A DNA stretch of 32,121 nt from a virus (taxonomy: Duplodnaviria > Caudoviricetes), in the IMG/VR virus record IMGVR_UViG_3300020042_005194, positions 1 to 32,121 of that record; one strand, given 5' to 3'. Below the pieces are notes generated by a model that was given only the letters and a program-made list of their open reading frames with translations, did not search any database and had not been told where the DNA came from. The position numbers were made by a program, and so were the translations under genes. Shown one piece after another: positions 1 through 32,121 of this stretch. Position 1 is the stretch's first letter; the number at the start of each line of letters is the position of its first letter.

Positions 1-263
1 CCACGCATAGCACGAAAATTAAAACACCCACCAAATAAATCAATTCCTAATGCTTGAATTTTTTCAATTCCGTAAACATCTAATAATTCGTTAAAAACAT
101 TAGTAAAGTTTTGAGCTACTAACTTATGACAACGCATTGTAGTAACTTTTGTTTTTGTGTCCCAAGCCAAACGCATTGGATAAGGTAGTTTTATACTAAC
201 TAAATAATTTCCGTTTTCGTTTGGTGTTCCGTATTTTTGTGTTATTGCTTTTGTACTTAACAT
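1..263 (-). CDS. Endolysin, peptidase M15 family (3' end runs off window)
   Basis: Not in ORF track; manual translation from ATG at 263: MLSTKAITQKYGTP...LPYPMRLAWD...MRCHKLVA...GIDLFGGCFNFRAMRG, resembling the region before the SxH zinc motif of M15 peptidases; follows membrane-protein genes. Confidence 0.8.
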   Translation of the reverse strand, partial: MLSTKAITQKYGTPNENGNYLVSIKLPYPMRLAWDTKTKVTTMRCHKLVAQNFTNVFNELLDVYGIEKIQALGIDLFGGCFNFRAMR

Positions 264-264
264 T

Positions 265-621
265 TTATTTTCTTTTAAATGTGTTACTAATCATATCAAA
301 AAAACCATTAAAGAAAGCCGTTAAAAAACCATCTATGTTAAGTCGATATATAATGTATTCCGCTACTTTATCCGAAATAATAGCAATAAAAGCTATTGCA
401 ATTGATTGATATTTAGTGTCTAATTCACTTTGAATTAATCCGCTCGATATGTAAGCACCAGCCACCCCGACAAACATAGATAAACAAACGTTTATAAATG
501 AAATTTTTGCTTTGTTCTTTTTCATTTCTATTGCTATTTTCATACCTACCCCCAATAATGCTGGTATTATTATTTTTACGAAAAATTGCGTGTACTCGCT
601 TTCTAAAAATTTTTCTTGCAT
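265..621 (-). CDS. Membrane protein, putative holin
   Basis: 118 aa, about 3 hydrophobic segments, basic C-terminus, directly upstream of endolysin. Confidence 0.6.
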   Translation of the reverse strand: MQEKFLESEYTQFFVKIIIPALLGVGMKIAIEMKKNKAKISFINVCLSMFVGVAGAYISSGLIQSELDTKYQSIAIAFIAIISDKVAEYIIYRLNIDGFLTAFFNGFFDMISNTFKRK

Positions 622-908
622 TTTTTTTTAATTTTAACTAACCAAATTAATGGCACTATTACTAATATTACCAATTCGTTATATCCTAAAATAGTGTTAT
701 CAAATAACAACTCATCAAATAAATTATTTAATGACAAACAGAATAATACAAATTTAATAAAACTTTTCTTATCTAAAGAAAAAATATACATACACAACAT
801 TGAAATAAATAAGGCGTTCCCTACGTAGAAACTTCCTATTGGGAGAAAATTCCAAAATAAATAAGTACCGACACTTATTAAAGTTGCAATATGTAAAAAG
901 TATTTCAT
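603..908 (-). CDS. Small multi-TM membrane protein (lysis region)
   Basis: 101 aa, 3-4 hydrophobic stretches, Lys-rich tail, coupled to neighbours. Confidence 0.55.
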   Translation of the reverse strand: MKYFLHIATLISVGTYLFWNFLPIGSFYVGNALFISMLCMYIFSLDKKSFIKFVLFCLSLNNLFDELLFDNTILGYNELVILVIVPLIWLVKIKKKCKKNF

Positions 909-1231
909 TATCTGTCTTTTGGCCTTGTACCTAATAATTCCAAACCAGCGTTATCTAAAATAACCTCACACTCCTCAACCGCTTCAATTTGTGCTAAAGT
1001 ATATTGATATTCATTTGCTGACATATTACTTACTGGAGTATCACTTGTAAAAAAGTTTTTCATTAAATAGGCTAACATTCCAGAAATTGACGCAATTAAA
1101 ATTGCTTTAAAATCTAAAACTAAAGTTCCGCTATCTAAACTTTGTTGAATAATTGTAATTGCTGAAATCAACCCAGCCATAACTAAACCTTTTAAAAAGT
1201 CTTTGTTGTTTAATGTAAATAATTTGCTCAT
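908..1231 (-). CDS. Putative holin-like protein (2 TM)
   Basis: MSKLFTLNNKDFLKGLVMA...LAYLMKNFFT, two hydrophobic helices then a polar tail. Confidence 0.55.
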   Translation of the reverse strand: MSKLFTLNNKDFLKGLVMAGLISAITIIQQSLDSGTLVLDFKAILIASISGMLAYLMKNFFTSDTPVSNMSANEYQYTLAQIEAVEECEVILDNAGLELLGTRPKDR

Positions 1232-1235
1232 ATTT

Positions 1236-1559
1236 TTATTTATTAATTGATTTTATACAGTGGTTTTTTTCTATTTTGTTTAATAACCAAACTAAATATT
1301 TTCCTAATTTAGTTAAATTTTTTGAGAGTTCGTTTTTTCCTAAAACTCCGCTTATCGTTTCTTCAATATTTCCAAATCTATCGGGGCTTTTTTCAAGTAT
1401 CAAATACTTATTTAAACTAAATCTAAATTCTCTGTTTGCGTATCTATCCAAGTTAACTGCACTATCCTTTAAATAACCTTTTTTCTTTACGTTTAAGGCG
1501 TTAAAAATAGTTACAGGTAAGAATAGAACATACGCAATAATAAATAAAACTAAACCCAT
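1236..1559 (-). CDS. Hypothetical phage protein with N-terminal TM helix
   Basis: 107 aa, hydrophobic N-terminus; stop/start overlap with upstream gene. Confidence 0.55.
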   Translation of the reverse strand: MGLVLFIIAYVLFLPVTIFNALNVKKKGYLKDSAVNLDRYANREFRFSLNKYLILEKSPDRFGNIEETISGVLGKNELSKNLTKLGKYLVWLLNKIEKNHCIKSINK

Positions 1560-2068
1560 TAATTTAATAAATTACCGTTAATAAATATTTCATCTAATTG
1601 CTCCGAAGTTATGCCCATCATTTGAGCAATCATTCCCAAGTCGCTTGAATTTCTATCGAAATGCGTTGCACTTCTTAAACGTGTTAATATAACGTATTTT
1701 TGTGATTCATCAAAATTTAAATTCGTAATAAATAAAACTATATCCTCGTATTTAATACCCGTTGTAATAAATATTTGTATAATAAATTTCATTCGTGAAA
1801 TGCTTTTAGGTATCAAATTACGATTATACGCTTCAATTTCTTCTGCAGTAAAATTAATAACCTCTTTAGTTATAATATCATCTACTAAAATAAATTCATC
1901 GCCTAAACGTTGCAACTCTGTAATTTCTGGAATTATAACTTCTCGCCAACCATCTGCAAAATGATTTTCAGTTAGTTTGTCATAACCATCTATTGTATTG
2001 CCGTTTACTATATACCTGCTCGGTATTTCGTTATAAACTCTTTGTAAGTTATCTATATTCGCTATCAT
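1559..2068 (-). CDS. Hypothetical protein, possible tail fibre assembly/accessory protein
   Basis: 169 aa directly after the lectin-like fibre gene; function inferred from position. Confidence 0.45.
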   Translation of the reverse strand: MIANIDNLQRVYNEIPSRYIVNGNTIDGYDKLTENHFADGWREVIIPEITELQRLGDEFILVDDIITKEVINFTAEEIEAYNRNLIPKSISRMKFIIQIFITTGIKYEDIVLFITNLNFDESQKYVILTRLRSATHFDRNSSDLGMIAQMMGITSEQLDEIFINGNLLN

Positions 2069-2069
2069 A

Positions 2070-2774
2070 TTAAAAAGGATAAATTATTCCGCTTCCAGAA
2101 TTATATAATTGTGTTGTTTCTCCAGCCGTTAACTCTCTATTTTTCCAAATCCCAAATCTATTCATATAACCATTTAAAGTAATTGGATTAGCAATTAAAT
2201 TACCAAACACTGCTGGTTGTGTTGATATTGGCATTTTTGTATATGTTCCTATTGTTGTTAATGTTGAAGTCGTTAAAACTCCATCAATATATATTTTAAC
2301 ACCAGAAGTTGATCCATTCCCATTATAAGTAACACAAACATTATAATCTACACCGCTTGACAATACTGTATTTGAATGTATGATTAAAATATTACTTAAA
2401 TCTTTAAACAATGCTACAAAAACCCTACTACCATTTAAAATAATCTGATATTGTGCCGCTATTGTATCATCTCTTTTAACTAAAAAAACTTGTGTTAAAG
2501 CTATGTCATTTGATTTAAACCAAAAATTCATACTAAACGGCAAATCGTTTGTAGCGTTAGAAAAGTCAAAGTTTGTACTTTGTGCAATAGATATTTTACT
2601 TGTACTACCATTAAAATTTGCTGAACTTGAACTATAAGTAATTGCCGTATCTGTTCCATTATGTGCATTGGCAGTACTATCAATACTATTAGTATCAAAC
2701 TTATAGTAAGCTATTAAATTTGATAACAATGCACTTGCTGAATCGACACGGCTTAATAATATTTTCTTTTTCAT
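2070..2774 (-). CDS. LamG/concanavalin A-like lectin domain protein (receptor-binding/tail fibre)
   Basis: LIAYYKFD...FNGSTSKI...FSMNFWFK...VCVTYNG...KIYIDG...GIWKNRELTAGETTQLYN is LamG-like; likely start ATG 2774 (TAATG overlap) rather than 2801. Confidence 0.8.
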   Translation of the reverse strand: MKKKILLSRVDSASALLSNLIAYYKFDTNSIDSTANAHNGTDTAITYSSSSANFNGSTSKISIAQSTNFDFSNATNDLPFSMNFWFKSNDIALTQVFLVKRDDTIAAQYQIILNGSRVFVALFKDLSNILIIHSNTVLSSGVDYNVCVTYNGNGSTSGVKIYIDGVLTTSTLTTIGTYTKMPISTQPAVFGNLIANPITLNGYMNRFGIWKNRELTAGETTQLYNSGSGIIYPF

Positions 2775-3187
2775 TATGGAGCAGTTACAATTGTTACCCA
2801 ATAAGCATTTGTTGCACCTCTGTATTCAATAGCTAATAAATTGTTTTTAGCACCGTTATAAGTTCCTACTATACGAGTAGTAAAACCGCTTGGATAAGTT
2901 ACTGCAAAATTTCCAGTCATATAAACAGATATTACTTTTGTGTTTCCGACACTTGGCAAATTACTAACCGTTAAAGTTGTATTACCTACTAAAGTTAACT
3001 CGAAAGTATCTTTGCTAAAGTCTAAATTATATGTTCCGCTAACACTTGCGTTAGTGACTAAAACATCATCTACTAAAGAGTTGTAAAGTTCTGTGAAGTT
3101 TGCATTTGCTTTTTGTTGAGAAACTCTTAATACATCGCCAGTCCCGTCGTTAGGTGCGCTACCTACGTTTATTATTTGTTGGCTCAT
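2774..3187 (-). CDS. Tail fibre/baseplate attachment protein
   Basis: N-terminal QQIINVGSAPNDGTGDVLR...KANANFTELY motif typical of T4 gp9/gp10-like fibre N-termini. Confidence 0.7.
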   Translation of the reverse strand: MSQQIINVGSAPNDGTGDVLRVSQQKANANFTELYNSLVDDVLVTNASVSGTYNLDFSKDTFELTLVGNTTLTVSNLPSVGNTKVISVYMTGNFAVTYPSGFTTRIVGTYNGAKNNLLAIEYRGATNAYWVTIVTAP

Positions 3188-3249
3188 CTTTTTGCTTTTT
3201 TAAAAATATATTTATTTTTTCAATTACCTTTTTATTCGTTGTTCTTTTT

Positions 3250-3741
3250 TTATAGGAATGAGAACCCGCCATAATTTGATTTTTTTGGATTTATAATGTT
3301 GTCAGTTGTTGAAGTATATTCTGGGAAACTTACCTTACATAAAAAACGCTCCATTCTACCCTGATAAATTTCAGCTTTATTTCTTTGGTTTTTAATCATA
3401 ATATCAATACTGTCTTGTTCTGCTGGTGTTCCGTTTTGCGGTGTCATTTTAAAAATACCTCCATTACTAATCTGAAACGCTCCGTTAATAAGATACTCAA
3501 CTGCTGATTGATGAATTAAAAACATTCTTATGTATTTAGTATATAATTCTAAATAATCGCCAGTTAAAATATCGCTTTCAAGGTCTGTTTTAATTTTTTC
3601 ATATAAATCTTCTCCAAGAATTTCAACTAATTTTGACAATTGTGCATCTTGAATACAAAATTTATATTTATCCGTGTCAATATTACCACCTAAAACGGTG
3701 TTTTGTAATATTTCTTGGTCGCTTAACATTAAATACTCCAT
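3250..3741 (-). CDS. Putative head-tail adaptor/connector
   Basis: 163 aa helical protein directly after portal; function inferred from position and size. Confidence 0.55.
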   Translation of the reverse strand: MEYLMLSDQEILQNTVLGGNIDTDKYKFCIQDAQLSKLVEILGEDLYEKIKTDLESDILTGDYLELYTKYIRMFLIHQSAVEYLINGAFQISNGGIFKMTPQNGTPAEQDSIDIMIKNQRNKAEIYQGRMERFLCKVSFPEYTSTTDNIINPKKSNYGGFSFL

Positions 3742-3743
3742 AA

Positions 3744-5429
3744 TTATTTTGTTAAAAATCCATTATTAGGCATATTGTTTGGTTTGATTGTAGATAAAGG
3801 TTCTCCAGAATCTTTTAATTCCGTTTCAATTCCTAACTCCTTAATATCTTTAATCATTCTTTTTGCCTTTTCAATGGTAATATATTGGTTATTTTTTCTC
3901 AAATATACTCTGCGTTGCCAAAAATGGTTACAATTTCCGCCACCTTTATATTTTAAAATGTCGTATGTATCTGTTCCATTCGGCCCCCAACCAGCATTGA
4001 CTTTTTTATCACCAGCTAAAACAATATCTTCTTTTCTATAAACCTTTTGTGCTGAAATCATTTTTTTACAGAAACTTCTTTGCGGGTTTAAATTGCCAGC
4101 GTACTCAAATCTAACTTTAAATATTTCATTGTCTAATTCAGATTTAGCACTTGGAAAAGAACTTGGCACACTCGCTAATTTTAAAGAAGTGTTTAAACTA
4201 AAATCTGTTAAATCAACTGACTTTTCAGAATATTCTTCGCAATCAATTTCTTCGTATAATTCTAAATCTATTGACTCGCCTTTGTCTAATAAGTAATTAG
4301 CAATATCTTCGTTTAATTCGTCTTTTTGTGTACTTAATTGAGTAGGTTGTGCCGTACTTAATTGACGTAACGGAATAATATCTAAATCAATAGTAAATCC
4401 GTTATCCATAAATATTTCCATTAACCCATCTGTTATAACTTCTTGGTCTGGTTTAATTACATTTTTATAAAGTTCATCAAAAGCAACTTCCATTTCATCT
4501 GCGTTATTACCTAAACCGCCGTCTTTCATAATACCGAAGATAATCGGACTTGTAACACGGTGTGCAATCATTAATTTTTGTGTAGCTTCTACACTTAAAA
4601 ACTCATATTGTTTGTGTGCTTCGCTTACTTCAACCGCAGTTAGTGTAATGTCATTTTCTTTAGATTCATTCCAATTAACCATAACACGCCCCGCATTTTG
4701 CGAACCAGTTCCAAAGTTTTTAAATTTAGTTTCTAAAGTATGTTTAACTTCATCGCTCTCTGGCTCTCCATTATTCATATTAACAATATATCCAAAAGAT
4801 AAACCGTTTTTAATATGATTAACGCAATAGTTTGCAATCTCTTGCTCTAATTCTGCATAAGGCAAACCTGCCATATATTGAGGATCTGCAAAATAAGTTC
4901 GCCCCGCTTGGTATTTAGTAAATACGTAAATACAATTCTTTGTAGTTTCTGTTTTATGGTAGAAACTTTCTATTTCTCTTGGTGGAAATTTTCTTGTATT
5001 ATTGAAATCTTGACTAAACCAATACAATTGAATTTCTCCGTCTTCATTCATCTTATTTGGCAATATTTGATTTTTAGGCACGTGTTTAGCTTTAATCAAA
5101 TTACCTTTATCGTAAATCAATTCTAAAGAAGCCTCACCGAATAAACTATAATCTTGACAAACATTTTTTAAATCTTTTTTGGATAAGATTTGTAAAACAT
5201 TTGCAAACTGCATCGCTTTAGAACTTTGTTCTTTACTAAACAAACCTTTGCCATAAATAAATTTAGCGTAAGAATCAATAATTGTTCGATTTGTTGGAGA
5301 ACCGTTATACATATCAATAATATATTGATAGAAACTGTTTTTATCTCCGTTCATTACATACTCCTTATTATTAACTTCCTTAATTTCTGGGCGTATGTAA
5401 TTATTTAATTGTATTAGTTCTAAACTCAT
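3744..5429 (-). CDS. Portal protein with C-terminal extension
   Basis: 561 aa; YNGSPTN, GSQNAG, AHRVTSPIIFGI, GGLGNNADE motifs resemble Bacteroidota phage portals; extra ~200 aa containing KGGGNCNHFW. Confidence 0.75.
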   Translation of the reverse strand: MSLELIQLNNYIRPEIKEVNNKEYVMNGDKNSFYQYIIDMYNGSPTNRTIIDSYAKFIYGKGLFSKEQSSKAMQFANVLQILSKKDLKNVCQDYSLFGEASLELIYDKGNLIKAKHVPKNQILPNKMNEDGEIQLYWFSQDFNNTRKFPPREIESFYHKTETTKNCIYVFTKYQAGRTYFADPQYMAGLPYAELEQEIANYCVNHIKNGLSFGYIVNMNNGEPESDEVKHTLETKFKNFGTGSQNAGRVMVNWNESKENDITLTAVEVSEAHKQYEFLSVEATQKLMIAHRVTSPIIFGIMKDGGLGNNADEMEVAFDELYKNVIKPDQEVITDGLMEIFMDNGFTIDLDIIPLRQLSTAQPTQLSTQKDELNEDIANYLLDKGESIDLELYEEIDCEEYSEKSVDLTDFSLNTSLKLASVPSSFPSAKSELDNEIFKVRFEYAGNLNPQRSFCKKMISAQKVYRKEDIVLAGDKKVNAGWGPNGTDTYDILKYKGGGNCNHFWQRRVYLRKNNQYITIEKAKRMIKDIKELGIETELKDSGEPLSTIKPNNMPNNGFLTK

Positions 5430-5716
5430 CTTATTAGTTTATAATTTTGTAAATCTGTTTCGTCTGTCGCAAAACCAGTATCTCTATTTAATAACCTTAA
5501 ATCATTATCAAAAACTTCTATTTGATAACTCGCACCCTCTTTAAAAGTATAATTAAAATTACCTACAAAAGCACCGTTAATCATTGAACCATTAATAGAA
5601 ATTGTGTTTTCTACACTTCTTAATTCATTAGTTATTTTTAAAACAACACTTGTTGCTTCTATTCTCGGAATAAAAAACAAAGTGTGTATTATGTTACTTG
5701 GTCTGAATACTTGCAT
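5426..5716 (-). CDS. Hypothetical virion protein
   Basis: 96 aa beta-rich; ATGA overlap with portal; preceded by late-promoter motif. Confidence 0.55.
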   Translation of the reverse strand: MQVFRPSNIIHTLFFIPRIEATSVVLKITNELRSVENTISINGSMINGAFVGNFNYTFKEGASYQIEVFDNDLRLLNRDTGFATDETDLQNYKLIR

Positions 5717-5721
5717 ATTAA

Positions 5722-5749
5722 TATAACGTATTTTTTTAACTTTGTATTT
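5722..5749 (-). promoter_or_regulatory. Putative late promoter, copy 1
   Basis: Minus strand AAATACA-N13-ACGTTATA-N5-ATG(5716). Confidence 0.7.
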
Positions 5750-5753
5750 AAAT

Positions 5754-5783
5754 AAAAAAACCCACTCGTATTGAGTAGGTTTT
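5754..5783 (-). terminator. Intrinsic terminator after tail tube gene
   Basis: Minus strand AAAACCTACTC-AATAC-GAGTGGGTTTT plus T-run. Confidence 0.75.
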
Positions 5784-5804
5784 AATAAATATTTATTCTT
5801 TTAA

Positions 5805-6338
5805 TTAAGGTGTAACTACCTCGTCTGAAACTAAAGCCTCTAAAGCTAATTTAGCCGAAGCACTTAAGAAAGGTGCGCGTTTACTATCCATTGCTTGTAA
5901 AGTAATGTTGTACCCGCTTAAATCTCCACCAGCACCTCCAGTTTGTCCCGCCGAAGTTGTAGCGTCTAATCCGCTATCAATTCCAACAACTTTAACGTTA
6001 CCGTTATAATCGTGAACAAACGCAATAACACGACCAGCCTCTAATGCTTGTAATTGTACTTCTGTTTCTTTGTTCAATTTAGGGAAAACCGCCGCAATTA
6101 CTTGAGCAATTTCAGTTGTTCTATTATCTGTGTTAATCGTACCCGTTTCAGTTAAAGTATTTCCAGATCCTTTAACTTCGTATCTAAAAACCTCTGTTAA
6201 TGTTACGGGCAAAGTAGCGACTTCTTGAGCCGTTACGGAAAAACCATACTCATCAAAAATAGCAAAGTCGATTTTTTTAATACCGCCTCTGGAATCTTTA
6301 CAAGATAGTTTCAATCCTTTTGTTATACTACACGCCAT
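5805..6338 (-). CDS. Putative major tail tube protein
   Basis: 177 aa MACSITKG...CKDSRGGIKKI...GDLSGYNITL; beta-rich, directly after capsid gene. Confidence 0.6.
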   Translation of the reverse strand: MACSITKGLKLSCKDSRGGIKKIDFAIFDEYGFSVTAQEVATLPVTLTEVFRYEVKGSGNTLTETGTINTDNRTTEIAQVIAAVFPKLNKETEVQLQALEAGRVIAFVHDYNGNVKVVGIDSGLDATTSAGQTGGAGGDLSGYNITLQAMDSKRAPFLSASAKLALEALVSDEVVTP

Positions 6339-6353
6339 TTTTATATATGTTTT

Positions 6354-6380
6354 AAAAACCGCCCTAATTAAAGAGCGGTT
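6354..6380 (-). terminator. Hairpin/terminator after major capsid gene
   Basis: Minus strand AACCGCTCT-TTAATT-AGGGCGGTT then TTT. Confidence 0.65.
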
Positions 6381-6389
6381 ATGTTAAAT

Positions 6390-7394
6390 TTATCCTACGT
6401 ATAAAACGTTAAATTTCTGATTTACAACGTGTGCAAATATTGTAAAGATTACATCATAGAAGTAGTCTTTTCTTGGTGCTGGATAAGGAGCTATGTTAAT
6501 GTTTGCATAGTCATCCATTAAATCAGTACACCACATGAAATTGCTTGGTACACCAGCAATAATTACGTTATCAGCTAACGGTACAAATACAATCTCTACA
6601 TCTAAATAGAAATATTTACCAGATGCTAAATCTACTGTAAATGTATCTCTATAAGTTTGTGCTAAATTGAAGTTGTTAATTAATTTTTTCACACTTCTTG
6701 GAGCGTAAATATAAGGCTTTTCAGCACCAGCTAAAACTTCATTAGGAATAGCATCATATACTTTACCCATTTCAGTCGCGATGTTTGAAACACTTAAAGT
6801 TGTACCCGCTACTTTTACACGTTTTCCAACTGCTGCTTTATTGTAAATCATTTTAGCAGTTAATGAATCGAATAAAGTAGTTGGCATAGCAGCAACTAAA
6901 GTTTTTTCCGCAGCACCTACTGAAGTTTGAGCAGTTCCAGCAGTTAAAGCAGCAACCGCAGTTTTTGTAGCAGCAGTAGAACCGTTCCAAAATTTATTTT
7001 CAGCATCTAAAGAGATTAAAGGAGCAACTCCATTTAAAACTAATCTGTTAAATTCGTCTGAAACATCATTAATTGCACCAGGTTTCATATCTCTATTGAA
7101 ACGCGTACTTCTTAAATCGTCTGGCGTAAATTTGTCGATAAACTCAACTTTAACTGGCGTAACAACTGTGTCTTCTAAACCAATTGCACCAGCCTCTGAA
7201 CCAGTTGGATTAACACTCCACGCTTGCATAGTTACTGAATTAATATTTTCAGTAATAACACGACCAGCTTTAATCCCTGTTTCAAAAGAAACTAAACCTT
7301 TTTCTACTGTTTCATTTCTGAAAAGGATTTCAGCAATAATATCTTCTTTAAAATCTGTCGGGATTTGCGCCCCAGTATAAGTAATTCCACTCAT
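6390..7394 (-). CDS. Major capsid protein
   Basis: 334 aa, downstream of protease/scaffold, followed by hairpin; GCT/GCA/ACT-rich codon use of a highly expressed gene. Confidence 0.7.
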   Translation of the reverse strand: MSGITYTGAQIPTDFKEDIIAEILFRNETVEKGLVSFETGIKAGRVITENINSVTMQAWSVNPTGSEAGAIGLEDTVVTPVKVEFIDKFTPDDLRSTRFNRDMKPGAINDVSDEFNRLVLNGVAPLISLDAENKFWNGSTAATKTAVAALTAGTAQTSVGAAEKTLVAAMPTTLFDSLTAKMIYNKAAVGKRVKVAGTTLSVSNIATEMGKVYDAIPNEVLAGAEKPYIYAPRSVKKLINNFNLAQTYRDTFTVDLASGKYFYLDVEIVFVPLADNVIIAGVPSNFMWCTDLMDDYANINIAPYPAPRKDYFYDVIFTIFAHVVNQKFNVLYVG

Positions 7395-7403
7395 AGTAAA
7401 TAA

Positions 7404-8522
7404 TTATTTAAATTTTTTGTTATGTTCTCTAAATTTCTCAAAAGCCGTAACTGGCTTATTTGTTTCTTGTTCTCCTTTTTGTTTTGTCAAAGACACTGCT
7501 TCTGGTTTTACCTCTGAAAGTTTAGTTTCAAATTCTGCTCTTAATTCAGTTTTGAATTTTTCTAATTCAGCACCAACTACTTGAGCCAATTGGTAAAATA
7601 CTTCTTGTGTAAACTTTTCACTTTTTACACTTGCGGTTTGTTCAGTTGTTGGAGCAGTTCCCATATCTGTTGGAACTTCTTCTTCTACAACTTCCATTGG
7701 TTTTAATTCAGCAACTTTGCTATCAACCATAACCGCAACCATATCATCTTCTAAAGTATATTCCCCATCTGGAACTGGCAACTTGTCGCCCGCTTCGTTT
7801 GTTAAATACATTTCAGTTCCAACTGCTACGGTGTCGCCATCGAAATTAATCGTTAGCTCTCCGTCTTTAGTCATTACACTTCCTAACTTTACTTCTGCAT
7901 TTTCGCCTTTATTTTTAGGACTGAAAAATTCAGATAGTGCCGCCTTGAAAGAATCTACTAAAGACTCGTTTTTTACTTCACTCATATTAAATTCACTTTT
8001 TAAATTAATCTTTTCTAAATCAAAGAATCCATCAATAGAGAATCCTTTTACTTTTCCAGTTTTTACAAAGTCATTCCAAACTTCATCGTTATTAACTTTC
8101 ATACTTGCAAACCAAGTTCCGTTAGGCTCGTTAAATCCATAATGAACTGACTTATCAACTTCACTTTCTTTTATCCAACTTTCAACAAAGGTTACATCTT
8201 GTAATTTTAACTCCTCATTGTGTTCTAACGTTGAGTTATTTTGATAACCTTTTTTAAAGAAATTCTCCATTGTTAATTGGATTGTCTTTTCTGGAAAAGT
8301 TATATTGAACTCTTTACCTTCTTGCTTTCTGTAAATTGGCTTATTAGGAATTAAAACAGCACCTAATAAAATTCTTTTCTCGGTGTCAATTGCTTTTAAA
8401 CTAATTTCTTTTTGTTCACTTAAAGCAATAAACTGCGATTCCATAGCGGGTGAATCTACTAAACTAATAGCATAAACCCCCTCCGTTTCGTTCTCTTTAA
8501 ATTGTACTTCGTATGTGTCCAT
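7404..8522 (-). CDS. Prohead protease (XkdF/S78-like) fused to acidic scaffold region
   Basis: AISLVDSPAME, GAVLIPNKPIYR, TLEH, VESWI, GKVKGFSIDG motifs; C-terminal PDGEYTLEDD acidic/coiled region. Confidence 0.8.
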   Translation of the reverse strand: MDTYEVQFKENETEGVYAISLVDSPAMESQFIALSEQKEISLKAIDTEKRILLGAVLIPNKPIYRKQEGKEFNITFPEKTIQLTMENFFKKGYQNNSTLEHNEELKLQDVTFVESWIKESEVDKSVHYGFNEPNGTWFASMKVNNDEVWNDFVKTGKVKGFSIDGFFDLEKINLKSEFNMSEVKNESLVDSFKAALSEFFSPKNKGENAEVKLGSVMTKDGELTINFDGDTVAVGTEMYLTNEAGDKLPVPDGEYTLEDDMVAVMVDSKVAELKPMEVVEEEVPTDMGTAPTTEQTASVKSEKFTQEVFYQLAQVVGAELEKFKTELRAEFETKLSEVKPEAVSLTKQKGEQETNKPVTAFEKFREHNKKFK

Positions 8523-8527
8523 ATTGT

Positions 8528-8555
8528 TATAACGTGTTTTATTGTTAATGTGTTT
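8528..8555 (-). promoter_or_regulatory. Putative late promoter, copy 2
   Basis: Minus strand AAACACA-N13-ACGTTATA-N5-ATG(8522). Confidence 0.7.
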
Positions 8556-8557
8556 TT

Positions 8558-10276
8558 TTAGTTAAATGTTGCGGTTTGTATTCTGTTTCTATCTAACGCT
8601 TGTTGAGTTGTTACTTCATTACCTACTACATACGCTTGTATTGGTTGTCCTTGTCTTGCTCCTATACTTTGTGCTAATTGATTTGTTCCGCTTTGTCCTA
8701 CTATATTAAATTGTGGTGGTGGTGGTGCTGAATTTCCACCACCAGAAACTGCTCCAGCTCCACCTTTTCCGCTTTTATCAACTGAAAGTATTTTCTTAAT
8801 TTGTAACGCTGAAAACACACCCGCTAACCCCGCTTGTATTGCTGGATAGGCTGGGAAAAATGCAGTAATAGGAGACTTTTGAGCCGTGCTATATGCGTTT
8901 TGAACCCCTTCAATTCCGCTCATTGTGGCTTGTGCGACTGCAACTCCTTTAGCAATTGCCGTTCCCTCTCCAGCTAATTGAGCAATAGAGTTTAAAGTTT
9001 GTAAAGAATCCCCGATTATAGCCTCTTTTTTGGCCTTACTTAATTCAGTTTCTTTTTCTTTGGCTAATCTTGCTACTTCTGCTTTTTGGTTTTCTAACTC
9101 TATATAATCATTTAATTCTTTTGCTTGTTCTTCTTCTAAAGTTTGTCGAGCAAGTTTTGCATCTTCTAACGATTTTAAATAATCTTCTCCCTCTTTTTTA
9201 TATTGTTCTTGTCTTGCTTTAAACGCTTCTTCTTCTGCTTTTCTTTTTTCTGCTAAATTCTTTAAATAATCTTCTTTGTCTTTTTTTCTTTGTTCCGCTG
9301 CTTTTTCGTTTGCAATTGTATTTTCATTTGCAATCTCAATATTAAAGTTTTTAGTTAGTTTGGCACGCTCTTTAAAACTACCATCTAATAAATTATTTTG
9401 TTCTTGAAATTCTTTATAAGCCGCTTGTACTAACTTTTCTTTTTTTGCAATTTCTTCATCACTTAAATCGTTAGCCTTTGCGACTGCTAAATTATTTCGT
9501 AATTGTAAAAATGTTGCTTGTGCTATTGTTACGTTTTTTTTATTCAAGGCTATCTCTGCATTTATAGCAGCCTCTTTCATTTTACGTAATTCAGCATTAC
9601 TTGCCCCGTTTGCCTTTGCTAATTCGTAGTTATAATCTGCACTTTCTTTTAACGCTCTCAAACCACGTGCAGCCGCAATACTTTGACCTTGTAATTCTTT
9701 AGTCATTTTAGCAGTTGCTGCACTCGCTGCATCGTTAGCCTCTGCATTCTCCATTAAGTAAGAAGTCAATTTATAAATAGCAGCACCAGCCGCCACAATT
9801 GCAACAACTAAAGCTACTAAAGGATTTGCAACAACCGCAGCGTTCCATAACCACTGTGCCGCCGTTACAACTTGTGTAGCCGTAGCCGTTGCGTATTTAG
9901 CCACCGTAGAACTTACAGTTGTTGCAACATCTTTTATCTTTGTAATAATTCCTTGTTGCGTTGCAGTATTTGAACTTACTGTGGCGACTGTTGTTGCGTT
10001 GGTTGCTACGGTATCAGCACGTTTTTTAATAATAAATAACGCACTCGCCTCGACTGCATCTTTTACCATCATTGCATAACCACCAGTTAAATCGTTTAGC
10101 AATCCCATAGCACCACCGTTTTCAAGTACTGCGTTAGAACTTTCAGCAAATGAACTCGCTAAATTCTTGTTTTGGTGGTTTAGGTTGTCAAGATTATTAT
10201 CTAAAGAATCAACTTTAGTATTTAGGTTGTCAAAACCATCTTCTTTAACAACTACGTTTACTATTTTTTCAATCAT
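8558..10276 (-). CDS. Tape measure protein
   Basis: 572 aa, Ala-rich with AAQWLWNAAVVANPL motif, hydrophobic segment and long coiled coil. Confidence 0.8.
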   Translation of the reverse strand: MIEKIVNVVVKEDGFDNLNTKVDSLDNNLDNLNHQNKNLASSFAESSNAVLENGGAMGLLNDLTGGYAMMVKDAVEASALFIIKKRADTVATNATTVATVSSNTATQQGIITKIKDVATTVSSTVAKYATATATQVVTAAQWLWNAAVVANPLVALVVAIVAAGAAIYKLTSYLMENAEANDAASAATAKMTKELQGQSIAAARGLRALKESADYNYELAKANGASNAELRKMKEAAINAEIALNKKNVTIAQATFLQLRNNLAVAKANDLSDEEIAKKEKLVQAAYKEFQEQNNLLDGSFKERAKLTKNFNIEIANENTIANEKAAEQRKKDKEDYLKNLAEKRKAEEEAFKARQEQYKKEGEDYLKSLEDAKLARQTLEEEQAKELNDYIELENQKAEVARLAKEKETELSKAKKEAIIGDSLQTLNSIAQLAGEGTAIAKGVAVAQATMSGIEGVQNAYSTAQKSPITAFFPAYPAIQAGLAGVFSALQIKKILSVDKSGKGGAGAVSGGGNSAPPPPQFNIVGQSGTNQLAQSIGARQGQPIQAYVVGNEVTTQQALDRNRIQTATFN

Positions 10277-10404
10277 TTTTTCAACTTATTAAATAATTCT
10301 ATAAAATTTTTAGGCAATTCGTTTTTGCCTTTTGCTAATTTCGTAAAAGGTTTATCGCCTTTACCGTCTGAAATACTTAACAGTACTAAAATTTCCTTTA
10401 TCAT
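10273..10404 (-). CDS. Small hypothetical protein (43 aa)
   Basis: Not in ORF track; MIKEILVLLSISDGKGDKPFTKLAKGKNELPKNFIELFNKLKK fills the gap with ATGA overlaps at both ends. Confidence 0.6.
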   Translation of the reverse strand: MIKEILVLLSISDGKGDKPFTKLAKGKNELPKNFIELFNKLKK

Positions 10405-12785
10405 AATTGGTTTATATTTAAGTCGAATGTATCCGCTCCAATATTAAAACGTAAAATTCCGTTTCTGTCTACTGTTGAATAATTTATTTTAACTCTCACA
10501 AAGTCTGTTTTTTCTCCTAAAGTTTTATTAACATCAAACCAACTTACACCGTCGCCAGTGTCAACTTTTATAACACTCCAATTTGTATTTGCCGTGATTT
10601 TAACTTCAAAATTTTCTTCTCCTTTTGTTGCGGTGTAATTATCTGTTGATATTCCGTTAGTCGTAAAAGAGAAGACACTTTCATAAACAGAAACTCTATC
10701 AACTTTTACTAACTCGCTATCTACTGTTATTGAATCACTATCCACCGTTAATGGCACAATGTTGTCTATTGTGTCGCTTGGTGTTGAAAAATCTGTGAAG
10801 ACATCGCCCGAAAAACTACCCGTTGTTAAATCTATTTTAAGGTCTGAAATTTTATATTTTCTATCTTGGATAATGAATCTATCATTCATTTTTAATTTAT
10901 ACAAAATATGTGTTGGCATTTTCCCACTTATGCTTAACACTCTACACTTCTTATTAAACAAATCTTCTATATAAGTTTTCCAAAAGTTAAAATATAAACT
11001 TGTTTCTATCTCTGAATAAAAATAACTACTAATATCAGAACCGAAATTTAAACTATTTGTAACTTGTGTTATTTCTTTGTTGTCTTCTGTTGCGGTGTGC
11101 CAATATTTAGTTTTTGTAACGCTCGGTTGTATGTAAGTATTAATATCTAAACTCTCAATTCCATTACGATAAAACATAAAGCTTTTACCTTTGTATGGTT
11201 TTAAATTATTATCAATAGAGAAACCAACTTGTAACTCTGTTAAATCTCCGTCAACTTCTCTGTTAAGTCTTTCAAATAACATATTTTCAAATTGACTTTC
11301 TACTTTTAAATCATCGCCCGAAATATTAAAAGTTGTTTTTAAATCTCCGTAACCTATTTGATTATTATCAAAATATTGTTTACCTAAAATAGCATCGCTT
11401 TTTTGATATAAGAAATCAATTCTCTTTTTTACGTTTGGCCTTTTAACTTCGATATCTTTAATATCTACGTACTTGTTTAAATCGTAAGTATTCCCTTTAC
11501 TATACCAACTATCCAAAGTGTCAACATAAAAATTAGTTGTGCTGAATGGTACTATAATTAAATTAAACTGACTAATCAAAGAGTTAAAATAATCTTTAAC
11601 TTTAATCTCTGGCATCTGTTCCAATATCTTAATATTAGAAGTTAATGTATCTGAAATACTATTTACTAAATTCTTATTAATTACGGTTGTTGGTGAACCA
11701 GTTACAGTTGTGTATTTTCTACCCGTTACTGCTGACTTATAACTAAAACTTTCACTTGCTGAAATTGTAAAATAAAACACGCTATTAGAATAGAAATCAG
11801 CCTTTAGTGTTTCAGCCCAAACAATAGTATTTGTTCCTACTAATTCGTTTTGATTTACTAAAATTCCATTTCTATATATTTTTAATTTATAAGGGGTTGA
11901 CAAATAACCAGCGTCTGGTGTAATCTTTAAATCTAAAGCACGTTTAATATTTGTAGTTGGTCCCGTAGATGTTTCATAAGGTGTAAACTGAATTTCTTCT
12001 AACGTTGTATCGACTGTCATTTGAATATCTGACAAATTGCCCAACCCTTGCATATCAACTCTTTTTTCCTCTCCGTATGCTTTTAAATAACCAGCGTCTT
12101 TATGTAACCATAAAAAAGTATTGTAAAATAAAGCCCTATCGAAAAAGTCTTTACTTAAAGTAATACCGTATTTAGTTTCAATAGCTTCAATTATACGTAA
12201 GTTTCTTAATGCTGGTTTAAACTCTCTGTACAAAATAGAATTACTTGCGTTTTCTAAATCTCTACTTGTAGAAGTTTGTAAGCTCATTTCGTCAACCGCG
12301 TTAATCATAGGATAGTAAACATCACCATCAAACAAACTATTGTCTGTCATTGCGTTTGTAACTATCGTAGCATTATATGCGTGGTCGTATTCAGATAAAC
12401 TTTCTAAATCTTTTAATTGGTCTTCTCCAAACAAGTCTGACAAACTTACACTCGCACCGTAAAAAGTACACGAATAAGAATAAGGCAAACCGTCTTTTAA
12501 TTTAGCACTATCTAATTGAACCGAACCGAAACGAAACGGTAAAGTATTAACTTCTAAATATGCCTCAACACGAATATTAACGTTAAACGTTCCATCTACA
12601 TCAGCATTATACCAATGTTCAAAAACTGAATTATTATTCTTTGTACACGGCACGTTAAAAGATTGAGTAAAGTCTGTTAAAACCTTACTCAAATCATTAA
12701 TATTTTTTACTGATAAATTGATAGATATTTTTTCGTCTTCAAATAAATCTATCTTTTGCCCTTTAATATATAATTGAACTTCCAT
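10401..12785 (-). CDS. Large tail/baseplate hub-like protein with C-terminal BACON-like domain
   Basis: 794 aa; IDLFEDEKISIN...FTQSFNVP N-terminus typical of tail proteins; C-terminal ITANTNWSV...W...RNGILRF...INQ. Confidence 0.7.
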   Translation of the reverse strand: MEVQLYIKGQKIDLFEDEKISINLSVKNINDLSKVLTDFTQSFNVPCTKNNNSVFEHWYNADVDGTFNVNIRVEAYLEVNTLPFRFGSVQLDSAKLKDGLPYSYSCTFYGASVSLSDLFGEDQLKDLESLSEYDHAYNATIVTNAMTDNSLFDGDVYYPMINAVDEMSLQTSTSRDLENASNSILYREFKPALRNLRIIEAIETKYGITLSKDFFDRALFYNTFLWLHKDAGYLKAYGEEKRVDMQGLGNLSDIQMTVDTTLEEIQFTPYETSTGPTTNIKRALDLKITPDAGYLSTPYKLKIYRNGILVNQNELVGTNTIVWAETLKADFYSNSVFYFTISASESFSYKSAVTGRKYTTVTGSPTTVINKNLVNSISDTLTSNIKILEQMPEIKVKDYFNSLISQFNLIIVPFSTTNFYVDTLDSWYSKGNTYDLNKYVDIKDIEVKRPNVKKRIDFLYQKSDAILGKQYFDNNQIGYGDLKTTFNISGDDLKVESQFENMLFERLNREVDGDLTELQVGFSIDNNLKPYKGKSFMFYRNGIESLDINTYIQPSVTKTKYWHTATEDNKEITQVTNSLNFGSDISSYFYSEIETSLYFNFWKTYIEDLFNKKCRVLSISGKMPTHILYKLKMNDRFIIQDRKYKISDLKIDLTTGSFSGDVFTDFSTPSDTIDNIVPLTVDSDSITVDSELVKVDRVSVYESVFSFTTNGISTDNYTATKGEENFEVKITANTNWSVIKVDTGDGVSWFDVNKTLGEKTDFVRVKINYSTVDRNGILRFNIGADTFDLNINQL

Positions 12786-14263
12786 TAAACGACGTTATTA
12801 ATTGTTTTAAAGCTATATGTAAAGTCCATTGAATATTGTATTAACTTATCTTTTAATTTTGTCTTATAGTTAAAAGATTTAGTATCTATGTTAACTGGTA
12901 AAATAGTGTCGTTTTCTTCAAGATATATTTGTTCACTCAACATTAACTCGTTAAATAACAAATTGTAACTCTCTGGTAAAAAATCCGTATTACATATAAC
13001 CTTTTGAGTTCCGTTAGTTAAGTAACTTTTTTTATTATGTTGGTTAAGCGAGTAATTTCCAAAATCTGAAATAATTGGATTATAATCCGAAGTTTCAGTA
13101 TTTAAACTTTTCTTGCTTAATTTATTAAATGGTATCTTTTGCCAGAATCCGTATTTATTTTTAAATATGCAGTTTATTAAATCGTTTCTACATTCATTTT
13201 CTAACTTAAAACTATGTATAATTGTTTCGGTTGTGTATTCAAATTCAATATCAAAAAAATTATCAGTTCCGATATATTGAGAAACATCTAAATAACCTAT
13301 GTATTGATTATTGTAGTTTTCATCTAAAGTAAAAGGTACGTTTGTATTTACTCCATCTACAAAAGCGTTAATACTTACCAAATCTTTACTAACAAAATAC
13401 AAAGGATATTTAGAATTATTATAAATAATGTGGTTGTTAATTGAACTTAATACTTTTTTATCTACTTCGGGATTGGCTAACTGTGTGTGATAGCCAAAAC
13501 CATCTAACGCAAGTAACGTTTGATTAATGTTATAAAGCAATACACCCTCTAAATAAACCCCAGCATCGATATAAACCCAAACAGTATCTAACTGGTTTGT
13601 CGTTTGAACTCCTAAAGAAACGTTTTGATTAAATTCATTTTGCACAAAGTCATTAACTAACTTATGTACATCGATTGAGATTGTAGGTTGCCCCGCAATG
13701 ATAACAGATTTACTCGTTTGAAAAGTTGGTAGTAATGGAATATCTGTTGTTTTTTCGCCTCGATAAATATAAATATCTAAAGCCATACTGTCGTATAAAA
13801 CAGATGGACTTGCTTTAAAGAAATAAGGCGAGCGTGAAAGAATTACTTTATCTTCATAAGTTATAGTTGTTGGTTCAATTGGAAAAGTAAAGTCCTCACG
13901 TGTTATACTCCATAAATCGGTATCGATAAAACTTGCACCTTGAAAATCAAAATAATCAACTGTTGCGTTATTTCCTAAAGTATATTCAACTGTATTTGAT
14001 ATAACAATTGAAGTGTATGGAACAGTAGCGGTATTAAATTTAAAATCAAAAAACTCTTTTAAATCTTGTATAAATTCATCTGTACTTGGGTGATTATACT
14101 TTACTAAATTACTTGCGTAATCTGATAGCCCTGTTGTAAAAATAACATTAGTATAAAGATAATTGCCTAAAGTATTTCCAAAATCTAAATCTATAAAAGA
14201 AGTTTCACCATCTGCTGGTGGTGAAGTTACCGACTTTGCCGTTATAATTATTTTTTGTGCCAT
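12785..14263 (-). CDS. Tail structural protein
   Basis: 492 aa beta-rich, FKNKYGFWQ motif, coupled to both neighbours in tail block. Confidence 0.6.
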   Translation of the reverse strand: MAQKIIITAKSVTSPPADGETSFIDLDFGNTLGNYLYTNVIFTTGLSDYASNLVKYNHPSTDEFIQDLKEFFDFKFNTATVPYTSIVISNTVEYTLGNNATVDYFDFQGASFIDTDLWSITREDFTFPIEPTTITYEDKVILSRSPYFFKASPSVLYDSMALDIYIYRGEKTTDIPLLPTFQTSKSVIIAGQPTISIDVHKLVNDFVQNEFNQNVSLGVQTTNQLDTVWVYIDAGVYLEGVLLYNINQTLLALDGFGYHTQLANPEVDKKVLSSINNHIIYNNSKYPLYFVSKDLVSINAFVDGVNTNVPFTLDENYNNQYIGYLDVSQYIGTDNFFDIEFEYTTETIIHSFKLENECRNDLINCIFKNKYGFWQKIPFNKLSKKSLNTETSDYNPIISDFGNYSLNQHNKKSYLTNGTQKVICNTDFLPESYNLLFNELMLSEQIYLEENDTILPVNIDTKSFNYKTKLKDKLIQYSMDFTYSFKTINNVV

Positions 14264-14766
14264 TACTTAAATTTTGTTTTTAAAAAATATTCTACATCTA
14301 AACCGTACGCTTGGACTACATCGTCTGGAAGTCTTTCAAATCCTTGCTCAACTGCTTTAGTAAAAAACTTACTCGGTTTAATTCCGTTTAGGAATACACT
14401 CTTTGCAATTGCAAACTTTAAACTTTCACGGCTTACAAATTTACCTTTACTTCTCGGTGCAATTCCTTTTTTAACTATCCATCTATCAAAAGCCCTTGTC
14501 GGTGGCATTTTATCTTTATAACTAAATGGTGTGTTAAATTTTCTTATCTTACCACTTACACCGCTATCTTGAAATTTTCCATAATCCTCCATTTTGAAGT
14601 CAACCGAAAGACTATTCTTGCTAACGTTTAAATCATACCCTAAACTATCATATAACTTTTTAGATGAATTTTTGCCTCCTTTCGTTAAGTTAGTTCTTGA
14701 CTGCTTTACTACGTAATTTGAAAAGTCTTTTAATGTAGCAAGGGTATAATTTTTATCTAACTGCAT
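14263..14766 (-). CDS. Neck/tail completion protein (HK97 gp10-like)
   Basis: 167 aa basic, YGKFQDSG...GIKPSKFFTKA motifs. Confidence 0.55.
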   Translation of the reverse strand: MQLDKNYTLATLKDFSNYVVKQSRTNLTKGGKNSSKKLYDSLGYDLNVSKNSLSVDFKMEDYGKFQDSGVSGKIRKFNTPFSYKDKMPPTRAFDRWIVKKGIAPRSKGKFVSRESLKFAIAKSVFLNGIKPSKFFTKAVEQGFERLPDDVVQAYGLDVEYFLKTKFK

Positions 14767-15215
14767 ACTTCTATATTGTTATTAGGTATTGAAAGTTGAA
14801 CTTCAAATTCCCAACCGTCCAATATGTTACTAAAATCATATTGTATCGGTGTCGGATTGCTATTTGCGAATAACTCAATATCATCATCATTTTGCTGCAG
14901 TCTTAATTTAGTTAAGAATCTGTTAGCAATTGCGAAACAAGTATTTAAATTATCTAATTCGTTATCATTTTTTAAGAACTTATCTGTCACGGGTTGTTTT
15001 GAAATATTACGAATATCTAAAACCCAAATAGTAAAATTAAAGATAACCATCCCCTCAACTACTTGAGAACCCGTAACGCTAAAATGTGTTAACGGAAATA
15101 TGTTTTTCTTATCTACATCTATGTCGTTAATCACTCCGTGCGTTATCGTATTGACAAACATATCGTTTTCAAAATGACTCTTTAAAAAATCTACTACTTT
15201 ATAAAAACTATTCAT
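14757..15215 (-). CDS. Putative tail terminator/completion protein
   Basis: 152 aa acidic with IFPLTH motif, next to neck gene. Confidence 0.5.
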   Translation of the reverse strand: MNSFYKVVDFLKSHFENDMFVNTITHGVINDIDVDKKNIFPLTHFSVTGSQVVEGMVIFNFTIWVLDIRNISKQPVTDKFLKNDNELDNLNTCFAIANRFLTKLRLQQNDDDIELFANSNPTPIQYDFSNILDGWEFEVQLSIPNNNIEVCS

Positions 15216-15459
15216 AAGATTTGTTTTGTTTTGTTTCTTCTTTTGCTAATGCTACTTTAAAATCTAAATATGTTAAGAATGTAAATATGTCAAGTGCGGT
15301 TGCTTCGTTAAGTTTAAATGCATCTCCTCCAGCAACTGTATAAATTGATTGATACCACCCCCATTCTGAACTAAAACTTCCTCCAAAACTTTCGTTTCCT
15401 CCGTCTGTAACAGCAAACAAGTTTGGATATTGCTCAACAACTCTTTCAACAAATTGCAA
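15208..15459 (-). CDS. -1 frame extension of upstream ORF (tail assembly chaperone GT-like)
   Basis: Frame opens at the T9 run (15458-15466), only a TTG start, WGWYQSIY motif, its end overlaps the next gene's start. Confidence 0.55.
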   Translation of the reverse strand: MQFVERVVEQYPNLFAVTDGGNESFGGSFSSEWGWYQSIYTVAGGDAFKLNEATALDIFTFLTYLDFKVALAKEETKQNKSYE

Positions 15460-15944
15460 AAAAAAACCTTTGCGCCGAAATAAGCACTAACTGGAGCGAA
15501 CTCCATTATATCTTTAAACTTATCTTTATCCTCGAATGGTTCAATACGATATAAGTCTTTGTGTTTACCTATAATCGGTCTGTACATTACTCCCATTTGT
15601 TCGATATAACTATCCTTTTGTTTAAATAGTTCATCAAGTTCGATGTATTCCCCAGCAGTAATATTCTCTAAATTAGGAATAAAACCAAACTCAACACCTT
15701 GCAAAGTAAATCTTTCAATATGAGTTGGCTCTTGTTTAATTACTTCAGTTAAATGATTGCTTATTTCTGTAAACTCTTTAACTGATAAATTCTTTTTAAT
15801 ATCACTAACAGATACATCGCAAAAAATACTTATCATTGCCAGGCGCAAATAAGCATCGTCGTTGCTTTCTTCAGTACATTTAACAAAGTCAAAGAACTGC
15901 TTAATAGTTATCTCGTTTAAGTTTTCTGGTATATTAATCTTCAT
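15273..15944 (-). CDS. Putative tail assembly chaperone (G-like)
   Basis: 223 aa acidic, contains AAG GTT TTT TTT TGC slippery site; first gene after a late-promoter motif. Confidence 0.6.
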   Translation of the reverse strand: MKINIPENLNEITIKQFFDFVKCTEESNDDAYLRLAMISIFCDVSVSDIKKNLSVKEFTEISNHLTEVIKQEPTHIERFTLQGVEFGFIPNLENITAGEYIELDELFKQKDSYIEQMGVMYRPIIGKHKDLYRIEPFEDKDKFKDIMEFAPVSAYFGAKVFFCNLLKELLSNIQTCLLLQTEETKVLEEVLVQNGGGINQFIQLLEEMHLNLTKQPHLTYLHS

Positions 15945-15949
15945 ATTTA

Positions 15950-15977
15950 TATAACGTAATTAATTGATATTGTATTT
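15950..15977 (-). promoter_or_regulatory. Putative late promoter, copy 3
   Basis: Minus strand AAATACA-N13-ACGTTATA-N5-ATG(15944), overlapping the terL 3' end. Confidence 0.7.
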
Positions 15978-17348
15978 GCCTTTTGTACCCATTAAATTCT
16001 TTTCAATTCCGTATGCAGTTAAATCGATATGCTCATCGTGTTTAGCGTTTGGAAACATTGCAATTTGATTTAAATAGCTTTCAATCCAAGCACCTTGAAT
16101 TAACTTCACACGCCCACCCTCAATAAAAGGTGCTGAACTTCTTGCACGTTCTATTTTTGAAACGTTTACAAAGTCGCTTTTAATTTCACTTATATTAAAT
16201 CTTGTTTGCGATTGTATTAATTGTTTAATTGATTTACCACTTGCTTTAGGTTCTACATAAATCATTCTAATTTCAATACCTAAAGAATTTATATAGTTTG
16301 GAATGAATTTTATTAACTCTGGCATTTCTAAATATTTATCTATTGAAGATAAAATATAATAATCGTTATTTATTTTAGTTCCTATTTGAAACCCTGTTGG
16401 GTCATTTGAAGTATCTTTAGTGTATGCTCCATCTATAAATAAATCCCATTTTAAATTAGTTGGTATTTCATTTTTGTTCACAATTTCAAACCAATCTTTT
16501 CTCCATTCTCCACCATCTTGCGGTGATGGTTGTTGCATATATTGACCAGCAAAAGTATAACGACTTCCTTGTCTAATTTGTTCTAATTCTTCAAAAGAAT
16601 GTTTCTCTGGATATAAAGGTTCGTTGTTTTCGTTTAATGCTGGCAAACATAAATGTTCCCAAGTTTCTCCACTTCCACCACCTAATAAAAAACCACTCAA
16701 ATCTTCTTCGTGAAGCCTTTGCATAATTAATATTATTGGCGTGTTTCTATCGTTTACACGTGAACGGATTGTACTATTAAACCTTTCGTTAACTGCTTTT
16801 CTTTTCACCTCGCTTGAAGCATCATCTGGTTTTAATGGATCATCAATTAAAATAGCGCCGCTGAATATTTTGCTTTCAGCAACTCCAGCGCCAAAACCAG
16901 TAATAGCTCCACCGCTTGCAGTAGCGTAAACACCACCGCCTAATTCGTTAAACCATTTCTTTTTACCTTGAGCATCTTTTTTAAGTTTCATACTCCAAAA
17001 CTTTTGATAAGCATCGCTCTCAATATATTCTTTTGCTTGACTTGAGTTGTCTAATGCTAAATCATCAGAATAAGATAAGTGTATAAATTTAGATTGTTGG
17101 TTACGAACTAAACACCAAGCTATAAAAAGTTTAATTACTAATTCTGTTTTACCATAACGTGGAGGTATATTTATAATTCCCCTTTTAATTTCTCCGTTGA
17201 ATACTTTCATTAAGAACTCAACTATTAAAACGAAATGAGGCGCAACTATAAAATTACGCCTGTGAATTTCTTTATACATATAACGGCAAAAGAATAAAAA
17301 ATCATTCTCGCACATTACTTTTAAAACTTTTTCTTCGTTTGTTAGCAT
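15960..17348 (-). CDS. terL: Terminase large subunit
   Basis: Walker A IPPRYGKT, Walker B ILIDDP, MQRLHEEDL, YMQQP, C-terminal nuclease FPNAKHDEHID. Confidence 0.95.
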   Translation of the reverse strand: MLTNEEKVLKVMCENDFLFFCRYMYKEIHRRNFIVAPHFVLIVEFLMKVFNGEIKRGIINIPPRYGKTELVIKLFIAWCLVRNQQSKFIHLSYSDDLALDNSSQAKEYIESDAYQKFWSMKLKKDAQGKKKWFNELGGGVYATASGGAITGFGAGVAESKIFSGAILIDDPLKPDDASSEVKRKAVNERFNSTIRSRVNDRNTPIILIMQRLHEEDLSGFLLGGGSGETWEHLCLPALNENNEPLYPEKHSFEELEQIRQGSRYTFAGQYMQQPSPQDGGEWRKDWFEIVNKNEIPTNLKWDLFIDGAYTKDTSNDPTGFQIGTKINNDYYILSSIDKYLEMPELIKFIPNYINSLGIEIRMIYVEPKASGKSIKQLIQSQTRFNISEIKSDFVNVSKIERARSSAPFIEGGRVKLIQGAWIESYLNQIAMFPNAKHDEHIDLTAYGIEKNLMGTKGKYNIN

Positions 17349-17654
17349 TTAATAATTACTTTCTAATGCATATTGAATTTTCTTTATTTCTTCATCTGTT
17401 AATTCTTTTGCATCAATATTTAAATTTGTCTGCTTAATCTCTTGAGGTGCTTTACCAAATATATGCTCCGCAATAAACAACTGACCTCTTTGGCTTTCTA
17501 ATAGCGTATCTTTTACAAATGCTATCTTTGCCTCTTCGTCTGTTTCTGTATTGTATAATTGCTTTAAAGCTGTTAAAAAGATATTGTTTACCTTTTCCTC
17601 ATCTGCTTTAGGTGGTCGCCCTTTTCCGTGTTTGTTTCCTTTTTCAAATCCCAT
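17349..17654 (-). CDS. terS: Terminase small subunit
   Basis: MGFEKGNKHGKGRPPK N-terminus, FGKAPQ motif, abuts terL. Confidence 0.75.
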   Translation of the reverse strand: MGFEKGNKHGKGRPPKADEEKVNNIFLTALKQLYNTETDEEAKIAFVKDTLLESQRGQLFIAEHIFGKAPQEIKQTNLNIDAKELTDEEIKKIQYALESNY

Positions 17655-17679
17655 AGTTAAAAGTAATGTTTAAACTTAA

Positions 17680-17844
17680 TCATTCTAAATCTTTATAATA
17701 ATAAATAAATGTTCCATAAGGAATAAGAAGTAAAAATATCTCGTACCATTTTTTTTTAAATACAACATAGAACATAGCCCCAATTGGAAAATTAAAAAAA
17801 TAACCACTAATTAATAAGAGTTTTAATAATTCCATTTTACTCAT
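17680..17844 (-). CDS. Small 2-TM membrane protein
   Basis: Hydrophobic ~54 aa; likely start MSKMELL at 17844 rather than 17880. Confidence 0.45.
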   Translation of the reverse strand: MSKMELLKLLLISGYFFNFPIGAMFYVVFKKKWYEIFLLLIPYGTFIYYYKDLE

Positions 17845-18139
17845 TTTTACATTCCCATCTATAAACGTGGTCGTCATCAATAGGGAAATAAGATGTTAAA
17901 TAGTTTCCGTCTAATTGTAGTACCGCTCCGTTTCTAATTGATACTTGTACTTGTTCCCAGTTTCCACTATGTGTATAAACAAACTGAAAACCTCCAGTAA
18001 CTAATTGATTTGTGTAAAACCATTTTCTACACTCACACGTTTCTTCTATTGTTGTTGTAGGTTCTTGAATTTCTTCTGTTTCACAACTTGCAGCGAAAGA
18101 AAATAACGCTACGATTAAAAGTAATAATTTAGTTTTCAT
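17837..18139 (-). CDS. Putative lipoprotein
   Basis: MKTKLLLLIVALFSFAAS-C lipobox-like signal followed by acidic residues. Confidence 0.65.
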   Translation of the reverse strand: MKTKLLLLIVALFSFAASCETEEIQEPTTTIEETCECRKWFYTNQLVTGGFQFVYTHSGNWEQVQVSIRNGAVLQLDGNYLTSYFPIDDDHVYRWECKNE

Positions 18140-18476
18140 AATAATATAATTTAGTTAGTTGTTTTACTATTGAAGCATACACACCACCGCAAGTATTACA
18201 AGGCTCTATCTTTTTAAAGAAAGTCCTTTCGTAAATTGAAAGTAAATATAACGCGTCTTCGTTGTTTAGTTGTTTAGGGTTTAATCTTTGTAAGAATAAA
18301 GTAAACCATTCTTTGTCATCTTCTCCCATCTTAACTACTTTTTTAAACGGGAACATCGAAGCAAGATTTAAAACATCTTTTCTTGCTGCACACCCGTCAC
18401 ACTCTTTGATTCCAATTGCTTTTGTAACTTTGCTGATAGCGTCTCCAGCTCCTCGTATTTTTTTACTTCTTGCCAT
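18129..18476 (-). CDS. Hypothetical protein with two CxxC motifs
   Basis: GAGDAISKVTKAIGIKECDGC...PCNTC. Confidence 0.6.
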   Translation of the reverse strand: MARSKKIRGAGDAISKVTKAIGIKECDGCAARKDVLNLASMFPFKKVVKMGEDDKEWFTLFLQRLNPKQLNNEDALYLLSIYERTFFKKIEPCNTCGGVYASIVKQLTKLYYYEN

Positions 18477-18913
18477 ACTAATATTTTTAATTTGTGTTTT
18501 GTTTTTTGTATTAACGAAATACTTATTCCCGATTCTCTTGCAAACTCTCTTAATCCTAAATTAGATGAAAAGTGCATAATTACTTTTTCGTGCTTTTCTA
18601 ATTTACTATAAGCAATATCGAAACATTTCTTTTTTAATTCCGTGTTAAATTCGTTTTCGGTTGCGTATTCGTTTAGGGTTCTAATCTTATCGATATTAAT
18701 TGCATCGTGAACGTATTCCTTTTGTTTTCTTTTAGTATCTATAAATATAGAACGTATAATAAAATAAATGTATCCGTCGTCAACTTCTTTTTCTAACTCA
18801 ATAACTTTAATATACATATCTTGTACTATGTCTTGCGCATAGTCTTTACACTTGCAAAGGTTATAAGCTATTTGCACCCACTTTTTATGATTTTCTGCTA
18901 ACTTTTCAAGCAT
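18368..18913 (-). CDS. ECF-like RNA polymerase sigma factor
   Basis: Region-2-like AQDIVQDMYIK...YIYFIIRSIFID and region-4 HTH LREFARESGISISLI; likely start ATG 18913. Confidence 0.8.
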   Translation of the reverse strand: MLEKLAENHKKWVQIAYNLCKCKDYAQDIVQDMYIKVIELEKEVDDGYIYFIIRSIFIDTKRKQKEYVHDAINIDKIRTLNEYATENEFNTELKKKCFDIAYSKLEKHEKVIMHFSSNLGLREFARESGISISLIQKTKHKLKILVWQEVKKYEELETLSAKLQKQLESKSVTGVQQEKMF

Positions 18914-18931
18914 AAGTATTTGATTAAATGT

Positions 18932-18963
18932 CAAATATACAAATTTATTTTAACTATTTACAA
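18932..18963 (-). promoter_or_regulatory. Bacteroidota sigma70-type promoter for the sigma gene
   Basis: TATATTTG (-7 box) at 18939-18932 with TTG about 21 nt upstream. Confidence 0.55.
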
Positions 18964-19519
18964 TTTCTTCAAACATTTTAGGGTTTATTTTTTTTACTTG
19001 CTTCCACTGGTTCGGTGAAATATTTTTAACTGGCACATCCCAAAGTTCAGATTTAAATATTTTATTAGTTCTTAAATATTCCGCTAACTTTAAATTACTC
19101 ATTAACGATTTGTTTTTGTCTTGCTTGGTTAAAACCTTTACTCTTTGTGCTGGAATAAATTCATTTAAAGACTTGTTTTGATAGTAGTCTGATTGTTGTC
19201 TTGCTTTTCTATCTCGTAAGTTTTGATGATACGCTTCTATTTGGCCTTTATCTTTGTTTTGAAACGCAGTAAATAACATTTTAGTATCTATATCCTCTTT
19301 AAAAAGTTTTGCCTTTAAAAGCATATTATATAAGTTATCTCTATTGCAACCTATTTCTTTTGCTATTGTCGTGTATCGGTTTGTAATATTTCCAGTTAAT
19401 TGTTCTACTCTCATTTCAGCGTAAAAGCATCTTAACGCTACGTATGGAATAGTTCTGTTTTTTTCTTTTATGTTTATGGATAATGCTTGTTGCAGTTCCT
19501 TTGTGTTAGCGTAGTTCAT
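18950..19519 (-). CDS. Hypothetical protein, possible HTH DNA-binding
   Basis: YTTIAKEIGCNRDNLYNML looks like an HTH. Confidence 0.5.
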   Translation of the reverse strand: MNYANTKELQQALSINIKEKNRTIPYVALRCFYAEMRVEQLTGNITNRYTTIAKEIGCNRDNLYNMLLKAKLFKEDIDTKMLFTAFQNKDKGQIEAYHQNLRDRKARQQSDYYQNKSLNEFIPAQRVKVLTKQDKNKSLMSNLKLAEYLRTNKIFKSELWDVPVKNISPNQWKQVKKINPKMFEEIVNS

Positions 19520-19569
19520 AATCTATATTTTTTAAGTTACCGCACCAATAGTTAAATAAGTGCGGTTGG

Positions 19570-19797
19570 TTAGTTATCTTCTTTTATTTCTTCTATTAAT
19601 TTTTCGAATTCGTGTTCTAATGAATTACAATGAGTACATAAAGCATATGGCGGACTAAATTTTAAATAATCTTTTTTTACTAATTCACATCCTTGTGCTT
19701 TATAATAATACTCTTGCAATTTCCATTCAGCACTATTTGACTCTGAATCAATTATCATGCTAAATACGTGACCTTTTCTACATTGTATTCCTTTCAT
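19570..19797 (-). CDS. Small Cys/His-containing hypothetical protein
   Basis: 75 aa, CRKGH and CTHC; preceded by structured leader. Confidence 0.55.
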   Translation of the reverse strand: MKGIQCRKGHVFSMIIDSESNSAEWKLQEYYYKAQGCELVKKDYLKFSPPYALCTHCNSLEHEFEKLIEEIKEDN

Positions 19798-19811
19798 AAT
19801 ATTTTTAAATT

Positions 19812-19916
19812 AAAAAATCCTTTTTCAATACTCACAACATTCGCACTGTTGTTTTCTTAAAAAAGGATAAATTATAAGTTCTTTGTCGAGGTAGTGCGAA
19901 TACCTTTATTTTGACA
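19812..19916 (-). promoter_or_regulatory. Structured leader RNA 1: kissing hairpins plus terminator
   Basis: Minus: AGGTA-TTCGCAC-TACCT then ATCCTTTTT..ACAACA-GTGCGAA-TGTTGT..AAAAAGGAT-TTTTT; the two loops are exact complements. Confidence 0.65.
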
Positions 19917-19921
19917 TAGGA

Positions 19922-19952
19922 CAAATGTATAAAATGTTTTTTTAATACGCAA
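19922..19952 (-). promoter_or_regulatory. Bacteroidota sigma70-type promoter
   Basis: TTG-N20-TACATTTG directly upstream of leader 1. Confidence 0.6.
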
Positions 19953-19960
19953 GGTTTATT

Positions 19961-20914
19961 TTAAAAAAGTGTGTTTTTAATTATATCACCTTTACCATTC
20001 CAAAATATAGACTCAAATACTTTCTTCTTATTGTTAGTAGCTGACAAACTACTTCTGTGTGAAAACATTTCAATCTTTTCAAAAGGTGCATCATACTCAC
20101 TCAAATAAGCTGGATAATCTAAATTAGCAAACCATTGATAAAAAGAATCGTGATTAAATCCTCCATCTTTATATTCGCCTGTTCCTTTGTATGGAATATC
20201 ACAGTAAATTACAGGATTATTTCCTTGTATTAAAACTTTTTCATAACTTGTGTTATTTGTCTGTAGGTTCTGTAGGTTCTGTAGGTTCTGTAGGTTCTGT
20301 AGGGTCTGTAGGTTCTGTAGGTTCTGTAGTCGTGTTAAGTGTTCAACTAATTCTAAGTTTTGAACATCACATCTTTTTTCTGTTATTTTTTTAACGTGGC
20401 TACAAAAAGCTAATATTCTTTTTTGAATATCTTTTATTTTAAAAATACCATCCATATTTAAACCTAACTTAAACATTGCAGTTTCGTCTAAATTAACTAT
20501 TAATTCGTGTGCAAGTCTTTTAAATTCTTCAATATCAGCACCATATAAATATGAATTTTGACTATTACCAAAACTCCAGCAACTCATAACAAAACCAGAA
20601 AACCAATCCGCATCTTCATTACTTTTATTTATTTGTTTATGGAACTCTTCTCTGGTTACCCATTCGTAAAATTTAGGATCTAATTCTTTATTGTTTTTAA
20701 CATACTCTACTAAACTATAAATATGTTTATTTAATTCGTTGTAATGTACGTTAAAACGGTAATCTCTTACTGCAGTAAAACTAATTGAACCTCCACCGCC
20801 AAACAAATCATAAAAGTCTGTTATTTTTTCGTGTCTGTTTGTAATTTTTTCTAATATTTGAGAAGCTAATTTTCTCTTACTCCCCATATAAGGTATCCCT
20901 AAATTTTGTTTCAT
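19961..20914 (-). CDS. DNA adenine methyltransferase (Dam/D12-like)
   Basis: PYMGSKRKLA, DLFGGGGS SAM-binding motif, YCDIPY catalytic-motif variant. Confidence 0.85.
   Translation of the reverse strand: MKQNLGIPYMGSKRKLASQILEKITNRHEKITDFYDLFGGGGSISFTAVRDYRFNVHYNELNKHIYSLVEYVKNNKELDPKFYEWVTREEFHKQINKSNEDADWFSGFVMSCWSFGNSQNSYLYGADIEEFKRLAHELIVNLDETAMFKLGLNMDGIFKIKDIQKRILAFCSHVKKITEKRCDVQNLELVEHLTRLQNLQNLQTLQNLQNLQNLQNLQTNNTSYEKVLIQGNNPVIYCDIPYKGTGEYKDGGFNHDSFYQWFANLDYPAYLSEYDAPFEKIEMFSHRSSLSATNNKKKVFESIFWNGKGDIIKNTLF
20261..20329. repeat. 9-bp tandem repeat (CTGTAGGTT) x7 plus partial
   Basis: Seven units (one CTGTAGGGT) plus CTGTAG; encodes (LQN/LQT)8 in the methylase. Confidence 0.95.
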
Positions 20915-20920
20915 AATTAT

Positions 20921-21097
20921 TTATTTTTCTGTTAAACGTTTATTTTCAATACCATAATCAAACCACGCTATTTTATCTTTGTTTTTAAGATAATCTTTTC
21001 GTATTTCTGCCATATCTTCTGTTTTGTATTTTTTGCAGTCGTCTTTTACATCTAAAGTCTTACAAGTATTAATACAATGCTTACAGTAGGTTTTCAT
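20921..21097 (-). CDS. Small Cys-rich hypothetical protein (58 aa)
   Basis: Not in ORF track; MKTYCKHCINTCKTLDVKDDCKKY...; ATGA overlap with VRR-NUC stop. Confidence 0.55.
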   Translation of the reverse strand: MKTYCKHCINTCKTLDVKDDCKKYKTEDMAEIRKDYLKNKDKIAWFDYGIENKRLTEK

Positions 21098-21354
21098 ATC
21101 GGATATATTTGTCCTTTAGTATCTTGCAAACATATTGCTTTTTTACCTAAAGATATTAATTCGTCAATTCTTTGTTTCTGCAATTCTTTTAAAGTATCGT
21201 TTAATTCTTTGCACTCTATCCAAATATCTACTTCATTTTTTTTTATACATAATAAATCTGGATAACCACTATTAGAAAGCTTCATTATATTTAAAACTGT
21301 ATACCCTTTTAATTTATATTCTTTAATTATTTTACTTTGGAATTTTGACGCCAT
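21094..21354 (-). CDS. VRR-NUC domain nuclease
   Basis: GYPDLLC...WIECKE...LQKQRI PD-(D/E)xK motif; likely start MASKFQ at 21354. Confidence 0.85.
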   Translation of the reverse strand: MASKFQSKIIKEYKLKGYTVLNIMKLSNSGYPDLLCIKKNEVDIWIECKELNDTLKELQKQRIDELISLGKKAICLQDTKGQIYPI

Positions 21355-22576
21355 GGTTTTCTTTTTTAAATATTGATAATGTGAAATTTTTCTTTTGCAT
21401 AACTGATTTATAAATTTGTTCTTCAATTCCGTTATCTGAAAAAATCCAATAAATATTATTTTCTTTTCTATCCATTGTAGTAAGTCTATCTCTTGACTGC
21501 CAATAACTAACTGCTGAATAATCAATATTAAAATAAATTAAATATTCCGCTTCTTTTAAAGAAATTCCCTCACGACCTGAAACAATTTGTAAGGCAATAT
21601 TTTTATCGGTTGTATTGAATGTTTCTAAATCAAAACATAAGTTATCTTTAAACGTATCTTTTAATAAATTAAGTTCTTCTTGAAACTTATAAAAAATTGC
21701 TATTTTATTGTTTTTAAATTTTTCTTTTATAAAAGTAGCTTTTGAATTATCTGTTATTATCGATTTTCCACTTTCTAAAATACAAGTTCCAGAGTAAAGC
21801 TGGTGCAATTTACTCATTAATTTTGCTCCAGTATCAGCAATTATCAAATCGTTATTACCTTTGAAAATATTTTCTTTTTTTAATTGGTTAGCTATTCTAT
21901 AAGTTAAATCACTCATTCTAACTTTTAAAACATTTTCTTTTACTGAAGTTGTAAAACCAGCTTCTTCTTGTGTAAAAGTAATAATATATTTTTTCAATAT
22001 ACTATCAATTAATATTTTATTTGCATCGGTATAATCTTTAATTTGATAACCAGCCAAGAATTTTAATTTAACATTAACAAATTCAGCAGCCCATTTATAG
22101 AAGTTAGTATTTTGTTGGAATGGTGTAAACTTACTTAACCAAAATTGATGGTACCATTGTGAGTGACTTTCTGGAGTTGGTGTACCACTTAAAAAAATCA
22201 TTGGCAAATGAGAAAACCTTTCTTTTATTTCTTTAGTTATTTTATTAGGTTTTGGAAAAGCTCCGTTTCTGTGATGTTCATCACTAATAATTAAATCAAA
22301 GTCATTATCTTTAATTAAATGTAAACTTTCATTGTTAATAACTACTAATTCAAAATTAAAATTAAAGTTCTTATAATCTTCTTGGATTGACTTAATCGCT
22401 TTCTTTTTAGTAAGAAACAAAACTTTTTTAGCATTGTATAATTTAGCTATTTGTAATGAAGTAATTGTTTTTCCAGTTCTTACTTCCATAGCTAAATAAA
22501 CTATCTTTAATTTGCGTAAAGTATCAACTGCTTTTTCAGCTAAAACTTCTTGGTATTTTCTTAAATTGTATATCAT
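21332..22576 (-). CDS. Superfamily 2 (SNF2-like) helicase
   Basis: LRKYQ, MEVRTGKT, ISDEHH, LSGTP, SGREGISL, QSRDR motifs. Confidence 0.9.
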   Translation of the reverse strand: MIYNLRKYQEVLAEKAVDTLRKLKIVYLAMEVRTGKTITSLQIAKLYNAKKVLFLTKKKAIKSIQEDYKNFNFNFELVVINNESLHLIKDNDFDLIISDEHHRNGAFPKPNKITKEIKERFSHLPMIFLSGTPTPESHSQWYHQFWLSKFTPFQQNTNFYKWAAEFVNVKLKFLAGYQIKDYTDANKILIDSILKKYIITFTQEEAGFTTSVKENVLKVRMSDLTYRIANQLKKENIFKGNNDLIIADTGAKLMSKLHQLYSGTCILESGKSIITDNSKATFIKEKFKNNKIAIFYKFQEELNLLKDTFKDNLCFDLETFNTTDKNIALQIVSGREGISLKEAEYLIYFNIDYSAVSYWQSRDRLTTMDRKENNIYWIFSDNGIEEQIYKSVMQKKNFTLSIFKKENHGVKIPK

Positions 22577-22590
22577 AATTTGTTTTTTTA

Positions 22591-22820
22591 TTTTGAACTA
22601 AAATTGAACCATTTTGAACCAAGGTTCAACGTGGGAAGCATTGGTTTTATTGAGTTTTGAACCAAATTGAACCAAATAGGTTCAAAATATATTTTTCGAA
22701 ATTTTTATTTCTATTTTTTTATTTCATTTTACATTTTGAACTAAATTGTTCAAAATAGGTTCAAAACCTTTATTTTATTAGGTCTAACAACTTTGAACTT
22801 GGTTCAATTTTGGTTCAATT
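22591..22820. repeat. Putative replication origin with TTGAAC iterons
   Basis: 13 copies (7 TTGAAC, 6 GTTCAA) in two inverted blocks around an AT-rich core, between primase and helicase genes. Confidence 0.75.
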
Positions 22821-25134
22821 ATTTATCTAATTCTTTAATATATTTGTAAATCATCCTTAAAGAAACACCTAAATTTTCAGAAACATCTTTTTTATTTATA
22901 TCTGGATTATTTTTATAAATCTCAATAAACTGCTCTTTTGCACTTTTATTTTTATTGTTCAAAATAATAGATTTCATACTGTTTATTTCAATAGAATTCA
23001 TTTTTACTTTTTTAGCAGTAGCAATAAAGTAATTACTTAATTTTTCTGCTTTTAAGACACTTTCTTTTGAAATACCTAAACTATTACCGCCGTCACTAAA
23101 AAACTCGTCAAATACGTGAATTAATAACGAAAAACGTGGTATGTAACTTTTTTGTTTAGGATACATACTTTTTAAATATTCATTTTCGTTATCGTCATTT
23201 TGAAAGTTAGAAATTTTATTAAAAATTCTTTTCCATTCCTCTTTAGCTTCTGGTAGAAAAACAGCCGTTAATGGTATTATACTATTTTCTGAATCTCTTT
23301 TAATAATTCTTTTTAAGGTATCATAAAAAGAAACTATATTTTCTTTGTACCAGTCTAAAACCTCGTATTCCATTTCGTTTTCATTGTATAGTTCAATTAC
23401 ACTATCTGGAAATGATAACAACATCCTATCCATAAAACCATTATCTTTATTTTCTTCAGTATAAAAAGAATTTAAAATACTCGGTTGTATACCACCAAGA
23501 ACAGGAATAAAAGGTTTTTCTACAAATGAACTTTTTGCCGTTTTACGATTGAAACTCACGGACTTACCACTCCAACAAGATAACCAGAATTCTAAATCCG
23601 AACCAGCTCTATACTTATTCATATCTTTTAACCACCCCGCAAGTTCATCTTTAAAAACTCCTACTACATTATCACTATCTTGGTGTAAATCTACTAACGC
23701 TTCAAGTGTAATATCATTTGCTATAAATTGGCTTTTACTCGGTTGTGTTACTTCTAAAGACTCTTTCTTTTCCTTTGGTGGTAATGAATTATAAGCATCG
23801 TATTTTTCCATTTCTTTATAGTATTTTTTAATTTCTCTACTATTTATTTTTTGCAATGGAAATATAATATTGTTAATACTTGGAGTTTTACCAATACCAG
23901 CTTTACCAACTAAAGAAAGCCAAACACTTGCGTTTTCTGTCCATCCTTTTTTAACTTCAATTTCAATAGAGTTACCAACACAAACAGAAATTAACCAAAT
24001 TAAAGAACATCCCATATAATCAATATTAGAATCTAATTTTTGATTACATTCCATTATATAATTTTGCATAGGTTTAGGAAAAATGTCAATTGGGAAAATT
24101 AAGTCTTCTGAATTGATAATGTGTTTTTCTATTAGTTCAGAATTATCTGGCACAGACTTACTGGCTTCTTGTATTTTCTTTTCAATACGTGATCCAAAAC
24201 CTAATTTATATAATTCACTTGCAGCTTCTTTAAAATTACCATTATGATATTTATAAGAATAAGCAATAAAAGGAGTTATTAATTTTTCGTGTGGGTATAT
24301 TGTACCAGTTGTAAATAAGAACATACAACCACTATCTTTAAAAACATAACCAGAATGTTCAGCAGTTGAACCATGTCTTTTTATTAAAGTCCATTTACTT
24401 TTATTACCATTTCTTGGTATTGAAAACTCTCCATCGATAACATCCCAAATAGAAGTTTTATTATTATAATCTTCCCATGGAGAAAATTCTCCAGTAATAA
24501 ATTCTGTTTTTCGTTTTTCTGGTTCAATTGGCTTTTCTTCTATATGGTTATACATTCCAGAAACTTCAAAAAGCATTTCTCTATCTTTGTCAGAAATATA
24601 ATCTACTTCAAAATAAGAACGTTTAGAAACTTTATTTTCTGGATACGCAAACACATAACCCCATTTACCACGAGTTTCAATAATAGCTTCTTTATGCCCT
24701 TTTAACTTTGCTACTTTTGTATTTCCTTGAACTCTTTTACTTTTATAAAGTATATGAAACCCCTCGTTTTTTGTTTTATAGATAGCAAACTTTTCTTCAA
24801 AGTCAATAATATTATCTTTTAACATATTGAAATATTCATCCCAAAACTCAACTTTTTCTTGAGCAGTTGAAAATACTTTTAAATCAATATCAAAAACTTC
24901 TAAATCTTCAAAACCAGTTACCAATCCAAAACCATGCGTTGGTTTTACTTCGTGAACTATTCCGCTTTCATCTGTCCACTTTTGCCCACCTTTGTATTCT
25001 AAACGATAAGTAAGTTTAGAAACATCTAACTTTTCAGTTTGTTGTTTAGTCCATCCAAAGTTAGGAACTTTGTTTTCTCCAACTGTAATAACTGAGAAGT
25101 TCTCTAAAAACTTTAATACTTTTTGTGTGTCCAT
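22819..25134 (-). CDS. Primase-polymerase / DUF3987-like helicase fusion
   Basis: Prim-Pol motifs FDIDLK and TKNEGFHILY; Walker A GKAGIGKT, KDELAGW, GGIQP; C-terminal HTH. Confidence 0.85.
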   Translation of the reverse strand: MDTQKVLKFLENFSVITVGENKVPNFGWTKQQTEKLDVSKLTYRLEYKGGQKWTDESGIVHEVKPTHGFGLVTGFEDLEVFDIDLKVFSTAQEKVEFWDEYFNMLKDNIIDFEEKFAIYKTKNEGFHILYKSKRVQGNTKVAKLKGHKEAIIETRGKWGYVFAYPENKVSKRSYFEVDYISDKDREMLFEVSGMYNHIEEKPIEPEKRKTEFITGEFSPWEDYNNKTSIWDVIDGEFSIPRNGNKSKWTLIKRHGSTAEHSGYVFKDSGCMFLFTTGTIYPHEKLITPFIAYSYKYHNGNFKEAASELYKLGFGSRIEKKIQEASKSVPDNSELIEKHIINSEDLIFPIDIFPKPMQNYIMECNQKLDSNIDYMGCSLIWLISVCVGNSIEIEVKKGWTENASVWLSLVGKAGIGKTPSINNIIFPLQKINSREIKKYYKEMEKYDAYNSLPPKEKKESLEVTQPSKSQFIANDITLEALVDLHQDSDNVVGVFKDELAGWLKDMNKYRAGSDLEFWLSCWSGKSVSFNRKTAKSSFVEKPFIPVLGGIQPSILNSFYTEENKDNGFMDRMLLSFPDSVIELYNENEMEYEVLDWYKENIVSFYDTLKRIIKRDSENSIIPLTAVFLPEAKEEWKRIFNKISNFQNDDNENEYLKSMYPKQKSYIPRFSLLIHVFDEFFSDGGNSLGISKESVLKAEKLSNYFIATAKKVKMNSIEINSMKSIILNNKNKSAKEQFIEIYKNNPDINKKDVSENLGVSLRMIYKYIKELDK

Positions 25135-25145
25135 TTAATTATAAT

Positions 25146-25250
25146 AAAAATAGCCCACAATTTCAAGCGGGCAGGCTTTACTTTTGTGAGCTTTTTAAAA
25201 AATATCTTCTATGCTATCGAACCTGCCCGAACAATAACTACACAATATTA
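25146..25250 (-). promoter_or_regulatory. Structured leader RNA 2: kissing hairpins plus terminator upstream of primase
   Basis: Minus: GTTATTG-TTCGGGCAGGTT-CGATAGC then AGCTCACAA..AAGC-CTGCCC-GCTT..TTGTGGGCT-ATTTTT; TAATATTG -7-like box just upstream. Confidence 0.65.
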
Positions 25251-25254
25251 CAAC

Positions 25255-25292
25255 AAAAAAAAATACCTACCAAATAAATTGATAGGTATTTT
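25255..25292 (-). terminator. Intrinsic terminator after DUF3127 gene
   Basis: AAATACCTATCAA-TTTAT-TTGGTAGGTATTT plus T-run on minus strand. Confidence 0.7.
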
Positions 25293-25296
25293 ATAA

Positions 25297-25569
25297 TTAA
25301 AATGATGCTTTTTCTGTGACTTCTATTTTCCAACCATTTAAAGAAACATAATATTTTTCATTGTATTCATTTCCTCTTACATTAATTGAAACTTTTACTT
25401 TGTCACCTATTCCAATTCCATTAAGTAAATCGCATTTACCTTGAACGAAATCAATAGGTATTTTCTGTACATATTGTTCTTCTGTTTCAATTACTAATAA
25501 TCTTTTTTTGAAAGATGCACTTACATTTTCCTCATCGTTTATAACGATTACTTTTCCGTTTAATTCCAT
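25297..25569 (-). CDS. DUF3127 family protein (putative ssDNA-binding)
   Basis: MELNGKV...FKKRLLVIET...GDKVKVSINVRGNEY...YYVSLNGWKIE. Confidence 0.8.
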   Translation of the reverse strand: MELNGKVIVINDEENVSASFKKRLLVIETEEQYVQKIPIDFVQGKCDLLNGIGIGDKVKVSINVRGNEYNEKYYVSLNGWKIEVTEKASF

Positions 25570-26183
25570 TGTTTATTATTATTTATTAAGTTAATATGCT
25601 CTAATTTGATTTTTATTACTTCTTCTAAACGTTCTTTAATTAATTCAATTGTTTTTTCACAACGATTAACTTCAATAGTATGATAATATTCTGTACCATC
25701 GTGAATAAGATAATTAAAGAAATACGCTTTTTCTCTATTGCTGCATAACATTTGATGTTGCATTTGTGCAAAATACTTTTTATCTATTTCATTAGTTGCT
25801 ACTAATTCAAAGAAAGTAGTTGACTTTGGACACTTAATTTCAAGAACTGAATTATCACTTACTAAACCATCTGGAGATGCTCCAGAATGTTCGCCAAATT
25901 TAAAGAAACTACAATTTTCAACTTCTAAAAACTCCAATCCTTTAATTTGTTTAAATTTTTCAAAGGCTAAAGGTTCGGTTTCAATTCCTCTTTGCATATC
26001 AAACGAAATAAAATTTTCTTCCATTTCTCCGAATAATTCTTCAATTGCTTTTTCAATTGCGTAAGTTTTACCTGTTTCGCCTAAACCTCTAACTCCTAAA
26101 ATTTTATAAATTTCACTTGCTGAAAATTTTCCGTATCGTTCTTTTTTCCAGTCATCGCTTCTTTGTTCGCTATTACTTTGCAT
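25560..26183 (-). CDS. YqaJ/lambda-exonuclease family recombination nuclease
   Basis: EQRSDDW..R.GKFSASE, G...EP.A, GASPDG, LEIKCP, QMQHQM. Confidence 0.9.
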   Translation of the reverse strand: MQSNSEQRSDDWKKERYGKFSASEIYKILGVRGLGETGKTYAIEKAIEELFGEMEENFISFDMQRGIETEPLAFEKFKQIKGLEFLEVENCSFFKFGEHSGASPDGLVSDNSVLEIKCPKSTTFFELVATNEIDKKYFAQMQHQMLCSNREKAYFFNYLIHDGTEYYHTIEVNRCEKTIELIKERLEEVIKIKLEHINLINNNKQWN

Positions 26184-26694
26184 AAGCTAAATATTGTTTT
26201 TCCACTTCTGGAGTTAATGTATATTTTGTTTTAATTTGTTCAATTGTAGCTTTTGCAGTTTTAGCACTTTCAAAGTTAGCAGTTGTAAAAATTGGTTTTT
26301 CTACTTTATCAGTAGGTTGTAAAGGTTTAATTCTAACACCATCTGTAATAGCACCCATCATTTTCACATTATGGTCTACGTACATTTCAATACGCATTCC
26401 TTTCCAATTTTCTATAACGTGGCATTCCTTACCGATTAAACCGTTTTTCTTTGCGAATCCAGCTAATATTTTGTTATTAGTAGAATTAAGTTTTAATGGT
26501 TTAATATTTTCTACAAAATAGCAAAATATACCATTCATTTTAGTACCAGAAACATCTACGTTTTCTTCATACTTTACTTCTTTAATTGTAAAGATTAGTT
26601 TTTTACCTTCTGTTTCAAGTGCGTCAAGGTCGGCACTCGCTAAATGTGTTGACTTTCTGAATTTTCTCCAGTCTGTTTGTGTTTGATTTTCCAT
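26173..26694 (-). CDS. Hypothetical protein, possible ssDNA-annealing partner
   Basis: 173 aa directly upstream of YqaJ; function inferred from position. Confidence 0.45.
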   Translation of the reverse strand: MENQTQTDWRKFRKSTHLASADLDALETEGKKLIFTIKEVKYEENVDVSGTKMNGIFCYFVENIKPLKLNSTNNKILAGFAKKNGLIGKECHVIENWKGMRIEMYVDHNVKMMGAITDGVRIKPLQPTDKVEKPIFTTANFESAKTAKATIEQIKTKYTLTPEVEKQYLAYAK

Positions 26695-26726
26695 AATGTT
26701 TGTTTTATTTTTTAGGTTTGTAAATG

Positions 26727-26744
26727 TACGAAATTATTTTCGTA
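26727..26744. promoter_or_regulatory. 18-bp palindromic operator-like site
   Basis: TACGAAA-TTAT-TTTCGTA overlapping a TACATTTA -7-like box. Confidence 0.6.
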
Positions 26745-26993
26745 TTAACTAAAATTACTATCACTAATTATCTTGTAATTTTGAACTTTTATTTCGTTTG
26801 TGATTTTATCCGTTTCTAATTGCTTTTCAATAAGTGATAAAAACAAATTCAAACTTTCATCGCTTGGATTGTTGCGCTCATCTAAAAATCCTTTGCACTT
26901 TTCTAAACCGTGACGTTTTTGACACGCTTTGATAAAATCCATTTTATCCTGGATTAGTGCGTATTTCTGTTTGGCTAATTTTTGTAAACTCAT
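26745..26993 (-). CDS. Hypothetical protein (82 aa)
   Basis: ORF in tightly packed early block. Confidence 0.5.
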   Translation of the reverse strand: MSLQKLAKQKYALIQDKMDFIKACQKRHGLEKCKGFLDERNNPSDESLNLFLSLIEKQLETDKITNEIKVQNYKIISDSNFS

Positions 26994-26998
26994 AACTT

Positions 26999-27334
26999 TT
27001 ATTTTAAAATTTTATTAACTATCCCTTGAATACTTTCAGGGCTTTTTTTGTACGCTTCAATTATTGTAGTAATGTTTTGACACTCCCAAATAGGAACACT
27101 TGAAACCGCTTTTAAATAAGCATCATAAACATCATAAACAACACTTGTACTTTCTTCAACTGAATTAAAAAAAGCGTCATAATCTGGCTCGCATTTATAT
27201 AATTCTGGTAGTAATTGGTTTAATCTGTTTTTAAGAATACCTTTGTAAAATGGTGTAAACTTAATTTCGTAGTTAGCGTTTTTAGCTATTTCATTAACTA
27301 CGATTGCGTGAGTTATTTTGTCCGTTTGTGTCAT
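26999..27334 (-). CDS. Hypothetical protein (111 aa)
   Basis: TAATG overlap with upstream gene. Confidence 0.55.
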   Translation of the reverse strand: MTQTDKITHAIVVNEIAKNANYEIKFTPFYKGILKNRLNQLLPELYKCEPDYDAFFNSVEESTSVVYDVYDAYLKAVSSVPIWECQNITTIIEAYKKSPESIQGIVNKILK

Positions 27335-27744
27335 TATCTACCCTCTTTTAAGTAAGTTAAATAACTAAAAGCTTGTTCATAATCTTCAAAACAAAAAACA
27401 TTTACATCAGCTTCTTTTTCTTGGTCTGCATAATATTCAACAAATATACTGCTAAGTAATTTATTGCAATATTCTAAAGCGTGTTCATCATTAATAGTTA
27501 TTAAAAAAGTAGGTGCTTCCGTGTCTTGGTCGAAATCATCGCAAAAATCATCTTTAGAACTTGTTAAATTATAAGTATAATCTGGCTGGTACTCTCTCCA
27601 TATAATAACTACTTTACCATTTTTAATACTCAAGAAATTTTCAACTTGTTCTAATCCATTTTCTCTGAATTCTAAACCTGTTTGATATTCTAAAACAGAA
27701 ATATTACCGTTTTCGTGTTCGTCTGATATTGTTAATCTTAACAT
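27334..27744 (-). CDS. Acidic hypothetical protein (136 aa)
   Basis: ORF in early block, Asp/Glu-rich. Confidence 0.55.
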   Translation of the reverse strand: MLRLTISDEHENGNISVLEYQTGLEFRENGLEQVENFLSIKNGKVVIIWREYQPDYTYNLTSSKDDFCDDFDQDTEAPTFLITINDEHALEYCNKLLSSIFVEYYADQEKEADVNVFCFEDYEQAFSYLTYLKEGR

Positions 27745-27755
27745 AATATTTGTTT

Positions 27756-28037
27756 TTAAATTGTTACTTTTTTACTTTGGTTAGTTCCTAAATAGAAATC
27801 AGTTACAAAGGCATCTGTATTAGCTTGTTTCTTAATTTCTTTTAATTTCTCTTTTGCTTTTTCTTCAAACAGAATTAACGTATCAATTACTTGTTCTGTG
27901 CTTTGTCCATCAAATAAAGTATTTAACATTTGATGAACTTTTATTTCTTCTTCTGTTGGTTTTGTTTCGTTCCAAATATCTTTAATCTTTTGGAATATAC
28001 TTTTTGTCGGTGCTAAATCTGAAATATTATTTTTCAT
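27756..28037 (-). CDS. Hypothetical protein (93 aa)
   Basis: ORF in early block. Confidence 0.5.
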   Translation of the reverse strand: MKNNISDLAPTKSIFQKIKDIWNETKPTEEEIKVHQMLNTLFDGQSTEQVIDTLILFEEKAKEKLKEIKKQANTDAFVTDFYLGTNQSKKVTI

Positions 28038-28038
28038 T

Positions 28039-28221
28039 TTATAATTCTTTAATTAGTTTAAAAATTTCTTCTTCTGTTTGTTGACGGTCTTTAATTGCTT
28101 TCAAGTATTTTTCACAACTTACAAAGTCTAATAATTCTCTTTCAACCGCTTTTAATTCATCGCTTTTTTGTGATAATTGCTTTAATGCAGTAAAGTCAAT
28201 GTCGTTTACTTCTACGCTCAT
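28039..28221 (-). CDS. Hypothetical coiled-coil protein (60 aa)
   Basis: ORF in early block. Confidence 0.5.
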   Translation of the reverse strand: MSVEVNDIDFTALKQLSQKSDELKAVERELLDFVSCEKYLKAIKDRQQTEEEIFKLIKEL

Positions 28222-28232
28222 AATCTTAATAT

Positions 28233-28535
28233 TTAATAGTTAGTATAATTTTCTTCTAATTGGTTAAAAACTTCATTTGATAGGTTGGTTAGTACTTTGT
28301 TGTTTTCGTTTGTTACAGTTACGCTTTTTACTTCTATTTCAATATTATACTCAATAGCCTCCCAATGTTCTCTAAATTTATCTGGAACTTCATTTATTGA
28401 AAAATCATAACTAAAATTGCCAAATTCAAAATCTTTAATTATTCCGTATTGATTTGATTCATATTCTGGATTTTCAATTACATACATAATTTCTTTTTCA
28501 ATGCTATCTACTAATATTTTTACAGCTGCTTTCAT
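28233..28535 (-). CDS. Acidic hypothetical protein (100 aa)
   Basis: A-rich AAAATAACATT-ATG start context. Confidence 0.55.
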   Translation of the reverse strand: MKAAVKILVDSIEKEIMYVIENPEYESNQYGIIKDFEFGNFSYDFSINEVPDKFREHWEAIEYNIEIEVKSVTVTNENNKVLTNLSNEVFNQLEENYTNY

Positions 28536-28547
28536 AATGTTATTTTT

Positions 28548-28745
28548 TTAGTTGTTGTTTATAATTGGGTAATATTTTAAATGAAATTCTCTGCTATCTG
28601 CAATTACTAATGTTTTATCTTCATCATTATCATAGTAAAATATAACATAAGTTTGTCCACAAGTTTCAATACAATGTCCTTGAACATCGCTTTTTATAAC
28701 AGTTACTGTATCTGCTATGTATTTTACATCTCTATACTTTTTCAT
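28548..28745 (-). CDS. Hypothetical protein (65 aa)
   Basis: ORF in early block. Confidence 0.5.
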   Translation of the reverse strand: MKKYRDVKYIADTVTVIKSDVQGHCIETCGQTYVIFYYDNDEDKTLVIADSREFHLKYYPIINNN

Positions 28746-28977
28746 TTTTAAATAGTTCTAAAAATTTTAATAATTCACTGTTTTCAAAAACTTCTTGTTC
28801 TAATTCTTTGCATATTATTCGCAAGTCAAGTTTTTTAATCTTTATTTCATCTAATAGAGGTTTTAAATACGCCATTCTTTCATTTAGTCTATTATACCAA
28901 TATTGTAAATCATTTTCGCTAAAATGTTTATAATTATTAAGTATATTGTATCTTTCGTTTGAAGTAAGTTCTATCAT
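28732..28977 (-). CDS. Hypothetical protein (81 aa)
   Basis: ORF in early block. Confidence 0.5.
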   Translation of the reverse strand: MIELTSNERYNILNNYKHFSENDLQYWYNRLNERMAYLKPLLDEIKIKKLDLRIICKELEQEVFENSELLKFLELFKNEKV

Positions 28978-28999
28978 AACTATTTTTTTAAAGGGCTAA

Positions 29000-29176
29000 T
29001 TAAAGCCCTAATTGTTTTAATGTTTTGCCAGCATATAAATCACCTTGTATTGTTTCAACTTCTGGATTTTCTAATTTATAAATCATATCTTCTAAATCAT
29101 TCCAAAGGTTACCGTTTTTAAATCCGTTTAAAACTTCTTCGTTTTGAATTTCTCTTAATTTGATAATTGCTGTCAT
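29000..29176 (-). CDS. Small hypothetical protein (58 aa), first gene of early operon
   Basis: Not in ORF track; MTAIIKLREIQNEEVLNGFKNGNLWND...KQLGL; same AAAATAACATT-ATG context as 28535; ends in AGGGCT/AGCCCT hairpin. Confidence 0.6.
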   Translation of the reverse strand: MTAIIKLREIQNEEVLNGFKNGNLWNDLEDMIYKLENPEVETIQGDLYAGKTLKQLGL

Positions 29177-29218
29177 AATGTTATTTTTTAAATGTAAGTT
29201 TGTTTCTTATTTCTTTAG

Positions 29219-29261
29219 CAAATATACAAAACTTATTTCGTACTACAAAATATATTTCGTA
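29219..29261 (-). promoter_or_regulatory. Consensus Bacteroidota early promoter overlapped by two 18-bp operator-like sites
   Basis: TTTG-N19-TATATTTG (29249-29219); TACAAAA-N4-TTTCGTA at 29225-29242 and 29244-29261. Confidence 0.75.
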
Positions 29262-29270
29262 ATTATTTAT

Positions 29271-29309
29271 AAAAAAAATGCGAGTACCTTATTTTGTTGA
29301 TACTCGCAA
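29271..29309 (-). terminator. Intrinsic terminator after spanin-like gene
   Basis: TGCGAGTA...TACTCGCA stem followed by T8 on minus strand. Confidence 0.75.
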
Positions 29310-29322
29310 ATTGAAATAAATT

Positions 29323-29730
29323 CTAAATTGACAACCTTTTTTTAATAAAACCAACTATTATAAACAAAACTACTATAATTATAATAAGCCAAAATAGCTT
29401 ATTTGCGATGCTTTCAATAATAACGCTATAATCTTTGTCTTTAGTTTTAACATCTTGCTTTAAATCGGTCTTAATTCTTGTTGTATCTCTATACTTAATC
29501 GTTTCTTTTGAGTTGTTATAGATAACACGTGTATTATAATGTTCTTTGCCGCCGATTAAAATAGGCTTTTCTAAATTAACTGGTTCTAAAGTGAAACCGT
29601 TTGAAAATTTAGTAGCGTCAAAATTTACACTCGAACTACTATCTGTTTTTAGTTCCGTTTCTGTGTTAGTCTTTTTTAAGTTTGCACAACTTATAAAGAA
29701 TAAAGGTATTATTAATATTACTTTCTTCAT
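29323..29730 (-). CDS. Putative unimolecular spanin (lipoprotein with C-terminal TM)
   Basis: MKKVILIIPLFFIS-C lipobox-like signal plus C-terminal LFWLIIIIVVLFIIVGFI-KKR. Confidence 0.65.
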   Translation of the reverse strand: MKKVILIIPLFFISCANLKKTNTETELKTDSSSSVNFDATKFSNGFTLEPVNLEKPILIGGKEHYNTRVIYNNSKETIKYRDTTRIKTDLKQDVKTKDKDYSVIIESIANKLFWLIIIIVVLFIIVGFIKKRLSI

Positions 29731-29795
29731 TTGTATTTGTTTTTAAAATTAGGATTTAATTTTCATAACTCGGAACTAAGCCAAGCGATGGAATG

Positions 29796-29918
29796 TTACT
29801 TACCATATTTAAGTTTTAAAATGTTTCTTAATACTTTGTTTACAGATTCTTTATTTACACCACGCTCGTAATTAAAACGTTGTATTCTATTTATTCTTTG
29901 TAGTGGTGAAAGTTTCAT
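29796..29918 (-). CDS. Small basic hypothetical protein (40 aa)
   Basis: Not in ORF track; MKLSPLQRINRIQRFNYERGVNKESVNKVLRNILKLKYGK; TAATG overlap with exonuclease stop. Confidence 0.5.
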   Translation of the reverse strand: MKLSPLQRINRIQRFNYERGVNKESVNKVLRNILKLKYGK

Positions 29919-30823
29919 TATATAAATAAATTAGTTTTAAACTTTAAATAATTCATATAAGCAGAATTACTTATTTCATTTGTAGCGTTGCAATCTTTAC
30001 ACTCCATTAAACGTTTAATTGTACCTAAAGTAGTGACTATATTTTTAAGAAGTATAATATCTTCAGAACCGCAACAACTACAACTAAATTTTAAATTTCC
30101 ACCTAATACCCCAGCGTGTGTATTTGGCTTTATGTAGTTTTGCATTGTTTGAAATACATCTTTTAACACAATTATATCCCCCTCGCAATAAACAACCATT
30201 TCTTGCATAGCTTCTTTAGAGCCGTTTAATACATCTTTCCACATATCAAAACCTCTATGTTTAACCTTTGCCCCAACTCCTAAAAATTGAGCAATATAAT
30301 CTAATTTATTTGAGTTAAAATTAAATCCGCTTTTTGCTTTTTTAAGTGTGTCTAAAGTTTTATAACTTGGAAACATTGGTACTCTATGAAATATACAACG
30401 TGTACGCAACCATTTCATGTCAAACCTATCTCCATTGTGTGCTATTATTTCATCCGAAGTATTAGCTACTTTTAAAAAGTCAATTAACATTTGTTTGTCG
30501 CATTGGTTTTTATCCCAAGTTAATGTATGAATTTTATCTTCATCCTCCCAATTATAAGATATACAAATTATACGTCTTTCTTCTATAATATCTTGTGGTT
30601 GTATTGATAAGTTGTAACCTGTTCTCCAAAAGTAACCAATATTCGGACTTGTTTCAATATCAAAAAATAATCTTCTTATTTGGTGAGTGTTTTCCCTTAA
30701 TTTAATAAGTTCTAATTCTTGTTTTTTAGATAGCCTATATCTGTTTTTTAAATTAAAACTTAATCCTAATTTTTGAACTTCTACGTTATTTAATCGATAA
30801 CGTCTTTCTTTGTTTGTTTTCAT
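29918..30823 (-). CDS. DnaQ/RNase H-like 3'-5' exonuclease with C-terminal zinc ribbon
   Basis: ExoI FFDIETS, ExoII HNGDRFD, ExoIII YCEGD; CSCC and CKDC. Confidence 0.85.
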   Translation of the reverse strand: MKTNKERRYRLNNVEVQKLGLSFNLKNRYRLSKKQELELIKLRENTHQIRRLFFDIETSPNIGYFWRTGYNLSIQPQDIIEERRIICISYNWEDEDKIHTLTWDKNQCDKQMLIDFLKVANTSDEIIAHNGDRFDMKWLRTRCIFHRVPMFPSYKTLDTLKKAKSGFNFNSNKLDYIAQFLGVGAKVKHRGFDMWKDVLNGSKEAMQEMVVYCEGDIIVLKDVFQTMQNYIKPNTHAGVLGGNLKFSCSCCGSEDIILLKNIVTTLGTIKRLMECKDCNATNEISNSAYMNYLKFKTNLFI

Positions 30824-30826
30824 AAA

Positions 30827-30961
30827 TTAATTTTTAGTTAGTTTTAGTTTTTCATAATACAATTTTTCTGCGTATTTCTTAACTTTAATTTCGTCCTCTT
30901 TGTCGAACGCTCGGAAATAATAGAGTTTCCCAGCGAGTTTTTTTCTTCCAGCCTTTGCCAT
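30827..30961 (-). CDS. Small basic hypothetical protein (44 aa)
   Basis: Not in ORF track; MAKAGRKKLAGKLYYFRAFDKEDEIKVKKYAEKLYYEKLKLTKN. Confidence 0.5.
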   Translation of the reverse strand: MAKAGRKKLAGKLYYFRAFDKEDEIKVKKYAEKLYYEKLKLTKN

Positions 30962-31026
30962 TTATATTTTATTTTACGCAAGTGTTAAATTTTTAACTTG
31001 CTGATTATTAATTAGTTTAAAAGTGT

Positions 31027-31055
31027 ATTGCGTATATATGCGAGTTATGCGTAAT
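31027..31055 (+). other. attI-like simple recombination site at array boundary
   Basis: ATTGCGTATAT-ATGCGAG-TTATGCGTAAT: 11-bp imperfect inverted arms around 7 bp, containing the GTTATGC core but no attC-like hairpin body. Confidence 0.5.
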
Positions 31056-31590
31056 GGCTACGATACTGCTCTAAATTGACAGACCCTTCTGCTTCATTGC
31101 CCCAAACGTCCCAACCCTGCTTTACGTCCCTTGCAAATAATTCTATTCTGTTTCCTGATGGATATATCGTGTCTATTAAGTCCGCGAAATACTTTGGTTT
31201 TTTTGAATGTTCGGTGCGTTCTATTGAAACAACACTATCAAACAATTTCTTTATTTCGGGTGTGCAACTTCCTTTAGTGCATATCAATAAAAGCTCGTGC
31301 CTTACAGAGTTATAATGCCCCATATTGTGTTTTATTTTATCCCAAACAAAACTACTTTTATATTTGAAACCCCACGATTTTATAACAGCAAATGTTTCTT
31401 CAAGTAATGGGCTTGTAGTCCAAATAAATAAAACAGCGTTATCTTCTGTAAGGCACTTTACAGGTAAGTTGCAAAGTTCTTTTATTGTCATTGTTTGATA
31501 GTGTTTTACTGCACCTCCAAGTTTAGGTGTATTTTGCTTGTCGTTATATTTCCAAGCAGGGTCTGCATAAATTATTTTGTATTTCTTCAT
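31045..31590 (-). CDS. MT-A70 family adenine methyltransferase
   Basis: YADPAW, LFIWTT, WGFKYK, HSKKP, IELFAR, GWDVWGNE; likely start ATG 31590; stop TAA lies inside the GCATAAC core. Confidence 0.9.
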   Translation of the reverse strand: MKKYKIIYADPAWKYNDKQNTPKLGGAVKHYQTMTIKELCNLPVKCLTEDNAVLFIWTTSPLLEETFAVIKSWGFKYKSSFVWDKIKHNMGHYNSVRHELLLICTKGSCTPEIKKLFDSVVSIERTEHSKKPKYFADLIDTIYPSGNRIELFARDVKQGWDVWGNEAEGSVNLEQYRSHYA

Positions 31591-31718
31591 TCTAATTAAA
31601 TTTATCGTTAATAAACCGCCACTACGCATAACAGCGGTTTTGTGCTATTTGCCCCATCAACATTTGTTGTAAATTGAAGCCTTGTGCAAGGGGCAAACAG
31701 ACACAAAGCCACAGGACG
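31045..31718. mobile_element. Putative gene cassette 1 (MT-A70 methyltransferase plus attC-like site)
   Basis: Bounded by GTTATGCGTAATGGC (31044-31058) and GCCACTACGCATAAC (31618-31632), 14/15 inverted match. Confidence 0.65.
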
Positions 31719-31726
31719 TTATGCGT
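31624..31726. repeat. attC-like imperfect palindrome
   Basis: ACGCATAAC-AGC-GGTTTTGTG-CTATTTGCCCC...GGGGCAAACAG-A-CACAAAGCC-ACAGGAC-GTTATGCGT. Confidence 0.75.
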
Positions 31727-32049
31727 CAGCTTACAAGAGCATCCCAATAACTAACGTGTTTATTAATGACAGAACCGCCACCGCAACAATTTACGTTGTG
31801 AATTTGACAGCCATTAGGTTTTAATTGTTCATCGCAAACGGTTTTAACAACGAAAACTTTGTCATCATCAAACCATTCTTTTTGACAAACATTGTGAGTG
31901 CCACCCGAAAAATCCCCTTCAAGTTCAACTTGTTTTTCTCTAATTCCAACAACTTTAAAAGGTTCGTGTCCGTAATAAACACATTCAATATAAACAGGAT
32001 ACATATTCAAAACTTTGTATCCTTTAATTGCTACTTTTTTGTAATTCAT
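31726..32049 (-). CDS. Hypothetical Cys-rich protein (107 aa), cassette cargo
   Basis: VELEGDFSGGTHNV; stop TGA abuts CGCATAAC core. Confidence 0.65.
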   Translation of the reverse strand: MNYKKVAIKGYKVLNMYPVYIECVYYGHEPFKVVGIREKQVELEGDFSGGTHNVCQKEWFDDDKVFVVKTVCDEQLKPNGCQIHNVNCCGGGSVINKHVSYWDALVS

Positions 32050-32086
32050 TTTATTTATTTTTTAAGTTTAATATTAATAAAAGCCG

Positions 32087-32121
32087 ACGCATAACAAGGG
32101 TTTTACACAAGGTGGGAAGAC
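32087..32121. repeat. Second attC-like site, left arm only
   Basis: ACGCATAAC-AAG-GGTTTT parallels ACGCATAAC-AGC-GGTTTT of the first site. Confidence 0.6.

Follow-up and report, generated by a model that had tools for sequence, protein, structure and literature searches.

Phage contig and cassette array

Which kind of site heads a gene cassette array at the right end of a tailed phage contig, and which enzyme could work it? The window, i.e., the whole 32,121-nt stretch analyzed here, is an entire viral contig, ~97% complete according to CheckV. Its genes for portal, terminase, helicase, and exonuclease all lie on the minus strand, and the phage also encodes a single-strand binding protein. 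At the right end we found a GTTATGC without a hairpin (31044), then a full hairpin (31618-31732) and the cut foot of a second one, and the contig end breaks inside the array. The initial annotation had proposed this leftmost GTTATGC as an attI/dif-like insertion point, hereafter the dock.

Cassette 1 (31045-31718, plus strand, 674 nt) begins with TT and ends with the G of its hairpin, and the same unit, 93-95% identical, occurs in other phages among unrelated neighbors. It contains an MT-A70 family DNA methyltransferase (31045-31629, minus strand; Pfam PF05063, E 2.4e-25; PHROG 359) antisense to the array, with its start at 31629 or possibly at the ATG at 31590. Cassette 2 (31719-32121, plus strand) is cut by the contig end, with the left foot of hairpin 2 at 32081-32121, and contains a 107-aa orphan ORF (31726-32049, minus strand) without any family match. 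Both ORFs lie on the minus strand, as had been annotated, and the stop codons are indeed in or next to the core: TAA at 31045-31047 falls within it, and TGA at 31726-31728 is 8 nt right of the next G. The attC-like hairpin 1 (31618-31732) has AAC at 31630 and G|TT at 31718; in its predicted fold, a 4-nt bulge on one side adjoins the core and the stem has isolated unpaired bases, and the fold is better on the minus strand (z -4.4) than on the plus strand (z -3.6). Cultured Flavobacterium phages carry copies 85% identical to this hairpin, from which we infer that the host is probably a flavobacterium. In phages, an ORF can begin within a hairpin and extend through its core (window 31590-31629 and L228:5678-6238), which results in short N-terminal extensions.

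No tyrosine recombinase (PF00589) was found in the 32,121-nt contig. With one whole and one cut hairpin and no PF00589, the array falls under the definition of a phage CALIN as two or more attC-like sites without integrase. Since the contig is ~97% complete and broken within the array, there is still room for a phage-encoded recombinase; one of five related viral contigs carries its own. A second DNA methyltransferase (19961-20914, PHROG 56) lies outside the array, and no high-scoring hairpin was detected beside it.

The array is not part of a conserved gene neighborhood. The exonuclease at 29918-30823 has close relatives (81-85% identity) in which lysis genes mostly take the place of the 44-aa ORF, the dock, and the array; thus, the dock module is not syntenic. 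A search with the relaxed dock pattern over 160 exonuclease loci found only L258 and no syntenic relative. An empty dock, which the initial annotation suggested looking for in phage relatives, was seen nowhere, and the 22 close exonuclease relatives are dock-free in the ≤700 nt upstream.

Anatomy and conservation of the dock

The dock, ATTGCGTATAT-ATGCGAG|TTATGCGTAAT, spans positions 31027-31055 on the plus strand. It consists of a left arm, or L box (ATTGCGTATAT, 31027-31037), a 7-nt centre (ATGCGAG, 31038-31044) with the crossover after G31044 (G|TT), and a right arm (TTATGCGTAAT, 31045-31055), which is the 5' end of cassette 1 and contains the stop of the minus-strand methyltransferase. The 11-N7-11 dyad lies where the initial annotation had placed it, with arms complementary at 8/11, and there is no hairpin body 5' of the GTT at 31044. 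The dyad alone is not beyond chance, since 11-7-11 dyads of at least 8/11 start at 126 of the 32,092 window positions, and the dock dyad does not fold (z -0.27 and +1.18 against shuffles). The dock stands out by its conservation and its role as a junction, not by the dyad alone.

The 19-mer TTGCGTATATANGCGAGTT matches 9 viral loci and its relaxed form 40; of the viral matches, those starting with TTGCG or CTGCG were scored. In genomes, TTGCGTATATWWRCGAGTTR matches 86 loci, and a Bacteroidota taxon is named in 74 of the 80 titled records. The left arm motif is therefore present in 86 genome loci and 40 viral loci, and the 19-mer is kept across many Bacteroidota families with unrelated flanks. 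Outside the searched bases, the 84 bacterial and 18 phage sites share the consensus TTRNNNGYAAT on the right side, with a GTTRNNNGYAA core (these counts, and those on gene orientation, junctions, hairpins, and polarity, omit L249 and L250, where the match lies inside long ORFs; L223 was also dropped from the junction, hairpin, and polarity counts). The mean arm complementarity is 5.5/11 among the bacterial sites and 6.7/11 among the phage ones versus 3.4 in the control, which makes the dyad a genuine family trait. Left arm and centre are fixed, and the right arm varies with the docked cassette. The annotation was thus right that a hairpin-less 11-7-11 dock sits at the left end of the array. 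Relatives, in 86 genome loci and in phages, keep a site at the array boundary; what is kept there is left arm plus centre, and the right arm, counted as half of the docking dyad, belongs to the cassette.

The distribution is patchy. A window-type dock occurs in only 13/151 Flavobacterium genomes (4 control matches). Two genomes have seven matches each and three others two, some of them by chance. A loose two-arm scan returned 119 loci with 86 distinct matches, eight of which, including the window, looked real, and the rest were treated as chance. Four further candidates (L431, L433, L448, and L453) were rejected as false positives because the motif lies inside a conserved membrane-protein gene. 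A BLAST search of the dock against named phages gave chance matches only, and the Rfam search returned nothing. In L500 a dock lies directly behind a hairpin end, with antisense cargo, and in L149 and L155 two docks stand in tandem, 1.7-2.5 kb apart; docks themselves may thus be moved or duplicated.

Cassette junction and polarity of the array

The methyltransferase has relatives at 80 loci, and the four most similar ones (93-95% identity at the DNA level) were informative for the junction. In three of these four (L255, L256, and L257) cassette homology begins exactly at 31044, while in the fourth it begins 17 nt earlier, by way of a similar left arm. Furthermore, 15 site pairs have left flanks 80-100% identical, and right of the core they are only 18-48% identical. 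Contigs assembled from public sequencing runs have loose ends before 31042 and 31044. In L255, L256, and L257 the methyltransferase cassette lies behind three other left flanks, which points to further dock types or a short hairpin type.

The ends of the cassettes give the direction of the array: a hairpin foot is expected to match the left end of its own cassette, provided that the cassette was formerly circular. In both window cassettes, the left end is complementary to the foot of the cassette's own hairpin at 14/15 nt, while the arm now downstream of hairpin 1 matches the foot at only 9/15. The same comparison favors the cassette's own left end over the downstream arm in 34/37 bacterial and 12/14 phage cassettes, with one loss and four ties, and the one position of the foot that does not match usually forms a G-T pair in the bottom strand. 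This strand also gives the better fold (29:3 in phages, 33:5 in bacteria). Downstream of the dock, hairpins are found at 14/16 phage and 27/63 bacterial sites, and upstream of it at 0/18 and 4/73, respectively; at 36/63 bacterial sites no hairpin was detected within 3 kb. These counts come from revised finders, which replaced two earlier ones that were too strict. The match of the hairpin foot to the cassette's own end, together with the downstream hairpins, indicates that the right arm is the cassette 5' end and that the array runs left to right. The annotated polarity, with the array on the plus strand and the genes antisense to it, is therefore borne out by the junction at 31044, the foot matching, and the placement of the hairpins.

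Gene orientation and transcription

The annotated claim that the cargo is oriented opposite to usual integron cassettes and along with phage transcription agrees with the data, the portal, terminase, helicase, and exonuclease genes being on the minus strand too. Indeed, the first gene is antisense at 15/16 phage sites. At the 68 bacterial-genome sites it is sense in 62, antisense in three, and absent in three, and the contrast between bacteria and phages (62:3 versus 1:15) has a P value of 1.5e-12. The motif TAnnTTTG, which we take to be a Bacteroidota promoter element, lies at -40 to -43 of 17/84 bacterial sites (background 0.6) and of 0/18 phage sites; at the window dock none is present at that offset. 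A sigma-70 promoter scan gave results below chance. In phages, transcription of the cassette genes would start from phage promoters at the array's far end, and the newest cassette would then be the last in the transcript, not the first.

Upstream palindrome and inverted half-site

An imperfect palindrome preceding the dyad, GCAAGTGTTAAA/TTTTAACTTGC, had also been annotated. It is present at 30978-31001, with a weak fold (z -2.5 and -2.4; 7 and 6 of 200 shuffles). Most relatives do not preserve the palindrome: by eye, a short stem is visible in L228 and L239 and absent from most other phage sites. It overlaps TACGCAA (30975-30981, minus strand), an inverted copy of the left-arm core TTGCGTA located 46 nt upstream of the left arm. 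ACGCAA occurs at the same offset in 7/18 phage sites versus 0/84 bacterial-genome sites; in the phage sites that carry TACGCAA the intervening sequence differs, and the upstream gene can have either orientation. Gaps of 44-47 nt also occur at some sense-type metagenome sites, in a scan that required the motif. The upstream palindrome appears mostly incidental, and relevant, if at all, through the inverted left-arm copy. By analogy with DR1/DR2 of attI1, our best guess is that TACGCAA is a candidate accessory recombinase-binding site.

The same element speaks for reading the dock as a decayed attC whose left half was lost, and not as a dedicated site: TACGCAA complements the left arm, with which it is paired in the lowest-energy fold. 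This fold is, however, no better than those of shuffled sequences (z -1.4 and -0.7), the hairpins are absent upstream of docks as reported above, and the conserved 19-mer crosses Bacteroidota families with a centre different from the attC right end. The decayed attC reading is thus largely refuted, and we leave it a very small probability.

Candidate recombinase

Of the 72 bacterial sites with enough flank, 10 have a tyrosine recombinase gene whose near end is 75-177 nt away from the dock, co-oriented in seven cases and divergent in three. All 10 dock-neighboring recombinases scored against the IntI model TIGR02249 reach 139-220 bits, with a cut-off of 265. The nine full-length ones from the bacterial sites, at 143-220 bits, also fall short of the cut-offs for XerC and XerD and come nearest to the XerA model, which two of the nine pass, while a real XerD located 4 kb from one dock passes its own XerD cut-off. 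Searching from the enzyme, we found the recombinase in 36/61 Flavobacterium genomes. In the interval 60-200 nt after the recombinase stop codon, 21/26 Flavobacterium loci have a TAW-N6-GTTR-N6-A site, versus 14/563 control windows. Aligning the dock with sequence beside integrase genes, as had been suggested, thus recovers the same kind of arm past the recombinase gene, and these host loci present what is expected of an attI, namely a two-arm site with G|TT beside a recombinase gene.

Two further members of this recombinase family were also observed. A complete 69.8-kb phage (G002; L422:1096-1962, L240:4001-4019) has a window-type dock and also encodes, ~13 kb from it, a Xer-like recombinase of 266 aa, which is accompanied by another dock with antisense cassettes and adjoins an unrelated 415-aa integrase. 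This 266-aa protein is closest to archaeal XerA and ~48 residues shorter than IntI4 in the insertion region (45 versus 93 residues between aligned blocks). At L162:1296-1955, a 219-aa recombinase of the Xer-like dock family lies downstream of a dock, in cassette position.

The position of these genes points to the Xer-like family as the recombining enzyme. The Xer-like host recombinase that the initial annotation had offered as an alternative is probably right in kind, but the enzyme would be neither XerC nor XerD. Overall, we consider it quite probable that the dock is a cassette border conserved among Bacteroidota and their phages, likely the attI equivalent of an integron-like system, and that a host Xer-like recombinase devoid of the IntI insertion likely acts on it in trans.

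Such a system could work as follows. A cassette would be excised between two hairpins as a circle, and its bottom strand, which in phages is the gene-coding strand, would fold. Two recombinase subunits would then sit on the 11-nt arms of the double-stranded dock and two on the folded site; one strand would be cut at AA|C, and the junction would be resolved by replication, as for IntI. Contigs from 4/24 public runs span cassette 1, with the dock outside their coverage, a gap that carries no weight as evidence, and no joint of a circular cassette was seen in them.

The site geometry could also be that of a dif mimic, at which the host XerC and XerD insert folded single-stranded cassettes, as for CTXphi. 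Compared with the E. coli dif given in the sections of PMC3025954 used here, the left arm agrees with the XerC arm at 7/11 and the right arm with the XerD arm at 8/11; according to the same sections, a longer centre and a degenerate XerD arm are frequent among the dif-like sites of phages, and integrase-less Bacteroidetes microviruses have been proposed to use dif-like sites (PMC3091885, in the part considered). On the other hand, the 28-bp 11-6-11 geometry of dif does not fit a 7-nt centre, and the right arm is cassette-derived, reaching only 4-7/11 against the XerD arm in 85/101 sites. Up to seven matches per chromosome and the patchy occurrence described above (13/151 genomes) differ from dif, which is one site near the terminus, and the recombinase beside the docks is distinct and below the XerC/XerD cut-offs. 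An E. coli-type dif pattern matched 0/5 dock genomes, so that it does not serve as a control for a separate true dif. The dif/XerCD reading of the dock is thus unlikely, and we give it only a slight probability compared with an attI equivalent worked by a Xer-like enzyme; an evolutionary link of the dock system to Xer/dif is plausible.

Cassette moves in cultured Flavobacterium phages

The genomes of cultured Flavobacterium phages show exact cassette differences. Phages lillamy9-1 and lillamy9-3 have equal length, and a 439-nt TT-to-G unit stands mid-array in lillamy9-1 and at a hairpin-less dock in lillamy9-3, with no mismatches in the unit and two in the surrounding 6,524 nt. The cassette shows no scar at the dock, where flanking homology is limited to a few core bases. 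Furthermore, mumin6-3 is without one exact 506-nt unit, and seven isolates share one common left flank followed by five different first cassettes. No PF00589 was found in five cultured-phage genomes of this group. The lillamy dock is TATCATGTAAT-ATTGTAG|TT, which is not of the window family. If the unit moved from the array to the dock, as we infer, the event would be a re-insertion at an attI-like dock, and it supports the dock logic by analogy, not the dock family of the window.

These moves bear on whether the phage proteins could simply recombine similar hairpins by homology, the dock being a mere array end. The window phage has an exonuclease and a single-strand binding protein, and hairpins 85% alike between phages would offer substrates. 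The scarless lillamy cassette at a hairpin-less dock, with almost no flanking homology, argues against such a process, as do junctions at the same base in unrelated contexts. Homologous recombination also leaves unexplained the match of cassette left ends to their own hairpin foot, and we find it hardly credible here.

In the available portion of the paper by Nilsson et al. (PMC7077304), a missing methyltransferase is linked to lower plating efficiency, and the words integron and cassette are not used for these phages. Cassette movement at docks offers a mechanism for the methyltransferase differences tied to plating efficiency in that portion.

Comparison with known systems

Several features are shared with classical integrons, as far as these are described in the passages of PMC5027507 and PMC9024848 used here: a dock of two arms in double-stranded DNA, a crossover that falls at G|TT (on the bottom strand, AA|C), attC-like hairpins with a stabler bottom strand, an internal cassette apparently re-inserted at the dock, and chromosomal docks with sense cargo and an upstream promoter-like motif. 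Unlike in classical integrons, the recombinase is nearest to XerA and has no IntI insertion, docks are often solo (as in the window phage) and several per chromosome, and the phage cargo is antisense, with no promoter-like motif at the phage dock. The window GCATAAC/GTTATGC also departs from the classical core RYYYAAC/GTTRRRY given in the same passages of PMC5027507. The passages of PMC9024848 report one complete integron in Bacteroidetes (Salinibacter) and attI sites poorly described outside class 1. The dock works like an integron attI, but given recombinases below the IntI cut-off, a deviating core consensus, and the antisense genes of phages, we do not classify the system as a classical integron.

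A related published case is that of the phage CALINs described by Qi et al. 2023 (PMC9892861), where clusters of cassettes with DNA methyltransferases, but no integrase, are carried by lytic phages. One of these is a Polaribacter phage, in which one site recombined with IntI1. The sections of that paper used here describe no dock, polarity rule, or dedicated enzyme, and the P12002L sites are called divergent and ascribed to mosaicism. On this precedent, the window could hold an ordinary fragment of a classical IntI-type integron (CALIN) picked up by the phage, and the G|TT crossover, the AAC/GTT feet, and the bottom-strand bias are as in classical attC. Against it, all 10 neighboring recombinases are below the IntI cut-off, the one aligned to IntI4 lacks ~48 residues, and the core is GTTRNNNGYAA, not GTTRRRY. 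The Polaribacter evidence itself can be read differently. In phage P12002L, we found the window hairpin family on the plus strand and the genes on the minus strand. The 'attC2' that was recombined by IntI1 is a 69-nt stretch present twice (L518:29172-29240 and L518:37198-37266), each copy heading an antisense methyltransferase array with a different cassette; this position suggests a third dock family, not an attC. For attC1, the true family hairpin, the same sections give no verified junction. A fragment of a classical integron is thus improbable.

A Xer-type system remains close in kind. The 11-nt arms around a short centre and the reliance on a host enzyme recall dif/XerCD and the Xer-hijacking phages (CTXphi and, in the part of PMC3091885 considered, the microviruses). 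Unlike in those phages, the dock is carried by the phage itself and serves to take up genes, not to integrate the phage.

No description of the dock or of the cassette system was found in the literature, in a search light on subscription papers and without bioRxiv supplements; the parts considered of PMC8138268, PMC8618304, PMC13616975, and 10.1101/2024.07.02.601686 contain nothing specific to the dock. A broader scenario, which we judge evenly balanced between true and false, is that lytic Bacteroidota phages keep recombinase-free docks at which anti-restriction genes are captured and reordered by a Xer-type recombinase, devoid of the IntI insertion and borrowed from the host, with cassettes gene-backwards for the phage and gene-forwards for host docks. 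If true, it would add a simpler second lineage of integrons, whose site and enzyme are close to Xer/dif, in which folded single-stranded DNA is recombined without the element thought essential, and which standard integron surveys missed across a whole phylum. The defined 11-7-11 dock family, the candidate enzyme, and the cultured phage-host pairs differing by an exact cassette move make it testable whether a tyrosine recombinase without the IntI insertion recombines folded single strands, which bears on the origin of integrons from Xer/dif.

P12002L also carries long hairpin-like sites (L518:32492-32692, 39516-39707, and 31121-31311), whose loops overlap small annotated ORFs (gp41, gp57, and part of gp37).

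Follow-up and report, generated by a model that had tools for sequence, protein, structure and literature searches.

The right end of this phage genome is best explained as an integron-like cassette array, in which one-gene units enter at a primary site at position 31044 and are moved at a GTT core by a Bacteroidota tyrosine recombinase acting in trans, a reading to which we assign a probability of roughly 0.78. The window, meaning the entire 32,121-nt stretch of DNA that was analysed, is a linear record, estimated by CheckV to be ~97% complete, whose right end falls inside the array. Its gene set is that of a tailed phage (portal, terminase, primase, helicase), nearly all on the minus strand, and its closest sequence neighbours are Flavobacterium phages, which points to a Bacteroidota host. 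The earlier note on this DNA had proposed a cassette-capture locus of this kind, and our analysis supports it: gene content varies at the core in related phages, the second cassette is followed by a full site in relatives, such sites flank single genes in other genomes, and the array is larger than first reported.

Anatomy of the array

Two single-gene units, as the earlier note had described, make up the visible array, both coding on the minus strand (Table 1). The site between them comprises a left core (31626-31632), a 3-nt spacer (31633-35), a 9-bp stem with an extra A at 31701, a 7-nt spacer (31711-17) and a right core (31718-31724). As single-stranded DNA it folds at -23.9 kcal/mol on the plus strand (z -4.0) and -26.4 kcal/mol on the minus strand (z -5.0), and on either strand 0 of 200 shuffles folds equally well. 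The imperfect palindrome with an asymmetric 3/7 spacer and one extrahelical base that had been noticed at 31624-31726 is thereby confirmed, those limits being its 9-bp core-plus-flank span. A second site, placed by the earlier note at 32087, proves to be a plus-strand left arm starting at 32089 (32087 if the flank is counted), with its right arm beyond the record end at 32121; in two of three relatives (L431 and L432) the same 107-aa cassette, with its left edge at 31716, is followed by a complete hairpin. The record thus holds one full hairpin and one cut hairpin. An exact search of viral contigs with the second-site left arm gave 0 matches, and 13 primase relatives provided no rightward extension of the record. 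Rfam returned 5 chance matches only over the window, the list of a generic repeat finder does not include the hairpin site, and our site detector, with a background of ~10-15%, called one false site in the window.

Table 1. Coordinates of the features at the right end of the window
Feature	Position	Strand	Remarks
44-aa ORF	30827..30961	-	occupies integrase-gene place of integrase-carrying phages
Primary insertion site	30975..31046	+	inverted 7-bp pair 30975-30981 / 31028-31034; core ATA-N5-GTT 31036-31046
Cassette 1, 674 bp	31045..31718	+	inverted ends 31044-31058 / 31618-31632 (14/15), gene, then hairpin
MT-A70-family DNA methyltransferase gene, 181 aa	31045..31590	-	PF05063 E 3e-25; phrog_359 DNA methyltransferase E 4e-60
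attC-like hairpin	31626..31724	+	3-nt and 7-nt spacers, extra base 31701; travels with cassette 1
Cassette 2, cut at record end	31719..32121	+	inverted ends 31718-31732 / 32081-32095 (14/15)
107-aa gene, cassette 2	31726..32049	-	matches no known family
Left arm of second hairpin site	32089..32121	+	right arm past record end

Two features come in addition to what the earlier note had observed, the primary site at 31044 and 15-bp self-complementary ends on each unit. The two ends of each unit pair with one another over 14 of 15 positions, compared with only 9 for the flanks on either side of the array site, and among 696 GTTR starts in the window just these two units show own-end pairing. The same holds more widely: own-end pairing exceeds array-site pairing in 77 versus 16 of 105 phage cassettes and in 46 versus 3 of 49 bacterial cassettes. 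Such inverted pairs are expected if each unit exists as a circle with a longer hairpin site, and the modelled circle site folds at -31.2 kcal/mol, compared with -26.4 kcal/mol for the array site.

The methyltransferase gene takes its stop codon from the TAA of the core, and a longer frame of 194 aa starts inside the core, at 31629. Several phage cassette ORFs elsewhere (L005-L008, L081-L086) likewise open within the hairpin and continue across the core, which means that the site gives them their start and first residues. The 107-aa protein has no match in Pfam, NCBIfam or PHROG, and its Atlas matches reach only 0.78, none of them useful; relatives of its gene also occur as ordinary phage genes without sites (L433 and gp110 of the Cellulophaga phage phi17:2). 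The 44-aa ORF is probably outside the cassette system, and other phages with the same primary site have different neighbours in its place. Its product has an Atlas match of 0.92 with few shared features, a weak lead to small DNA-binding domains; a guess that it adopts an RHH fold was unsupported.

Elsewhere in the window, the exonuclease gene at 29918-30823 seems to occupy an exchangeable slot, with a contig from run X2 joining 29918 to 30821 and cultured relatives carrying a 381-aa gene in its place. The D12-class adenine methyltransferase gene at 19961-20914 contains a 9-bp tandem repeat of ~8 copies (20251-20338), and GGTTCAA-type repeats, some direct and some inverted, form a cluster at 22654-22826, between the genes for helicase and primase, that is a possible replication origin.

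Cassettes move at the GTT core

Two sets of loci establish that the cassettes are mobile. First, Baltic Flavobacterium phages in culture carry the same hairpin site family, and we compared 20 of their arrays. Between lillamy9-1 and 9-3, which are equal in length, a 100%-identical unit of 439 bp has shifted from mid-array to first place, and across the 20 arrays this first place is taken by 7 different cassettes. Gene content in these related phages varies with breakpoints at the core, as the earlier note's reading requires: 66 of 89 distinct block ends fall in intervals (-9 to +12 nt) around called GTT cores that together make up 4.1% of the array bases. The other 23 lie away from called GTT cores; 3 are close to TAAC, and the remaining 20 include 4 at an uncalled GTTA. 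Branch points confine the crossover to GTT(A), the exact bond lying beyond their resolution, and identity across the junction of primary-site insertions is only 5-12 nt.

Second, the window's own cassettes recur at metagenome loci with matching edges. The methyltransferase cassette was found at 80 loci, of which 24 (the 23 best and one more) were compared. Its identity to the window starts at 31043-31044 in 7 of the 24, with differing left neighbours, and at 31026 in 2, which have the primary site too; its right edge falls at 31721-31726 in 3. Recurrences of cassette 1 with these edges are 93-96% identical in DNA, and the remaining loci are cut by contig ends, divergent at the 3' end of the gene, or distant. 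The window's methyltransferase gene also occurs, at 76-95% DNA identity, with other hairpin families (L434, L438, L439, L441, L442, L453 and L456), and in several of these seven loci identity stops ~8 nt past TAAC. Crossover at GTT only does not explain one methyltransferase gene on different hairpins.

Single genes bordered by sites of this kind are found in many phage contigs and Bacteroidota genomes. Searched with one exact 26-nt arm, viral DNA gave 91 matching stretches; a degenerate arm matched 112 genome stretches, mostly from Flavobacterium and other Bacteroidota, with some bins labelled otherwise. Sites within one locus are co-oriented (448 calls on the major versus 12 on the minor strand; complement-only controls gave 66 calls). 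In phage loci the genes run against the sites in 140 cases versus 1 with them, a count that includes redundant arrays without de-duplication, and in bacterial loci they run with the sites in 36 cases versus 6 against.

Relatives chosen by other genes look different. In 80 relatives found by the neighbouring exonuclease gene, the array is not upstream of the exonuclease, and any sites lie downstream in another layout; the closest relatives by primase do not have this array layout. In sequencing runs X1, X2, X3 and X7 (4 of the 21 listed), there are contigs with full identity to 29884-30860, as well as loose ends at 31048-31049 that carry other cassettes; depth on the primary-site contigs far exceeds that on the backbone contig, which precludes assigning the cassettes to this phage. 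The window's cassettes are uncovered in the run contigs, which carries no evidential weight, and no circle junction was seen in the contigs of the four runs, contigs being prone to drop rare forms.

Site geometry

The 3/7 spacer geometry, which the earlier note had singled out as unlike classical attC, is general. Among 360 strand-counted sites, defined by own-end pairing alone with spacing left out of the definition, the spacer offset is 4 nt in 256 and 3-5 nt in 330, compared with 0-1 nt in 2. In the window the extra base at 31701 and the 4-nt spacer excess both lie in the crossover arm. A count of extra bases by arm (297 right, 4 left, 109 ties) was discarded as circular, the detector having required that base, and the geometry therefore rests on the sites defined by their own ends. 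Of the two strands, the minus strand gives the stabler fold at 152 of 245 phage sites and at 92 of 130 bacterial sites, a modest preference. The conserved part of the core is only [CT]AAC/GTT[AG]. The GCATAAC core, also held to be unlike classical attC, is not distinctive, the identical heptamer being present in TJE1_attC2, which is reported to be recombined by IntI1.

A primary insertion site

A fixed site receives cassettes at the first place of the array. Scored with a matrix built from 22 chromosomal sites that lie downstream of a Flavobacterium chromosomal tyrosine recombinase, window position 31044 ranks first of 64,200 positions, at 21.4 versus 14.3 bits, and it ranks first again, at 15.7 versus 10.2, under a matrix of 18 phage-integrase sites. 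It is identical to a chromosomal primary site (L408) at 11 of 14 positions, and the 14 nt before the core are common to six viral contigs, five of which carry five other cassettes and one of which ends there. Crossover would take place within GTT at 31044-31046. Position 31044 is thus the functional equivalent of attI, classed by function rather than by sequence match to attI1. The stretch 30950-31056, considered as a second hairpin site, folds no better than shuffles (z -1.5 and 0.0), and is therefore not a hairpin site, in keeping with a primary site that is double-stranded.

The inverted pair at -69/-16 that is present in the window occurs in 10 of 22 chromosomal sites versus 1 of 18 phage-integrase sites; this host-like layout leans towards a host enzyme. 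Counting against a host-type reading, the chromosomal matrix gives the corresponding site in the cultured phages -9.7 bits and a rank of ~2,700.

A recombinase family linked to the arrays

The co-occurring integrase family that the earlier note had asked after exists, and it lacks the IntI insert. The tyrosine recombinase adjoins cassette arrays in F. seoulense, F. wongokense and phage contig L171, carries a Phage_int_SAM_4 domain and has NF040815 as its best match, with TIGR02249 below its cut-off (157-205 versus 265 bits). Against VchIntIA the match falls into two pieces with 18 versus 61 residues between them, ~43 residues of the IntI-specific region being missing. In one sample centred on Flavobacterium, 77 of 121 genomes have a match to the family at E <= 1e-60.

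The recombinase is linked in position to both kinds of site. Among the 30 best chromosomal loci, ATA-N5-GTTR lies 92-123 nt past the recombinase stop in 22, and 24 have after the stop a -7 box that we take to be a Bacteroidota-type promoter element. The best 80 viral loci include 61 that encode a form of 255-295 aa, 36 of them with the motif just upstream, and in integrase-carrying phages the integrase gene starts ~35-90 nt from the primary site. Of the short phage recombinases, 41 have 1 kb or more of sequence upstream, and in 27 of these hairpin sites lie there, versus 2 of 19 other ORFs, none of which has the primary-site motif just upstream. In a tree of 78 sequences that leaves out IntI, the phage forms and the chromosomal forms each make up a clade of their own (support 0.98 and 0.87), and the array-linked recombinases stand apart from XerC/D-like proteins of the same genomes; the tree is midpoint-rooted, drops rows that failed a motif filter and is uninformative on origin.

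Relatives of the recombinase turn up in further settings. Some Flavobacterium genomes have a long form with a big N-terminal extension (L294, 580 aa). On the Chryseobacterium plasmid NZ_CP041688.1 (L530:9001-14800) there is a full set of recombinase, primary site and cassette array, within which lie IS110 and a group II intron. Plasmids of Clostridium estertheticum and C. tagluense (hits H50-H70) encode recombinases that are 45-46% identical. The genes tet(X3) (L528:4160-5680, NZ_CP041297.1) and blaVEB-3 (L529:5745-6800, NZ_CP084417.1) each follow directly on a 5'-truncated relative (~50% identity), and each is preceded by a GTTA junction; neither junction is an exact ATA-N5-GTT, and the left arm of a hairpin site follows tet(X3). 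A search for other blaVEB contexts gave matches dominated by an IS end.

Source of the recombinase and alternative readings

A profile search of the record found no tyrosine recombinase, in agreement with the earlier note's remark that no integrase was in view, and PF00589 has no match in 5 of 5 complete cultured-phage genomes, with controls positive in 14 of 14. The absence of the recombinase from complete array relatives argues for its supply in trans. Supply in cis, with the same cassette system and an integrase gene in a portion of the genome that the record lacks, is improbable: the record is indeed linear and stops inside the array, and many phages have a short integrase of this family, but the usual integrase place near the primary site here holds the 44-aa ORF, completeness is put at 97%, and the five complete array relatives do without an integrase.

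Modular shuffling driven by repeats occurs in T4-type phages. It is slightly less probable still that the hairpins here are regulatory repeats, with genes shuffled by homologous or microhomology recombination through phage recombinases. The phage encodes a YqaJ nuclease (Pfam search), hairpin families recur and some breakpoints fall within stems or near TAAC, and a minority of stem swaps may fit such shuffling. However, the primary site has few bases in common with the hairpins (insertions there have 5-12 nt in common across the junction) and yet takes 7 different cassettes, inverted ends belong to every cassette individually, sites of the same kind adjoin a dedicated recombinase, and breakpoints concentrate at GTT (66 of 89 ends) rather than in shared repeats.

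We give about the same small weight to the array being a relic, its cassettes captured once and no recombinase now acting on the lineage. The record has no integrase, and variants of this exact genome were not directly viewed; against this, the cores are intact, the ends pair at 14 of 15 positions, the primary site keeps its 11-of-14 likeness to the chromosomal one, and recent moves are seen in cultured phages that equally have no integrase. The least credible reading is a conventional CALIN, made up of classical attC sites on which a canonical IntI acts, for although the TAAC...GTT cores, the hairpin and the crossover at GTT would suit it, and phage CALINs have been described, with IntI1 recombining a P12002L junction in the accessible text of PMC9892861, the spacer offset is 3-5 nt in 330 of the 360 sites and 0-1 nt in 2, the linked recombinase lacks the IntI insert, and the sole tested site of the family, P12002L_attC1, failed with IntI1 in that same text.

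A possible mechanism

The evidence best fits cassette movement by a recombinase in trans, and the following steps are proposed for it. A Bacteroidota tyrosine recombinase that lacks the IntI insert likely cuts and re-inserts the cassettes, and would come from the host or from a co-infecting phage; the host is the most likely source, given the host-type layout of the window's primary site. Tyrosine-recombinase chemistry links the core in which crossover occurs to the strand that is cut, and crossover in the right core implies cutting of the minus-strand hairpin, so the cut strand would be the window's minus strand, the coding strand of the phage genes. A cassette would leave as a circle, its site folding into a longer hairpin, and after re-insertion the junction would be resolved by replication, by analogy with integrons, whose pathway served as our model (PMC8946536, in the part accessible). 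The extra base and the 4-nt spacer excess in the cut arm may let an enzyme that has no insert choose the strand. New phage cassettes would enter the transcribed array at its downstream end, with the hairpin upstream of the gene, and their cargo, often DNA methyltransferases, likely guards against host restriction.

On this comparative evidence the system is real, mobile and mechanistically coherent, and seems to work like an integron without being a classical one. A more ambitious reading, of a second integron lineage, joins five elements: (a) an XerA-like recombinase without the IntI domain, together with asymmetric 3/7 hairpins, common to Bacteroidota and their phages; (b) lytic phages that lost the recombinase, kept a host-type primary site and hijack the host enzyme; (c) inverted phage cassettes, as a result of which the host and phage pools would be silent in each other's arrays; (d) genes that swap hairpins and so expose how cassettes arise; and (e) fragments of the platform that took tet(X3) and blaVEB-3 into Gammaproteobacteria. 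Taken jointly, these five remain tentative, and we rate their conjunction at a little under even odds.

Several of the cassettes carry methyltransferases, and in the cultured phages a methyltransferase difference has been tied to plating efficiency (PMC7077304); the accessible text of that study does not use the word 'integrase', and no repeats of this type were found there. It does describe cultured phage-host pairs, which makes hijacking of a host enzyme directly testable. One gene on different hairpins offers a handle on cassette genesis, and the positions of tet(X3) and blaVEB-3 behind recombinase relatives suggest a route for the first mobilisation of Bacteroidota genes.

Comparison with known systems

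The system shares with classical integrons cassettes of one gene each, hairpin sites of the AAC...GTT form, a crossover at GTT, cassette excision with re-insertion at a primary site, and an adjacent tyrosine recombinase with Phage_int_SAM_4. Its sites have the elements by which attC is defined in the accessible part of PMC8946536: an imperfect palindrome with AAC/GTT cores, an unpaired spacer, an extra base and a variable terminal part. The crossover, bounded to GTT(A), agrees with the G|TT of the right core in classical sites.

Three differences set it apart. First, the classical integron integrase is defined by an IntI-specific additional domain, described in the accessible part of 10.1101/2022.02.06.479319 as necessary for integron recombination; the array-linked family lacks ~43 residues of that region, and the record has no integrase at all. 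Second, classical spacers are near-symmetric (reported as 5/6 in aadA7) whereas those here are 3/7, and the extra base lies opposite the crossover arm there and, as a mirror image, in the crossover arm here. Third, both window genes face the primary site rather than following the classical attI-to-attC orientation under a Pc promoter, as do phage loci generally (140 opposite versus 1 same) in contrast to bacterial loci (36 same versus 6 opposite); in addition, the chromosomal recombinase here is co-oriented with, and upstream of, the array. On domain, geometry and orientation, therefore, we do not file the system as a classical integron.

A CALIN is defined as two or more attC sites, as called by IntegronFinder or HattCI, in the absence of intI. 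The closest published case is the CALIN of Polaribacter phage P12002L (Qi et al. 2023, PMC9892861), in which attC-like sites without an integrase flank methyltransferase genes of a virulent Bacteroidota phage, and P12002L_attC1 has the asymmetric geometry of the present family. In the accessible text of that paper the sites are treated as ordinary attC, and the geometry, primary site, own-end pairing and recombinase are not described. From its sequence, the P12002L attC2 that IntI1 recombined looks like the primary-site junction of the array (the two P12002L stretches concerned are L430:29174-29240 and 30005-30060). The earlier note's expectation that standard integron tools miss the system holds only in part, HattCI having picked up one family site in P12002L.

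Other likenesses are partial. NF040815, 'site-specific tyrosine recombinase/integron integrase' (XerA-like), is the best family match, and relatives bear the labels xerA and tnpF; these and TnpF are labels only, no paper having been found that ties the proteins to cassette arrays. The Re1 repeats around blaVEB-1a (PMC9427477, in the part accessible) are direct repeats that flank a single gene outside class 1 integrons, and were compared with these hairpins by description only; blaVEB-3, as noted, lies directly behind a recombinase relative. For Bacteroidetes, the accessible text of the IntegronFinder 2 paper (PMC9024848) names In0 elements as the sole earlier finds and a single complete integron, in Salinibacter, and those In0 calls may bear on this family.

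The literature searched, a scope outside which most subscription journals lie, yielded no description of the system; one such site was found in print, reported as an ordinary attC in the accessible text of PMC9892861. If the reading is right, a recombinase without the IntI domain that runs arrays in many Flavobacterium species and their phages would contradict the claim that this domain is necessary, and such arrays would also contradict the near-absence of complete integrons from Bacteroidetes in PMC9024848, as far as its accessible text goes. The system would then be a form of integron-like gene shuffling distinct from classical integrons.
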